Positions 1 through 64,000 of a stretch of 64,000 nucleotides of DNA are shown piece by piece. Both the position numbers and the translations under genes were made by a program. The DNA is from Candidatus Thorarchaeota archaeon (GTDB lineage: Archaea > Asgardarchaeota > Thorarchaeia > Thorarchaeales > Thorarchaeaceae). The notes under the pieces are model-generated. The model was not told the origin of the DNA. It did no database searches and saw nothing but the letters and a program-made list of their open reading frames with translations. The stretch's first letter is position 1. The number at the start of each line of letters is the position of its first letter. The stretch lies in assembly GCA_963726195.1 (NCBI GenBank), contig CAVSBO010000004.1, positions 1 through 64,000 of the forward strand. Direction: 5' to 3'.

Positions 1-531
1 GTCTATACAGGGAACGGAAAAGGAAAGACAACCTGTGCACTCGGGGCTGGTCTTCGCGCAGCGGGGCACGGTCTCAAGGTCCTCATGATATGTTTCATGA
101 AGGCCAAGGTTGCTGAACGCGGCGGCGGCACTGAGATAAACTACGGAGAGTTCAGCAGTATTCAGCGGGTTCCGAATTTCACCATCGTCCCCGTCGGAAG
201 GTCCAGTTTTGTTGACAAGGAGAAGCCCGACCCAATCGACGTCAAGATGGCTCAAGAGGGACTCAAGCTTGCTCAGGAAGCTCTCAAGAATCACAAGTGT
301 GATGTGCTGATTCTCGACGAGATTAACGTGGCAGTAGACTGGAAACTGATTAGTCTTGAGGATCAGCTGGGTCTCATTAGAATGAAGCCGGACGATGTCG
401 AGATCATAATGACGGGAAGATATGCTCGTCCGGAGATAATCGAGGCAGCAGACTTGGTTACTGAGATGAAGGAAATCAAGCACTACTATTCGACTGAGAA
501 GCTTCTCGCACGAAGGGGGTTCGAGTTCTAG
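1..531 (+). CDS. cobO: cob(I)alamin/cob(I)yrinic acid a,c-diamide adenosyltransferase (CobO/BtuR), 5'-truncated by window edge
   Basis: Frame 1 is open from base 1: [24 protein letters not shown] (CobA P-loop), [33 protein letters not shown]. Confidence 0.95.
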
Positions 532-628
532 GCTCCGAAGGCAGTGTTTCCACCTAGCGCTGAAACGAACAGTTAATATCGATAGCCTAAGGAGCTTCAG
601 CCATTCACCCCACGAGGAATGGTTTCGA

Positions 629-2347
629 ATGGTTGTTGAGAAAGCCAAGCCCAAGCGTGTGACCAAGACCCGTCCCGCGGGTTCCGGTGACATCAAAGCC
701 GCTAAGGAACAGTGGGAGGCCTCGACGGTTACAGACCATGTGAAGAAGAATCCTGAGATGAGAGATTCGTTCACGACGACTTCCGGCCGAGTGGTCCGAA
801 GAATCTACACCCCTCTGGACATACCGGACTTCGACTACATGAGAGACCTAGGTTTTCCAAGTGAATATCCGTATACTCGCGGTGTCCAGCCCACGATGTA
901 TCGAGGGCGTTTCTGGACCATGCGACAGTTCGCTGGTATGGGTAGCGCTGAGGAGTCTAACGCGCGTTTCAAGTTCCTTCTTGCCAACGGACAAACAGGT
1001 CTCAGTGTTGCTTTTCACTTGCCCACGTTGTTTGGGCGCGACTCAGACCATCCAATGGCTCTCGGTGAGGTTGGAAAGCTTGGCGTGGCAGTTGACTCGC
1101 TCAAGGACATGGAGGTTCTATTTGATGGTATTCCTCTTGCCGAAGTCACCACATCGATGACCATCAACGCACCAGCATCCGTTCTCTTGGCGATGTATAT
1201 GGTTAACGCGCAGAAGCATGGCGTGTCTTCAAAGGAAATCGGAGGAACGATTCAGAATGACATTCTGAAAGAGTACATAGCACAGAAGTCGTGGATCTAT
1301 CCTCCAAAGCCGTCACTCAGGATTATCACCGACATAATGGGATACGCGGCTGAGAACATTCCTCGCTGGAATACTATATCCATTAGCGGCTACCATATCA
1401 GAGAGGCCGGGTCAACAGCTGCACAGGAACTGGCTTTCACGCTTATCGACGGCATGGCGTATGTGCAAGCGGGAATTGAAGCAGGCTTGGATGTTGATAC
1501 ATTTGCACCGCGGCTTTCGTTCTTCTTCAATGCTCACAACGATATCTTCGAGGAAGTCGCGAAGTACAGAGCAGCCCGTAGGATATGGGCACGTGAAATG
1601 AAAGACCGATTCAAAGCAAAGGACCCGAGGTCGCTATGGATGCGCTTCCATACTCAGACTGCCGGGTGTTCTTTGACTGCACAGCAGCCCATGGTCAACG
1701 TTGTCAGAACTGCCTATCAGGCGTTGGCCGCCGTGTTGGGTGGGACGCAATCTCTTCACACCAACAGCATGGACGAGGCCCTTTGTTTGCCCACGGAAGA
1801 AGCTGTGCGCATTGCACTTCGCACTCAGCAAGTCCTTGCTCAAGAAAGTGGAGCTGCCAACACTGTTGACCCACTTGGAGGGTCGTACTTCGTGGAGGCG
1901 CTCACAAACGAGATGGAAGAGGAAGCATACAAGTACTTCGACCAAGTGGAGGCTATGGGCGGAGTGATTAGGGCTATCGAGCGCGGATTCTTCCAGCGAG
2001 AGATAGCTGACGCGGCATACCGGTATCAGCGGGAGATTGAAACGAACAAACGAACCATCGTAGGCGTCAATGATTATGTCCTCAAGGATGAGAAGATTAG
2101 CATACCCGTGCTCAAAATAGATCCCGAGGTAGAGAGGAGACAAGTCGAGAGGACTAAACGCACTCGAAGGGAACGCGATAACGTCAAAGTTCGACAGGCA
2201 CTGGACGGTCTCAGAAAGGCATCCGAGGGAACTGAGAATGTCATGCCCCACGTTGTGGGCGCCGTTAAGGCCTATGCCACAATTGGGGAGATATGCGATG
2301 TGTGGCGGGACGTTTTCGGTGAGTGGGACGAGCCAAAGATATTCTAG
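629..2347 (+). CDS. icmA: B12-dependent acyl-CoA mutase large (substrate-binding) subunit, isobutyryl-CoA mutase-like
   Basis: MM_CoA_mutase motifs [50 protein letters not shown]. Specificity positions are F (RQFAG) and Q (EYIAQK) instead of the MCM Y/R. The family is certain; the substrate is inferred. Confidence 0.85.
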
Positions 2348-2502
2348 CAGATAGTGCCATTGTAGTGATTAGGCGTAGATATGGTAACAGCCGGAGTGCC
2401 GCATAACCTAGTCGATGGAATTAAATGCCGGATTCTGTCAGGTCGGGGCCCGTCCTTAGATGCATCACAGGTCGTTTCTGTTGCCAATGCGGAGGAATAA
2501 CG

Positions 2503-4093
2503 TTGTACAATAAGGTCACTAGTGACGTTGTAAAGAAGCTCGTGGCAATCTGCGGCGAGAAGTACGTGACTACCAGCGAACCCCTACGCCATAGCTATAT
2601 GGCAAGAGGAATCATGGGGCTGGAGGCAGTACTGCCAGAAGCAATTGTGAGACCTGCAAACGCAGAGGAAGTCTCCAAGATACTCATGGTTGCCAATGAG
2701 AACCTATGCCCGGTCACACCAGCAGCCGGCGGTCTCAGCGGTGGGTTCGCACTGCCCGCTATTGAGCCCGGCGGAATCTACATGGATATGACCCGGATGA
2801 ACAAAATGGAAGTCGACGTAGAAAACCGTGTCATGGTCGTTGAACCGGGTGTGAAGTCGGGCGATGCATGGAGGATTTTCAGGACGAAATATCCCGATTG
2901 GGCTCCACCAATCCCTGATGGTGCACCCCCTGCGGCCACAGTCTTAGGTGACGCGATTGAAAGGGGCTTCTCTCTGGTAACAGGGGTCTACGGTCCTCAG
3001 GCAGACATGATCATGGGCTTGGAGATAGTCCTGCCTACCGGAGAGATGTTCCGAACTGGTTCGTGGGCTATCCCCGGTGCTAAGCCCTTCTACCGTTGGG
3101 GTCCCGGCCCAAATCCAGACGGGCTCTTCCTTGGCTCTCAGGGTTCAATGGGAATCATAACGAAGGCAGCTATCAAGATGGTTCCTCATCCTCATTTCAA
3201 GACCGTTGTGGCATATGGCGGCCAGAACTGGGATGACATTGTCAAGCCCACGTGGGAGATTTCGAAGCTCGAACTTGGTGCAGCGGACAGGTGTGTGATG
3301 GTCCAAGGTGGCAATTGGCCACTAATAATGACTCGCTGGCCCAAAACTAACGTTCCACTTGACTATGAATCATACAAGAAGCTTAGGAATATCGGAGTAT
3401 TGGATGAACTATGAAGTCTGGGCTTGGAGCCAAGAGGAGATGGATTTCACGCTCAAGACAATAGATGAGGTGTACAAGGCCTATGAAGTGAAAGCCAACA
3501 CCCAGTGCCCGAAGTGGGAACTCCATCCGAAGCAAGTCGCATCGCGACTGAGGAAGCCCAACAAGATAGCGATTCCTTATTCACTATGGCAGGCCGGTTT
3601 CCTGTTCATTACGTGGTACTGCCCATGGCTCGAAAGCGCGAAGATGATGGAACAGTACTGCGCCAAAATGGAGGAGTACGGATTTCCGCCCACTATGTGG
3701 GTCGCTTCAATCGATCACGGACGACAGGCAATCGTAATGCCTATTGTCTGCTTCGATAGCACTCAGCCCGGCATCTACGACAAGATCAAGGAATTCAATC
3801 TGGAGACGACACGCTCGTTCTTAAAGCAGGGGTGGCTCAATTACAGGCCAGACCCGTTCGTGCATGCTCCTGAGACATTCAGCATGGCGAAGGAGTACTA
3901 CCGGATGCTGGTCAAGTTCAGGAAAGTGCTGGACCCGAATCTGATTCTGCACCCCGGCAGACTCGCGATTCCATGGGAGTCTGTGAGCAAGCTCCCGAAT
4001 CCGTGCGGGCCGAGTAAACCTAGTGCGGCCAGCGTGCCAAGCAAGCCAGCCGTTGTTAGCGCTCCTAGCAAAGCAAGCAAGCCGAAGAAGTGA
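2503..4093 (+). CDS. FAD-binding oxidoreductase (VAO/PCMH/GlcD family); one frameshift near 3383
   Basis: PEAIVRP..AEEVSKIL, GGLSGG, VVEPGV, GLEIVLPTGEMFRTG, LFLGSQGSMGIITK, C-terminal LDPNLILHPG. ORFs 2425..3414 and 3359..4093 join. TTG start follows GGAGGA at 2491. Confidence 0.85.
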
Positions 4094-4156
4094 GTAGCAT
4101 AGGGCCACAAAACGTAGCGTTATATATAATCTGAAAGGAACCGAGGTGAGATTGAC

Positions 4157-5462
4157 ATGACATCGAGTCTTGAAGACCTACGAATGATTAATGCACGCTG
4201 CATTCACTGCCGTGCGTGTCAGTTCGCCTACTCTGGTGAACCTGACCGTGAAGGTGAGAGCGAGGACTACACGGGCATGATACAGGGCTGCCCTGCTGGT
4301 ATCTACTATGGTTGGGAAGGATACTACAACTCCGGTAAGCAGTGGATCGCCCGAGCTTTCCTGAACAACGAGATCAAGCCCAGTCAAGAGCTGCTCGAGG
4401 TCATTGAGGCCTGTACCACCTGCGGCAATTGTGAGACTCAGTGTAGCAACTACATAGACACTGTGAGCATCACAGAGGCACTGAGGGCCGCAGTTATCGA
4501 GGCAGGCATTGAGCCGTTGCCCAAGCACAAGAAGTTCGGCGAGATGGTTAGCAACGATCAGATGAGGAATCCCTACAACGAGCCTCGTGCGAAACGTACT
4601 GACTGGTTCGCGGGTGCTAAGGACAGAAAGGATGTGAAGGTGGCATACTTCGTCGGTTGCACCGGGGCATATAGGCAGCAGGACATCGCCAAGCATACTG
4701 CGAGTCTCTTGAAGAAGATGGGTGTCAACTTCACTGTACTCACGGGTGAGGTCTGCTGCGGCTCTCCGATGTTGAGAACAGGTCAGAGGAAGATATTCGA
4801 GGATGTAATGAAGAAGAACATCGAGTCTGTTCAAGAACTACGAGACAGTTGTGTTCTCATGTGCAGGTTGCTACAAGACCTTTCGAAATGACTACCCCCG
4901 CATAAGTGGGAAGCCATTGCCCTTCAAAGTCCAGCACACCATGGAGCTCGTCCGTGACCAAGTCAAGGCAGGCAAGGTGAAGATTACTAAGCCATATGAC
5001 AAGACAGTGACATGGCATGACCCTTGTCATAGCGTGAGGCATGTTGGCCTTGCGATTGAGAAGGAAATCCTGAAGCAATCGAACAACTGGATGGCCGACA
5101 GTCGGAAGGCCGAGAAAGCGAAGGAGGATTGGTTTGAGGTTCCACGCGACGTCCTCCGTGCAATACCCGCCATGCAATTCAAGGAAATGTATCGGATCAA
5201 GGGTGACAGCTTCTGTTGCGGGGCTGGTGGCGGTGTCAAGGCCCAATTCCCCGACATGGCACTTGCAACAGCAAAGGAGCGTCTCAAGGAAGCAGCATCG
5301 ACTGGTGCAGATGTACTTCTTACGTCGTGCCCATTCTGTGTGACGAACTTCAATGACGGTGTCAAGGCTCTGAAGGAAGAGGAAGCTCAGACGCACAACA
5401 AGCTGCCCGGTTCGAACCTCCAAGTTGTCGAGCTTCTTCAGTTGCTTGACCAGCTGATTTAG
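4157..5462 (+). CDS. Fe-S oxidoreductase, HdrD/GlpC-like (4Fe-4S motifs plus two CCG domains); frameshift near 4826
   Basis: CIHCRAC...CP, CTTCGNCETQC, YFVGC, EVCCG, SCAGC, TWHDPCH, FCCGAGGG, TSCPFC. Confidence 0.9.
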
Positions 5463-5475
5463 GATAACAGATGCT

Positions 5476-5498
5476 GAGGGGGTGGGAATGACCCCCTC
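5476..5498 (+). terminator. GC-rich hairpin downstream of the Fe-S oxidoreductase gene
   Basis: GAGGGGGT-GGGAATG-ACCCCCTC is a perfect 8-bp stem starting 14 nt after the stop codon. Confidence 0.5.
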
Positions 5499-5687
5499 TA
5501 CCTGTTTCTGCGAGAACTCAATTCATCAGATGATTGCAGGCTTCCTCCCAGTCAAACATGGGAAGTGTGTGCGTCTACTTTCGTACTCAGGTTAGAATCT
5601 CCTCGGGCATCTCTCGCCCAAGGAAAACCATCGGTAACGAAAACCTCAATAGACTTGAGCGCCAATAGACGATACCAAGTGGTGGAT

Positions 5688-6684
5688 GTGGCAGAGCAGA
5701 CATCGAGTGGGAAGGCCATCATGGCAGTTGTTCTCGTGACGGCCCTGGTAGCAGCGGGATTCGCGTACACGTACTTTGCTCCCAGCCCCATCCAGAACAA
5801 TAATGGTCGCACGACAGTCCCAGGTATGCCATATCGAGACAACTATACTCAACACGGCCCAATCGTCATAGACGGTGATGCTTCGTTGGTTGAACTCGTC
5901 AGCCAGCGAAGGATGGCCGGGAAACGGCACAACCTTGGACCCCTATGTGATTGAAGGTCTTGAGATTCAGAGTGCAAGCAATTGCATCAGCATCAATTCC
6001 TTGCTACACAAGCACATTATCATCACAGGATGCCTTCTCTGGACCACTTCGAAGTATTCGGGAATCTCTCTGAGAGTGTTTAACTCGTCCAACGTGGAAG
6101 TGGAGTCCTGCGTGGTGCACACCGGCCTTGAGGGCATCAGTGCGTTCCAGAGCACCAACCTCTGGATTCAAGGTTGCGGCGTATATGATGCAGGCACCGC
6201 GATCAATGCCAGCGTCTGCAACGACACTTGGATTGAGAACTGCATTGTACTGAACTGCTACTTTGGAATCTCGTCTGTGGGCGGATTTCAGGTCAACGTG
6301 TTCGATTGCAGGGTCTTCAACAGCACGGTGGGTATCATGTTCCAATTCTCGTCGTATACCGTGATACAGAACTGTACCGTTGTTTCCAATGGGCGGGGAA
6401 TCGATGCCGACGAGAACTGTCTGAATTGTTACATAATAGAATGTGCGGTCCTTAACAACACTGAGATTGGCATAGAGGTGGGGTCTTATTCAAACAATGT
6501 CACTGTCACTCTCAACCGGATAGGATGGAATGGACTCAACGCTCAGGATAATGGTTCACTGAACTACTGGGATCAAGGTTCTGGGAACGGCAATGCTTGG
6601 AGCGACTACTCCGGCACTGGTGTCTATACGATTCAGGGAACCGCCGGAAGTGTTGACCACTTCCCTACACTTCTCAGTCACTAA
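5688..6684 (+). CDS. Membrane-anchored/secreted NosD-like right-handed parallel beta-helix protein; frameshift near 5900
   Basis: N-terminal hydrophobic segment; HGPIVIDGD...GWPGNGTTLDPYVIEGL; beta-helix repeats; C-terminal AQDNGSLNYWD...GNAWSDY..G.Y.I.G.AGSVDHFP. Confidence 0.8.
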
Positions 6685-6803
6685 GGTTTCTCGGATTCAT
6701 CGAGCGAGCACACAACTCTCTATCGCGATGAATAGTTATCCATTCTGTTGCTAATCTCTTCTAGCAACTGTTTATATGAAAGCGTTGCGGCGAACTACGT
6801 TGG

Positions 6804-9300
6804 GTGAACGAAGCGAACCGCACACCATCAATACTGATAATCGCTGTCTTTTTGATGGGCCTGCTTCTTGTGCCTGTAGGAGTCAGTTATGCCTCCACAA
6901 GCGCACAGAAGACGCCTGCTCAAAGCTACAGCATGACAAGTGGCTTTACCTTATCTCAATCTCAGGGAGTCTCAAGGACGGTTCGGGTGGCAATCTATAA
7001 CGAACCAAATACGACCGCGCCCAGCTACACGACCCATCCTGGCACCCTGAACAACAACGTCACAGGTCTGAAAGCCATCCTTCAATCATATGGCATTCAA
7101 GTTACAGTGCTGAATTTGCACGATATCTTAGCTCACAAACTCAAGACCGCAGATTTCGACGTCTTTGCGATGCCGGACAACCTCCCTAGAGAGAACATCA
7201 CGAACATGGTCTATGACTTCTGGCTGGGAGGTGGAGGTCTCTTGGCACTTGATGGGTCAGCATTATACCTCTGCTACATGGGTATCCTCCCTCCAGAGGC
7301 GATAGGTACAGATGGATATGCCACCTACTGGGGCTATACTGGCAGCAACATCAACATAACTGCCCGACACCCGGTGTCGAAGTCGTATGCTATCGGCGAT
7401 GTGATTACTACATCGCCTAGCACTCTATCTTGGAATTGGACTACACTGGCAGTCACTTCTATAGCAGGTGACTTGACAAAGGTTGCACAGTATGGCGGCA
7501 GCCCTACCACCGCAGCCGTGCTCGCCTACAATCCGTCGGACAGGGGTGGAAGGGTTGTTAGTGGGCAGCCCGACTTGGTTTACGACTACCTTCCCCAACT
7601 CAACGCGATGCTAGCAGATGCTGTCAACTGGCTGTGCCCAAGACCGAAGGCTCGCATTCTGTACGACCTGACTCATGAGCCATGGTATGGTGTGGATTCA
7701 TGGGATTTGGGATTCACGCACTACACGACATTTCCTAAGTACTATGACTGGCGTGACGAACTCGTGAGTCGCTCCTATACATTCGACAAGCTGTATCCAT
7801 CATCCGCCGGTAACCTGACACTCGCCAATCTGGCCCCGTATGATGTGCTTGTGGAGGCTGCCCCTTCTCTCAATTTCACAGCTTCTGAGGTAAGTGCGGT
7901 CACGAGTTGGATTGCTGCTGGTGGAGGTCTCCTTGCCATGGGTGATAATCCTGGCCTTGGTGATCAAAACAAGGACATCAATTACTTGCTTTCGCCATAT
8001 AATCTCCGGATGAACTTGACATTGGGCGGGTCAGGGGGAATCTACGATGTTTTCTTGAAGCATCCCGCAAGTGAGGCCTGTTCTGTCATAAGTCCAAGTG
8101 GTCCTGGTAGCTCTGAACTTCTCGGGTACCGCCTATCCTATTGTGGGAGACCTGCATGGAAACTACATTCTGGCAGGCCAAGCGCACGGCAATGGCCGCA
8201 TACTGCTTCAAGCCGACCTCAATATCTTTGTTCACGAGTATATCGCCTCCAACGACAACAAGCTGTACTCAATAAACATCATCAACTGGCTCGGTTCGGG
8301 AGGAGCGCCTGTGCTTCTCTACACCGATGAGCCCGCGAGCACGAACTATTACAGAACACCTGTCGCAGATGCGCTGAATGACCTCCAGATTCCGTTCCTG
8401 CTGACATTTACAAGCACGTACCTCAACGTGTCCTTGGGCATGCGGACTTGGGTCTTGGTCATAGTTGACAATCCATATCTCAATGTGAACAATGCAATGA
8501 ATTCGATTGTCAATCACGTTGACGCCGGAGGCAAGCTCATCATGTCTGCATATGATGTGGACGTGAATCCATCCCATCATCTTTGGGCACGGCTTGGATT
8601 TGCCTATATTGCTGACCAGCCGAATGCTGCCCCCTTGGACATATGGAACGCGGGACATCCGATTTTCAATCTCCCGAACAAGTACAATGCCGCCAAGTTC
8701 ATGCCAACCTACGACTATGGTGACGAAGGCGATCGCCTCTTGGCCTTCAGCAATGCTTCTTCCCTTGCTGGATATGGCGTTGGACCGAGTACGAACAACA
8801 CGAACATTGTTCTTAGGAACGATGGGAAGACTCTCTACAACGGATATCTGATTGACCAGTTCTGGGGAGACTTTGATAACTCGGCCTACAAGGACAACTT
8901 CGAACTCTGGGAGAACGAGATAGCATTCATGCTTCCTCGCCCCACAATCGACAGCCCCGCAGATATCCAGTACGTCGCCGGCACCACAGGTCATACTATC
9001 GTCTGGCACCCGTTGACTGACAGGCCATTCAATTTCAGCCTGACAATCAACGGCAGCGACAAGGGCCATGGACTGTGGAATGGAACATCCATCACACTCA
9101 ATGTCGATGGTCTTGCGGTCGGTAACCATACCTGCGTGGTGAAGGTTTGGGATAATGCTGGATACAGTGTCTTCGACTCTGTACTAGTAACCGTAACGGC
9201 CCCTCCCGGCACAAGCTTAACGACAATTGCAGTTGTCGCTGCAGCCGTCGTAGTCGTGTTGGTACTCCTTTGGGTCTTTACGAAAAGAAAGAAGCAATAG
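6804..9300 (+). CDS. Secreted multi-domain surface protein (tandem class-I-GAT-like/DUF4350-GIFT-like domains, Ig-like stalk, C-terminal TM anchor); frameshift near 8109
   Basis: Signal peptide; RILYDLTH...YDVLVEAAPSLNFTASEVSAVTSWIAAGGGLL; PTIDSPADIQY...LNVDGLAVGNHT stalk; TM followed by KRKKQ. Confidence 0.8.
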
Positions 9301-9308
9301 GATTTGCT

Positions 9309-9345
9309 GGAATCCGTCGTTGCGACGGGTTCCTCCCCTTTTTCT
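9309..9345 (+). terminator. Hairpin plus pyrimidine/T tract after surface protein gene 1
   Basis: GGAATCCGTCG-TTG-CGACGGGTTCC followed by TCCCCTTTTTCT; a matching element follows the paralog. Confidence 0.65.
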
Positions 9346-9751
9346 AGCCCTCGTTCACAATGCTCCTGTTCAGCCTGCGGGCTAACTGCTGCATATCCTT
9401 AGGGGTGCCACCACTGACTCCTGATCAAATAGGATGTTTCCCGCCGCTGTCAGGTTCTCGATTGAGATACTGATTGCTCAGTGAGGACTCCGCGATGGTC
9501 GAATTCTATCATACGCCATGTGGGTGCTCTGCCTTGCATGCAGATTCACGTGACAGGGCTGTCTAGTACTTGATGATGCGGCTAAGCAATCCCCTGTGAT
9601 GGAGGCGATCGATGATTCAAATCCAGCGTACTACTGAGGCCGAAGTCACCATCTCTGGGATGAATACACCTTTCTAGAGTTGGAATACAATCCTCGCACG
9701 AATTCCTTCCCGCAAGCCGTTTATATCCGACCATCCGAATTGATGCACAGG

Positions 9752-12264
9752 GTGGAAGAACGAAACGCACACCATCTGTATTGCTTATTGCACTGTTTCT
9801 TGCCTGCATGCTGGTAGTGCCTTCCGGAGTCAATTCCGGAGTTTCTACACAGAATGCGGTCACGCAAACAGAAAATGTAACACAACTGCTTTCTTCATAT
9901 GTCTCTCACGGGATTCCGAGGACGGTTCGAGTGGCTATCTACAATGAGCCAAACACGACGGCCCCCAGCTATGCAACTGGAGGTCATGGCGGCATGGCCA
10001 TAACAACGTTTCAGGTCTCAAGAGCATTCTGCAGTCATACGGCATCGAGGCAACGTCGCTCAATGTGCACGACATATCTATGCATATGCTCAGGACGGCG
10101 GACTTCGATGTCTTCATGATGCCGGACAACCTGCCTCGAGAGAACATCACAAACCTAGTGAAGGACTTCTGGCTTAGTGGCGGCGGTATTCTGGCTTTTG
10201 ACAGCTCCGGCCTATTCCTCTGCTACATGGGTATTCTCCCGCCTGAGTCGGCGGGCTCAGATGGGTATTCAACCTACTGGGTATACTCTGGCCAAGACGT
10301 GAACATAACCACAAGAAATCCTGTATCAAAATCCTACTCTCTTGGGAACGTCACTCCGACTGATTCCGGTTACAGTTACTTCGTCTTGGAAATGGTCTGC
10401 ACTCAGCGGCTCTTCTATTGCGGCCAGTCTAACGAAAGTCGCTAGGGCCAAATCCAGCCCTGACTATGTATCGGTCCTGTCTTTCAATCCATCAACCCAA
10501 GGCGGAAAGGTAGTAACCATAGCCACGGACCTGACTCACGAATTCATTCCCAAACTTCATAGAATGTACGCAGACGCAGCTGATTGGCTATGTCCAAGAC
10601 CAAAGGCACGCATTCTCTATGACTTGACCCATGTTCCATGGTACAGTGTAGATATTTGGGATGGAAAGTACGTGAACTATTCAACAGATCCAAAGTACTA
10701 CACATGGCGCGACGCACTTGTAAGTCGTTCATACACATTCGACAAGCTATACCCCTCAGCTTACAGGCAACCTGACACTTGCCAATCTTGGTCCGTACAA
10801 TGTGCTTGTGATAGCTATGCCTTCTCGAAACTTCACGGCTTCTGAAGTCAGTGCGGTTGCGGATTGGATTGCGGCTGGCGGGAGTCTGCTCGTGTTAGGC
10901 GATAACTCCGGTTTGACCCAGCAGAACGCGAATATCAATTATCTTCTTTCGCCGTATAATCTTCGGATGAACATGACGGTATCCCCGGCGGGACCGAACT
11001 TCACGGTTTTCCAGAAGCATGCCATTTGTGAAGGTCTAAGCAGCATCGCTACGAGTAGCCCTGGCGCTGTCAACTTGACAAGTCCTGCCTATCCTATCGT
11101 AGGAGACATTCATGGAAACACAATTGTGGCCGGTCAGATACACGGTCAAGGCAGGATATTGCTTCAGTCCGACCTCAACGTATTCGACCATGCACTGATT
11201 TCGTCGGGCAGCAATAGGCAGTATTCAGTAAACATTATCAACTGGCTCGCTTCTGGAGGCACAAACGTACTGCTATTCACAGATGAGCCGGACAGCACAA
11301 ACTACTATAGGACACCTGTCGCAGATGCATTGAATGACCTTCGGGTTCCGTTCTATCTCGTATTCACCGCATCGTACCTCAATTTCTCTCTCTACTCGAG
11401 AGCTGGAGCTTCGTGATATTCGACAATCCTTGGACTGACACGACCATCGCCCTTACTGCAATTGCAAACCATGTTGCCTCAGGAGGGAAGTTGATCATGT
11501 CGAGTTATCGGGTGGATAGCCAGCCTCTTAACCATCTATGGGCATTACTTGGATTCGCCTATGCCAACGACCAGCCCAATAAGGTCCCGTTGTGTATATG
11601 GCAACCCGGAAATCCGATATTCAATCTCCCGAACAAGTACGGTGCTACGAAGTTCGTGCCTACCAGAGACTACGGCGATGAAGGCGATCTTCTCATGACC
11701 TTCGGCAACGCAACATCTCTGGCAGGGAATGCAACGACAGCGACCACAAACAAGACCAACATTGTTCTGAGGAATGATGGCAAGACTCTCTACAACGGGT
11801 ATCTCATCGACCAGTTCAAAGCGGACTATGACAACTCTAGCTACAAAGACAACTTCGAACTCTGGGAGAATGAAATAGCATTCATGCTGAGTCCCACAAT
11901 CGATAGTCCTTCAGATATCCATTACGTGGTCGGTGCGACAGGCAATTCCATTGTCTGGCACCCACTGAGCGGACGTCCGTTCAACTACAGCCTGACAATC
12001 AATGGCAGCGATGCAGGCATTGGACCTTGGGCTGGGTCAGCTATCACTCTGAACGTGGATGGTCTGAGCGTTGGTAACCACACCTGCTTGCTAAAGGTTT
12101 GGGACAATGCTGGATACAGCGTCTCCGACTCCGTGCTAGTGACAGTCACAGCCATGACCACTACACCCGAGGGCCTCAGTCCGACTGTAATAATACTGAT
12201 TGTCGCAGCTGCAGCCATCATAGTGGTGCTTCTCGTCGTGTTCATGAGGCGAGGCAAGAAATAG
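9752..12264 (+). CDS. Paralogous secreted DUF4350/GIFT-like surface protein; about 5 frameshifts (near 9761, 9995, 10380, 10763, 11413)
   Basis: Fragments 9781..10119, 10065..10445, 10342..10845, 10802..11416 and 11413..12264 align colinearly with the 6804..9300 protein (RTVRVAIYNEPNTTAPSY, MPDNLPRENITN, WLCPRPKARILYDLTH, DNFELWENEIAFML). Confidence 0.75.
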
Positions 12265-12272
12265 AATAGGCT

Positions 12273-12312
12273 GGAATCCGTCCCTAAGACGGGTTCCTCC
12301 TCTTTTTTCTTT
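12273..12312 (+). terminator. Hairpin plus T tract after surface protein gene 2
   Basis: GGAATCCGTC-CCTAA-GACGGGTTCC followed by TCCTCTTTTTTCTTT. Confidence 0.65.
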
Positions 12313-12531
12313 GAAATCGAGTTGTCACGCTCTCATTTAGCCACCAGATCAAGCGCTGCCATACCCCAGGGCTGTCAGAACCAGTCCCTGACCCGAAGTG
12401 TCATCGTCCTAGTGCCAATTAACCATCGACTGAGACGATACTCGCTCAGCGGGAAACCTGCGACAAGTCATAGCCTATCAGAGGCCATACAGGTCCTCAG
12501 ACTTGTAAATAGGCCCGCGTGGTTGGTCTGA

Positions 12532-13158
12532 TTAGGATTTGGTGATACGGCTTAGCATTCCCTTGTGATGAAGGAGATTGATGACCCAGATCCAGCCAAT
12601 TGCAGTACCTGCTGTAAGAATCTCAGGTATTGCGTCGCCCGTCCATGGAGGAGCCGGTCCGAAATATGCTGTCCACAGATAGAGCGACACGAATGGCAAC
12701 AGGAAAGAGATTAGACAGAACCACCAAAGATTCCGGAACCTGAGCCAGCTGAGGGCGATAGCCCACATTGCAAAGGGGAATGTGGCGAAAAACCCCACTG
12801 ATACGTAGAAGTGCAGTGTTCCGAAGTTCTCAGAGAATACTCCGATGCAAACAAGGAAACCGAGTGAGATTACCAGTATTATCAGCGCCAGTCTGGTGGG
12901 CCCGTCTTTTAATTGCTTGAACATGGTCACGATGTAGTACATCATCAACAGGCTGGTCGTGATTAGGCCAGTATTGAAAACCACGGCCGCGGCCAAACCG
13001 TTGGAATAGTTGCCCAAGTCGCTGAGCGCGTTATTGCTCCAAGCGAACCACGGAGACATGGCGATGGCAGTGAAGATGCAAACCAGAGCGACAAACGGGC
13101 CGACGAAGCCAATCAATTCAGGCATTCCGAGCCCCTTGATTCCCTTGCTGGTGGACAT
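12532..13158 (-). CDS. DUF998-family integral membrane protein
   Basis: SPWFAWSNNALSDLG, FNTGLI, LVCIGVFSE..GTLHFYVSVGFF, AIPE; multiple TM helices. Confidence 0.8.
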   Translation of the reverse strand: MSTSKGIKGLGMPELIGFVGPFVALVCIFTAIAMSPWFAWSNNALSDLGNYSNGLAAAVVFNTGLITTSLLMMYYIVTMFKQLKDGPTRLALIILVISLGFLVCIGVFSENFGTLHFYVSVGFFATFPFAMWAIALSWLRFRNLWWFCLISFLLPFVSLYLWTAYFGPAPPWTGDAIPEILTAGTAIGWIWVINLLHHKGMLSRITKS

Positions 13159-13278
13159 AGGGTCTTGCGAGTTTGCGAGCAATATAAGAATACTCGTTCT
13201 TGGCGGTTATGGAGTTCTGTGGTAAGGCCGGAAACCTCATCTTGGTTTGCTAAGGTAATAGAGAGTGAGGAACTAAGA

Positions 13279-13620
13279 GTGTCTGAGCCAGTTACCTGCC
13301 CGGAGTGCGGCGCCTCAGTAACAGCCCGCAAGCCAGGGGATTTTGACCAATCAATCAAGTTGCGGTGCCAGTCGTGCGGCGCAGTGTTCGAGTACATCCC
13401 GGGATTTGGATCGTTTTCGGAACAAGGTAATGAGGGCAGGGCGGCGTACGGTGGGAGCTTTCCGAGCCGTGATTCCGGAGATTTGAACTATGGATACGAA
13501 CCGGGTGCCGATATTCAGACTGGCGGCGGCGCTGGCGGGGGTGTCGCGATAGCATGCTGCCTCCTCCTCGCTTTCATGTTACCATTGTTCTATGCTCTGT
13601 TCATGGTTATTGCACCCTGA
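13279..13620 (+). CDS. Small zinc-ribbon protein with Gly-rich linker and C-terminal TM helix
   Basis: CPECG...CQSCG, then a hydrophobic C-terminus; GTG start after GAGG. Confidence 0.65.
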   Translation: MSEPVTCPECGASVTARKPGDFDQSIKLRCQSCGAVFEYIPGFGSFSEQGNEGRAAYGGSFPSRDSGDLNYGYEPGADIQTGGGAGGGVAIACCLLLAFMLPLFYALFMVIAP

Positions 13621-13840
13621 GAGCTGATGCAGGTCTTGCCGTGGCGTAGGTTGCTTTCAATTAGCTTCTCGCATGGGACCCTCTCGTCAACCTGGTCCTG
13701 CATGGCAATCGTCAGCTGGTGCAAGAACAGCAGCAGGCTGAGGCTTGACTAGCGAGCAGCTGTAAGAAGGGCAAAGATAAAAGGAAGGCTTAGTCCTGCC
13801 CGCCAAAAGCTCAGCTGTCGTTCGTAAAAGGTGTTGTCAC

Positions 13841-14756
13841 TTGACAGAGCCAGGGATTGAAGACAAGCGTATCACGCTTGAAGAAGCTGCAAGGATGGTT
13901 CCCGATGGATCTCATCTTTTCTGGGGCGGATTTGGATTCCAAAGAGCGCCCATAGCGTTCGCGAGCGAGCTGAGTAAGACAGAAGAAACGCGACCTCACA
14001 ATCTACACTTGCGGGTCGGAGGTCGACCTCGAGATAATGGTTGGCTCTGGCGTTGCCACACGGTTCGAGATTGCTTTTGTCGCTATAGAGGCATTGGGCC
14101 TTGCAAACAACATGCGGAGAAGAGTTGTCGAAGGGAAAGCACAGGTGGAGGACTACAGCAACCTTGCAATGGCAATGCGATTCCTTGGTGGCGCGCTCAA
14201 TGTTCCTTTCATGCCTATCAGAAGCATGATGGGAACGGACTTGGTCAGGCTGGCTCGATACAGGGGCGACAAGAAGCTCAAGGTGATTGACTGCCCTTTC
14301 ACAGGTGAGAAAATATGCCTAGTACCCTCTGCAAAACCGGACTTCAGCATCGTTCATGTTCAGCGAGTCGACAAGACCGGCAATGCTCAGATAGATGGAA
14401 TCGTGGGCGAGGACCTGGAGGGTGCCCGTTGCGGAAAGAAGCTGATAATCCTAGCAGAAGAGCTAGTTGATGAAGCCGAGATAAGGTCCAGACCTGACCA
14501 GACGAAGATTCCTGCAATGTATGTGAGTCACGTTGTTGTGGCTCCGTTTATCGCTCATCCAGTGATGTGCCACAACTACTATGACTACGACCTAGAGCAC
14601 CTGCAGAATTTTCACAAACTCACAAAGACCGAAGAAGGTTGGCAGGATTATCTCGACAACTTCATTCTCGGCGTTGAGAACCACTACGAGTATCTGAACA
14701 AAGTGGGTTGGGATCACTTGATGAGTTTGCGGGCAAAGAAACCTTGGGGGTATTAA
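13841..14756 (+). CDS. Family I CoA-transferase subunit A (glutaconate CoA-transferase GctA-like); frameshift near 13973
   Basis: ITLEEAARMVPDG...GGFG..RAP; MRFLGGALNVPFMP; CPFTGEKICLVP..KPDFSIVHVQRVDKTGNAQI. Confidence 0.85.
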
Positions 14757-14769
14757 GGAGGAGAGAGAT

Positions 14770-15543
14770 ATGACGAAGTACACCAAGATTGAGTTCCTGA
14801 CGGCTGTTGCTTCAACGCATGTCAAAGATGGTGAGAACGTATTCGGGGGCACCGGGCTTCCGCTGCTGGCCGCGCTACTCGCGAAGGAGACCCATGCGCC
14901 TCATGCTAATCTCCTCTCAGAGGCCGGCTTCATAGACGCTCGTCCCAAGAACGTCCCGCTGTCTGTGGCAGATTCAAGATACTATTATGGTTCTTCTGCA
15001 GCCATTGGCTTGATTGAGACGCTTGGCTTCATTCTTCAGGCAGGTAGGATTGACGTAGGTTTTCTCGGTGCTGCCCAGATTGACGAATATGGGAATCTAA
15101 ACACGACATACATAGGTCCATTCGACAAGCCGAAAGTCAAACTTCCTGGCAGTGGCGGAGGCAATGACATCGCATCTTCTGCAAAGCGCTTGATCATAAT
15201 CATGACTCACGACAAGAGGAAGTTCGTCAAGAAGCTGGATTACCTCACAAGTCCCGGTCATCTTGAAGGACCGGGGTCAAGGAAGAAGTGGTCGCTTGTC
15301 GGAGGAGGACCCAGTGTTGTGATAACTGACATGTGCCAGTTCGATTTCGACCCCAAGACACTCAAGATTAGACTGATGTCCGTTCACCCGGGCGTCACCG
15401 TGAAGGACGTTCTTGAGAATGTAATGTTTGACGTCATCGTACCTGACCGTGTGCCGACGACAAAGGAGCCCAGTCAGCAGCAAATCGATATCATGCACCG
15501 CTTGGACCCTCATGGGATATACCTATCCAAGGGTGGAGAGTAG
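14770..15543 (+). CDS. Family I CoA-transferase subunit B (GctB-like)
   Basis: GTGLP...THAP...EAG; IDVGFLGAAQIDEYGNLNTT; LPGSGGGNDIAS; DYLTSPG; GGGPSVVITD; SVHPGVT. Confidence 0.9.
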   Translation: MTKYTKIEFLTAVASTHVKDGENVFGGTGLPLLAALLAKETHAPHANLLSEAGFIDARPKNVPLSVADSRYYYGSSAAIGLIETLGFILQAGRIDVGFLGAAQIDEYGNLNTTYIGPFDKPKVKLPGSGGGNDIASSAKRLIIIMTHDKRKFVKKLDYLTSPGHLEGPGSRKKWSLVGGGPSVVITDMCQFDFDPKTLKIRLMSVHPGVTVKDVLENVMFDVIVPDRVPTTKEPSQQQIDIMHRLDPHGIYLSKGGE

Positions 15544-15562
15544 TTCGGAGTCTGCCACCAGA

Positions 15563-16309
15563 GTGAACAGTTTTGATTTCAACGCCTACCGTGCCGTGCT
15601 CTTCGACCTCGACTCAACACTCATAGATACCAAGAGATATCCATTGAAGGGAAGCGAGTGGCTGCTAGCAAAGTGCGTTCCTGACCCATCCACGATTCTC
15701 GAGTCTTACGTCAGGGAACTTCTAAGAAACTACTACACGGCGATAGAACGGATAGTCAATGGCGCGCCATACAAGGATCCATTCGAACTCGTGAAAGCCG
15801 CAATCAAGGCGACTTTGAAGACTTTGGGCATGAATGTAAAGCCATCCTTAGTCGATGAAGCCACCAGGATTTTCAGGCAGCTCCATCTGGACCTTTCCGA
15901 AGCTTGCCCCGGAGTGCCGTCACTGCTTGAACGCCTCAGAGACAAAGGAGTAAGAATGGCAATCGTCAGCAACTCGTTCGACGGACACACAAGAGCCATC
16001 ATGGAGAAGCTCGGTCTCTCGCAGTTCTTTGACGTAATGGTCGACTCAGGTGACGTTAGGGCCTACAAGCCCATGCGCGAACCATTTGAATATGCACTCA
16101 GGGGACTCGATGCAGAACCATCAACAGCCGTGTATGTAGGAGACGAATTCTATGCAGATGTCGTGGGCGCACATTGGGCAGGCATCCAATCCGTCTGGGT
16201 GAACTCCCGAGGTCACTCTCTTGAAGACTCGCTGGCGCGATATGGTCCGGAAAACGCTCCACTCGTCGTTTTGAAATCGGTGTCAGACTTGTCATCATAT
16301 CTTCGATGA
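15563..16309 (+). CDS. HAD-superfamily hydrolase
   Basis: Motif I AVLFDLDSTL, motif II IVSN, KP, and motif IV YVGDEFYADVVGA. Confidence 0.9.
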   Translation: MNSFDFNAYRAVLFDLDSTLIDTKRYPLKGSEWLLAKCVPDPSTILESYVRELLRNYYTAIERIVNGAPYKDPFELVKAAIKATLKTLGMNVKPSLVDEATRIFRQLHLDLSEACPGVPSLLERLRDKGVRMAIVSNSFDGHTRAIMEKLGLSQFFDVMVDSGDVRAYKPMREPFEYALRGLDAEPSTAVYVGDEFYADVVGAHWAGIQSVWVNSRGHSLEDSLARYGPENAPLVVLKSVSDLSSYLR

Positions 16310-16408
16310 GCCGCAAGCTCATTCGGCCAACTACGTACGCGAATCACATATTAGGAATGTACAACCTTACTCGGTTGGCTTATGTGATTAGAGGAGTCTG
16401 TATCGACC

Positions 16409-16858
16409 TTGACGAAAGACGAGGACACTGAAAGCCCACTGCGTGCTCGATCAGACCTAGTAGACATTCTGAAACGCAATCCTCAGAATACTGAGGCGAT
16501 AGTGGCAGTCATTGAGACCGAACTGCGCGGAATCAAGGATTCCCAGTCTCGTTCACAAGTGTCCAGTGCTCTATCCAAGGCCGCCAAGAAGGCATCTGTC
16601 AACAAGAAGGTTGTTGACAACGTACTACATTGGCTTACAGAGACAAGCCCCGATGTGCGACAAATGATCTTGATTCGCACGATTGAGGATCTCTTGAATG
16701 ATAGCCAGTCGCGCGCTGCAACATTGGCAGCTCTTTCCAGAGTCTCAACCGACGAGAATGTTAAGACCGTAATGGAATGGGTGAAGAGAGGAGTAATGAC
16801 CACGAATCAGGCCGTCTACGTGCTCCTCTACCCGGAGTCTTCGACGGCATTGAAGTGA
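16409..16858 (+). CDS. Hypothetical all-alpha protein
   Basis: Clean 149-codon ORF with GAGGAG RBS and amphipathic helical pattern; no recognisable motif. Confidence 0.7.
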   Translation: MTKDEDTESPLRARSDLVDILKRNPQNTEAIVAVIETELRGIKDSQSRSQVSSALSKAAKKASVNKKVVDNVLHWLTETSPDVRQMILIRTIEDLLNDSQSRAATLAALSRVSTDENVKTVMEWVKRGVMTTNQAVYVLLYPESSTALK

Positions 16859-16989
16859 TTTGTGAGAATCTGCTGCGCTTCGGAAGCCAATAGCAGCAGG
16901 AACTGGCATTCGATTCATCTGCGAAATGGAAAGCCTTTATATCACAGCCTCAAGTTTCGTCATGTAGACCATAAGCTTGAGGTGGGTCC

Positions 16990-17391
16990 TTGAGTTCATC
17001 CAAGAAGATTCGTGTGCTTGTTGCAAAACCCGGCCTTGATGGCCACGATCGTGGGGCGAAGGTAGTGGCGAGAGCGCTCCGCGATGCAGGCATGGAAGTC
17101 ATCTACACAGGACTTCGACAGACCCCCGAAATGATTGCTGAGGCCGCCATTCAGGAATCTGTTCAAGTTGTCGGACTGAGCATTCTCAGCGGTGCTCACA
17201 ATGCTCTCCTGCCCAAGGTGACAGAGCTGCTCCGGAAGGAGGGCGCGGAGGATGTCTTGGTAATTGCGGGCGGCATCATCCCTGAAGACGACATACCTGG
17301 GCTGAAAGCTGCTGGCATAGCCGAGGTCTTTGGTCCGGGCACACCTCTGTCCGAGATTGTGGACTACATCAAGGCTCATGTCAAGCTTTAG
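16990..17391 (+). CDS. Acyl-CoA mutase small subunit (cobalamin-binding domain)
   Basis: [12 protein letters not shown] (DxHxxG), [19 protein letters not shown]. Confidence 0.95.
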
Positions 17392-17400
17392 AACCCGATT

Positions 17401-18408
17401 GTGAGGACGGCCGCGTTGCCAGTCAAAGAGTTGGTAGAGGGAGTACTTCAAGGTGATAGGAGGTCTCTCGCGCATCTCATATCACTAATCGAGGATGAGG
17501 ACCCTTCAGCCGCGGGCGCCATGAGCCAGCTTTACAGGCATACCGGAAGAGCACACATCATAGGAGTGACCGGTCCACCCGGTTCTGGTAAGAGCACTCT
17601 CGTTGACCGTCTGACAACAGAGTATCGGAAACGCGACAAGACGTTGGGGATTGTATGCGTTGACCCCTCGAGCCCGTTCACGGGTGGAGCTTTGCTTGGT
17701 GATCGAATCAGAATGCAGGGTCACGCGCTTGACAGAGATGTGTTCGTCAGGAGTATGGGCACAAGAGGTCATCTTGGCGGATTGGCTAGGGCCACATCGG
17801 ATGCGGTTCGGGCCATGGATGCTTTTGGAAAGGACATAATCATCGTTGAGACCGTAGGAGCCGGCCAGTCAGAAGTTGAAGTGATAGACCTCGCTCACAC
17901 GATTCTTGTTATTGATGTCCCTGCGGCCGGAGACGACATTCAGGCAATTAAGGCGGGCATCATGGAGATTGCGGATATCTTTGTTGTGAACAAGTCTGAT
18001 TTGCCCGGCGCTGATAAGAAGGCGACTGAGATCAACGCGATGCTCGACACAGACCCTCGTGAACGTGTGTGGCGCCCACCGGTACTGATGACCAATGCGA
18101 GAGCGGGCGAGGGGATTGTAGAGCTCGTGGACAACATTGCAGAGCATCGCAAGTACCTTGAGGACAGCGGTTTGCTCGCCCAGAAGGGCCTCCAGAGGAG
18201 TCGTGATGAACTGAGAACGATTATGGGCTACAAGCTCACCCGAGAGCTGATGGAGAAGCTCGAGGGGCGACCCGAGTACGAACAAGCATTGAGGAAAATC
18301 GCGGAGAGGGACGACGACCCATATTCGGTTGCTGAGCGGCTGATAGCCGAATTCTTGGTTGACTATGGAAGGTCGGTGAAGGAGAATGACAAGAGAAAAC
18401 GACGTTGA
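17401..18408 (+). CDS. meaB: Methylmalonyl-CoA mutase-associated GTPase MeaB/ArgK
   Basis: [65 protein letters not shown]. Confidence 0.95.
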
Positions 18409-20057
18409 GGCAGACTTCAAGCAGTGGGAAGAGGAGACCGTTTCCAAAACACTGAGCAAGTTCCCCGAACGCTCGGAGAAATTCGAGACAATCTCGGGTG
18501 TTGGGGTGAACAGATTGTATACGCCTCTTGACACCAAAGGCATAGACTACCGTGAGTCTCTCGGATTTCCCGGCGAGTATCCCTTCACACGCGGCGTGCA
18601 GCCTACTATGTATCGAGGCCGCCTGTGGACAATGCGGCAGTACAGTGGATTTGGCACTGCCCGCGAGACCAACCAGCGCTTTCGTTTCTTACTTGAACAA
18701 GGTCAAACCGGTCTTTCCGTGGCCTTTGATCTGCCGACTCAAATCGGATACGATTCAGACCACCCGATGGCTCGGGGCGAGGTTGGCAAGGTCGGCGCTG
18801 CAATTGATTCGCTCGCTGACATGGAAGTTCTCTTTGATTCTATACCCCTTGACAAGGTAAGCACATCAATGACAATCAATGCCCCTGCGGCAGTGCTCCT
18901 TGCTATGTATATCGCAGTTGGAGAGAAGCAAGGAGTTCCGATGGCAAAGCTCCGAGGGACAATTCAGAATGATATCTTGAAGGAGTACATAGCCAGAGGA
19001 ACTTACATATTTCCTCCAAAGCCTTCCATGCGTCTCATTACTGACATTTTCAAGTTCTGTTCCGATAACATGCCACAATGGAATACAATCTCAATCTCTG
19101 GATACCACATACGGGAGGCTGGCTCCACTGCTGCCCAAGAAGTGGCTTTCACTCTGGCGAATGGTATCGCCTACGTGGACGCAGCAGTGAATGCCCATCT
19201 CGATATTGACTCCTTTGCGTCTCGCTTGTCCTTCTTCTTCGGGTCACACAGTGATTTCTTCGAGGAAGTCGCCAAGTTCAGAGCAGCTCGTCGGCTGTGG
19301 GCACGTATCATGAGAGACCGATTCAAGGCGCGCGACCCTGAGTCTTGGAAGATGCGATTCCACACCCAGACTGCAGGATGCACGTTGACTGCTCAGCAAC
19401 CCGATAACAACGTTGTCAGAGTCACCCTGCAAGCTCTCCAAGCGGTGCTAGGAGGAACTCAGTCCTTGCACACGAATTCGCGTGATGAGGCGCTTTCGCT
19501 GCCAACCGAGCAGTCCGTCCAGATTGCACTTCGGACTCAGCAGATTATTGCCTATGAGACCGGCGTTGCTGATACGATTGATCCGCTTGCTGGCTCCTAC
19601 TATGTCGAGAGCCTAACCGACGAGATTGAGCGAAAGGCCCGCGAATACATCGACATGATTGATGGAATGGGCGGGGCAGTCACGGCAATCGAGCAGGGAT
19701 TTCCGCAAAGAGAAATCCATGACAGCGCATTCGAATTCCAGAGAAGGGTTGATGCTCAGAAAAGGGTCGTTGTTGGCATCAACATGTTTGCCGAAAAGGG
19801 GAAACAGAAACTCGAGTACCTCAAGGTTAACCCAGAGGTAGAGAGGGAACAAGTGGCGGCAGTCAAGAAGGTGAGGGCGAAGCGAAGTCCCGGACCTTGG
19901 AAAGACGCCATGAAAGGTCTCAAGACGGCGGCCCAGAGCAACACAAACCTGATGCCGGCAATAATCGCGGCAGTCAAGGCTCAGGCGACTGTAGGCGAGA
20001 TATGTGATGCATTCAGGCAGCATTTGGGGCGAGTATAAGGCTCCTGACATGATGTAG
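18386..20057 (+). CDS. mcmA: Methylmalonyl-CoA mutase large subunit; probable frameshift near 20018 (corrected C-terminus [10 protein letters not shown])
   Basis: [10 protein letters not shown] (Tyr), [20 protein letters not shown] (Arg), SGYHIREAG; flanked by the B12 subunit, meaB and epimerase. Confidence 0.92.
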
Positions 20058-20071
20058 AGAGGTGTTAGGCT

Positions 20072-20477
20072 ATGATACAGAAGAAGATAGATCACATCGG
20101 GATTGCAGTCACAAGCATTAAGGAAGCACTTCCCTATTACAAGGACGTACTGGGACTCGAATACACAGGTTCTGAAGAAGTCGCCGAGCAGAAGGTCCGA
20201 GTCGCCTTTCTCAAGATAGGGGAGAGTCGGTTTGAGCTCTTGGAGCCAACTTCGCCTGACAGTCCGATTGCGAAATTCCTTGAAACGCGCGGACTCTGGA
20301 ATTCACCACATCGGAGTGAAAGTGTCTGACATCCAAGCATCTCTCTCAGATCACAAGAAGGCCGGGTCCAAGCTGATTGACAACGAGCCCCGCGTTGGCG
20401 CACACAAGATGAAAATCGCTTTTGTTCATCCCAAGAGCACATCTGGAGTCCTACTGGAGCTGTGTCAAGAGCCATAG
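20072..20477 (+). CDS. mce: Methylmalonyl-CoA epimerase; frameshift near 20295
   Basis: IDHIGIAV...EQKVRVAF...ELLEP...GIHHI...AFVHPKSTSGVLLELCQ. Confidence 0.93.
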
Positions 20478-20534
20478 CTCAAGGAGATGGCGGGATACTG
20501 TCGTTCTGGTCAAAGACCGGGTGCCGAAGACCCC

Positions 20535-21591
20535 CTAGCGAGTCTGAAGCGATTTCGCGGCATCCTCGACAGCTTGAGCTGCTTTGATCATGTCCTCGCG
20601 GGTAACCATTCTGTGAGTGACGAATCGTATGCGTGACCCGTATTCTCCATAAACAAGAACTCCTCGCTTCTTGAGCTCGTCTGAGAACTTCTCAGCATCA
20701 ACGCCCAACTTGTCCAATCGAATGAACAGAATGTTGGTATCAGGTGGGCCTTCAACAACAATCTTCGGAATCTTGGACAGTTTCTCGTAGAGCAGTTGGG
20801 CATTCGCATGGTCTTCCTTCAGGCGAGTGACCATCTTCTCCAACGCGATAATGCCCGGTGCTGCGATTATGCCAGCCTGCCTCATCCCTCCGCCCATCTT
20901 CTTCCTGATTCTGTGCGCCTCGTGGATGAACTCTTCCGAACCTAGGACTAGCGAACCCACTGGTGCAGAGAGCCCCTTGCTGAGACAAATCATAACGCTG
21001 TCCACATCTTTCACCAAGTCCTTTGCTGGAACGTCCAGTGCAACTGCTGCATTGAAGAGGCGTGCACCGTCACAATGTACTTTGAGACCGTGCTCATGTG
21101 CCATCTTCGCGAGACGCGCTCACCTGCTCAGGTCTGATTACGGTTCCTCCAGCGTAGTTGTGAGTGTTCTCAACAACGACCATTGAGGTCCGAGCGTAAT
21201 GAGGGTCATCTGGCTTGATGGCATCGCGAAGAGCCTCTGGAGTTATGTATCCTCTTACGCCTTTGACAGGCATCGGATAGAGACCACCGAACGATGCCAT
21301 TGCTCCTCCCTCGAAAACGAACGAATGGGACAGCTCTTCTACGACGACTTCATCGCCCCTATTGGTCTGAGCGAACAACGAAACAAGATTGCCCTGAGTG
21401 CCAGAAGTCACGAGCAATGCTGCTTCCTTCCCAAGAATCTTGGCAGCCTTCTCCTGAAGCTCATTGACAACCTGATCCTCGCCCGAGACATCATCACCAA
21501 ATCGGCCTGCCTTGTGAGCAGCTACGATTGCATCAATCATTTCGTCGGTTGGTAAGGTGACGGTATCGCTACGAAGGTCAATGGTCTTCAT
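20535..21591 (-). CDS. ltaE: Low-specificity L-threonine aldolase; frameshift near 21115
   Basis: IDLRSDTVTLPT, GDDV, SGTQGNL, ENTHN..GG, HCDGARLFNAAVA, CLSKGLSAPVGS, GGGMRQAG. Confidence 0.93.
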
Positions 21592-21661
21592 GCCCGAGCT
21601 GGTAACTTGACTCGCCGATTTAGCCTTGTGGTATTAGCTTCTTGAGCAATGCATAAAGGCT

Positions 21662-23001
21662 GTGTCATACGCAGCCTCTGCCAACCTCCCCACCAAGGCA
21701 GAGGTGATTCTACTGACCGAGAAAGCAAAGCTTGGCTTCATGGACAAACTCCATCTATTCAGGAGAGACGCCAAGCTGTACATTGCTTCGGTCACAGCCA
21801 GTTCCTTCGCTAACGGGATGAGCGGGGTCATCTTCAACCTTTACCTACTGGAGGCCGGCTATCATGAAGACTTCATTGGATACTTTCTCTCAATATCATT
21901 GTTCGCAACGGCAGGTGTTGCTCTTCTTGCTGGCATGGTGACGGACAGAACCGCCAGGAAGATTATCATAGTTGTAGCTGGCGCAGTATCATTCGTTTCA
22001 GTTGTACTGCAGTACAACACCTTGGATCCGTTTTACCTCGTGGCCTCCCAGGTGTTCTTGGGTGCCTCCAGTGCTTTCACGCAGGTGGCTGTCTCTCCCT
22101 ACTTGACTGACCTCTCCACCGAGGTCGAAAGGACATACCTATTTGGATTCGGCAGCGGGATGGGTCAACTCACTGTGCTGTTTGGCAATCTCTCGGGAGG
22201 GGCTCTTCCAACAATAATGCTAGTCCTCTTCGGACCAGGCTACCGCCTCTTGGACGCGTACAAGCTCACCCTGTGGATAAGCCTCATTCCACTCTTGCTA
22301 TCCATAGTTCTGTTTCTTCCCATGACCCGTGACCGCAGTCCAGAGCGAAAATCCCATTTCGGTTTGAGCAACGTAAAGCACTGGCCATTCATTGGGCGCT
22401 ACACCTTCACCGTCGGTACCGTAGGGCTAGGCGCGGGCATGATTGTCATGTTCTTCAGTCTCTACTTCAAGACCGAATTCGGAGCGAGTGCCGAACTCAT
22501 AGGGCTGATTTTCGCCATCAATACTGCAGTCCTCGCATCGGGCAGCTTCTCGCAGCCGCGATGGCTGATAGGATTGGGAAAGTCAGAACAGTGGTCCTTA
22601 CAGAAGTGATCTCAATCCCCTTCTTGATGAGCTTGTCTTGGGCTCCCGTCCTGAATATCGCCGTGTTTGTGTATGTGTCGCGAAACGTGTTGATGAACAT
22701 GGCTGGTCCGGCTTCCAACGTCTTCTTCATGGAGAGCCTTACGAGGGAAGAGCGGGCGACAGCTGTTGGAGTGGTGCGGACGGTTGATTCCTTTGCACGT
22801 GGAATCGCATCCAATATCACTGGGGAGCTCCTAGTCACGAAGCAGTACAGGACTCCTTACCTATTGGTCACCGTTCTCTATGTGATTTCAGTATTCGCAT
22901 TCTACGGTTTCTTCAGACGTAGTGAGGCGCAGATGCGGGCGCTGCGGGAGACCGAGGTCACTCATGAGGCGAAGCCGGAGGAATCTGCTGATGTCACGTG
23001 A
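21662..23001 (+). CDS. MFS transporter; frameshift near 22548 (true start may be slightly downstream)
   Basis: 12-TM pattern, motif A-like GMVTDRTARK and MADRIGK, FNLYLL..GY, RNVLMNMAGP. Confidence 0.85.
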
Positions 23002-23132
23002 AGTGTCTAGTATCATCGTGTTTCGAATCATCGGGTTCTCGAAGAACGTTGGCAGCAAAGATTCCGAGCTGCAAGGTGCGCTTCTGCGTGCACAAGATGA
23101 TGTGAGCTGTTTGCTTGTCGCATAAAGGTTAA

Positions 23133-24431
23133 ATGGCAGAAGAAAGGTTTCGCTCCTTCAAATGCGACATTAAGGAAGGAGCTCTTGTGGAGAAAACTCA
23201 ACCAGACGTGACGAAACTATCATCAGAGTTGAGTCCGAAGAATCTTGAAGAGCTGCGGGCAATACTGACACTGCGCTATTATCCCAAGGGACCGACGCTT
23301 CTGCCCAAGCTCACGTGGCAGGACTTCATACCCTATTCTGGAATTGAAAACATGGTAAAGCCCCTCATTGAGGGTGCCATCAGAGCATCCATCGACTACA
23401 AGAAACCCAAGACTGTCGGGATTGCTATCAGCGGTGGCGTTGATAGTACCACGGTGCTTGCATTGACTAGGAAGCTCTACCCACAGCTAAACATCAAATC
23501 GCTTTGCATAACCTTCGGTCAGGACACTGTCGAGGCACCGGATGCGCAGCATGCTTCTGAGATGTTCGAAACCGACCACTATCACATGAACCTTGAAGGT
23601 CCGTTTGAAACACTTCCTGCGCAGATAGCGATTCTCAAGGTGCCGCGATGGAATGCTTACATGTACTTTGTCTTCGATTACTTTGCAAAGAAGAAAGTTG
23701 ACATAATGCTTACAGGCGACGGCGGAGATGAGAACTTCGGAGGCTACGTATTCCGGTACAAGCAGCTGTTGAGCTCTCCCGGAGAACGCATTGAGCCTCG
23801 GGCCTATCTGGATGCACACAAGATGGATTGGGTTCCTGACCAGCCAAAGCTCTTTGGGCCTCGCATGAAATTCTCATGGGATGAAATGTACTCGTACGTA
23901 AGTGAGTACTTCTCCAACCCACTAAACAAGCTGGGCCAGATCTTCTTGGCCGACTACAGCGGCAAACTGCTCTACGATTTCGCCCCGACAAACACTGCTT
24001 TTGCCAAGCACTTCGGGGTCGATTGTCAAGCGCCAATGCTCAATACAGAAGTAATCTATATGGCCAGTCACCTTCCTTACGAGATCAAGTACGACCCCAA
24101 GAACAACATTGGCAAGGTAGTTCTCAGGCAGATACTTCTGGGAAACTTCGCGTACAAGGCAGCTCTGAAGGGAAAGATCGGCTTTGGCATGGACCGGCTT
24201 GAGATGTGGCGCACAAACAAAGATCGCATTACATCCATGCTAGACGACGCAAGATGCGTCAAGATGGGCCTAGTCGACAAGGACTGGCTGAAGAAGGCCT
24301 TTAGTGAAGCGGAGTCCAAGACCGAAGAAACGAAAACGCGTTACATCACTAGGCTTTTCGCACTCCTCGCTCTCGAGGTCTGGCTGAGACTCTTCGTCAC
24401 AAAGGAGTTGAAAGCAACCGATAAGTTGTGA
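23133..24431 (+). CDS. Asparagine synthetase-like protein, synthetase (PP-loop) domain only
   Basis: AISGGVDST, MLTGDGGDENFGGY, GKVVLRQIL, KIGFG, LEVWLRLF; no N-terminal Cys-Gly-Ile Ntn glutaminase domain. Confidence 0.85.
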   Translation: MAEERFRSFKCDIKEGALVEKTQPDVTKLSSELSPKNLEELRAILTLRYYPKGPTLLPKLTWQDFIPYSGIENMVKPLIEGAIRASIDYKKPKTVGIAISGGVDSTTVLALTRKLYPQLNIKSLCITFGQDTVEAPDAQHASEMFETDHYHMNLEGPFETLPAQIAILKVPRWNAYMYFVFDYFAKKKVDIMLTGDGGDENFGGYVFRYKQLLSSPGERIEPRAYLDAHKMDWVPDQPKLFGPRMKFSWDEMYSYVSEYFSNPLNKLGQIFLADYSGKLLYDFAPTNTAFAKHFGVDCQAPMLNTEVIYMASHLPYEIKYDPKNNIGKVVLRQILLGNFAYKAALKGKIGFGMDRLEMWRTNKDRITSMLDDARCVKMGLVDKDWLKKAFSEAESKTEETKTRYITRLFALLALEVWLRLFVTKELKATDKL

Positions 24432-24464
24432 GATGGGCACCGGTTCACTAGGCGACGAAACCCG

Positions 24465-25277
24465 ATGGCAGACACGCGATACACCGTTGCAATCCCATGC
24501 AAGGATGGGGAAACGACAATCGAACGGACACTGCAGTCGCTATACGCACAGAGCATCCCCGCCACAGAAATCATCGTGATAGACGATGCTTCAAAGGATC
24601 GAACGCCTGAGATTCTCAAGAGAGAATCGAAGATTCGCGTTTTCCGCCTCGAGCACAATCTGCCTCGCAGCTGGGCTCGAGTACCCAAGCTCATGAACTT
24701 GGCAGTGGAGAAGATGTCAAAACCCGTCAGTTACTTTATGATTTCGGGCGATGATTGTCTCTATCCCCCGACGTATGTGGAGGAGCTTCTCAAGCAGTTC
24801 GAGAGGAATCCTCGGCTTCTGGTTTGCTCGGGAACACACATGAAGCAGAAAATCGTGGGAAAAGCCGAGCCTCATGGTGCGGGCCGGGTCTTCCGGTATT
24901 CATTCCTCAGCAAAATCCTGCCGTTTCCTGTAACTATCGGTTGGGAAAGCTGGGTTCTCTTCAAAGCTCTTGAGAAGGGCGGCGAGACAGCGAGAATCAC
25001 CACAGTGACCTACGGCCATCTCAAGCCTTACAGCAGCGGCTCGGTCTGGACATTCGGGCACAGCATGTATGAACTGGGCTACCCATTCTGGTTTGTTGTT
25101 GGCCGATGCATCAAGAACGTCGTGTTCGGATCGCACAAGCTTCAGCAGCTCCACATGTTCCGAGGTTATATCGAGTACATGATTAACGGCTATCCCCGGT
25201 TGGATGTTGCACCATTCGTTGGTAGGTACGAGAAACAGAGAGTCAGGACCTTGTTTGCGAGAAAGCTGGAGGCATGA
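24465..25277 (+). CDS. Glycosyltransferase family 2
   Basis: VAIPCKDGE..IERTLQSL, IIVIDDASKDRT, SGDD (DxD-like). Confidence 0.9.
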   Translation: MADTRYTVAIPCKDGETTIERTLQSLYAQSIPATEIIVIDDASKDRTPEILKRESKIRVFRLEHNLPRSWARVPKLMNLAVEKMSKPVSYFMISGDDCLYPPTYVEELLKQFERNPRLLVCSGTHMKQKIVGKAEPHGAGRVFRYSFLSKILPFPVTIGWESWVLFKALEKGGETARITTVTYGHLKPYSSGSVWTFGHSMYELGYPFWFVVGRCIKNVVFGSHKLQQLHMFRGYIEYMINGYPRLDVAPFVGRYEKQRVRTLFARKLEA

Positions 25278-26410
25278 ATATGAAGCATGCAATCGCACAC
25301 TTCGGCAACCAGGCGAATGACGCTTTCCCGGTTGTCGAAGAACTGCAAGCTTCCGGAGAAGACATTCATCTCTGCATTCCCCTTCCCGCTCACGTGACCA
25401 CTCTACCTCAATGGGAACTGAACAGGTTAGAGATGGAGGAAATAGGTAATCCCTATTCGCCTAATATGGATGTGCTGAACCGCGGATATGAGCAGCCCGA
25501 GTGGGTTCACTTCTTCGGACTTAGGGGGAACGCTTTTGTCACAACTGAACGTGCTGCGAAAGATGATGGCGAAATACGACCTGATAGTCGCCCATACGCC
25601 TTTCTTCCTGTACGCCTACCTTTTGCACGCGAAGTATATTCCATTTGAAGCAGGGGCGATTAGATACTTCAGAACTGGAATGCAATTGAAGAATCGCGTG
25701 CGCGGTTGGTTGATGGAGCAGAGCTATCGCCGCGCTAAGATTGTGCTGATGACGAATCCTGACACGCTCGATCTCTGTGAGCGGTACAAAGTCCACTGGA
25801 AGTTCATTCCCTTCGCCATCAACATGAAGCGATACAGCCCGATGAAGACTGAAAGCCTCGGTTATGAAAACGTAATCCTGTGCTTCTCTCGCCATGTCTG
25901 GTCTGAGAAAGGTCAAGACAGACTAATCCGAGCATTCGCCAGATTCCTCAAAGACAACAAAGACTCGTTGCTCGTTTTCTCCGAACGTGGGGTGAGGACC
26001 TTGGCAAGTCGAAAGCTCTCATAGAGCGAGTAGGCATCAAAGAGCATGTCAAATGGATTCCCTTGATGAGCAAGCCCTACTTGGTGGAATGGATAAACAA
26101 GTCAACAGCCGTGGCAGACCAATTCAATCTTGGCAGCAGCGGAACTGCAGGGTTCGAGGCCATGGCGTGCGGGAAACCGCTCCTCATCTATCTCTCCAAG
26201 CGGCATTTCGACCGCCTGTACCCTGAATTCCCACCGGTTGTTAACGCCAGAACCGACGACGAGATTCTGCAGGCGCTCAATATCTGTGCCGATAGGAAGG
26301 CTAGAGTAGAGTTAGGCCAGAGATCGAGAGAATGGGTCTCCAAGTACCATGACGCTGCTGTCGTGGCCAAGCAGCATCTCGCTATCTACAAACGGATGTT
26401 GGAGCCATGA
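25274..26410 (+). CDS. Glycosyltransferase, GT-B/family 4-like (copy 1); frameshifts near 25530 and 25990
   Basis: FSRHVWSEKGQDRLIRAF, DQFNLGSSGTAGFEAMACGKP; colinear with the adjacent paralog. Confidence 0.85.
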
Positions 26411-27544
26411 AGATGGGCCAGACCGTCGCACACTTCGGGAACATGGGGAATGTGGCCTTCACTGTTGTTGACGAACTGCAGGCTTCCGGGGAAGATGTGC
26501 AACTCTACATTTCCCTTCCCACTCATGTGACCGCTCTACCTCAGTGGGAACTCAACGGCTTCGAGATGGCCGAGATAGGTGACCCGTATTCGCCGAACAT
26601 GGACGTGTTGAACCGCGGATATGAGCAGCCCGACTGGATTCATTTCTTCAGGCCGAGCGGGAACGTTTTCTCACGTTTGAGAATGCTGCGCACCATAATG
26701 GGAAGGTACGACCTAGTAGTCGCCCATACGCCTTTCTTCCTGTACACATACTTTTTCCGTGCCAACTACATTCCCTTCGAGGCAGGAGCTATTAGAGAAT
26801 TCGATCAGGGAACTCGATTGAAGGATCGTGTCAGGAACCGTTTGATGGTGCAAAGCTATCGCCATGCTAAGATTGTCTTGATGACGAATCCTGACACACT
26901 AGATCTCTGTGAGCGGTACAAAGTGCACTGGAAGTTCATTCCCTTCGCCATCAACATGAAGCGATACAGCCCAATGAAGACTGAAGGCCTCGGTTATGAG
27001 AACGTGATCCTCTGTTTCTCTAGGCATGTCTGGCCGGAGAAGGGTCAAGACAGACTAATCAGGGCTTTCGCTAGATTCCTCAAAGAAAACAAAGACTCCT
27101 TACTCGTCTTTTCCGAACGTGGTGAGGATGTGGTGAAGTCAAAGGCTCTCATAGAACATGTAGGTATTAAGGAGCATGTCAAATGGCTTCCACTGATGAG
27201 TAAGCCCTACTTAGTGGAATGGATAAACAAGTCAACGGCCGTGGCAGACCAGTTCACTCTCGGCAGCAGTGGAACGGCCAGGGTTCGAGGCTATGGCGTG
27301 TGGGAAACCGCTACTAATCTATCTCTCCAAGCGGCACTTCGATCGCCTCTACGCTGAATTTCCACCTGTCCTTAACGCCAGAACCGATGACGAGATTCTG
27401 CAGGCGCTCAATGTCTGCACTGACAGAAAGGTCAGAGAGGAGTTAGGCCGGAAATCCAGAGAATGGGTCTCCAAGTACCATGACGCTGCCGTCGTGGCCA
27501 AGCAGCATCTCGCTGTCTACCAACGTATGTTCGAAGGCCATTGA
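26407..27544 (+). CDS. Glycosyltransferase, GT-B/family 4-like (copy 2); frameshift near 27280
   Basis: KGQDRLIRAF, DQFTLGSSGT, EAMACGKP, REWVSKYHD. Confidence 0.85.
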
Positions 27545-27567
27545 ACAGCCAGGCTCTTTGCGTTCGG

Positions 27568-28368
27568 TCACTTCTTCCATCCTGTCGCCCAGATATCAGT
27601 GCTTGTCTTGGAGCCGCCCCACAAGGGACGGTGAAGAACCACTTGTAATCCGTTGGATTGGAACCATCCTCTGACTTCGCACTGGGTATGTTCGCTGGCG
27701 ATTCGTGGACTGAAGGCGTCGAAAATCGTGTGTGGCGTGTACGCCGGGAACAGCCTGCGGAGCAGTCTTCCGACGACTGGTGGGCTCTTCTTGCTGAAAG
27801 TCCTCTGTAGCCAGAGGCCGATTCTGCTGATGGTTTTAGCTAGTCGTTCCTTGTTGGCTAGCCCGAACCTTCCAAAGACCCATCTCCAGAAATGGCTGAC
27901 GAGTCCTTTCATTCCATAAACGTAGATATGGATCATGCCCTTTGGTGCCAGAAGCGTAGTCAGATTGTCAAACCCCTTCTTCGGGTCGGGCGTATGATGG
28001 AGAACGCCCCAGCACCAGATAAGGTCGAAGCGTTCTGCGCCGTATAGCGCATCAAGGCGGTTCTTGTCTAGCACACTGCCGGTGTCGAATTTGCCCTTAA
28101 CGTTGCTCCGAGCGGACCGGACAGCACTTTGTGCTATGTCGATTCCATGGACACTGCAACCGAGTTTCTCGAAGCCAAGCGACCACCGCCCTTGACCGCA
28201 GCCGGCGTCTAGCACCTTCATGCCTCGAATGCGGTCCCGCGTCATTTGCAGCTCATCAAGAATATAACTGTCCACGTTCTTGCGCCAACTCTCATCGGAG
28301 AGGAGGAAATCCCCCTCAGGAAGGTTCTTCCATTGGTACTCAAAAGAATCTACTGTTGCCTTCGACAA
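27568..28368 (-). CDS. Class I SAM-dependent methyltransferase
   Basis: VLDAGCGQGRW, GIDIA, FDLIWCWGVLHHTPDP, LAPKG. Confidence 0.9.
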   Translation of the reverse strand: MSKATVDSFEYQWKNLPEGDFLLSDESWRKNVDSYILDELQMTRDRIRGMKVLDAGCGQGRWSLGFEKLGCSVHGIDIAQSAVRSARSNVKGKFDTGSVLDKNRLDALYGAERFDLIWCWGVLHHTPDPKKGFDNLTTLLAPKGMIHIYVYGMKGLVSHFWRWVFGRFGLANKERLAKTISRIGLWLQRTFSKKSPPVVGRLLRRLFPAYTPHTIFDAFSPRIASEHTQCEVRGWFQSNGLQVVLHRPLWGGSKTSTDIWATGWKK

Positions 28369-28972
28369 AGAGGGGCACCGGACATTCTTGGCTGCCGCGG
28401 CGTATAAATAGCATCTCTATTTCAAGTATTCTATTCGTCTCGTTGATTCGTCGCCCTGCGGCCTACCGTGACGCGGCAAGCATCACAACAACGACAAGGT
28501 GGTGTGCTCACTTTTCCGCCGGAGATGTCCGGTGGCGGAGAGTTCCTCACGAGGGTTCGAGTTGAATCGCCGGTTGAGCCCCAAAGGTGACCAGCCCCAA
28601 GCCGTCCAGTATTTGGTAGAAGGCTTCCGCAACGGACCCCGCCATTGGTAGCTCTCGGCTTCTGTCCATCCGCGAATGAATATGTCTTGGTGTGGTCTTC
28701 TGTTTTCTGGGGTCTGATGGTCTTGCCCGCGGCAGTTCGCCCTCGGTTGAGGATCTCCAGCCAGCGGGCGAGGCTGGCCGGTGTGTCAGTATTGGGATTT
28801 GTCATGCCTAGACGGAGACCGACTGAATATAGTTCCTCGTGGCAGAAGGCGCTTGTCATTTACGCACTCGAAACGTGGAGGTGACAAGCAGTTGGCGGTG
28901 TGCCTGAAAGCGGTGTGAGCGAAGGAAAAGCTAAAGAACGGAATGATATCCCGCGGAAGACGAGGTTAAAGT

Positions 28973-30022
28973 TTGAGTTTGCGTCGATGGTACTGGGCTC
29001 GCCGTGCACGTAGCTTGTACAGGCGTCACAGCCTAAAGGCAGTGCCCACCAATTTGGGTGTATGTGTCACCAACATGTGCAATATTCGCTGCAAGTACTG
29101 CATGCGGCAACAGTTCAAGCCACCTGAAGGAAAAATCACCCTAAGCATGCTCCAATCGTTGCTGAAGAAGATGCCCTACATTCGTGGTGTCTGCATAATG
29201 GGACTTTGTGAGCCTCTCCTCAACGATGAGCTCGCCAACATCCTGAGATGGTTGCAGGATGAAGGGCACTATGGTATCTCTCTGACTACCAATGGCATGG
29301 TCACAATCGATGACAATATGCTGGACGCTCTGACTAGGGTCGGCGATTTCGTCATTTCTATTGACACTGCCGACGAAGAGACCTTCCGATACCTCCGGGG
29401 TGGCGCTGAGCTGAAGAAGGTCATGGGCAGCTTGGTCCGGGTCATCGACTACAAGCGTGCCCACAATCTCGGCAGAATGGACAATCCCCCAATCCACATC
29501 AATGCCGTAATCACCAGAAACAATGTTCACCAGTTGCCTGACCTGATCAAGATGCTGGAACCCTACGCCGCCGATTTGACTTACCTGATGGTTGACCCGG
29601 TCTCCCGACCCGACTACCAGACGTTCGAGGAACCTCTCATGCTCACCAAAGAGGACCTTGACAAGGAGCTTGAGAAGCAGAAGAAAGTGGCAAAGCAGTC
29701 ACCGCTCAACATTATCGGATTCGACTATATGCTCGAACCTAGCTCTGACTGGGGCAACTGCTACTTGGCGTGGGACGGCATGTTCATCGAGCCTAACGGT
29801 GACGCCTACTTCTGCTATGATTACGATTACATACTAGGCAACGTATTCAAAGAGAGTCCTCTGAAAGTGTGGAATTCGACTCGCGCACAAGAGTTCCGGC
29901 GCAAGCTCCTTTCTTCCGACCCGCCACTCGGACAATGCCACTACTGCAATTTCGCCCGCGGCGGATGGCAACCCGAAGGCGACTACTCTCGGCAGAAGCT
30001 GGACAAGAAGGATATCACATGA
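28973..30022 (+). CDS. Radical SAM protein with SPASM/twitch domain
   Basis: CNIRCKYC, GLCEPLL, TTNG, ISID; C-terminal C...MFIEPNGDAYFC...LGNV...VWNS...FR...CHYC. Confidence 0.92.
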   Translation: MSLRRWYWARRARSLYRRHSLKAVPTNLGVCVTNMCNIRCKYCMRQQFKPPEGKITLSMLQSLLKKMPYIRGVCIMGLCEPLLNDELANILRWLQDEGHYGISLTTNGMVTIDDNMLDALTRVGDFVISIDTADEETFRYLRGGAELKKVMGSLVRVIDYKRAHNLGRMDNPPIHINAVITRNNVHQLPDLIKMLEPYAADLTYLMVDPVSRPDYQTFEEPLMLTKEDLDKELEKQKKVAKQSPLNIIGFDYMLEPSSDWGNCYLAWDGMFIEPNGDAYFCYDYDYILGNVFKESPLKVWNSTRAQEFRRKLLSSDPPLGQCHYCNFARGGWQPEGDYSRQKLDKKDIT

Positions 30023-30931
30023 AAGTCCTACACTATCAACACAACGGTGCAGGTGTCATTATATCCGCTGGATTGAGGAAGATTGGCGTCGAGTCCACCG
30101 TAGTGGCGACAGGCCCTCACCCTTTCGGCTTCAAAGAAGACCAGCTGATAACAGGCCCACTCGACCTCCTAAAATTCGACGATTACGATATCCTGCACTC
30201 TCACAGCGAAGTCAAGCTCCCCAGTCGAGTCACGGAACGGTTCGCCGAACGATTCGTACAACACTACCATGACGCGATGATGGGCAGACTTGGCAAGACT
30301 GGGGGTTTGAAAGGATCTCTGTTCGGCCACAACCGCTTCGACCTATACAGTGACGCAATGAACTTCGTGTCGACACCCAACATCATGGATCTCATCAAAG
30401 ACGCCACTTTCATTCCCCTCCCGGTGGACACTGAGAGCTTCTTTCCAACCAGAGCCCCGAACGAACCCCTCACGATTGGTTTCAACGGTTCAACACTAGA
30501 CAAACGCAAGATACGATTTCTGGTAAATCAACAGATTGCAGACGCTGCCGAGAGTCTGAAGCATAAGGGTGTTCAGGTTTCTCTCAAACCCCAGCCAGTC
30601 AACCTCAATCATACCCTAATGCACGAACAATACTGGAAGCATATCGATGTCTGGGTAGACAGGTTCGGGCTTGACTTCTACGGGTTCAGTTCCGTCGAAG
30701 CCGCAGCCTGTGGAATACCGATTGTCTGTCAGATTGGTGAGAAAGAGCTTGGTCTTGTGCCCAAGTGCCCATTCATCAACACGACAACATCTGAACTGGT
30801 CGACGTTCTAGTTGAGACAGACTTTCTAGACAAAAAGCTTAAAGAAGGCGCATCGAGACTTTGCCGTTGAAGTCCACGACTTCGCAGAAGTAGCTGCATT
30901 GTGCAAACGCAGATATGACGAACTTCTATGA
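30019..30931 (+). CDS. Glycosyltransferase-like protein (GT-B fold); frameshift near 30840
   Basis: ATGA overlap with the radical SAM stop; DILHSH, FIPLPVD, DVWVDRF...YGFSSVEAAACGIPIV; shifted C-terminus RDFAVEVHD. Confidence 0.75.
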
Positions 30932-30955
30932 ATCTCTGTAGGTGTGAGATAATCC

Positions 30956-31924
30956 ATGAAAGGCAAGATGCAAATACCACTCCGACAGCGGCAAGAGATC
31001 TTCAAGGACAAGAAGGTAGTCGTAACTGGCGGAACAGGGAGCTTTGGACACGTCGTAATTCGGAGAATCCTAGAGGCACCAGTCGCCGCTGTCACCGTCT
31101 TTAGTCGCGACGAAGAGAAACAGCTTGACATGGAACGCGAGTACAAGGACCCGCGTCTCAGTTTTGTCATCGGCGACGTTCGAGACTACCAGCGCATTCT
31201 GGACGCTGTAACGGGTGTGGACGTAGTCTATCATGCCGCCGCACTCAAGATAATCCCGACCTGCGAGAAGCATCCTGTTGAGTCCATCCAAACCAACCTT
31301 GTCGGAACCATGAATGTCAAGAAGGCTTGTTCGGAGGCGAAGGTCAAGAAGGCCATATTCATCTGCACTGACAAGGCAGTGAAACCAGTCAATGTGTACG
31401 GAATGAGCAAGGCTCTCGCCGAACGACTATGGCTTTCTTACAGCGCACCATGCGACACAGTCTTTGCCGCCGTTCGCTACGGAAATGTCATCGGGTCTCG
31501 CGGGTCCATTGTCCCATACTTCAAAGAACTGCTTAAGACGCACGAGCCTTTCCCAATTACGAGCCCATTGATGACCCGGTTCCTCATCACTCTCGAACAG
31601 GCGATCGAACTGGTCTTCTACGCCACGCTGCACATGGAGAAGGGACAGATTTTCGTTCCTAAGATTCCCGCCTGCAAAATAACCGATTTGGCTACTGCCA
31701 TGGGCGGAAAGGACTACCCTACGAAGATTACTGGCATCCGACCCGGGGAGAAGCTTGACGAGGTCCTGATTTCCGAAGAGGAAATCCGAAGAACGAGAAT
31801 CCTTGAAGACTACTATGTTATAGAGCCTCATGGTACAAGACAAGAGCAGGAGCTCCAAGAAGAATACACGAGCGCGAACACCACACAGCTCAGTATTGAG
31901 GGAATCAGGGAGCTGATTGAGTGA
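30956..31924 (+). CDS. UDP-N-acetylglucosamine 4,6-dehydratase-like (PseB/FnlA, Polysacc_synt_2)
   Basis: VTGGTGSFG, FSRDEEKQ, IGDVRD, HAAALKIIPTCE, TDKAVKPVNVYGMSKA, VRYGNVIGSRGS, GIRPGEKL. Confidence 0.92.
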   Translation: MKGKMQIPLRQRQEIFKDKKVVVTGGTGSFGHVVIRRILEAPVAAVTVFSRDEEKQLDMEREYKDPRLSFVIGDVRDYQRILDAVTGVDVVYHAAALKIIPTCEKHPVESIQTNLVGTMNVKKACSEAKVKKAIFICTDKAVKPVNVYGMSKALAERLWLSYSAPCDTVFAAVRYGNVIGSRGSIVPYFKELLKTHEPFPITSPLMTRFLITLEQAIELVFYATLHMEKGQIFVPKIPACKITDLATAMGGKDYPTKITGIRPGEKLDEVLISEEEIRRTRILEDYYVIEPHGTRQEQELQEEYTSANTTQLSIEGIRELIE

Positions 31925-32655
31925 AGCTCTGCATAACGGGGGGCTCAGGTAAGCTCGGCCGTCAACTGCAGAAGCTATTCCCAAACAATCTCTCGCCGTC
32001 GCATGCGGATCTCGATATTAGAAATGGAAACGCCACTAGCAAGTACGTCGTGGGCAAGTCCTTCAACACGGTTATCCACTGTGCCGCCCTGACTAGCATC
32101 AGGTATTGTGAAGAACACAGGGAAGAGACCTACGACGTCAATGTCAATGGCACTCGGAACATTATTGAGGCACTTGCCTCTTCGGAAGCAAAAGGCCGCT
32201 ACTTTGTGTACTTGAGCACGGCCTGTGTCTTCCCCGGCGATTCACCTGACAAATGCTATTCCGAGGATGACATCCCTTATCCGAAGAACTTCTATGCCCT
32301 GACGAAGTTGATTGGTGAGCACTTCGTCAAGGGTTTGTCAAACAATCTCAAAGTCTTGGTCGTCCGGACGAACTTCATTGAGCGAGGCGAATGGCCATAC
32401 CCGACGGCGTTCACCGATCGGTACGCGACCTACCTGTATTCGGACCAACTGGCCAAGGCAATCAAGGATCTTGTTACGAAGAAAACGACAGGGCTTGTGC
32501 ACGTATGCGGGAACAAGCGCATGAGCATGTATGATTTTGCAAGGCTAACTGACCCCCGAGTCAAACCCATGACCATAAAGGACTACAGTGGGCCGCCCCT
32601 CACAATGAACATGAGTCTCACATCAAGAAGAATTCCTTTGATCCAATTTGAATAG
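31921..32655 (+). CDS. Sugar-nucleotide reductase, RmlD-like SDR
   Basis: ITGGSGKLG, IHCAALT, YLSTACVF, YALTK (YxxxK). Confidence 0.85.
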   Translation: MKLCITGGSGKLGRQLQKLFPNNLSPSHADLDIRNGNATSKYVVGKSFNTVIHCAALTSIRYCEEHREETYDVNVNGTRNIIEALASSEAKGRYFVYLSTACVFPGDSPDKCYSEDDIPYPKNFYALTKLIGEHFVKGLSNNLKVLVVRTNFIERGEWPYPTAFTDRYATYLYSDQLAKAIKDLVTKKTTGLVHVCGNKRMSMYDFARLTDPRVKPMTIKDYSGPPLTMNMSLTSRRIPLIQFE

Positions 32656-32679
32656 GCAACCGAGAGGAGCAAGTGAAAG

Positions 32680-33606
32680 ATGAGAATCCTAGTAGCAGGT
32701 GGCGCTGGCTTCGTAGGCAGTCACCTTGTGGACAAGCTAGTCCAGCAAGGCCACAAGGTCGATGTCGTCGATGATCTCAGCAACGGCAGGCTCGACAACC
32801 TCCAAGGTGTGATGCCCAAGATTCGTTTCCACAAACTCGACGTGTCCCATCCGTACGCTGATCAGTTTTCCAAAGATTCGTTTGATGTGATATACTACCT
32901 ACCGTGCTTTCCTCGTAGCCAGAGTTTCGAGGATCCGAAGCGAGATGTTGAAGTCAACGTCATCGGCATGGTCCATACGCTTGAGCTCGCTCGGAAAAAC
33001 AAGTCCAAGGTCATCTTCAGTTCCAACTCCGGGATTTATGACACATCGAAGATACCGATTGATGAAAAGACAGCCGACAGCCCAAAGACCCCATATGACT
33101 TGGACAAGCTGCAGGCAGAGAGATTCATGAAGCTCTATCGAGAAGTCTACGGGCTGGAATTTGCGATATTTCGTTTCGCCACCGTCTACGGACCGAGGCA
33201 GAGCCTGTCGCCAACTTGGAAGCCTGTCGTTCTTGAATTCATTGCTCAGTTGATGAAAAATCGAAAGCCCACTATCTACTGGGATGGTGAGCAGACCCGC
33301 GATTTCATCTACGTTGCTGATCTCGTGGACGCCTTGGTGCTCGCATTGGGCAAGGAGGCAAATGGTGAGACCATGATTCTGGGCTCCGGAAAAGAAACTA
33401 GCATCAACCAGCTATTCCAGACGGTCTCACGGATTTTGGCAGTGAACGTTGAGCCCATCAGGGAACCGATGAAGCTTGGAGACATTCGAAGGATGCGGTA
33501 CGATTGTCGAAAAGCAGAACGCATTCTCGGGTGGAAGGCACGAGTCACTCTGGAAGAGGGAGTAAAGCGAATAATCGCGAGCGACCGGGAGCGCTTGTTG
33601 CGGTAG
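32680..33606 (+). CDS. NAD-dependent nucleotide-sugar epimerase/dehydratase (GalE-like)
   Basis: ILVAGGAGFVGSHLV, DDLSNG, YDLDK (YxxxK), RFATVYGPRQ, DGEQTRDFIYV.D, LGW. Confidence 0.9.
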   Translation: MRILVAGGAGFVGSHLVDKLVQQGHKVDVVDDLSNGRLDNLQGVMPKIRFHKLDVSHPYADQFSKDSFDVIYYLPCFPRSQSFEDPKRDVEVNVIGMVHTLELARKNKSKVIFSSNSGIYDTSKIPIDEKTADSPKTPYDLDKLQAERFMKLYREVYGLEFAIFRFATVYGPRQSLSPTWKPVVLEFIAQLMKNRKPTIYWDGEQTRDFIYVADLVDALVLALGKEANGETMILGSGKETSINQLFQTVSRILAVNVEPIREPMKLGDIRRMRYDCRKAERILGWKARVTLEEGVKRIIASDRERLLR

Positions 33607-33658
33607 GCCGGTTCGTGGTCTACGCGCTTGGCTATACAGGACCTGATGTCGCGCCTAA

Positions 33659-35261
33659 TCATAGTTGAAGGCTCTGGTCCTCTTCTACAATTCGCCGATG
33701 CCGCCCAAGATGCTCGTAGAACCAAATCAGGCGATCGAGTCTTCCTTTGCTTGCCCGGGATATGATCTCCATTTCAGATGTAGTGAAACACGACAGAACG
33801 CCTGAAAGAATGAATAGCGTTGACAGCGTGATCCCAGCGATTATGAAGAGGTCTTCAAGGCTAAGTGGGGAATACCACACGGTGAGGAAGTACGTTATTC
33901 CCATCTGCAAGATGCCCAGTATAGCAACGCGGATCAAGGCTCCCCACCCTACTTGCCTGAGTTCCTTTGTCTGCGCCATCAGAAGCAAGAGAGTAATGGC
34001 GAAACTCATGGCTGTGGTGATCGCTATGCCCGCCATTCCTAGGACCTGTAGCCATCCCAAGACAGCAAACACGTAGTAGAAGGGAATTGCCGACAGGGCA
34101 TAGAACGCTTCGAAGAGAAGAAGCCGATGTGTCTGAGCTTTTGCCCCTATGAGGTTCAAGAAAACCGTGTTAAGAACGGTCGCTGCCATCATGATTGTTG
34201 CGAATGCAAGAGTAGTATTAGTCTCTGGACCTAGATACTGTGAGCTGGTGATTACCGACATGACCTTTGACCCACAGTAGATTAGAACGGGCGACACATA
34301 CAAGACTGCGTGCGCCAGCATCTTCAGAACGGTTCCCAGAGCTATTCCAACCCGTTCAGGCCTCGTCTTGAGCATCACGATTATGATGGGCGAAAAAGGT
34401 ATCATCAGGGTCATGATTGCGTCCGTCGCCATCGTGGTTACGCCGATAACAAGGTTGTAAGTTGCAAATACTGTAGTCCCGAAGAGCAGAACTGTGAAGA
34501 AATTGTTTATGGCTCCGCGAAATGAGTCAAGCACAGTGAGACCGATGATTGGTAGTGTGAATGCCATAGGTGCCGAGCTCGGCCATTTTGGATGGTAGAG
34601 CGATGCCTGACGTCTCAAACCTGAGGTCGGGATTGCCACAATTATCGTTAGGACATCAGCGATGATCCAGCCCCAGAAAATCATCATGAAGTCTCTAGTC
34701 AGAAGGTACATGCCAAGGGGAATGAGCTGGTAAGCTACAGTTCGCCCTGCTCCAACAACAACGCCACGCTCGATTCTCAAGTAGGAATTGTAGACCCCCA
34801 AGAACAGCTGAATGAGAGAGGCTGTGATGGAGAGGGGAATCATCATGATGATTCCTTGGTACAGTGAGCCACTGGACTCCTGCGAAAACAGAGGCCAGAA
34901 ATATGAAGCCGATTGCCAGAAGGGGCGCGAGCACTAGGCTTGCGATTATCCCGTATACAAACATGTGGTGTATGAGTACGTTTGATGCTTCTGGATCCTT
35001 CTCCGACAATCCCCTCTGTGTCATGACCCAGACGACCCACGGTATCGCGAGGCCAGTTACTAGGCTCGCACCGAGCGCTACAAAACTAACGAGACCGTAG
35101 AGATCCTTGCTTAGAATGTCGGGCTGTGTTATGATTTTAATCCAAATGAGCTGAGTTCCACGGGTAATTATGATCCGGCCCCAACCAAGCGATGTAGATC
35201 TCGCATAGGTCTCTGCCAACCCCGTTTGTTCCGAATTGGTTCCCGATCCCTTGTCGTTCAA
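33659..35261 (-). CDS. Oligosaccharide flippase (Wzx/MOP superfamily); frameshift near 34855
   Basis: Multi-TM protein with N-terminal 'LSKDLYGLVSFV' flippase-like motif, located at the end of the glycan cluster. Confidence 0.7.
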
Positions 35262-35535
35262 TGAAGCACCTTCGTCTAGTTGCTACGCATTTCTTGGGAT
35301 AGGCGAACTGTGGCAGAGCATCAGAAAGGCTCTGAAATCCTCCTCTCTTCGTCCTTTAGGGGTCTTGGAATCGAGTGCGGCATGAGTGTGGGAATAAGCT
35401 TATCGGTCCTCTCCCAACCCACTGTCAATATCAGGTCAATCGGAAGGATTGACGGCTCCCGCTCGGACTGCCACCCAATGCTTGGATTCAGATGCACAAG
35501 TTCTGGCTAGTAGTCGATGTTGATTGGATGGAGAG

Positions 35536-36323
35536 ATGATGACGATCGACTCTCTTCTTATCCGGAAGGGTCTTGCAACAGCATTGCTCAAGCCCCGGGT
35601 CATTGTGCTCGAGACGGTCGACTCAACAAATGACATACGCGAAGAACTTGCTCGTACGGGCGGCTTGCACAAGACATAGTCATAGTGGCAGAAACACAGC
35701 AAGCCGGCCGTGGTCGACACAACCGACACTGGTACTCCCCTCCCGGCGGGCTATACATATCGCTAGCAACGAAGCCGCCTGTGCACAACAGGGATGTGGC
35801 ACTACTAGGACTGCTTGCAGGGTGTGCTTCGGCCAGTGCGATTCATCAGATGACTGGGCTTGAAGTAGGCTTGAAGTGGCCTAATGATATTATGATTCAC
35901 GGACACAAGGTTGGCGGCATATTGAGCGAAGTTGTCAATATATACAATGGGACAACGAGTGTGATTCTTGGAATCGGCATCAACCAGAATACGCACTTGG
36001 AAGACATGCCTGCAGAGCTCAGAGACAAAACCACAACCATCCTTGCCGAATCCGGCCTCGAAACCTCTAGAGAAGAGCTTGCTTACCGGATTGTCAATAG
36101 TATCGATTCACGGATGGCCGTGCTTGTATCCGACGCCTCACCATCATCGATTCTCGAGGAATGGATGAGGATCAATGTGACCATAGGAAAGAAGGTGCAA
36201 GTCGACGATGGAGAGCGTGTCATTGAAGGAGTAGCCACTGGAATAACTCCTACTGGTTCTCTCAAAGTCAAGGTCGGGCGCCGCATCATCGAGATTCAGG
36301 CTGGAGATGTCGCTCATGACTGA
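35536..36323 (+). CDS. birA: Biotin--[acetyl-CoA-carboxylase] ligase; frameshift(s) near 35635-35675
   Basis: VLETVDSTND in the upstream frame, then AETQQAGRGRHNRHWYSP, KWPNDI...KVGGILSE, GIGIN, GSL...AGDV. Confidence 0.9.
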
Positions 36324-36396
36324 ACAAACCACATTGCATTTTCACATTCAGGAAATCACTCGTCCCGAAAGACCCTAAGACATAAGACTTCCGAGA

Positions 36397-37288
36397 ATGC
36401 CCAACAGCTGGGATTCTGCTTTGGGACCTACAACAGTAAAGATTGACGCGACTCACTTGGAACAGCTCCATCAGTTACTAATCAAAGAGTCTCAAGCTAG
36501 CGAGGTCAGGACCACCAACAAGTATGAGGCGTTTAGAATCGAACTTGCTGGCGGGTTGGTCATCGCTTACAAAACAGGCAAGATAGTGGTCAACGGAGAG
36601 AAGCTGCCACTCTCTTCTAAGCAAGGTCTTGGAGCGCATGGGACTCGAAGAAACAAGATACGACTTCATAATCGGTTCTGACGAAGCGGGCAAGGGTGAG
36701 TGGCTAGGTCCGATGGTCGTCGCCGCTGTGGCATTGACCGCAAAGCAGTCGGGAGTTCTGAGAAGTCTGGGCGTGATGGACAGCAAGGCTCTGAGTCAGA
36801 AGAAGATAGGAGCGCTCAAAGAGAGAATTCTCGGGAATGCAACGGCAGTCAAGACCGTGCTGGTATCTCCGCAGACATTCAATGAACGTATGGAGGAACT
36901 ACATGACGAGGGTAAGAGCCTGAACGACTTGCTGGCATGGGCTCATGCCAAGGTGATTGGTGAGGTTCACAGTCAGCTAAGTCGTGAGCATTCTGGTGCA
37001 CGGTTCGAAGTCGTAATCGACGAATTCTCAAAGCTGAAGACCGAAGAGCGACTCAGCCGGGTTCTCACGCTAAAAGAGGTGGAGGTTATCCAAAGACCGA
37101 GAGCAGAAGATGAGATGGCGGTTGCCGCAGCTAGCATTGTGGCGCGTGGACTGAGAGATGAATGGGTAGACAGTACATCAAAGCGGCTCGGAGTCGACCT
37201 GCTGAGTCTGACTCCCGAAGATGCCATGCGCCGCTCAGACCGACACAGGCTCGTCAAGACCAGCTATCTCAAGAAGCTTCGTGGATGA
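36397..37288 (+). CDS. rnhC: Ribonuclease HIII-like (N-terminal TBP-like domain plus RNase H type 2 domain); frameshift near 36605
   Basis: YEAFRI...IAYKTGKIVVNG N-domain; IGSDEAGKGEWLGPMVVAAV, GVMDSK, LAWAH, VIDEF, AE..MAVAAASIVAR. Confidence 0.8.
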
Positions 37289-37429
37289 GAATGGAGCTGG
37301 CATTGCCTACCATGTTTCTTTGTGTCTTCCCAAGAAATACCACATTGACCGTCTCATTGAGTCACTGGACGGCCAACTGAGTGTACTGCATCTGAATCCT
37401 TAAGTGAGAGCATCCTAGCCACTTGTTCG

Positions 37430-38503
37430 ATGTCGAGTTCTGTGAGCCAACAACCCCGATCCAAGATACGACTATTTGACAAGTTGCTGCCACTCTGGAT
37501 TCTGCTTTCAATGGTTGTCGGTCTTCTCCTCGGGTACTTTGTGCCGAGTATTTCGGGTATGCTTGACTACTGGAGATTCGATACGGTCTCATTGCCAATC
37601 GCAATAGGGCTGCTCTGGATGATGTACCCTGTGCTTGCGAAGGTCAAGTACGAAGAGCTCGGGAAACTCCGAAATGAGAAGAAAATGTTCGCAGTGTCCT
37701 TGTTCTTGAACTGGGTCGTTGGTCCCATGTTGATGTTTGTTCTCGCATGGACTTTTCTTTCCGACCTAGCGGACTATAGAGTTGGCTTGATACTGGTCGG
37801 ACTTGCTCGCTGCATAGCAATGGTACTAATCTGGAACATTATGGCGGGAGGAAACAGCGAATACTGTGCAGTCCTCGTGGCAATCAACTCAATAATGCAG
37901 ATATTGCTCTACAGCGTAGAAGCTTGGTTCTATGTGACGTTCCTTTCTGCGATTGTGGCTCCCGGCGGAGGCAGCATTGTACAGGTTTCAATCATCGACG
38001 TTGCAAAGAGCGTTATCATATTCTTGGGCATTCCTCTGATAGCAGGAATCATCACTCGAGTGGTCCTCATCAGAAGAAGAGGAAAGGAATGGTATGATGG
38101 TCGATTTGCGCCAAGGCTCGGGCCACTCGCACTCTTGGGACTACTTTTCACAATCGTTGTCATGTTCTCCCTGAAAGGCGGGGTTATCCTAGCATTGCCG
38201 TTTGACGTGTTCAGGATTGCCTTGCCACTGCTGTCTTACTTTCTTCTGATGTTCTTTGCTTCATTCGGCATCTCATATCTCTTCAAGTTCAACTATGACA
38301 AGAACGTCACTATTTCATTCACGGCGGCGAGCAACAATTTCGAGCTTGCAATCGCTGTTACCATCGGAGTCTTTGGCTTGAATTCTGGGGAGGCACTGGC
38401 AGCGGTGGTTGGACCCCTCATTGAGGTTCCAGTGCTGGTTAGTCTCGTTTACGTGGCTCTCTGGATGCGGCGAAGGATTTATGGAGAACAACAATTAGCA
38501 TAG
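37430..38503 (+). CDS. arsB: ACR3-family arsenite efflux transporter
   Basis: AIGLLWMMYPVLAKV, LNWVVGP, GLARCIAMV, FTAASNNFELAIAV, VVGPLIEVPVL. Confidence 0.95.
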   Translation: MSSSVSQQPRSKIRLFDKLLPLWILLSMVVGLLLGYFVPSISGMLDYWRFDTVSLPIAIGLLWMMYPVLAKVKYEELGKLRNEKKMFAVSLFLNWVVGPMLMFVLAWTFLSDLADYRVGLILVGLARCIAMVLIWNIMAGGNSEYCAVLVAINSIMQILLYSVEAWFYVTFLSAIVAPGGGSIVQVSIIDVAKSVIIFLGIPLIAGIITRVVLIRRRGKEWYDGRFAPRLGPLALLGLLFTIVVMFSLKGGVILALPFDVFRIALPLLSYFLLMFFASFGISYLFKFNYDKNVTISFTAASNNFELAIAVTIGVFGLNSGEALAAVVGPLIEVPVLVSLVYVALWMRRRIYGEQQLA

Positions 38504-38564
38504 ACCTTTGCGTTTCCGCTCCGCGCTCGGTGATGTGCCGCGATTCTGTTTACGGTAACGTGCC

Positions 38565-39189
38565 CTACTTCTTCCAATAGTACACAAAGTCACAGCAGTC
38601 ATTGCCTTGCATGAGTGTCTTCGTTCGCTTCAACGCCACCTTCGGGTGAATGGCTTTCGTTGTCTCGAAATCATGTTCACAAAACCTGATGTAGCCCAAG
38701 TCCGTCGCATTCAGTGCCTTGAATACAGTAGCATAGATACACTGGGTCACGGTGCATGCACATTTGTCGGCGGTCTCTTCCGTGATTGAGACATCCTCCA
38801 TGCTGCTGTCATTCAGCTCGTCCACCCATCTTCTGACAAGGGCGCTAACGTCAGCGAAGTTCTTAATCGGCTTTTTCTCAGCTTGCACTGAGCTTCCTGA
38901 CCTCTTCCACAGCGCCGCGTTCCGACCACTTTCTTACGATGTCGTCGGCCTTCTCTTTTCCAATCACTCGTTCCATTTCGCGAATGATTGCGACTTCCTT
39001 TCCATGCATGTCGAGGAAGTGTTGTCTAACAGTGGTCTCAATACTCGTCTCGAACTTGTCGCTTCCTTTGGTGATCAATCTGTTTCCATCCCGTGTCTTG
39101 ACTGGCGTGACCCTTGAATATCGGGATAATATGGCTAGCGTTTCTTCGCTTACGGCTATCATATGGCATGCGTTTGCTATGTCATACAT
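38565..39189 (-). CDS. L-2-amino-thiazoline-4-carboxylic acid hydrolase-like (ATC_hydrolase, V4R/H-NOX clan) protein; frameshift near 38885
   Basis: VTQCIYATVF...DLGY..FCEHDF....HP...LKRTKTLMQGNDCCDF; N-terminal helical part IGKEKADDIVRKW. Confidence 0.75.
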
Positions 39190-41473
39190 TGGAGCCGCTC
39201 GTAGATTGCGCCGCTGGCCCCTTGGCGGCTGGCAGGGTGATGACAAAAACGGTGCCCTTGCCGTAGTCATTTGGAACCCTATCCTCCACGGAAATGCTTC
39301 CTCCAAACGCCCGTACTAGCGCATAGACAACTGACAGGCCGAGTCCGGTGCCGTGGGCGCGGTCCATGTACCTCTCAAACAGCTTGGCCTTGCGCTCTGG
39401 CTCGATTCCACTGCTGTGGTCAGCAACTCGTATCTCCCACCAGTTCCGACCCTCGCGTATCACCAGCGAGATGATGGCATCAATCACGAGCTCACCTTTG
39501 GCATATTGTACGGAATTGTAGAACAGATTGAGGAAGACATCAGTGAGCAGAGAATTAGCTCCCACAAAGCACTGTCCCAGCTCTTTGTCGACGCTGAACC
39601 TTAGTCCTCTTGCAGTAGGAGTCCTAGCCACAATACGGTATGATTCGAGGATTGACTGCACAAGGTCCACCGGCACGAAGGAGCTTTCCGCCATGCGATC
39701 CACCATTCCAAGACGCCTGACGTTTCTTACCAAACTGTCAGCCCTCATGAGTTCGGAGTTTGCATCAAGAAGGGTCTGTTCCCTAAGCCCTGCGGGTAGG
39801 TCCTCGATTTCTAACAGATTCAGGCATACGAGAATCGCTTGGTGGTAGTTGGAGATGTCGTGAACCAAGAGATCGGCGAATAGGGTAGCCCTGTTCTGGG
39901 ATGACTCCGCTCTCGCTAGTTCCTTCACATAGAGAGAACCAAGGAAAGCCGGCCCAAACAGAAACGTCACTAACAGAAAAACCTCAGCAGCCCACCACCC
40001 CGAACTCCAATCCGCGTAATTGCCCTTGAGTATCGTTGGTACGACCAAGAGAATAAGAAACCCCACTGACATAACCTCTGCGGACACGCGGCCCCGTGAT
40101 TCCACGATTAGTGTCCAAGCCAGATATGTCACTGCGAACATCACGAGCACGTTCATACTCAATAGTAACGAAACTCCGATTGGACTCCCAGACAACCCCG
40201 AGATTTCTGACTCAAGGTATTTCTGAAGTGCCATCCCGACTATGTTCGTCAGAATGATCGACACGATAAAGAGAGCAACGAACCTTTCTCGGACGGGTGT
40301 CGCATCTGCTCTTTGTGGGACTCTCGTCCATTTGACTGCCAAAGGCAACAGAATGAGAGACAGAAGACCAGCTATCACGTAGGGTATTGTCGTTTCACTG
40401 AAGGCGGTATGATAGAAGACTGCACTTATTACGAGGGTGACTTGGGCCACTGACCATGCGATGAAGAGCCAGATAATGGGATATCTATTCATCGCTGGTC
40501 TCCGTTGATTGTAGGCTGAAACGAGAAAGGCCATCACTCCCGACATGACTGCAGCCCCAAGATGCGTCAAGTAATACGTCTCCATGCTTACGAATTGGAA
40601 AAAGGGCGCAACGACCTCCAGAAGAATCGTGACGAACACAGGAGTGAACACGAACAATGATGGTATGGAGGCAATCTCGTATGCACGCAGGCGTTTGACT
40701 CCCAGCTTAATCAGAACCGGTGAAGCCACGGCTACGTTCAATACGAACAGGCCTACGGCTCGCAGGATGAAAGCGAGACTCCAAATGGATGATGGGAAGA
40801 ACAAGGCAATAACGGAGGGAGCCCAAGAAACCCCAAAGAGAGTGAAGGCCACTGCCATCTGCCCGACATTGAATACTCTCATCCCAGCAGGCAGGCGTGA
40901 CCAAACAAGACCAGCCAGAGTAGTCGCGACTGCTGCCACAATGCCTAGGCAGAGGCCGACTGCGTACAGATATCCTTGAGTAACCTGAGTTATGACTAGG
41001 TAGTACAGGATGCCATGGGCACCGAGGCTCGCAAAAGGGATGATTACGATGCTGTACAGTCTTGAGTGCATGGTCCCGCTAGGTCTCCATGCGGCAGCGA
41101 GAATCAGGCACCCAAAAACAGCCACGTAGAGCAAATCACTTACCAGAATTGGAGGGGAGCTCATGGTATCAATTGCCGCCGGGTCGAATAGGACTCTGAC
41201 TGCGCGACCGATATTCACCACGGCCGAATACAGCAGAGCGGAATGCAGAATCGACTGGTCATGGTCGCCTCCGAGACTGGACTCAGCCAACGCGGCAGCA
41301 GAGCAGGTCGCAGAAAGATATGCGAGAAGCGAGTAGAAGACCACAGCTGTACGATAGACCGACCACGCGGGCAAAGCCAGCAGGTACCAAGCCGCACACA
41401 ACGGGCCGAAGATGGCAAACATGACCATGACCTGTCCAATCGCCATCTTTCCGGAAGATGAGGTCTGCGTCAT
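39182..41473 (-). CDS. Multi-pass membrane sensor histidine kinase
   Basis: Large hydrophobic N-terminal region; H box LLVHDISN, N box VFLNLFYNSVQY, G1 VADHSSGI, F box LFERY, G2 GTGLGL. Confidence 0.9.
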   Translation of the reverse strand: MTQTSSSGKMAIGQVMVMFAIFGPLCAAWYLLALPAWSVYRTAVVFYSLLAYLSATCSAAALAESSLGGDHDQSILHSALLYSAVVNIGRAVRVLFDPAAIDTMSSPPILVSDLLYVAVFGCLILAAAWRPSGTMHSRLYSIVIIPFASLGAHGILYYLVITQVTQGYLYAVGLCLGIVAAVATTLAGLVWSRLPAGMRVFNVGQMAVAFTLFGVSWAPSVIALFFPSSIWSLAFILRAVGLFVLNVAVASPVLIKLGVKRLRAYEIASIPSLFVFTPVFVTILLEVVAPFFQFVSMETYYLTHLGAAVMSGVMAFLVSAYNQRRPAMNRYPIIWLFIAWSVAQVTLVISAVFYHTAFSETTIPYVIAGLLSLILLPLAVKWTRVPQRADATPVRERFVALFIVSIILTNIVGMALQKYLESEISGLSGSPIGVSLLLSMNVLVMFAVTYLAWTLIVESRGRVSAEVMSVGFLILLVVPTILKGNYADWSSGWWAAEVFLLVTFLFGPAFLGSLYVKELARAESSQNRATLFADLLVHDISNYHQAILVCLNLLEIEDLPAGLREQTLLDANSELMRADSLVRNVRRLGMVDRMAESSFVPVDLVQSILESYRIVARTPTARGLRFSVDKELGQCFVGANSLLTDVFLNLFYNSVQYAKGELVIDAIISLVIREGRNWWEIRVADHSSGIEPERKAKLFERYMDRAHGTGLGLSVVYALVRAFGGSISVEDRVPNDYGKGTVFVITLPAAKGPAAQSTSGSNV

Positions 41474-41753
41474 CGCTGCTAGCCCCCGGGCAGAAACCTA
41501 CGCTCTACAATATTCCTTGTGCAGCCGGAGGCGAGAGGACTCGAGGCATATTAAGTGAATTTGCGACAACCAATCTCTTGACGTCCGCTTCGAGGTGCCC
41601 GACTCTGCGGGTCTGGGCCATAAACGGAGGCCATCTCCGAGCCGGACCGAGACACCTATATCGGGATAAACGCGGCCTAGCGCTAACCGATGCGAGAGCG
41701 ATTGCTCTCGATATCAACGATCGGTGGGGATGTAAGCAAGAGGTTAGTAATCT

Positions 41754-43590
41754 ATGAAACTACCTACTTTTGACAGAAATCAGAAAGCGCTGTTCTTCTG
41801 TCTGTTTTGTGTCCTCTCTTTCGCGCTCATCGCCCACTACACGCAGAACAACTTCGGCACCATCAACATTAGCACAGTAAACATTGTTGATGAGAACGGG
41901 CAGTCAATAACAATGCAGATTTGGCGCCCCGCGGCTGCCACATCAAGTTCCCCGGCCCCCGCTGTTCTGTTGTTGCATGGCATGAATAACGACAAGGAGA
42001 CAGAAGCTACAGTAGCACTGGAACTAGCAAGGCGAGGATTCGTAGCAGTCAGCCTTGACCAGCTGAGTCACGGCGATTCTGGTCCAGTTAGCAATCCTCT
42101 ATTTCTTCTAGGTGCGTCCAACTACACACTCGGTGCTAATTCTGCATACCAGTACATGAAGAGCCTAGCTTTTGTTGACAACACAGAGATGGGAGTCGTG
42201 GGTCATTCGATGGGCGGGATGACAGCCAGAGTGGTTGCTATGATGAATCCAGACCATCGTGCGATAGTCATTCAGGCCGGTGGTCCGGACAACCTGACGC
42301 TGTACCCCGGCTTCCACAACTACCTGAATGTCTGGCCCTATTATGAGGAGCTCTTCACAGTCGCTCCAAGGGCTGTGTTCATGAACGAGAGCCTTCTGAT
42401 GGTAGGCTACAATGAACATCTAGGAACAGGAGTTATGGGAGCATATGACCACACATATGGTACATTCGCAAATGGCACAGCACACAGGTGCGCTCTTTGC
42501 CCCTGCACTCATCCTGGTTCAACATGGAACTCTAAGGCAGTAACAGAAGTCGTCGCTTGGATGTTTCAGGCTCTTTCAGGGTATTCTGAATCTGCGGCCC
42601 TGGCTGCGTCTGTTACTACTCAGACATACATGATAGTTCAGTACTCAGAGCTTGGCGCTCTCATCATGTCTGTCATTTCTCTGATACCCTTGACCGCCAT
42701 TCTTCTGAACGTGCCCTACTTTGGAATGGTGAAGACTTCCCTTCCGACGAAGGTATCGCTTACTGGCTTCAATTGGTGGAAGTACGCCTCACTCAATACT
42801 CTGATAGGTGGAGTCACATTCGTCGTTCTGCCCATGGTTGGGCTTCTAGGCGGGGCGGTTTTGGGCATTTTCGCTCCAATCTTCCTACTGGCGACTGCAA
42901 ACGGGTCTGTTCTTTGGCTGTTGGCGAACTTCCTGATTGCATGGCTGTTCTACAGGGAGTGGTACAAGAAACAGAGCACAGAGAATGGACTTACCCAGAC
43001 CGACGTCGGTCGCGTCGAGAGCATCAAGAACCCGGAGGGTCGTGAGATCGTATTCAGGACGATTGTCCTCGGGACACTCATGTTTGCATTCCTGTACGCG
43101 ATCGTGACCCTTTCAGTGTCCTATCTCGGGGTTGAGTTCCGTTACATGTGGCCAACATTCAAGGAGTTCACCCCACTCAGGTTCGGTCAGTTCTTGCTGT
43201 ACCTCATCCCGGTCTTGCCGTTCTTCCTCTTGAACGGGGGCACGTTGCTCTTCGGGATGCTGCGTCAGAATGAGACGAAGTGGCCGATCATCACACAGTT
43301 TGTGTGGTGGCTGAAGGGCCTCTTTGCAATGGAGGCCGGCCTGCTTGTAGTCTTCCTTGTGCAGTACTTGCCAATGTACACCTTGGGTACAGGTCCTATC
43401 ATAAGCTCAGCCTTAGGGATCGTATTCGGGCTGTATGGCGTGTTCTTAATGCAGATACTGCCTTGGTTCGCAGGCATGTTCTTCCTCAGCTACGGCACTC
43501 TACCGGATGACGGGGAGAATCTATCTTGGCACCATAATGGTCACCATACTCACCGTCTGGTGGATGGCAGTCAGCTCAATGCTGGTATAG
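41754..43590 (+). CDS. Membrane-bound alpha/beta-fold hydrolase; probable frameshift near 43490 (annotated ORF runs to 43604)
   Basis: PAVLLLHG, ELARRGFV..LD..HGDS, nucleophile GHSMGG, multi-TM C-terminal half; shifted tail LYRMTGRIYLG. Confidence 0.85.
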
Positions 43591-43610
43591 GATTCGTTCA
43601 GTAGTTTCCA

Positions 43611-43655
43611 CGCGGGTCGGACAGGTTCCGATCCGCGCCTGCTTTCTTTTGCTTT
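43611..43655 (+). terminator. Hairpin plus T tract after the hydrolase gene
   Basis: CGCGGGTCGGA-CAGGT-TCCGATCCGCG followed by CCTGCTTTCTTTTGCTTT. Confidence 0.6.
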
Positions 43656-43670
43656 CCAATGGTTGTTCAT

Positions 43671-43899
43671 AGAGGAACGCGGCGAGGAGACCCCCAACTT
43701 CAGTCGGGGGTGGAAACGCCGCCGCGGGATATACGAGTTTAAATGTGAGCTTGAAAAGTGAAGAGTCGTATCCGACCGTGGCAATGCTGTGGTCGGAAGG
43801 GCGCATGTCAACCGCCCGAATGTCGCACGAAATGACGAGGTAGAGTTCCTACCGCGGATCGCAGTGGCAAGCCTACGACTTTAGTCGCAGGTAGTTGAC
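43671..43899 (+). mobile_element. Non-autonomous IS200/IS605-family derivative (MITE/PATE-like); no tnpA and no intact tnpB
   Basis: Left-end hairpin ACCCCCAACT-TC-AGTCGGGGGT (43690-43711); right-end hairpin GCCTACGACT-TT-AGTCGCAGGT followed by AGTTGAC (43871-43899); residual TnpB-like C-terminal peptide GRAHVNRPNVA...ASLRL*. Confidence 0.8.
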
Positions 43900-43919
43900 C
43901 TCAGTCGATTCCAGAAGAA
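43766..43919 (+). ncRNA. Putative TnpB omega-RNA (reRNA) scaffold plus flanking guide
   Basis: Stem 43771-43797; GGGCG/CGCCC stem whose loop GTCAAC (43807-43812) is complementary to terminal GTTGAC (43894-43899); TGTCGC/GTGGCA and GGTAG/CTACC stems; right-end hairpin. Boundaries are inferred. Confidence 0.55.
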
Positions 43920-43993
43920 AACCCTAAGAGCAATCGATACGTTGCTGTCCCAGAAGGACTGCTTTCTAACAGACTTGGGGTGACAGATGGCAA

Positions 43994-44351
43994 GTGGCAT
44001 CAACAGGTGTCTGTCCATCATGTGGCAACCAAATGAAGAGAGGATATATTGTTGCAGCCCAAGGCATGTGGTGGAACGACCACGTACCTAGCGTTATTTG
44101 TCGGAGTGGTGAGAAGCTTGCTTGGAGTTGGACGGGATGTGCATCCATTCCAGGATTCAAGTGTGACAACTGCAAATTAATCGTATGTTACCCGGGTGCG
44201 GAAACCGGCGGACAAGAGGATGAAACGTATCGCCTGTCCTCAGTGCGGCAAGACTTATTCCTTTACACATGCAAGCATGACTGAAGATGGTTCTTTGCGT
44301 TGCCCAGGCTGTGGCGATGATTTCCTGATTACCGATGCAGAAAGGCAGTGA
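43994..44351 (+). CDS. Zinc-ribbon protein (CPxCG..MxxGYI, PF20097/DUF6487-like) with a second zinc-ribbon in another frame (44220..44351)
   Basis: CPSCGNQMKRGYI...FKCDNCKLI; alternate frame MKRIACPQCGKTY...LRCPGCG. Either one frameshifted gene or two overlapping small genes. Confidence 0.65.
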
Positions 44352-44482
44352 TGGGAATTCCTCTTGTCTAACATGCACACACGCGAGCGGTGTTCAAGTC
44401 CACACGTTTTAATACGAGGGAGATTGAGTGTGGTTCAACGAAATGCTTGGAATTGAGTACCAAGCACTCCAAGGCGATGATA

Positions 44483-44884
44483 ATGAAAGGCTATGTCACT
44501 GCTATTGAGAAAGAGACCCGGAAGAACACTGATTTCCGCCGAGTGTTATACACAGGCAAGCACAGCCAACTTGTGCTCATGAATCTCAAACCCATGGAAG
44601 AGATAGGAGAAGAAGTGCACACTGATGTGGATCAGTTCTTCCGATTCGAAGCGGGAGAAGGGAAAGTCGTCATCGACGGTGTAGCGAGCCCTGTAAAGGA
44701 TGGAGACGCAGTTGTTGTCCCATCAGGCGCAAAGCACAACGTCATTAACACATCCAAGACGACTGAACTCAAACTGTATACAGTATACTCGCCTCCTGAG
44801 CATCAGGACAAGGTAGTACGCAAGACTAAGGCAGAGGCCCTAGCCAAGCCAGAGGAGTACGACGGCAAGCCTACTGAGAAGTAG
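44483..44884 (+). CDS. Cupin domain protein
   Basis: FRRVLYTGKHSQLVLM, IGEEVH..VDQFFRFEAG, VVPSGAKHNVIN, LKLYTVYSPPEH. Confidence 0.9.
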   Translation: MKGYVTAIEKETRKNTDFRRVLYTGKHSQLVLMNLKPMEEIGEEVHTDVDQFFRFEAGEGKVVIDGVASPVKDGDAVVVPSGAKHNVINTSKTTELKLYTVYSPPEHQDKVVRKTKAEALAKPEEYDGKPTEK

Positions 44885-45064
44885 AATTCGAATGCGGCGC
44901 AGCAACCTTCTGACATTGGCTGCCGCAGCCGGGCACTATTCACCGGGCCAAAGCACGACGGACCTATTCTTGAAAGCAATCTTCTTATCACGCGCTCATG
45001 CAATGCGCAATCAGTGAGGATTGAAGATACAGCTAAAGAAGCTGACGCGGTTCGGTGATTTCAT

Positions 45065-45986
45065 TTGATTGAAATTGAGAATCTGACTAGGAAGTTTGGT
45101 GATCTTACTGCGGTTGACAATCTCACATTGCATGTTGATGAGGGCGAGGTTTTCGGTTTCTTGGGACCGAACGGTGCAGGAAAGACCACTACCGTGAGGA
45201 TGCTTTGCTGCTTGATATCAAGGACCAGCGGCAAGGCTACGATAGGTGGTTTTGATATCAGTAACAAGGCTGACCAGCAGAAGATTAGAAGGATGGTCGG
45301 ATTGTTGACTGAAAACCCCGGTCTGTATGATAGCCTTAGTGCATACCAGAACCTAGATTTCTATGGTCGCCTGTACAAGATCCCTGAACAGCAGAGAAAA
45401 GAGAGAATAGATTACTTTCTCAAAATGCTTGAGCTCCAAGAGAAGAAGGACGTTGCTGCAGGAACATTCTCGAAAGGCATGAAACAGAAGCTGGCGATAG
45501 CTCGTGCCCTGATTCATGATCCTCAGGTTCTGTTCCTTGACGAACCAACGGCAAGTTTGGACCCAGAGGCCTCGAAGACTGTAAGGGACTTTATCCTTGA
45601 ACTGAAGAAAGAGAAGCGTACCATCTTTCTCAACACCCACCTTCTGGACGAAGCACAGAAAATCTGTGATAGAGTCGGGATACTGAAGACAAAGCTGAAT
45701 AGCTGTGGGCTCTCCGCAAGAGCTCGGACGGCCGCTTTTTGCGCGGAAGATTGTGGTTCAACTCGACCGTGTTAACGATGCAATTGTGGCGGCTGTGAAG
45801 AGAGTCGAGCCGGGCAAGATTGAGGTAGCTGGTAATCAGATTACCATCGAGGTCACTAACCCCGAAACGGAGAATCCTACCATAATCGACGCAATTAGAG
45901 CAGCTGGCGGACGAATCCAGTTTGTCAACGAACTTACTCCTAGTTTGGAGGATACTTATCTGAAATTGATCAGGGGTGGAAAATAA
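45065..45986 (+). CDS. ABC transporter ATP-binding protein; frameshift near 45700
   Basis: GPNGAGKTT, FSKGMKQK, LFLDEPT, H-loop NTHLL, C-terminal PSLEDTYL. Confidence 0.92.
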
Positions 45987-45988
45987 GA

Positions 45989-46724
45989 ATGGACCTAGGA
46001 ATCTCGTGGACAATCACGAAGAAAGACTTCAGCACATTTAGGAAACACAAGTACATTATCTACACATTGGTTCTTGTTCCACTCTTAATATCGATTCTCC
46101 TGCCCACAGTTATGTGGTACGTGCTTCAGAGGGGCGGGCCTCAGTCGTTAATCGTCCCGCAGCTGCTGGACGCATTTTCCTTCATCTTCGTTATATTGCC
46201 GGGCATTATACCGGCGACTATTGGTTCTTACAGCATCGTGGGCGAAAAGGTCGAGAAAAGTCTAGAACCACTTCTGGCGACACCAATAACCGACGGTGAG
46301 CTCTTGCTGGGAAAGGCGATCGCAGGTTTCCTGCCCACTCTGTTATCTACGTGGGGGGACTGTGGTATTCATGACCCTACAGGACGTGATAACTTACAAT
46401 CGGGTCTTCGATTATCTGTATTTTCCGAACTGGAACGTCGCAATCGTTCTATTGCTTGCCGTTCCACTCGTGTGCGCTCTGAGCGTTGGTCTGAACGTAG
46501 TCATCTCTTCCAGAACTAGCGACATAAGGACTGCTCAGCAGCTGGGATACGCTCTGCTTATCCCTTTTTTGGCTGTCTACATCTTGTTCGAAACCGGTAT
46601 CATTACATACGACCAAGACAGCTTGCTAATGATTTCGGGCATTTGCTTGATACTGGTCCTGCTCGTGATGTTCTTAGCCCGAGCCGTATTCCGCAGGGAA
46701 GAGATACTCACAAAATGGAAGTAA
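45989..46724 (+). CDS. ABC-2 type transporter permease; frameshift near 46355
   Basis: SYSIVGEKVEKSLEPLLATPITDGELLLGK, ISSRTSDIRTAQQ, FRREEILTKWK. Confidence 0.88.
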
Positions 46725-46845
46725 TCGCCGCTTGAATCAGGTGCTTCGCTGAGGTTGTGAGATTGCAGGCCATTTCCCAAGAACAATGACGTGAGCTCTT
46801 CGTATTGGTCGGATGATGGAGACGGGAAAGCCGGCGCGAGAAGTT

Positions 46846-47658
46846 TCACGTAGTCGAAGGATGTTTAGGTGGAACCAGCCGCATGACGATTAGGCCCATG
46901 ATAAGAGCCAGTGGGAACGGGACAATTACACTAAACCATAACTGTAGACTCAGAAGGTACACTGTCACGAATAACACGCAACAAGAAACTAGACACACGA
47001 TATCAGACCGAACCTTGGCGCTTTCGGTTGCGGTTCCAAGGCGAGTCCTCCAAACAATAGCGCCTATGACAAGGAATAATGCAAGCGGGATCAGCACACC
47101 GAACCCGGACGGTCCACCCAACAAGTATGGAAGTGCTAGTAGTAGCACACACGATGGAACCAGACATATGATTCCGAATACATTGGTCCTTTCCCTCGTT
47201 GTGGTGCCTCGGTAGAGCCTCCAAAGCTGGCCCGTGAAAACAAGCTGAGGCACAGTCACGAAAATGAATGCAATGATTCCAATTTCCGGAGCACTCTGCA
47301 CATAGGTTAGGCCGCTAGTCAAGGGAATGTAAAACTCGCCGAAGGTGCCAAAGAGTATGAGCACATAAGGAATGTACAAACAGAAACCGGGAGCCGCGAA
47401 CGCGAGTAACGCCAACATGAATGCTACTCTGTTCATGTTCAAAGGTCGGTGAATCTGTGCACCCAATAGTAATAGAATGACGGGTGCGACGAGCAGCCAG
47501 TAGAGAACTGGCACCAAGAAGTAGCAAGTTAAGAGAACCAACAAAACGAACAAGAGCAGCAGTGGAAAACCATAGTTCCTTTGCCTCTTTTCCACAGGAC
47601 GCGACTCGGCTGGGCTCTCCGTCATTTTTCCTCCCCTTTTGTAAGCGGGGCAGATCAT
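46846..47658 (-). CDS. Hypothetical multi-pass membrane protein
   Basis: Long hydrophobic ORF with several TM segments, ending PFPLALIMGLIVMRLVPP. Confidence 0.7.
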   Translation of the reverse strand: MICPAYKRGGKMTESPAESRPVEKRQRNYGFPLLLLFVLLVLLTCYFLVPVLYWLLVAPVILLLLGAQIHRPLNMNRVAFMLALLAFAAPGFCLYIPYVLILFGTFGEFYIPLTSGLTYVQSAPEIGIIAFIFVTVPQLVFTGQLWRLYRGTTTRERTNVFGIICLVPSCVLLLALPYLLGGPSGFGVLIPLALFLVIGAIVWRTRLGTATESAKVRSDIVCLVSCCVLFVTVYLLSLQLWFSVIVPFPLALIMGLIVMRLVPPKHPSTT

Positions 47659-47796
47659 AGCCCAAATAATCCTTCCGTTCGTGGAAATCGTACTATTCGG
47701 AACCCTGTCAGAAATCCGCGTTCACCAATCTTGATACTGCGTGTCTCTCTGTTGCGAGTTCCGAGGATGTGATTGGTAGACCTCCAAGAGGTGATC

Positions 47797-48426
47797 CTAG
47801 AGACGAATGCGAGGCTTCGGACTTTGACAGTCTTCACGCGGTGAGGAACGTTGAGGTGGAAACAGCCACAAGACGATTAGACCAATGATGAGCGCAAACG
47901 GGAGCGGGAAGACACTGAAGGCTCGGGTGGTGGAATCAGGACGTACACAAGCAAGAGCATCATTCAAAACGGGACTTACTACAATACGCCAGAATCGCAT
48001 TGCGTATTTAGAAGTGGCCCCTTCGAAGTATCTCGAGAGGATTGCTAGGGAAATGATTTGGGGAATAACCTGTAGTCCAGTCAATACAATTCCCGTCGCG
48101 ATGTCGCCAAACATTGAGACGTATCCGTTGCTGAAGCGCATCCATATAGTTCCGAATGACCCGAAGAGAGCAATCATCTGGGACTAAGGCCGGCAGCAGA
48201 AGGCGCAACAACAGAAGGCAAATCACTGTGAGTGCCACTTTGTTTATGTCGAGCGGTTGACGTAGTTCCATGACCAACAGAATCAGAAACAAGGGGGCAC
48301 GATTATACAAGAGAGATGCTGTGCGAAGATGATACAGAGAAGAAGGACAACTGCAGCACAGAGGGCTAGCAGTTCAAAGTTGGAGTCTGCCGTTGGTCGC
48401 TCGGCTTCAACGGGCGCCCCACTCAC
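47797..48426 (-). pseudogene. Paralog of the adjacent membrane protein, split by several indels (error or decay)
   Basis: Fragments share LRQPLDINKVA / IHRPLNMNRVA, ALFGSFG / ILFGTFG, VIPQI / TVPQL and PLPFALIIGLIV / PFPLALIMGLIV. Confidence 0.55.
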
Positions 48427-48705
48427 GCTCTCAGTAGGCTTTGCACGGAATTGACTCTCGCGCGTTCCATTCTTCGCAGTGGGCAATACTCTGGAGTTGC
48501 CAGAATAGGGAAATACAATGGAACCTACATGCTCAGATGCCGCATACCTCACTCCTGCCATCGGCTTGGCAGGATGCCCCATAAGCGTTCCGGTCTGAGG
48601 GTGTTATACTGATACAGATAGCGTATAGCTTGTCAGGACAGAAGTGCTGGACAGAACACTCAAATCACTATGTCGCTAGCGCGAGCACACTAGGTGAAAC
48701 ATTCC

Positions 48706-50255
48706 ATGCCAGATGACAGGTTTGGGCAACTTCAGAAGAAACGAGACGAACCAAACTCGGCGGCGAGGACCGATCAAAACAACATGAGGCCGGAAAGTAT
48801 ACAGCACGAGAGCGAATTGAGAAGCTGCTTGACCCGGGTTCTTTCGTCGAGTTTGACGAGTTCGTCGTTCATCGATGAAACTGACTTTGGACATGGACAA
48901 GAAGAAGATACTCGGCGACGGCGTCATCACCGGATGCGGCACAATCGACGGCCGAAAGGTGTTCATCTTCAGTCAGGACTTCACGGTCTTTGGCGGTTCG
49001 CTGTCTGAGATGTATGGGCTCAAAATATGCAAAGTCATGGATATGGCAATGGCAGACGGGAGCGCCCATGATAGGGCTAAATGATCGGCGCAGGTGCGCA
49101 GAGTCCAAGAGGGTCGTCAAAGTCTGCTGGCCTCGTATGCGTGTATTTTCCTCAGAAACACCCTATGCAGTGGCGTAATTCCCCAAATCTCGGCTATCAT
49201 GGGTCCTTGTGCAGGAGGAGCCGTTTACAGCCCCGCGGTGACCGATTTCACGCTTATGGTAAAGAACACATCCCACATGTTCATCACCGGCCCGGATGTT
49301 ATCAAGACGGTCACAGGCGAGGAGGTCACGATGGAGGAGCTGGGCGGTGCAATGACCCACAACTCGATTTCGGGTGTCGCCAGTTTTGCCAGTGAGAATG
49401 AGGAAGAGTGCTTTGCTCAAATACGGAAGCTCCTGAGCTATATGCCAAGCAATAATCTTGAGGAGCCGCCTCGCGTCAGCACGGGTCACGCACCTGATAA
49501 TGTCGATATGTCCGTTGACGAAGTTGTGCCTGATGATCCCAACAAACCATACGACATGCGCGATGTAGTCACAAAGGTAGTCGACAATGGTGAGTTCTTT
49601 GAGGTCCACGAGCACTGGGCGAAGAACATGATCGTGGGCTTTGCTCGCTTCGATGGTCGCTCAGTAGGCATTGTCGGGAACCAGCCCGCTCATCTTGCCG
49701 GAACCATTGACATCGATGCCTCGGACAAGTGCGCTCGATTTGTCAGGTTCTGTGACGCGTTCAACATCCCTCTCATTACGTTCATGGACGTGCCAGGTTA
49801 TCTCCCGGGGACAACACAGGAGTGGGGAGGAATAATCCGGCATGGTGCGAAGATTCTCTACGCCTTCAGTGAGGCAACAGTTCCCAAAATCACGATCATT
49901 ACTCGTAAGGCCTACGGCGGCGCGTATGACGTGATGAGCAGCAAGCACATCGGGGCTGACCTTGGTTTACGCTTGGCCGACCTCAGAGATTGCCGTAATG
50001 GGTCCGGACGGTGCGATCAACATCATCTTCAGAAAGGAGATTGATGAGGCCAAGAACAAGGAGAAGCGACGTGCTGAGCTCGTGAAGGAGTATCGCGACA
50101 AGTTCGCGAACCCTTACATTGCTGCGGAACTTGGCTACATTGACAAGGTGATTTTCCCTCACGAGACTCGGCCACTAATCTGTAAGGGACTGGAAATGCT
50201 TGCCAGCAAGAGGCAGAGCAGGCCGCCCAAGAAGCATGGCAACATCCCGCTATAG
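48706..50255 (+). CDS. pccB: Acyl-CoA (propionyl/methylmalonyl-CoA) carboxyltransferase beta subunit; multiple indels in the 5' part and one near 49962
   Basis: [103 protein letters not shown]. Confidence 0.9.
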
Positions 50256-50338
50256 GTTGTCCATAGACGGTTCTAAGTCTCGGGCGGCGTTCCTCTCTCT
50301 GTCTGCTCTAGTGTTACTGGCTCACGACTCACCCGCGC

Positions 50339-53300
50339 CTAGCACCGGGGATACTGTTTGGCCACGTGGCTCACGACAGGAAGCGTGTACCAAGAGTAGT
50401 AAGTTCCCGAAGCCTGCACAACAGTGCTGAAGGTGTAGCTTTCGACATGGAAGTTGCCCGGTGATTTCCACACGGAGCCTGTCAGATCGAATTCCATGGC
50501 CACTGAAACAAACACTCTTGCTCCGGACGGAACGTTGGTTACGGTGATCGCATGCCCGTCAAAAGACACCGACACACTATCGTAAGACCTGGGATATAGG
50601 ACAATTCCGCCACGGCATGTGCAGTTCATGTACACATACATGAGCACCTGGTGGCCCGAAGGCAAGACCAACCAGACAGTGAGGCCTCTCATCGTAAAGT
50701 CCGAGGGCAAGCTGGGTGCAATGCTGAGAGTTGGAATCGATTCTGAAAGCTCGCTCTTCACGTCGATGTTGTACCAAAGCAGCCAGCTGCCCGTCATCAG
50801 AACGTAGCCTGCTCGTCGGTTATAGATGAAATAGACGTCGAGTGAATCCAATGGGGCGTACTTGCATGGAGGATAGGGATAGAACGATACGAATGAGGTG
50901 ACTTCGACCTCCGTCAACGTGAATACGGTTGACTTGGATAATTCCTCATTGCCTGCGTTGTCGACGCTATAGTAGTCAATCACGTTCATGCCAGCTGCGG
51001 CTGCGAAGTGGAAGGGCTCAGAGTACTCGATCCAGTCGGCTCCTATCCTGTAGTAGGTGTATGCCACGCCCGACATCGAGTCGGTTGCTGTCAGCGATAT
51101 CATGCCAGTTGTATGGTACGATTCGGTGCTCAGTTCTGTATCTGGGGGAGTCATGTCAATGTTGATATCAATTGCCTTCACTTTCTCGGTATTGCCCGCT
51201 GCATCGACACTGAAGAAGTAGAGCTTGAAAGTGCCTTCAGATGTCAGGTCGAACACTGTGACATAGGCGTTCCATGTGGCATTGTCGAAGCTGTAGTACG
51301 TGATTGAAATGCCCGAGATAGGGTCAGTTCCAACAAGTGTCACGTTGACATCCGATACGTACCAACCCAGATTTCCCACTTCGCCCTGCAGAACAGCCAC
51401 AGTTGTTGGAGGGCTCATGTCAATCGGGATGCTCATCAGTGCAGGGGTCTCCATGTTGCCAGCATAGTCCACCGATCGGTAGCAGAGACTTGTCGTTCCT
51501 TCGGTTCGAATAGCGATGGGTTCCGAGTAGGTGAACCAAGTATTGCCATCAAAGCTGTATTCACTGCAGGCAGTCCCTGAGGTCATGTCGGTGGCTGCGA
51601 GAACAACAGTGACTTCGGAAACATACCAGCCATTCGACCCGAGTCCACCTTGGATATCTGCCGTTGTTGTGGGTGAAGACTTATCTATGAGCAAGGTGAC
51701 TGACTGCGAAGCTTCTCTGTTGCCCGCGTTGTCGTAAGAGTAGTAAGCAATGTTCCAGATGCCTTCCTGAGCAATGACGAATGGCCCAGTATAATCGGTC
51801 CAGGTGAGGCCATCCAGCGAGTACACGACGCGTGCAATGCCCGATTCGCCATCGCTCGGTGTCAGTCTGACAGCAACGTCAGAAAGGTACCAATTGTTTT
51901 GTCCCGCTGTTCCACTTGAGCTCTACAGTCGTGACAGGCCTTGTCATATCGATAGAGACTGTGATGGACTGCATATCCTCTGTACTGCCCACATTATCGG
52001 CCGAATAGAAGTAGATGGTGAACACTCCATCGTTGTAGAACGTTAGAGGGTACTCATAGGTCGACCATGTAGTCTGATCAAAGCTATATTCTGTGTCAGC
52101 GACTCCTGAATAGCTGTCAGTCGGGACCAGTGTCATGGTCACCGCAGAGGTATACCAGTCGTTCAGTCCCAACTTACCATCGAGTATCGCAACCGTGGTC
52201 GGAGGGCTTCTATCAATTCCGAACGTCACGGAGTGCGCATCCTCTACATTTCCCGCTAAGTCCATGGACCTGAATGCGATCTCATGATTGCCGTCTTTAG
52301 TGATTGTCAGGGGCCCAGAGTATACAGTCCAGGCACCGCCATCAATGCTGCATTCACTGTAGGCGACTCCAGAAATCTCATCCGTTGCAGACAGAGTCAC
52401 TGTTACATCTGAAACATACCAACCCGCAGGCGGAAGGTTCCCTTCGATTGCTGCTGTGGTGACAGGAGAAATCATGTCAATCTGGACCGCCTCGAATCTT
52501 GACAGCTCGGTGTTGCCTGCATGGTCACTAGAGCAAAACAGTACTATGTGCACTCCTGTGCCTGAGAGCGTGATAGGACCATTGTATGTGGACCAGCTTA
52601 TGCCATCGTAGCTGTATTGGGTATCAGCGACTCCAGAAGCGCTGTCGCTAGCTGCCAAGGTTAGAGTGACGTCAGAACGATACCATCCGCCGGGACCAAG
52701 TATCCCGTCCAGACTGGCCATGGTAATCGGGGCGTTTGTATCAACCCGCACACTTTCGGTCTGGGTACTCTCTACATTGCCTGCTATGTCAGCTGACCTG
52801 AATGTCAACTGGTGCTGCCCGTCCTGAGATACTACGAACGGTCCATTATACACGACCCAGTCAGCGCCATCGATACTGTATTCCGTGTAAGCAATACCCG
52901 ATACTGCATCCTCCGAGGACAAGGTCACAGTCACGCACGAGAAATACCACCCCTCTAGGCCCAGGTTACCATCCAGACTTACTTCGGTCACTGGGGATGA
53001 CATGTCGATGTTGATTGTTACATTGTGGATCGACTCCGTGTTGCCAGCGAAATCCCTTGAGCAGTAGTAGATGATGGTACTCCCTTCAGAGCTCACATAG
53101 ATCGTTCCATAGTAGTCGGGCCACATGTACTTATCAAAGGAGTATGCCGTTTCAGAGACTCCACTGCTATCGTCCGAAGCTGACAGACTTATCTGGACAG
53201 GTGATGTATACCAGCCACTCAGTCCTGCCACGCCGGTCAACGCTACCGTTGTTACAGGTGGAATCATGTCCTCTCCAGGGGTATCAGTAGCTGGTGCCTC

Positions 53301-53426
53301 CGGAACCGTAACCCTCAAGGGATTCTCTGGGTTTCGCTGGGGCGTTATGGACGCCGTGTACTGAAGCCCAAGAAACAAGACTGCTACTACGATTGCAATC
53401 GCAGCCGTCTCTGAAATCCTATGCAA
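50339..53426 (-). CDS. Secreted surface protein with about nine ~90-aa OmpL47-type/Ig-like repeats; frameshift near 51910
   Basis: Signal peptide; repeat consensus D..PP.T...L.G..G..GWY.S.V.VTL.A.D..SGVA.T.YS.DG..W..Y..P......G.H.I...S.D.AGN.E. Confidence 0.85.
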
Positions 53427-53830
53427 CGCTCAGTTTCCTCCAATGAACGACGCTGAATCGAGTCCAGCGCCAAAAGGTGGGGGCCTTGGGCCTTCGTGCT
53501 CAGACTCAATACTCAGGGGATGAGGCGGGTTTGGTGCGTGATAGTCGGTTCGTAATACCTATTATGATATAATCTTTCGGACAGCCAACTAATGGTCGGG
53601 CTGGATGGCTAAGGACTCGTACTTGAGCCAGATGAATTATTTCGGACGATTTTCGGTTAACCTATGAGAAGGCAAATAACGGTCGGGGCTAATGCGCAAA
53701 CTGTGCCGTCGTGACCGCGTTCTCAAATCCCAAAGCCCCGCCCCCGGACTCTGCTATTTGCCAATCCTTTTCTCAATACGTTTCAAGGGGTACTATGTGA
53801 CAGACGCGCAGTGTTTGCCGAGGTTCGGAA

Positions 53831-54998
53831 ATGACTCGAGAATCTACATACATGGGTAGCTACCAAGGATACGAAGTAGGTCCAATAAGGCCGCCGAGCG
53901 AGGCCGAGAGCTTTCTGATTCGTGTAACACGCAACTGCGAGTGGAATCGTTGCACGTTCTGTCCTGTATACAAAGGGTCTTCGTTTTCCAGACGGTCGTC
54001 CGAAGATATCACGAGGGACATTGACCTCGTAGGCAAGCATCTGAACGGCCTACGGGAAACCTTCAACGAGCCCTCTCTTATGACAGGTCCCGAGCTGAAG
54101 GCTATAGTCAACAGAGTAGCCGCCGGAGAATCGGCGGCGTTCAATGCCGCGTTCTATTGGTTTGTGAACGGAATGAGGAATGTGTTTCTGCAGGACTCGG
54201 ATGCTCTTGCCACGGAGCCCTCGGTGCTAATCAAGATTCTGCGACACCTTAGGGAGAGTTTCCCTTCGATTGAGCGCATCACGTCTTACAGCCGATCAAG
54301 CACCATAGTTCGGATTAGAGAAGATGACTTGAAGGACATGCGAACTGCGGGACTCAATAGGATACATGTCGGTCTAGAATCAGGTTCGGACAAGGTCCTG
54401 AAGATGGTCAAGAAAGGCGCATCGAAGGAAATGCATCTGAAGGCAGGGCTGAAGGTCAAGAATGCTGGCATGGAGTTGTCGGAATACGTAATGCCCGGAT
54501 TGGGCGGTATTGAGTTGTCCGAAGAGCACGCTCTGGAGACTGCGGATGCACTCAATCAGATAGACCCTGACTTCATACGTCTGCGGACACTGGCAGTTTC
54601 GGATCGGGCGCCTCTGAGCGTGGACCGCACGTCGGGTCGTTTCCAAATGTGTCCAGATACCATGATTGTGAAGGAAATCAGGACCCTGATTGAGAACCTC
54701 CACGGCATCGACAGCGTCGTCAAGAGCGACCACATACTGAATCTGTTCGAGGATATTGAGGGAAAGTTGCCGCAAGATAGAGAGCCAATGCTCGCAGTCC
54801 TAGATGAGTTTCTGAACATGGAGCCGCAGAGAACAAGACCTGTACCGAATTGGCAGAAGGCTTGGCGTTTTCTTGAGCTTGAAGGACCTCAGTGATCCCG
54901 AGCGCGTTTCTCGAGTCAAGCAAATCTGCCAAGCCAATGGAATAACGTCCGAAAACATCGAATCGGTGATTGACAGGTTGTTGCAGAGTTTCATCTGA
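53831..54998 (+). CDS. Radical SAM protein; frameshift near 54835
   Basis: GPIRPPSEA.S...VTRNCEWNRCTFC, FLQDSD, HVGLESGSD, YVMPGLGG, PDFIRLRTL, SDHILN; shifted tail LYRIGRRLG...SFI*. Confidence 0.88.
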
Positions 54999-55176
54999 GA
55001 CGGCACACAGAACTAATCAACTTGACAAATGGTTAATGAAAGGAAAGTCATTCAAGGCTGCACGTCTTGAATTAGAATGAGGAGATTATCCTCATGCTCT
55101 CGCTCTGGAGCCGCTGCCATCGAAGACGACATAAAGCCAAACATGAGTTCGAGCGAGCAAGAGTTATTATGCAAAC

Positions 55177-55662
55177 GTGCTCGTATTTGTCTTGGTCGTG
55201 AATATCTTGTCAAAGAGCGGACTGTTCCCGGATGAGGCTGTCGACCTCAAGATGAGCTGTAAGTTCGAAGGGTCGAATGGAGAACTGGTAGTAACTGATA
55301 GAAGAGTGTTCTTCGTAAAACCCCGAGGTCTCGTGCACTCTATCAATTTCGGAGATATCACGCAAATGAAGGTCGAACCGGCTTTCCTAGGGGTGCAACT
55401 CGTGATCCTGACAGTCAGCGGCCCGTACAAGTATACTTGTAACAAGGTCGAAGGAGAAAGCGTTGTCCGTGCAATCGCGATGCGCAAGACTCAGGGTCCA
55501 AGCCGCCAGTTCCAGCCTGGAACTCAGTTCCAGCCTGTGACTATCGCTCAACCTGTTACACAACAGATTGTCAAAGAAGTGGTGCTTGTAGTCTGTCCCC
55601 ATTGTGGGGCGAGGAACGACGCCAGCAACAGAAAATGCGATAACTGCGGGGCTTCGATTTAG
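55177..55662 (+). CDS. Small protein with PH-like N-domain and C-terminal zinc ribbon (true start probably near 55222-55252)
   Basis: GELVVTDRRVFF...I..DIT (bacterial PH-like pattern), Q/P-rich linker, CPHCG...KCDNCGA. Confidence 0.7.
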   Translation: MLVFVLVVNILSKSGLFPDEAVDLKMSCKFEGSNGELVVTDRRVFFVKPRGLVHSINFGDITQMKVEPAFLGVQLVILTVSGPYKYTCNKVEGESVVRAIAMRKTQGPSRQFQPGTQFQPVTIAQPVTQQIVKEVVLVVCPHCGARNDASNRKCDNCGASI

Positions 55663-55894
55663 CCGGCGCGATTGTCCCGGACATAGGATCAGGCTTCATT
55701 GTCCCTCCCGTGGATTTGTTGTCATCCGAGGGCGCGAGGACACTAACATGTATATACGAGTGAACGTTAAATCCCAAAAGCTTCAAGCCAAAGGTGCGGT
55801 AGTCTGCGCCACATGCAGGTTCCGTGCTCGAAGGGACCCCCACGGAATCTGACTGCTCGGTCTGAACATTGCCGAATGTACAAGGTGATTGAGA

Positions 55895-58800
55895 ATGAAT
55901 GCGTCAAAGGCAACGCTGGTCATTATTTGTGTGTTGTTTTCGTTCAGCTCTGCTACGTGGTTCAGCTGTAACGCCCATACAAGCAACGACGGACACTGGC
56001 GAACCACGGTCAGTAACTGTGTTTGTAATTGCTGATGGCGTCCCACCTATTCTCAATTCGCCCTCGGACTTTACCTACGAAGAGGGCGCGACCGGGAACA
56101 CGATTAATTGGACCTACAGTTCCAGCGATCCTAACGGCACGACAGTCGAACGTAATGGAACCACAATCGCTTCGGGCTTCTGGGCTTCCAACGACACTTA
56201 CCCCTTCAACGTTGATGGTCTTACCCCGGGCGTTTACAACCATACCATTATCGTCACAAATACCTATGGGAACAAATCCGTGGACACAGTATTTGTCACG
56301 GTGATTGCCGGAACAATTCCGACGTGGAATCAGCCTCTAGCAAACCAGACAGTTGAGTACGGCAGCACATTCAGGTACAATGTCAGTGCATGGGACTTTT
56401 CAGGCATTTCGAGCTATTGGATTAACGACACTGGAAACTTCAACATTGATACGAATGGCATTATCACAAACAAGACGGCTCTATCAGTTGGCATGTACGG
56501 TCTAAGAGTGAACGTCACCGACAAGGCGACACACACACTGTCTGGCACGTTCAACGTGACTGTTCAGGATACAACAGCACCTAACTGGGCCCCGACACCA
56601 GTCGACCAGACAGTTGATTACGGGAGCCCGTTCATATATGACATAGACGCCACAGACCCATCAGGAATATCGACTTGGTGGGTTAGCGATGCAGTCAATT
56701 TCCAGATTGATGCGAGTGGTGTGATAACTAACAACACGTTCCTAGCAGTGGGCGTCTACGCCCTCCGAGTAAACGTCACGGACAACCACGGTAATCATGC
56801 GTCAGCCACTTTCAGTGTCACCGTTCAGGACATCACTCCTCCTTCTTGGGCCCCGACACCAATCGACCAGACAGTTGAGTTCGGCAACCCGTTCATATAT
56901 GACATAGACGCCACGGACCTATCAGGAATATCGACTTGGTGGGTGAGTGATACAGTCAATTTCCAGATTGATGCGAGTGGTGTGATAACTAACAAGACCT
57001 CCTTAGCAGTGGGCATCTATGCCCTCCGAGTAAACGTCACGGACAACCACGGCAACCATGCGTCAGCCACTTTCAGTGTCACCGTGCAGGATACAACGCC
57101 CCCGAAATGGGACCAAGATCCCGTTGACTGGATTGTGGACTATAGCAAGCCGTTCAGATATGACCTTAATGCTTCGGACTTGTCAGGTATTTCTGGTTGG
57201 TGGATTAATGATACGGTCCACTTCCAGATTGATGCGAACGGCGTTATCACGAACATTACCTCTCTCACGATACGAACATACACAGTCCGAGTGAACGTCA
57301 CAGACAATCATGGGCAAGTACGCTCGGCGACTTTCCACATCATCGCCCGCGACACCAGCAAGCCAGTGTGGGATCAAGTGCCCATCGACCAGTCAATCGA
57401 ATATAGAAACACTTTCAGGTATGATTTGAACGCTACGCATCCATCAGGCATTTCGGGCTGGGCAATCAATGACACAACCAACTTCCAGATTGATTCAAAC
57501 GGAGTGATTACGAACAAGACCCTCTTGGCTGTCGGCCTATATGGCCTGAATGTGACCGTCACGAACAACTTAGGCAACAGCCTGAGTGCGATGTTCACTA
57601 TAACCGTGCAAGCAAGCGCTCCACCAATATGGGCTCCAGCACCGACGGACCAAATCGTCGAGTTGGGTAACAGTTTCAGTTATCAATTGATTGCCACGGA
57701 CATTTCAGGTATCGGTAGCTGGTGGGTGAATGACACGACCAACTTTGCCATCAGCAGTGCTGGCTTAATCACGAACAAGACGTTCTTGGCATTTGGCGTA
57801 CACTGGCTACGAGTGAACGTCACGGACCGGTTGGGTAACATACAGACAGCAACATTCAAAGTCACCGTCCAAGACACTGCTTCGCCAACTTGGCTGCAGT
57901 CTCCAGTGGACCACGTGATTGAGGAGGGCTCAGCATTCAGATATGATCTCAATGCAACCGATCTATCAGGCATCAGCCGCTACTGGGTGAATGATACCAC
58001 ACACTTCACTGTTAGTGGAATTGGTGTTGTCACAAATGCGACCGATCTGTCAGCTGGAATCTACCCGCTGCGAGTCTATGTTAATGACACACACGGCAAT
58101 TCAATGTTTGACATATTCAAGGTCACGGTGCTAGCCAGCGCTCCGCCCACTTGGGATCAGCCTCTGGCAAACCAGACAGTTGAATACGGTAGCACATTCA
58201 GGTACAATGTTAGTGCATCAGACTTTTCAGGCATTTCGAGCTATTGGATTAACGATACTGTCAACTTCCAGATTGACACGAATGGTATTATCACAAACAA
58301 GACAGCTCTCTCAGTTGGCATGTACGGTCTAAGAGTGAATGTGACTGACAAGGCCACGCACACACTGTCTGGCACGTTCAACGTGACAATTCAGGATACA
58401 ACCTTCCCGGTTTGGGCTCCGGCCCCAGCTGACCAGACTGTTGAATTGGGTGATATCTTCCGGTACGACTTGAATGCAACTGATTTCTCAGGTATAACTT
58501 GGTCAATCAATGGTACCTACTTCGCAATAGATGCAAAGGGTGTCGTCAGAAATGCCACAACTCTCCCAGTCGGGGTGTATCATATCTACGTTAATGCCAC
58601 TGATCCCTACAATCATGTTCTGAGTGAATCTTTCAAGGTGACAGTTCAGGATACGACTCTGCCGGTATGGGTTCACAGACCGAGTGACCTTCAGTACGTA
58701 GTGAACGCGACTGGCAACACATTGTCTTGGACCGTCTATGACCTCGCTCCGGGCACCATACAAATCCTGAGAAACGGTACTCAGGTCAGTACACCAACTT

Positions 58801-59106
58801 GGGCAACCCGATCACAAGTCATCCCAATCAGCGTTGACGGATTGATTGTAGGTACTTACAACTACACGATCGTAATCAAGAGATGCTTCCGGAAACACCA
58901 TTTCCAACAGTGTGACGGTTCAGGTAACAGTGCCTACAACCTCGACGTCGCCAACAGGGGATATTATCAGCATAATTCTCAATTTCCTCATGAACGGATA
59001 CGTGGTTGCTGCGATTATCGTCGCGGTCGCGCTTCTTGCCGCTTTCAGGGGCCGGAAGGGACCGAGAATGTACGAACCCCGTGACATGACGCCCAAGTTG
59101 AAGTAA
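55895..59106 (+). CDS. Large TM-anchored surface glycoprotein with nine ~87-aa cadherin-like repeats between two Ig-like stalk domains; frameshifts near 55950 and 58880
   Basis: Signal peptide MNASKATLVIICVLFSF at 55895 (AGGTGA RBS); 261-bp repeats PxW...DQ.VE.G..F.Y...ATD.SGI..WW.ND...F.ID..G.ITN.T.L.VG.Y.LRVNVTD..GN....F.VTVQD; TM and basic tail in frame 58912..59106. Confidence 0.85.
56320..58660 (+). repeat. Array of nine intragenic repeats with a 261-bp period
   Basis: TGGGCCCCGACACC at 56586 and 56847 (261 apart); CAGCCTCT.GCAAACCAGACAGTTGA units 1827 bp (7x261) apart. Confidence 0.9.
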
Positions 59107-59266
59107 GCGATTCAGAGCGACTCCGGAAGGAAAACACCGGAGCGCCCTGTCGCCCTGTGCAAAGGCTTGGGATTCACTCAGGCCTCGCACTGGACGATAT
59201 TTGGCTCCGCATGTTTAAGAGCGGCTCCGGACAACGGTAAGTCCAGTGGCACAGGGGCGGCTAGTC

Positions 59267-60781
59267 ATGAAACCAAGCTCTGCGACCAGCTCTTCTCGGA
59301 TGAAACACGTAGCTTGGCTTTCTTCATTTCCACCAAAGCTCGTTGTCTTCTGCATTATAGCGTCCCTGCTGGTTGCGATGTCTACTGGCTCATTCCCCGC
59401 GACAACACAAAGCATGAAGCATTTCGGCCCTACGGAGGTCTTGAGCGACTATCTAGCGCATGACCCGATAAGCATCACGAGTAATGCAGATTTCGTGTCG
59501 CAGGGATGGCCAGGTGCTGGAACAAGAGAAAACCCGTACAGGATAGAAGGTTGTAGTATTACTAACGACTCCGTTTGTGTCAGTATCGTCAACACAACTT
59601 CGTTCTTCATTGTGAGGGACTGCATACTGACCGGAGGAGAAGGGTACCGGCGTACGGCATTATACTTCGACAACGTTACAAATGGAGCTGTGCTTGACTG
59701 CGTTTTTTCGACGGTCTATGCTGAGACAGGTATTTCGGTGGTAGGTTCATCGAGTAACGTCACCATTCGAGGAAACACAATCCAATCGTATAGAGACGTA
59801 GGCATCGGAGTCTCTGGGAGCCAGTCGGTTTCAGTCGTCAACAATACAATCGCGCACTGCAGATTCGGTATCTTACTTTTCGACGCGACGGGGTGCGATG
59901 TCTCCAACAATAGCGTCTTAGGCAATTGGGAAGGGTTGCTGATGTATGGGGTCCGTAGCTCGCGATTCATCGGGAACTCCTTTGCGAACCACCTCTTTTC
60001 TGGCGTCGATGTGACTAGAGATTGCTTGAACAACGCGTTCTCCTCGAATGTATTCCGTGCAAACCGCTTGAACGCAATCGATTATGGCAACGGCAATACT
60101 TGGACGGGCAACTGGTGGGATGACTACATCGGAATTGGGTCATATCCAATCCCCGGGACTGCAGGGAGTGTCGACTTCTCGCCGCAACCCCAGAATCCAA
60201 CTCTGATGGGATTGGTTGCAGTATCCATCGTTCTTGGCGCGGTTTCTGTCTCCTATCTGGTGATCCGTATCAAGCGGAAGGTGACTTCTGCTACCCGCGT
60301 TCATCCCCCATTAGCTGACTGGGATATGAAGGAACGACTTGTGCTTCCCATGGTTCTGTCGTTACTCCTTCCAAGCGGTATCAATGTACATCAATGGCCA
60401 TACAATCCTGCTCTCTGGTCTGTCGGACTCGTGGGGATGCTGGGGCTCCTCTCGGTTTCTTTGTACCCCTCTGGTCAGACTCTTGGCCTCGTGCTTTACT
60501 TCCCGTTCAGTGCTCTTGATTCTCCTAGTTCCATGCCCTACTTCGGGCTAACTCTTCTCTATTGGATTGCATTCGGACTACTCTACTTTCTTGTCTTCCT
60601 CGCCCTCCTGCACTACCTCTGGCTTGTCTTGGAAGGCAAGATGGGAATCCAAGTCCTGAGAAGGATAGCATTTGGCACTTTGTTGCTTTTCCTCTTGCTG
60701 GGTGTGGCCACCGCAACCATACCGTTGCCTTTTGTGCCGCTGAGCTGTGCTGCTGCAATTGTCAAGAGTCAAGAGCCCTGA
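59267..60781 (+). CDS. NosD-like parallel beta-helix protein with multi-TM C-terminus
   Basis: HDPISITSNADF..QGWPGAGTRENPYRIEG, beta-helix repeats, GNWWDDY.G.GSY.IPGTAGSVDFSP, then TM helices. Confidence 0.85.
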   Translation: MKPSSATSSSRMKHVAWLSSFPPKLVVFCIIASLLVAMSTGSFPATTQSMKHFGPTEVLSDYLAHDPISITSNADFVSQGWPGAGTRENPYRIEGCSITNDSVCVSIVNTTSFFIVRDCILTGGEGYRRTALYFDNVTNGAVLDCVFSTVYAETGISVVGSSSNVTIRGNTIQSYRDVGIGVSGSQSVSVVNNTIAHCRFGILLFDATGCDVSNNSVLGNWEGLLMYGVRSSRFIGNSFANHLFSGVDVTRDCLNNAFSSNVFRANRLNAIDYGNGNTWTGNWWDDYIGIGSYPIPGTAGSVDFSPQPQNPTLMGLVAVSIVLGAVSVSYLVIRIKRKVTSATRVHPPLADWDMKERLVLPMVLSLLLPSGINVHQWPYNPALWSVGLVGMLGLLSVSLYPSGQTLGLVLYFPFSALDSPSSMPYFGLTLLYWIAFGLLYFLVFLALLHYLWLVLEGKMGIQVLRRIAFGTLLLFLLLGVATATIPLPFVPLSCAAAIVKSQEP

Positions 60782-60861
60782 GACAAAGTGAATCACTGGC
60801 CAGTTGTTAGGCTGAGAAAGGGCAATGCAACTGTCAGTGCTTCCTGGTTTTGGCTTGATGG

Positions 60862-61404
60862 CTAGCGACTTGGGCTCTTCCTTCGAATTTTCATCTCCTC
60901 AGTGAGTTGCCAAGTTTTCCCATTGTCATGTGTTTCCACCGAACGCCATCGAAAGGACGTCGGCTTAACCTGGGAGAATATCCAATTCTCTGGATAGCCC
61001 TCCTTCGTTTTGCCCTCAAGTACAATCTCGTCGTTAGTCTTTCGCGCTATGAATGTTCGAACGACACCTTGTTTTGGCTCAATCCAGATAACATGCCATG
61101 CGTCAATCTTACCGTCATAGAAGCGTACCGTCGTCCCATCGGGAACGGCTCTGTGAAGATTCTCGTCGTAAGTCATCCAGACATCTTGTACAGCTCTGCC
61201 ATCAAGAATCCATCCGAAATGAACTTCTCCCCTGTGCCTAATCTCAGTTCCATCTGGCTGTGGATATCGGTCCTCGGTGATATCCCAGTCTCCAATGAAC
61301 TGGCCGAAGAGCATCAGTTTCTCTTTCAGTCCTGGGTTTGGGCCGTCTGCACCTAGACCTTCGATTGCCCATGCAGTTCTCTGTTCTCTTGCTCTGCCAC
61401 CCAT
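60862..61404 (-). CDS. Conserved hypothetical protein (DUF1579-like beta-barrel)
   Basis: LFGQFIGDW, GEVHFGWILDGRAVQDVW, GTTVRFYD...WHVIW, W.FS.....FRW.....D.GKTW. Confidence 0.75.
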   Translation of the reverse strand: MGGRAREQRTAWAIEGLGADGPNPGLKEKLMLFGQFIGDWDITEDRYPQPDGTEIRHRGEVHFGWILDGRAVQDVWMTYDENLHRAVPDGTTVRFYDGKIDAWHVIWIEPKQGVVRTFIARKTNDEIVLEGKTKEGYPENWIFSQVKPTSFRWRSVETHDNGKTWQLTEEMKIRRKSPSR

Positions 61405-61921
61405 TTGAGATCGCTTCATCGTCGAGGGGATTCCAAGTAGAATAAGACCATTGTGGCTGCAGGCAGAATTCTCGCTGCCCCGTTGAGGAACTCGGCGCAT
61501 CGAGCGCTGATTCGCAAGGTTCTCTTGGTTGCACGTGTGCAAAGCCTACCAACAAGGGTAACCCAATCATGCTTTTGAATGAAGCTCAGCGTGCTGAATG
61601 AAGGTAGGAAATGAGAATAAGTGAACAGACCAAGAGAGCCTTCAAATCTAGCTTGCATTCGCTTTTTGTAATTGCCGGCCTCTTCGTGGGTGCGGCGTTG
61701 TCCTAGACATTGGTCTCCCTAGACCCGGAGCTGGTTGTTCAGTGTGACGGGTGGTTTCTAGTCATTTGCTCTTCTGTGGGAATGATACTGACTTCTTGCT
61801 GTCTAGACTCAGTGCTGTACCATCCACATGGACAGCTTGGGACATGATTCGCTCTGATGGCCGGACCACACATTTCGAAAGCAGAACAACTAAATATAGC
61901 ACTGCGGATCTAAGATGAGAA

Positions 61922-62827
61922 GTGGGCAAGATGGTCCAAGGCAAGTTGGGTCAACTAGAACTTGCAGAACAGCTGCTGGATCTCCTGAATGGGCGTCTCA
62001 CGATTCGGATGCCTCCGGGCGCTAGGCTCGAAGCGCGGCGTGAGGACATTATGTCTCCCGCCGAATCAGCGGAGCAAGAGTCCCGAGTCATACTGGACGC
62101 AGGCGATGAACGCTTCGTCGTCATGGTATACGAGTCTTTTGAGACGGCCGGCAAGGACTTTGAGAAGCAGGTCAGGAAGATGGTTGACACGTGGGAGATG
62201 GGTGGCACTGCGATAGTGGCGCGCGAGGGGGGCGGGTTTCTCATTTCACCCACAAAGCTGAATGTTCGCAAAACCACCATTCCGGTCCTCTTTGTGGTCA
62301 TGAGCCACAAAGACGGCCTAGTTCAACTAGTTCAGTTCTTTGTCAACCACAAGGCGGGTGCGGATGCGGCGGGCTGCACAAAGCTGGCTCGTTCGGTCGC
62401 CGCGACCATCGCCCTCGGCAGCAAGGTGCTTGATCTCAAAGGCGGCCAGCGCAAGATTGGAAGATTCACCACCACAGTCCCCGATGGATACGCGCTCACG
62501 ACACAGCGAGGACCAGATTTTGTGGTCTATCGGCTGCAGAAGGTGGTCCCCCTCGGAGCGCCCAGTTCCCAGTTTGGCGTCTATATCGGCGGGCACCCCG
62601 GCTACCACCATGAGCATGAAAAAGTGAAGTTCACCAAGCTGAAAGAGCAACTGCTGGGCACCGAGGTCGAGTGGCACATATGGTCCACAGGGAGTACCAT
62701 TCACCACGAAGTAATCGTTCCATCTTCTTCTGACGCCGGCACAATGCTTCATATCTTCCTCGCTTCTTCGAGCACATCTGACATTACGCAAATGCACGCA
62801 ATCGCAGAATCCCTCATGGCAAAGTAA
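61922..62827 (+). CDS. Hypothetical protein
   Basis: Clean 301-codon ORF with G/C-ending codons; no recognised family. Confidence 0.7.
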
Positions 62828-62939
62828 CTGCCAGTTCTCCAAACCGCGGCAACTGCGCAAGCCGGGGAATCCCAGCGTAGCCTTCCTGACAAGAAGAGCG
62901 TTAGGGTCTTATAGGCGACTTCCCTCAGGCCAATCGACT

Positions 62940-63130
62940 ATGACGCGGCTAGAGATAACTGACACTGTTCTGCGTGATGCCCACCAATCCCTCCTCGCCA
63001 CGCGGATGAAGACAGAGGATATGATTCCTATCTGCGAGAAGCTCGACAAGGTGGGATACCATTCGCTTGGGATGTTCGGCGGTGCCACCTTCGACACCAT
63101 GATGCGTTCCCTCGATGAGGACCCCCAGAG
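62940..63130 (+). pseudogene. pycB: N-terminal fragment of pyruvate carboxylase subunit B / oxaloacetate decarboxylase alpha
   Basis: [35 protein letters not shown]...GGATFD...R.L.EDP; similarity then stops abruptly. The consensus E.WGG reads GMFGG. Confidence 0.85.
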
Positions 63131-63195
63131 CAGCTTGAGACCCTGCGAGGTGCACCACCTTATGCGAATCTGCAGGCGCCTCTGCGGGCAGTATG

Positions 63196-64000
63196 TCATG
63201 TCCCTGAATCCGAGTCATCGTCTTCAAATGTGATTCCATCGAAAAACAGATTTCCCTGTGTCTTCTTGGCCGCCTGAATTCTGGTCAGAAACCTCTGAAG
63301 CTGTCTGGTCTTGTGGGGAGAATTGTGCATAAACGTATATATGTCTCCGACCTCGATTTCGGAATCCTTCAGAGTTCTGATGGACTGCCGCAGTTCCTTG
63401 TCTGCGAGATTCTCTGCAGCTATAACCTTGCAGTGCACTTGACACTCCGCGGACATGGTCTTCTCAAGAACTTCTTCTTTGCCTTAATCTCCTCCACAAG
63501 TTTGCCAATGGACTTGGGCGAACGAGGAATGCTCTTCTGACATTCAATGACAAAAGTGTCTTGGTCCTTCCAAGCTAGCACGTCGATTTCCCGATTCCCT
63601 GTTTTCTTGTCACGATATCTCCATTTGACATGATAGCCTTCTTCTGCCATGCATGTTGCCACGAAAAGCTCGATGAATACTGCGGAGAGCTCATCACTGT
63701 CGTCCATTATGAATGTGGCTAGTTCGGATCTTGTCAATGAGCCGTCAAGTGACTTGCTCTTTTGCTCGATTTGACCCTTCAAATAGCGCTCGAATTGTGG
63801 TCGTGCCACCGAAATCTCATGGACTTCCACTAGGTCGCCTAAGCGTTGTATTGTCTCCTCAGCGATTTTCATCATGGACCTGGCTCCGCCTGTGAAGTTG
63901 TTGCATGAATCTAGGTGCACAATCCAACCTGAAGCATCGCTCCAAACCGTGCCGTAACATGGCAGTAAAATAGCATAGCTGATGTCGGCAGCCTTAGGGT
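63196..64000 (-). CDS. PD-(D/E)XK restriction-endonuclease-like domain protein, 5'-truncated by window edge; frameshift near 63455
   Basis: The frame is open to the window end; FIELFVA...EEGY.V...REIDVLAWK....VIECQK. Confidence 0.65.

What the first reader, a model, noticed from the sequence alone, without database searches (positions are those of the whole stretch)
43666..43919. Mini IS200/IS605 element reduced to ends, a promoter and an apparently intact TnpB omega-RNA: a candidate stand-alone guide-RNA cassette
Seen in sequence: a ~230 bp intergenic element has a left-end hairpin (43690-43711) and a right-end hairpin ending in GTTGAC (43899). tnpA and almost all of tnpB are missing; only the C-terminal peptide GRAHVNRPNVA...ASLRL* remains. 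The retained part folds into stem 43771-43797, then a GGGCG/CGCCC hairpin whose loop GTCAAC can pair with the terminal GTTGAC as a pseudoknot, then nested TGTCGC/GTGGCA and GGTAG/CTACC stems. A TATA-like TTTAAA (43738-43743) lies about 25-30 nt before the first stem. TTCAT (43666-43670) abuts the left end. Established: TnpB omega/reRNAs overlap the tnpB 3' end and the right end, carry a 3' pseudoknot, and take their guide from the DNA flanking the right end. Inference: the deletion spared the RNA scaffold and placed it behind a promoter. The element could express an RNA with guide CTCAGTCGATTCCAGAAGAA for a TnpB encoded elsewhere, with TTCAT as candidate TAM, protecting its own insertion site or serving a domesticated role. 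Guide cassettes of this kind in a probable Asgard archaeon are not something I can place in a described system.
Basis: partly seen in the sequence, partly recalled or inferred. Interest (0 to 1): 0.75.

Follow-up and report, generated by a model that had tools for sequence, protein, structure and literature searches.

The report
Gene-less TnpB guide-RNA mini-transposon (PATE)
This 229-base stretch is one of seven protein-less miniature copies of an IS605 jumping element in an Asgard archaeon; each keeps the element's ends, its promoter box and the folded guide-RNA scaffold, so it probably borrows the DNA-cutting TnpB enzyme from full-size copies in the same genome, a kind of element already described.

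Summary
Window 43671-43899 is a 229-bp protein-less IS605 derivative in a probable Thorarchaeote. The genome holds 7 such minis (89-95% identical to each other) and 4 tnpB-only copies with the same ends and intact catalytic motifs, but no detectable TnpA. Autonomous tnpA+tnpB relatives exist in other metagenomes. Contigs of related strains join 43670 to 43900 exactly, which fixes the ends, leaves TTCAT outside and shows no target duplication. The fold and pseudoknot hold across 22 sequences (11 compensatory pairs). TTTAAA is the inherited tnpB promoter box. Among the minis the scaffold varies far less than the spacer (13/102 vs 24/54 columns), but 11 of 13 variable columns are third codon positions, so exchange with tnpB copies confounds that signal. 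Best reading: a selfish PATE whose RNA is loaded by TnpB in trans to guard its own site. Expression and cleavage are untested. The claim that it fits no described system is wrong: omega-RNA-bearing PATEs and stand-alone omega-RNAs are published, and this scan has noted similar elements in other genomes, several of them Asgard. Nothing supports domestication. New member of a known kind.

The parts
43611..43657 (+). Host terminator-like hairpin plus T-run upstream of the insertion (not part of the element); makes read-through into the element less likely
   Evidence: (hairpin 43611-43637) and sequence; function inferred
43666..43670 (+). Target / transposon-adjacent motif TTCAT, outside the element; predicted TnpB TAM
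   Evidence: TTCAT before 6 of 7 minis (CTCAT once), 2 of 4 tnpB-only copies (others TTGAT, TTCAC) and both autonomous elements; stays in the empty site. Use as TAM is inferred.
43671..43899 (+). The whole mini-element (PATE), 229 bp
   Evidence: sibling alignment; empty-site joint skipping exactly 229 bases
43687..43690 (+). Left DNA guide GAGA at the foot of the hairpin; fits cleavage site TCAT by the IS608/ISDra2 pairing rule
43691..43710 (+). Left-end subterminal hairpin (TnpA binding site); in autonomous relatives it overlaps the last tnpA codons on the opposite strand
43738..43743 (+). TTTAAA, inherited tnpB promoter (TATA) box; predicted start near 43767-43770
   Evidence: invariant in 7 minis; TTTAAG 31 nt before the ATG in resident tnpB copies, and TTTAAA 31 nt before it in autonomous L047. 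Activity not shown.
43744..43769 (+). 26-nt spacer shared by all minis and not matching the resident tnpB copies; its last 9 nt resemble the codons after RuvC-III; most variable part
   Evidence: 13 of 26 columns variable; alignments
43770..43899 (+). omega-RNA scaffold, 130 nt (former tnpB 3' end plus right end)
   Evidence: alignment A1, pair counts, model R1 hits all 11 genome copies at 139-153 bits
43771..43797 (+). Stem-loop 1 (12 pairs, G-U rich)
   Evidence: 100% of cells paired; C-G to A-U change in 7 relatives
43799..43817 (+). Pseudoknot-forming hairpin; loop GTCAAC 43807-43812
   Evidence: G-C to C-G in 2 relatives; pseudoknot helix 99.2% paired with one A-U to G-C change on both sides in the C5 tnpB copy
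43821..43869 (+). Nested stem domain, including GGTAG/CTACC (43839-43853)
   Evidence: helices 4 and 5 (92% and 85% paired)
43868..43871 (+). Right DNA guide CAAG; fits the terminal TGAC by the same pairing rule
   Evidence: invariant in 22 sequences; rule from established knowledge
43872..43891 (+). Right-end subterminal hairpin (DNA hairpin for TnpA and last RNA stem)
   Evidence: 5 pairs with changes on both sides
43894..43899 (+). Terminal GTTGAC: pseudoknot partner and right cleavage site
43771..43884 (+). Relic of the TnpB C-terminal reading frame (37 codons plus stop); no conserved start, stop codon upstream
   Evidence: matches the C-termini of the four resident TnpBs
43900..43919 (+). 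Predicted guide: host flank that follows TTCAT in the empty site; in this copy it can fold back on the terminal GTTGAC (7-bp hairpin)
   Evidence: guide length inferred

Best explanation
It is a non-autonomous IS605 derivative (a PATE) that has dropped both genes and keeps what must act in cis: two TnpA-recognised ends, the tnpB promoter box and the omega-RNA scaffold. Shown: it inserted 3' of TTCAT without duplication, has six siblings, and four intact tnpB copies with a near-identical scaffold sit in the same genome. Inferred: (1) it moved by Y1 TnpA peel-and-paste supplied in trans by an autonomous IS605 that is now lost or unassembled; (2) the TATA box starts a transcript of about 150 nt near 43768 that runs into the host flank; (3) TnpB from the four tnpB-only copies binds it and cuts TTCAT+guide, a sequence present only in an element-free copy of this site; (4) repair from an occupied chromosome copy restores or spreads the element. 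The scaffold is kept compatible with the resident TnpB by selection on the RNA and/or gene conversion with tnpB copies. The role is selfish, not a host function.
For: 7 minis and 4 tnpB-only copies share ends. TnpB motifs GVDRG, LEDL and HADLNAA plus the zinc finger are intact, NF040570 157 bits over a cut-off of 100. Autonomous relatives carry a divergent Y1 tnpA, TnpB 79-81% identical, the same type of ends and TTCAT. Exact empty site in two runs of one study. Fold and pseudoknot covary. TATA invariant; scaffold 13/102 vs middle 24/54 variable columns, Fisher P = 2e-5; stem-breaking changes 2 vs 5.7 expected, P = 0.013. No TCAT+guide match within 3 mismatches anywhere in the assembly for the ten guides tested, as expected if the only target is the empty site. 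Published mechanism and precedent.
Against: No RNA data, so expression is not shown. No TnpA in the assembly (88.9% complete), so the element may be immobile now. 11 of 13 variable scaffold columns in the minis are third codon positions of the old tnpB frame (P = 2e-4), 6 share the minor allele with resident tnpB copies, and 37 of 78 informative site pairs are incompatible: the conservation may be imported from coding copies rather than selected in the minis. In this copy the guide can pair with the terminal GTTGAC and compete with the pseudoknot. The empty allele lies in strains about 91% identical, so it shows a polymorphism, not an excision event.
Confidence: 0.7

Rival explanations
1. An inert or passive PATE: a mobile DNA parasite of TnpA only. 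The scaffold is carried along and refreshed by gene conversion with tnpB copies, but the mini's RNA is not made or not used.
For: Third-position bias and alleles shared with coding copies; no TnpA found; guide fold-back in this copy.
Against: The deletion spared the whole 130-nt scaffold and left it 27 nt behind an invariant TATA box although only the end hairpins are needed for transposition. Changes private to the minis are few and mostly unpaired or pair-preserving. A second, unrelated TnpB family in this genome appears to show the same layout.
Confidence: 0.22
2. A domesticated guide cassette: the host uses these RNAs with TnpB for defence or gene regulation.
For: One Halobacterium PATE RNA improved growth when overexpressed (PMC4615843). 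Several sibling guides lie 3-4 nt from neighbouring reading frames, where they could affect expression. The genome has 35 TnpB-type zinc-finger hits and no Y1 TnpA.
Against: The site is empty in related strains and other copies lie at other flanks. No match to the element in 60 related genomes by DNA search or a convincing one in 86 by the RNA model (incomplete genomes). Guides are unrelated host flanks with no second target in the genome or in viral contigs. The TnpBs keep their catalytic residues and transposon ends.
Confidence: 0.05
3. A TnpB sponge: RNAs from the minis titrate TnpB and dampen the activity of the full-size copies.
For: Minis outnumber tnpB copies 7 to 4 and have a dedicated promoter position. 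Inference only.
Against: A loaded guide would still protect the mini's own site, so the selfish model explains the same facts more simply. No direct evidence.
Confidence: 0.03

Closest known systems
PATEs (palindrome-associated transposable elements), homogeneous type, of Haloquadratum walsbyi (Dyall-Smith 2011, PMC3119063)
   Same: No terminal inverted repeats, palindromes near both ends, no target duplication, too short for a transposase, multicopy at about 90% identity, strain-specific insertion, ends shared with IS605-type transposons; HqIRS71 likewise keeps C-terminal coding remnants.
   Different: Host is a probable Thorarchaeote; here the retained part is a complete omega-RNA scaffold placed behind the tnpB promoter box, which that paper did not assess.
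omega-RNA-encoding PATE-like elements of Geobacillus stearothermophilus ISGst1-5 (Meers 2023, 10.1101/2023.03.14.532601)
   Same: Protein-less IS200/IS605 minis beside tnpB-only copies with the same ends; proposed to be mobilised by TnpA and served by TnpB in trans; TnpB cuts the empty donor joint to retain the element.
   Different: That genome has a tnpA; none was found here. Different TnpB family, TTCAT motif and archaeal TATA-type promoter.
Stand-alone omega-RNAs of OMEGA systems (Altae-Tran 2021, as summarised in PMC10691335)
   Same: Mobilised, effector-less omega-RNA loci in genomes that also hold effector-containing loci; shown there to work in trans.
   Different: Trans activity is not tested for this element.
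Archaeal sotRNAs and the PATE-derived RNA VNG_R0052 of Halobacterium salinarum; P. abyssi intergenic repeats (Gomes-Filho 2015, PMC4615843)
   Same: Archaeal RNAs from IS1341 tnpB 3' ends, including an expressed PATE.
   Different: VNG_R0052 is a 99-nt fusion of end sequences; this element keeps a full 130-nt scaffold and a TATA box. No Rfam family matched.

Membership tests
PATE (IS605-derived, Dyall-Smith 2011) | Near-terminal palindromes, no terminal inverted repeats | tested here: met
   hairpins at 43691-43710 and 43872-43891; ends AGAGG... and ...GTTGAC are not inverted repeats
PATE (IS605-derived, Dyall-Smith 2011) | No target-site duplication; insertion 3' of a 4-5 nt motif | tested here: met
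   empty-site joint skips 229 bases with 0 ambiguous letters; TTCAT in 6 of 7 minis
PATE (IS605-derived, Dyall-Smith 2011) | Too short to encode a transposase; no intact gene | tested here: met
   229 bp; six-frame translation shows only relics
PATE (IS605-derived, Dyall-Smith 2011) | Ends shared with IS605-type transposons | tested here: met
   four tnpB-only copies and autonomous L047/L048/L051
PATE (IS605-derived, Dyall-Smith 2011) | Multicopy with strain-specific insertions | tested here: met
   7 copies; empty site and new flanks in related strains
PATE (IS605-derived, Dyall-Smith 2011) | Mobilised by a Y1 TnpA in trans | tested here: inconclusive
   no TnpA in this 88.9% complete assembly; TnpA with related ends exists in other metagenomes; excision not assayed
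TnpB omega-RNA (reRNA) | Overlaps tnpB 3' end and right end; guide lies just outside | tested here: met
   scaffold 89-94% identical to the 3' ends of four resident tnpB genes; boundary at GTTGAC
TnpB omega-RNA (reRNA) | Consecutive stem-loops and a pseudoknot with the scaffold 3' end | tested here: met
   94.9% of cells paired, 11 pairs with changes on both sides, one of them in the pseudoknot; feature as described in 10.1101/2023.11.20.567912
TnpB omega-RNA (reRNA) | Expressed as a discrete small RNA | not testable with these tools
   no RNA holder listed
Stand-alone omega-RNA acting in trans | A compatible effector encoded elsewhere in the genome | tested here: met
   four TnpB genes of 386-399 aa with intact catalytic motifs and the same scaffold
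Stand-alone omega-RNA acting in trans | Binding and TAM-dependent cleavage by that effector | not testable with these tools
   needs a bench assay
Domesticated TnpB guide system (host function) | Fixed locus, conserved guide, a target other than the donor joint | tested here: not met
   site empty in related strains; guides differ between copies; no second target found

The most novel reading that the evidence does not exclude
In a genome that may have lost its Y1 transposase, self-promoted omega-RNA minis persist purely as TnpB-guided homing cassettes, their scaffolds kept current by gene conversion with tnpB copies, and a second TnpB family in the same genome has done the same independently; some guides that abut neighbouring genes may have been co-opted by the host as regulators.
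Probability: 0.1. Interest if true: 0.6.

Novelty: new member of a known kind. Interest (0 to 1): 0.3.

Why it matters
The class is known, but the role of stand-alone omega-RNAs is described as unknown (PMC10691335) and the trans model for PATEs is a proposal (Meers 2023). This locus is an unusually complete test case: exact ends from an empty allele, a predicted TAM (TTCAT), a minimal natural 130-nt scaffold with its own promoter box, four cognate TnpBs and related TnpAs are all in hand. It also gives a ready guide design for an uncharacterised Asgard TnpB family of about 385 aa. The third-position signal warns that scaffold conservation in such minis need not prove RNA function.

Tried and rejected
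Rfam scan: nothing near a gathering score. DNA search of 60 related genomes: no match outside this genome. RNA model over 86 genomes of the class: two weak hits (31.6 and 24.5 bits), not followed. Both are 'not found in those searched', which are incomplete assemblies. Exact 27-nt empty-site pattern in JGI metagenomes: 0; the read-laying tool found the empty site instead. Sequencing runs: no RNA holder listed, which says nothing on expression. Scaffold and TAM+guide patterns in viral contigs: 0. TnpA in own genome by Pfam and by tblastn with the two related TnpAs: only the overlap with the left-end hairpin; I rejected the idea that the middle of the mini derives from tnpA, since only the last 8 residues match well. 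A small translated peptide as the cause of the third-position bias was rejected: there is an upstream stop, no ATG, and a GTG start in only 3 of 7 minis. A simple deletion of one of the four resident tnpB copies does not explain the 26-nt spacer; its origin stays open. A genome-wide count of TATA positions before ATG codons gave only a broad excess, no sharp peak, and was not used. The sigma-70 promoter scan does not apply to an archaeon. The orthologous site could not be recovered from the three same-genus genomes.

Full report
1. Observation. The stretch folds better than shuffles (z = -2.45). No Rfam family matches. The element lies between genes, just after a terminator-like hairpin and T-run. 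The host's ribosomal protein L3 has its closest named match, at 79%, in a Thorarchaeota archaeon, so 'probable Asgard' is right.

2. A family in this genome. BLASTN finds seven minis of 227-231 bp, 89-95% identical to each other, and four elements of about 1.27 kb that carry only tnpB between the same ends. A covariance model finds the same eleven and no more (150 candidates scored). The four TnpBs (386-399 aa) keep the GVDRG, LEDL and HADLNAA motifs and the zinc finger; one scores 157 bits on NF040570, cut-off 100. TTCAT precedes six minis and two tnpB copies; CTCAT, TTGAT and TTCAC occur once each. The 4-nt DNA guides GAGA and CAAG fit the cleavage sites TCAT and TGAC under the IS608/ISDra2 pairing rule (established knowledge; the left one was also raised by note e1-5629830). 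No Y1 transposase is detectable in the 88.9% complete assembly. Autonomous IS605 elements with a divergent tnpA (NF033573), a TnpB 79-81% identical, the same type of ends and TTCAT occur in other metagenomes.

3. Empty site. Contigs of two peat metagenome runs from one study join 43670 directly to 43900, skipping 229 bases with no ambiguous letters. This fixes both ends, leaves TTCAT outside and excludes a duplication. The bridging contig in X1 differs from the window at 27 of about 297 positions, so it is a related strain: a presence/absence polymorphism, not a caught excision. Loose ends in the same runs show the element at flanks known from this genome and at new ones.

4. The promoter. The resident tnpB copies have TTTAAG 31 nt before the ATG, autonomous L047 has TTTAAA at the same distance, and TTTAAA precedes tnpB in nearly all other relatives fetched. 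So the box is the element's own tnpB promoter. In the minis it sits 27 nt before the first stem, which would start an RNA at the scaffold's 5' edge (inference from archaeal TATA spacing). The 26-nt spacer is shared by all minis and does not match the resident tnpB copies, pointing to one old origin.

5. The RNA. Over 22 distinct sequences the proposed 48 pairs are formed in 94.9% of cells; 11 pairs change on both sides, 0 of 500 shuffles reach this, and slid controls pair 32-52%. Compensatory changes lie in stem 1, the pseudoknot hairpin, the pseudoknot itself (GTCGAC on both sides in the C5 tnpB copy) and the inner stem. Five of the eleven are in the right-end hairpin, which is also a DNA signal, and related sequences inflate the shuffle control. 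The layout agrees with the described TnpB omega-RNA with its 3' pseudoknot (10.1101/2023.11.20.567912).

6. Is the RNA selected in the minis themselves? The scaffold has 13 variable columns of 102 against 24 of 54 in the non-scaffold middle (P = 2e-5), the TATA box 0 of 6, and only 2 of 14 changes break a pair against 5.7 expected (P = 0.013). However, 11 of the 13 variable columns are third positions of the old tnpB frame (P = 2e-4), six carry alleles also seen in resident tnpB copies, and 37 of 78 informative site pairs are incompatible with one tree. In non-coding elements this points to sequence exchange with the coding copies. The conservation is therefore real, but it does not prove that the minis' RNA works. 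In this copy the first 11 guide bases can also pair with the terminal AGTTGAC and compete with the pseudoknot.

7. Targets. None of the ten guides tested occurs after TCAT in the assembly within three mismatches over 16 nt, and this copy's TAM+guide has no exact match in viral contigs. The only known target is the element-free site.

8. Mechanism. Most likely (0.7) a selfish cassette: moved by TnpA in trans, transcribed from the inherited promoter, loaded on TnpB from the four tnpB-only copies, cutting element-free copies of its own site so that repair restores it, as shown for ISGst elements (10.1101/2023.03.14.532601). Identity as a scaffold-bearing PATE is shown (about 0.95); transcription, loading and cleavage are inferred. 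Rivals: passive PATE refreshed by gene conversion (0.22), host domestication (0.05), TnpB sponge (0.03).

9. Comparison. It meets every testable defining feature of a homogeneous PATE (PMC3119063). Meers et al. state that PATEs often encode omega-RNAs that need TnpB in trans; stand-alone omega-RNAs shown to work in trans are summarised in PMC10691335; an archaeal PATE RNA was shown to be expressed (PMC4615843). Unchecked notes of this scan report similar elements in other genomes, several of them Asgard; these are not counted as evidence.

10. Verdict. Real, cleanly delimited, and a new member of a known kind. Interest 0.3. Its value is as a complete, testable example, plus two side observations: the gene-conversion signal, and a second mini-element family of about 17 copies tied to another TnpB family in the same genome.

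Noticed in passing
G000 C3:337130 (-), C4:88316 (+), C4:111819 (+), C5:38234 (+) and about 13 more, all outside the window: A second family of about 17 gene-less repeats of roughly 190 bp. They share the 3' end (TGTCCAACTT twice, then AATGAACGG) with the five-member large-TnpB family, carry TTGGACA-type repeats at the other end (IS607-like by resemblance, untested), and many have an AT-rich box about 27 nt before a conserved hairpin: apparently the same promoter-plus-scaffold layout arisen independently. A matching left end was not found upstream of the large tnpB genes.
   Followed up: partly
window 43487-43488: All four runs lack one base here. Removing it gives the upstream membrane hydrolase-like ORF (from 41754) a hydrophobic C-terminus, 611 aa. 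Together with split ORFs at 45065-45986, 45989-46724 and 48694-50255, this suggests indel errors in the assembly.
   Followed up: partly
whole genome G000: 35 hits to the TnpB zinc-finger family PF07282 in about 11 clusters, yet no Y1 transposase.
   Followed up: partly
G000 C5:117685 (-), C8:97702 (-), C18:28925 (+): Two sibling minis end 3-4 nt from neighbouring reading frames (one sense, one antisense), and one lies about 150 bp upstream of the ribosomal protein L3 gene; they could affect host expression.
   Followed up: no
G000 C5:38278-39550 (-): This tnpB copy has GTCGAC in both pseudoknot strands, a compensatory change, but its terminal CGAC no longer fits the CAAG DNA guide, so it may be immobile; it ends about 40 bp from a member of the second repeat family.
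   Followed up: partly
L028:2501-2917: In a Promethearchaeota genome a 5'-truncated copy keeps only the last third of tnpB and an intact scaffold with compensatory changes.
   Followed up: no
L045:2541-2670: The scaffold of this tnpB element from another metagenome is closer to the minis (2-4 differences from the nearest) than any resident tnpB copy is, hinting at a missing parent.
   Followed up: partly
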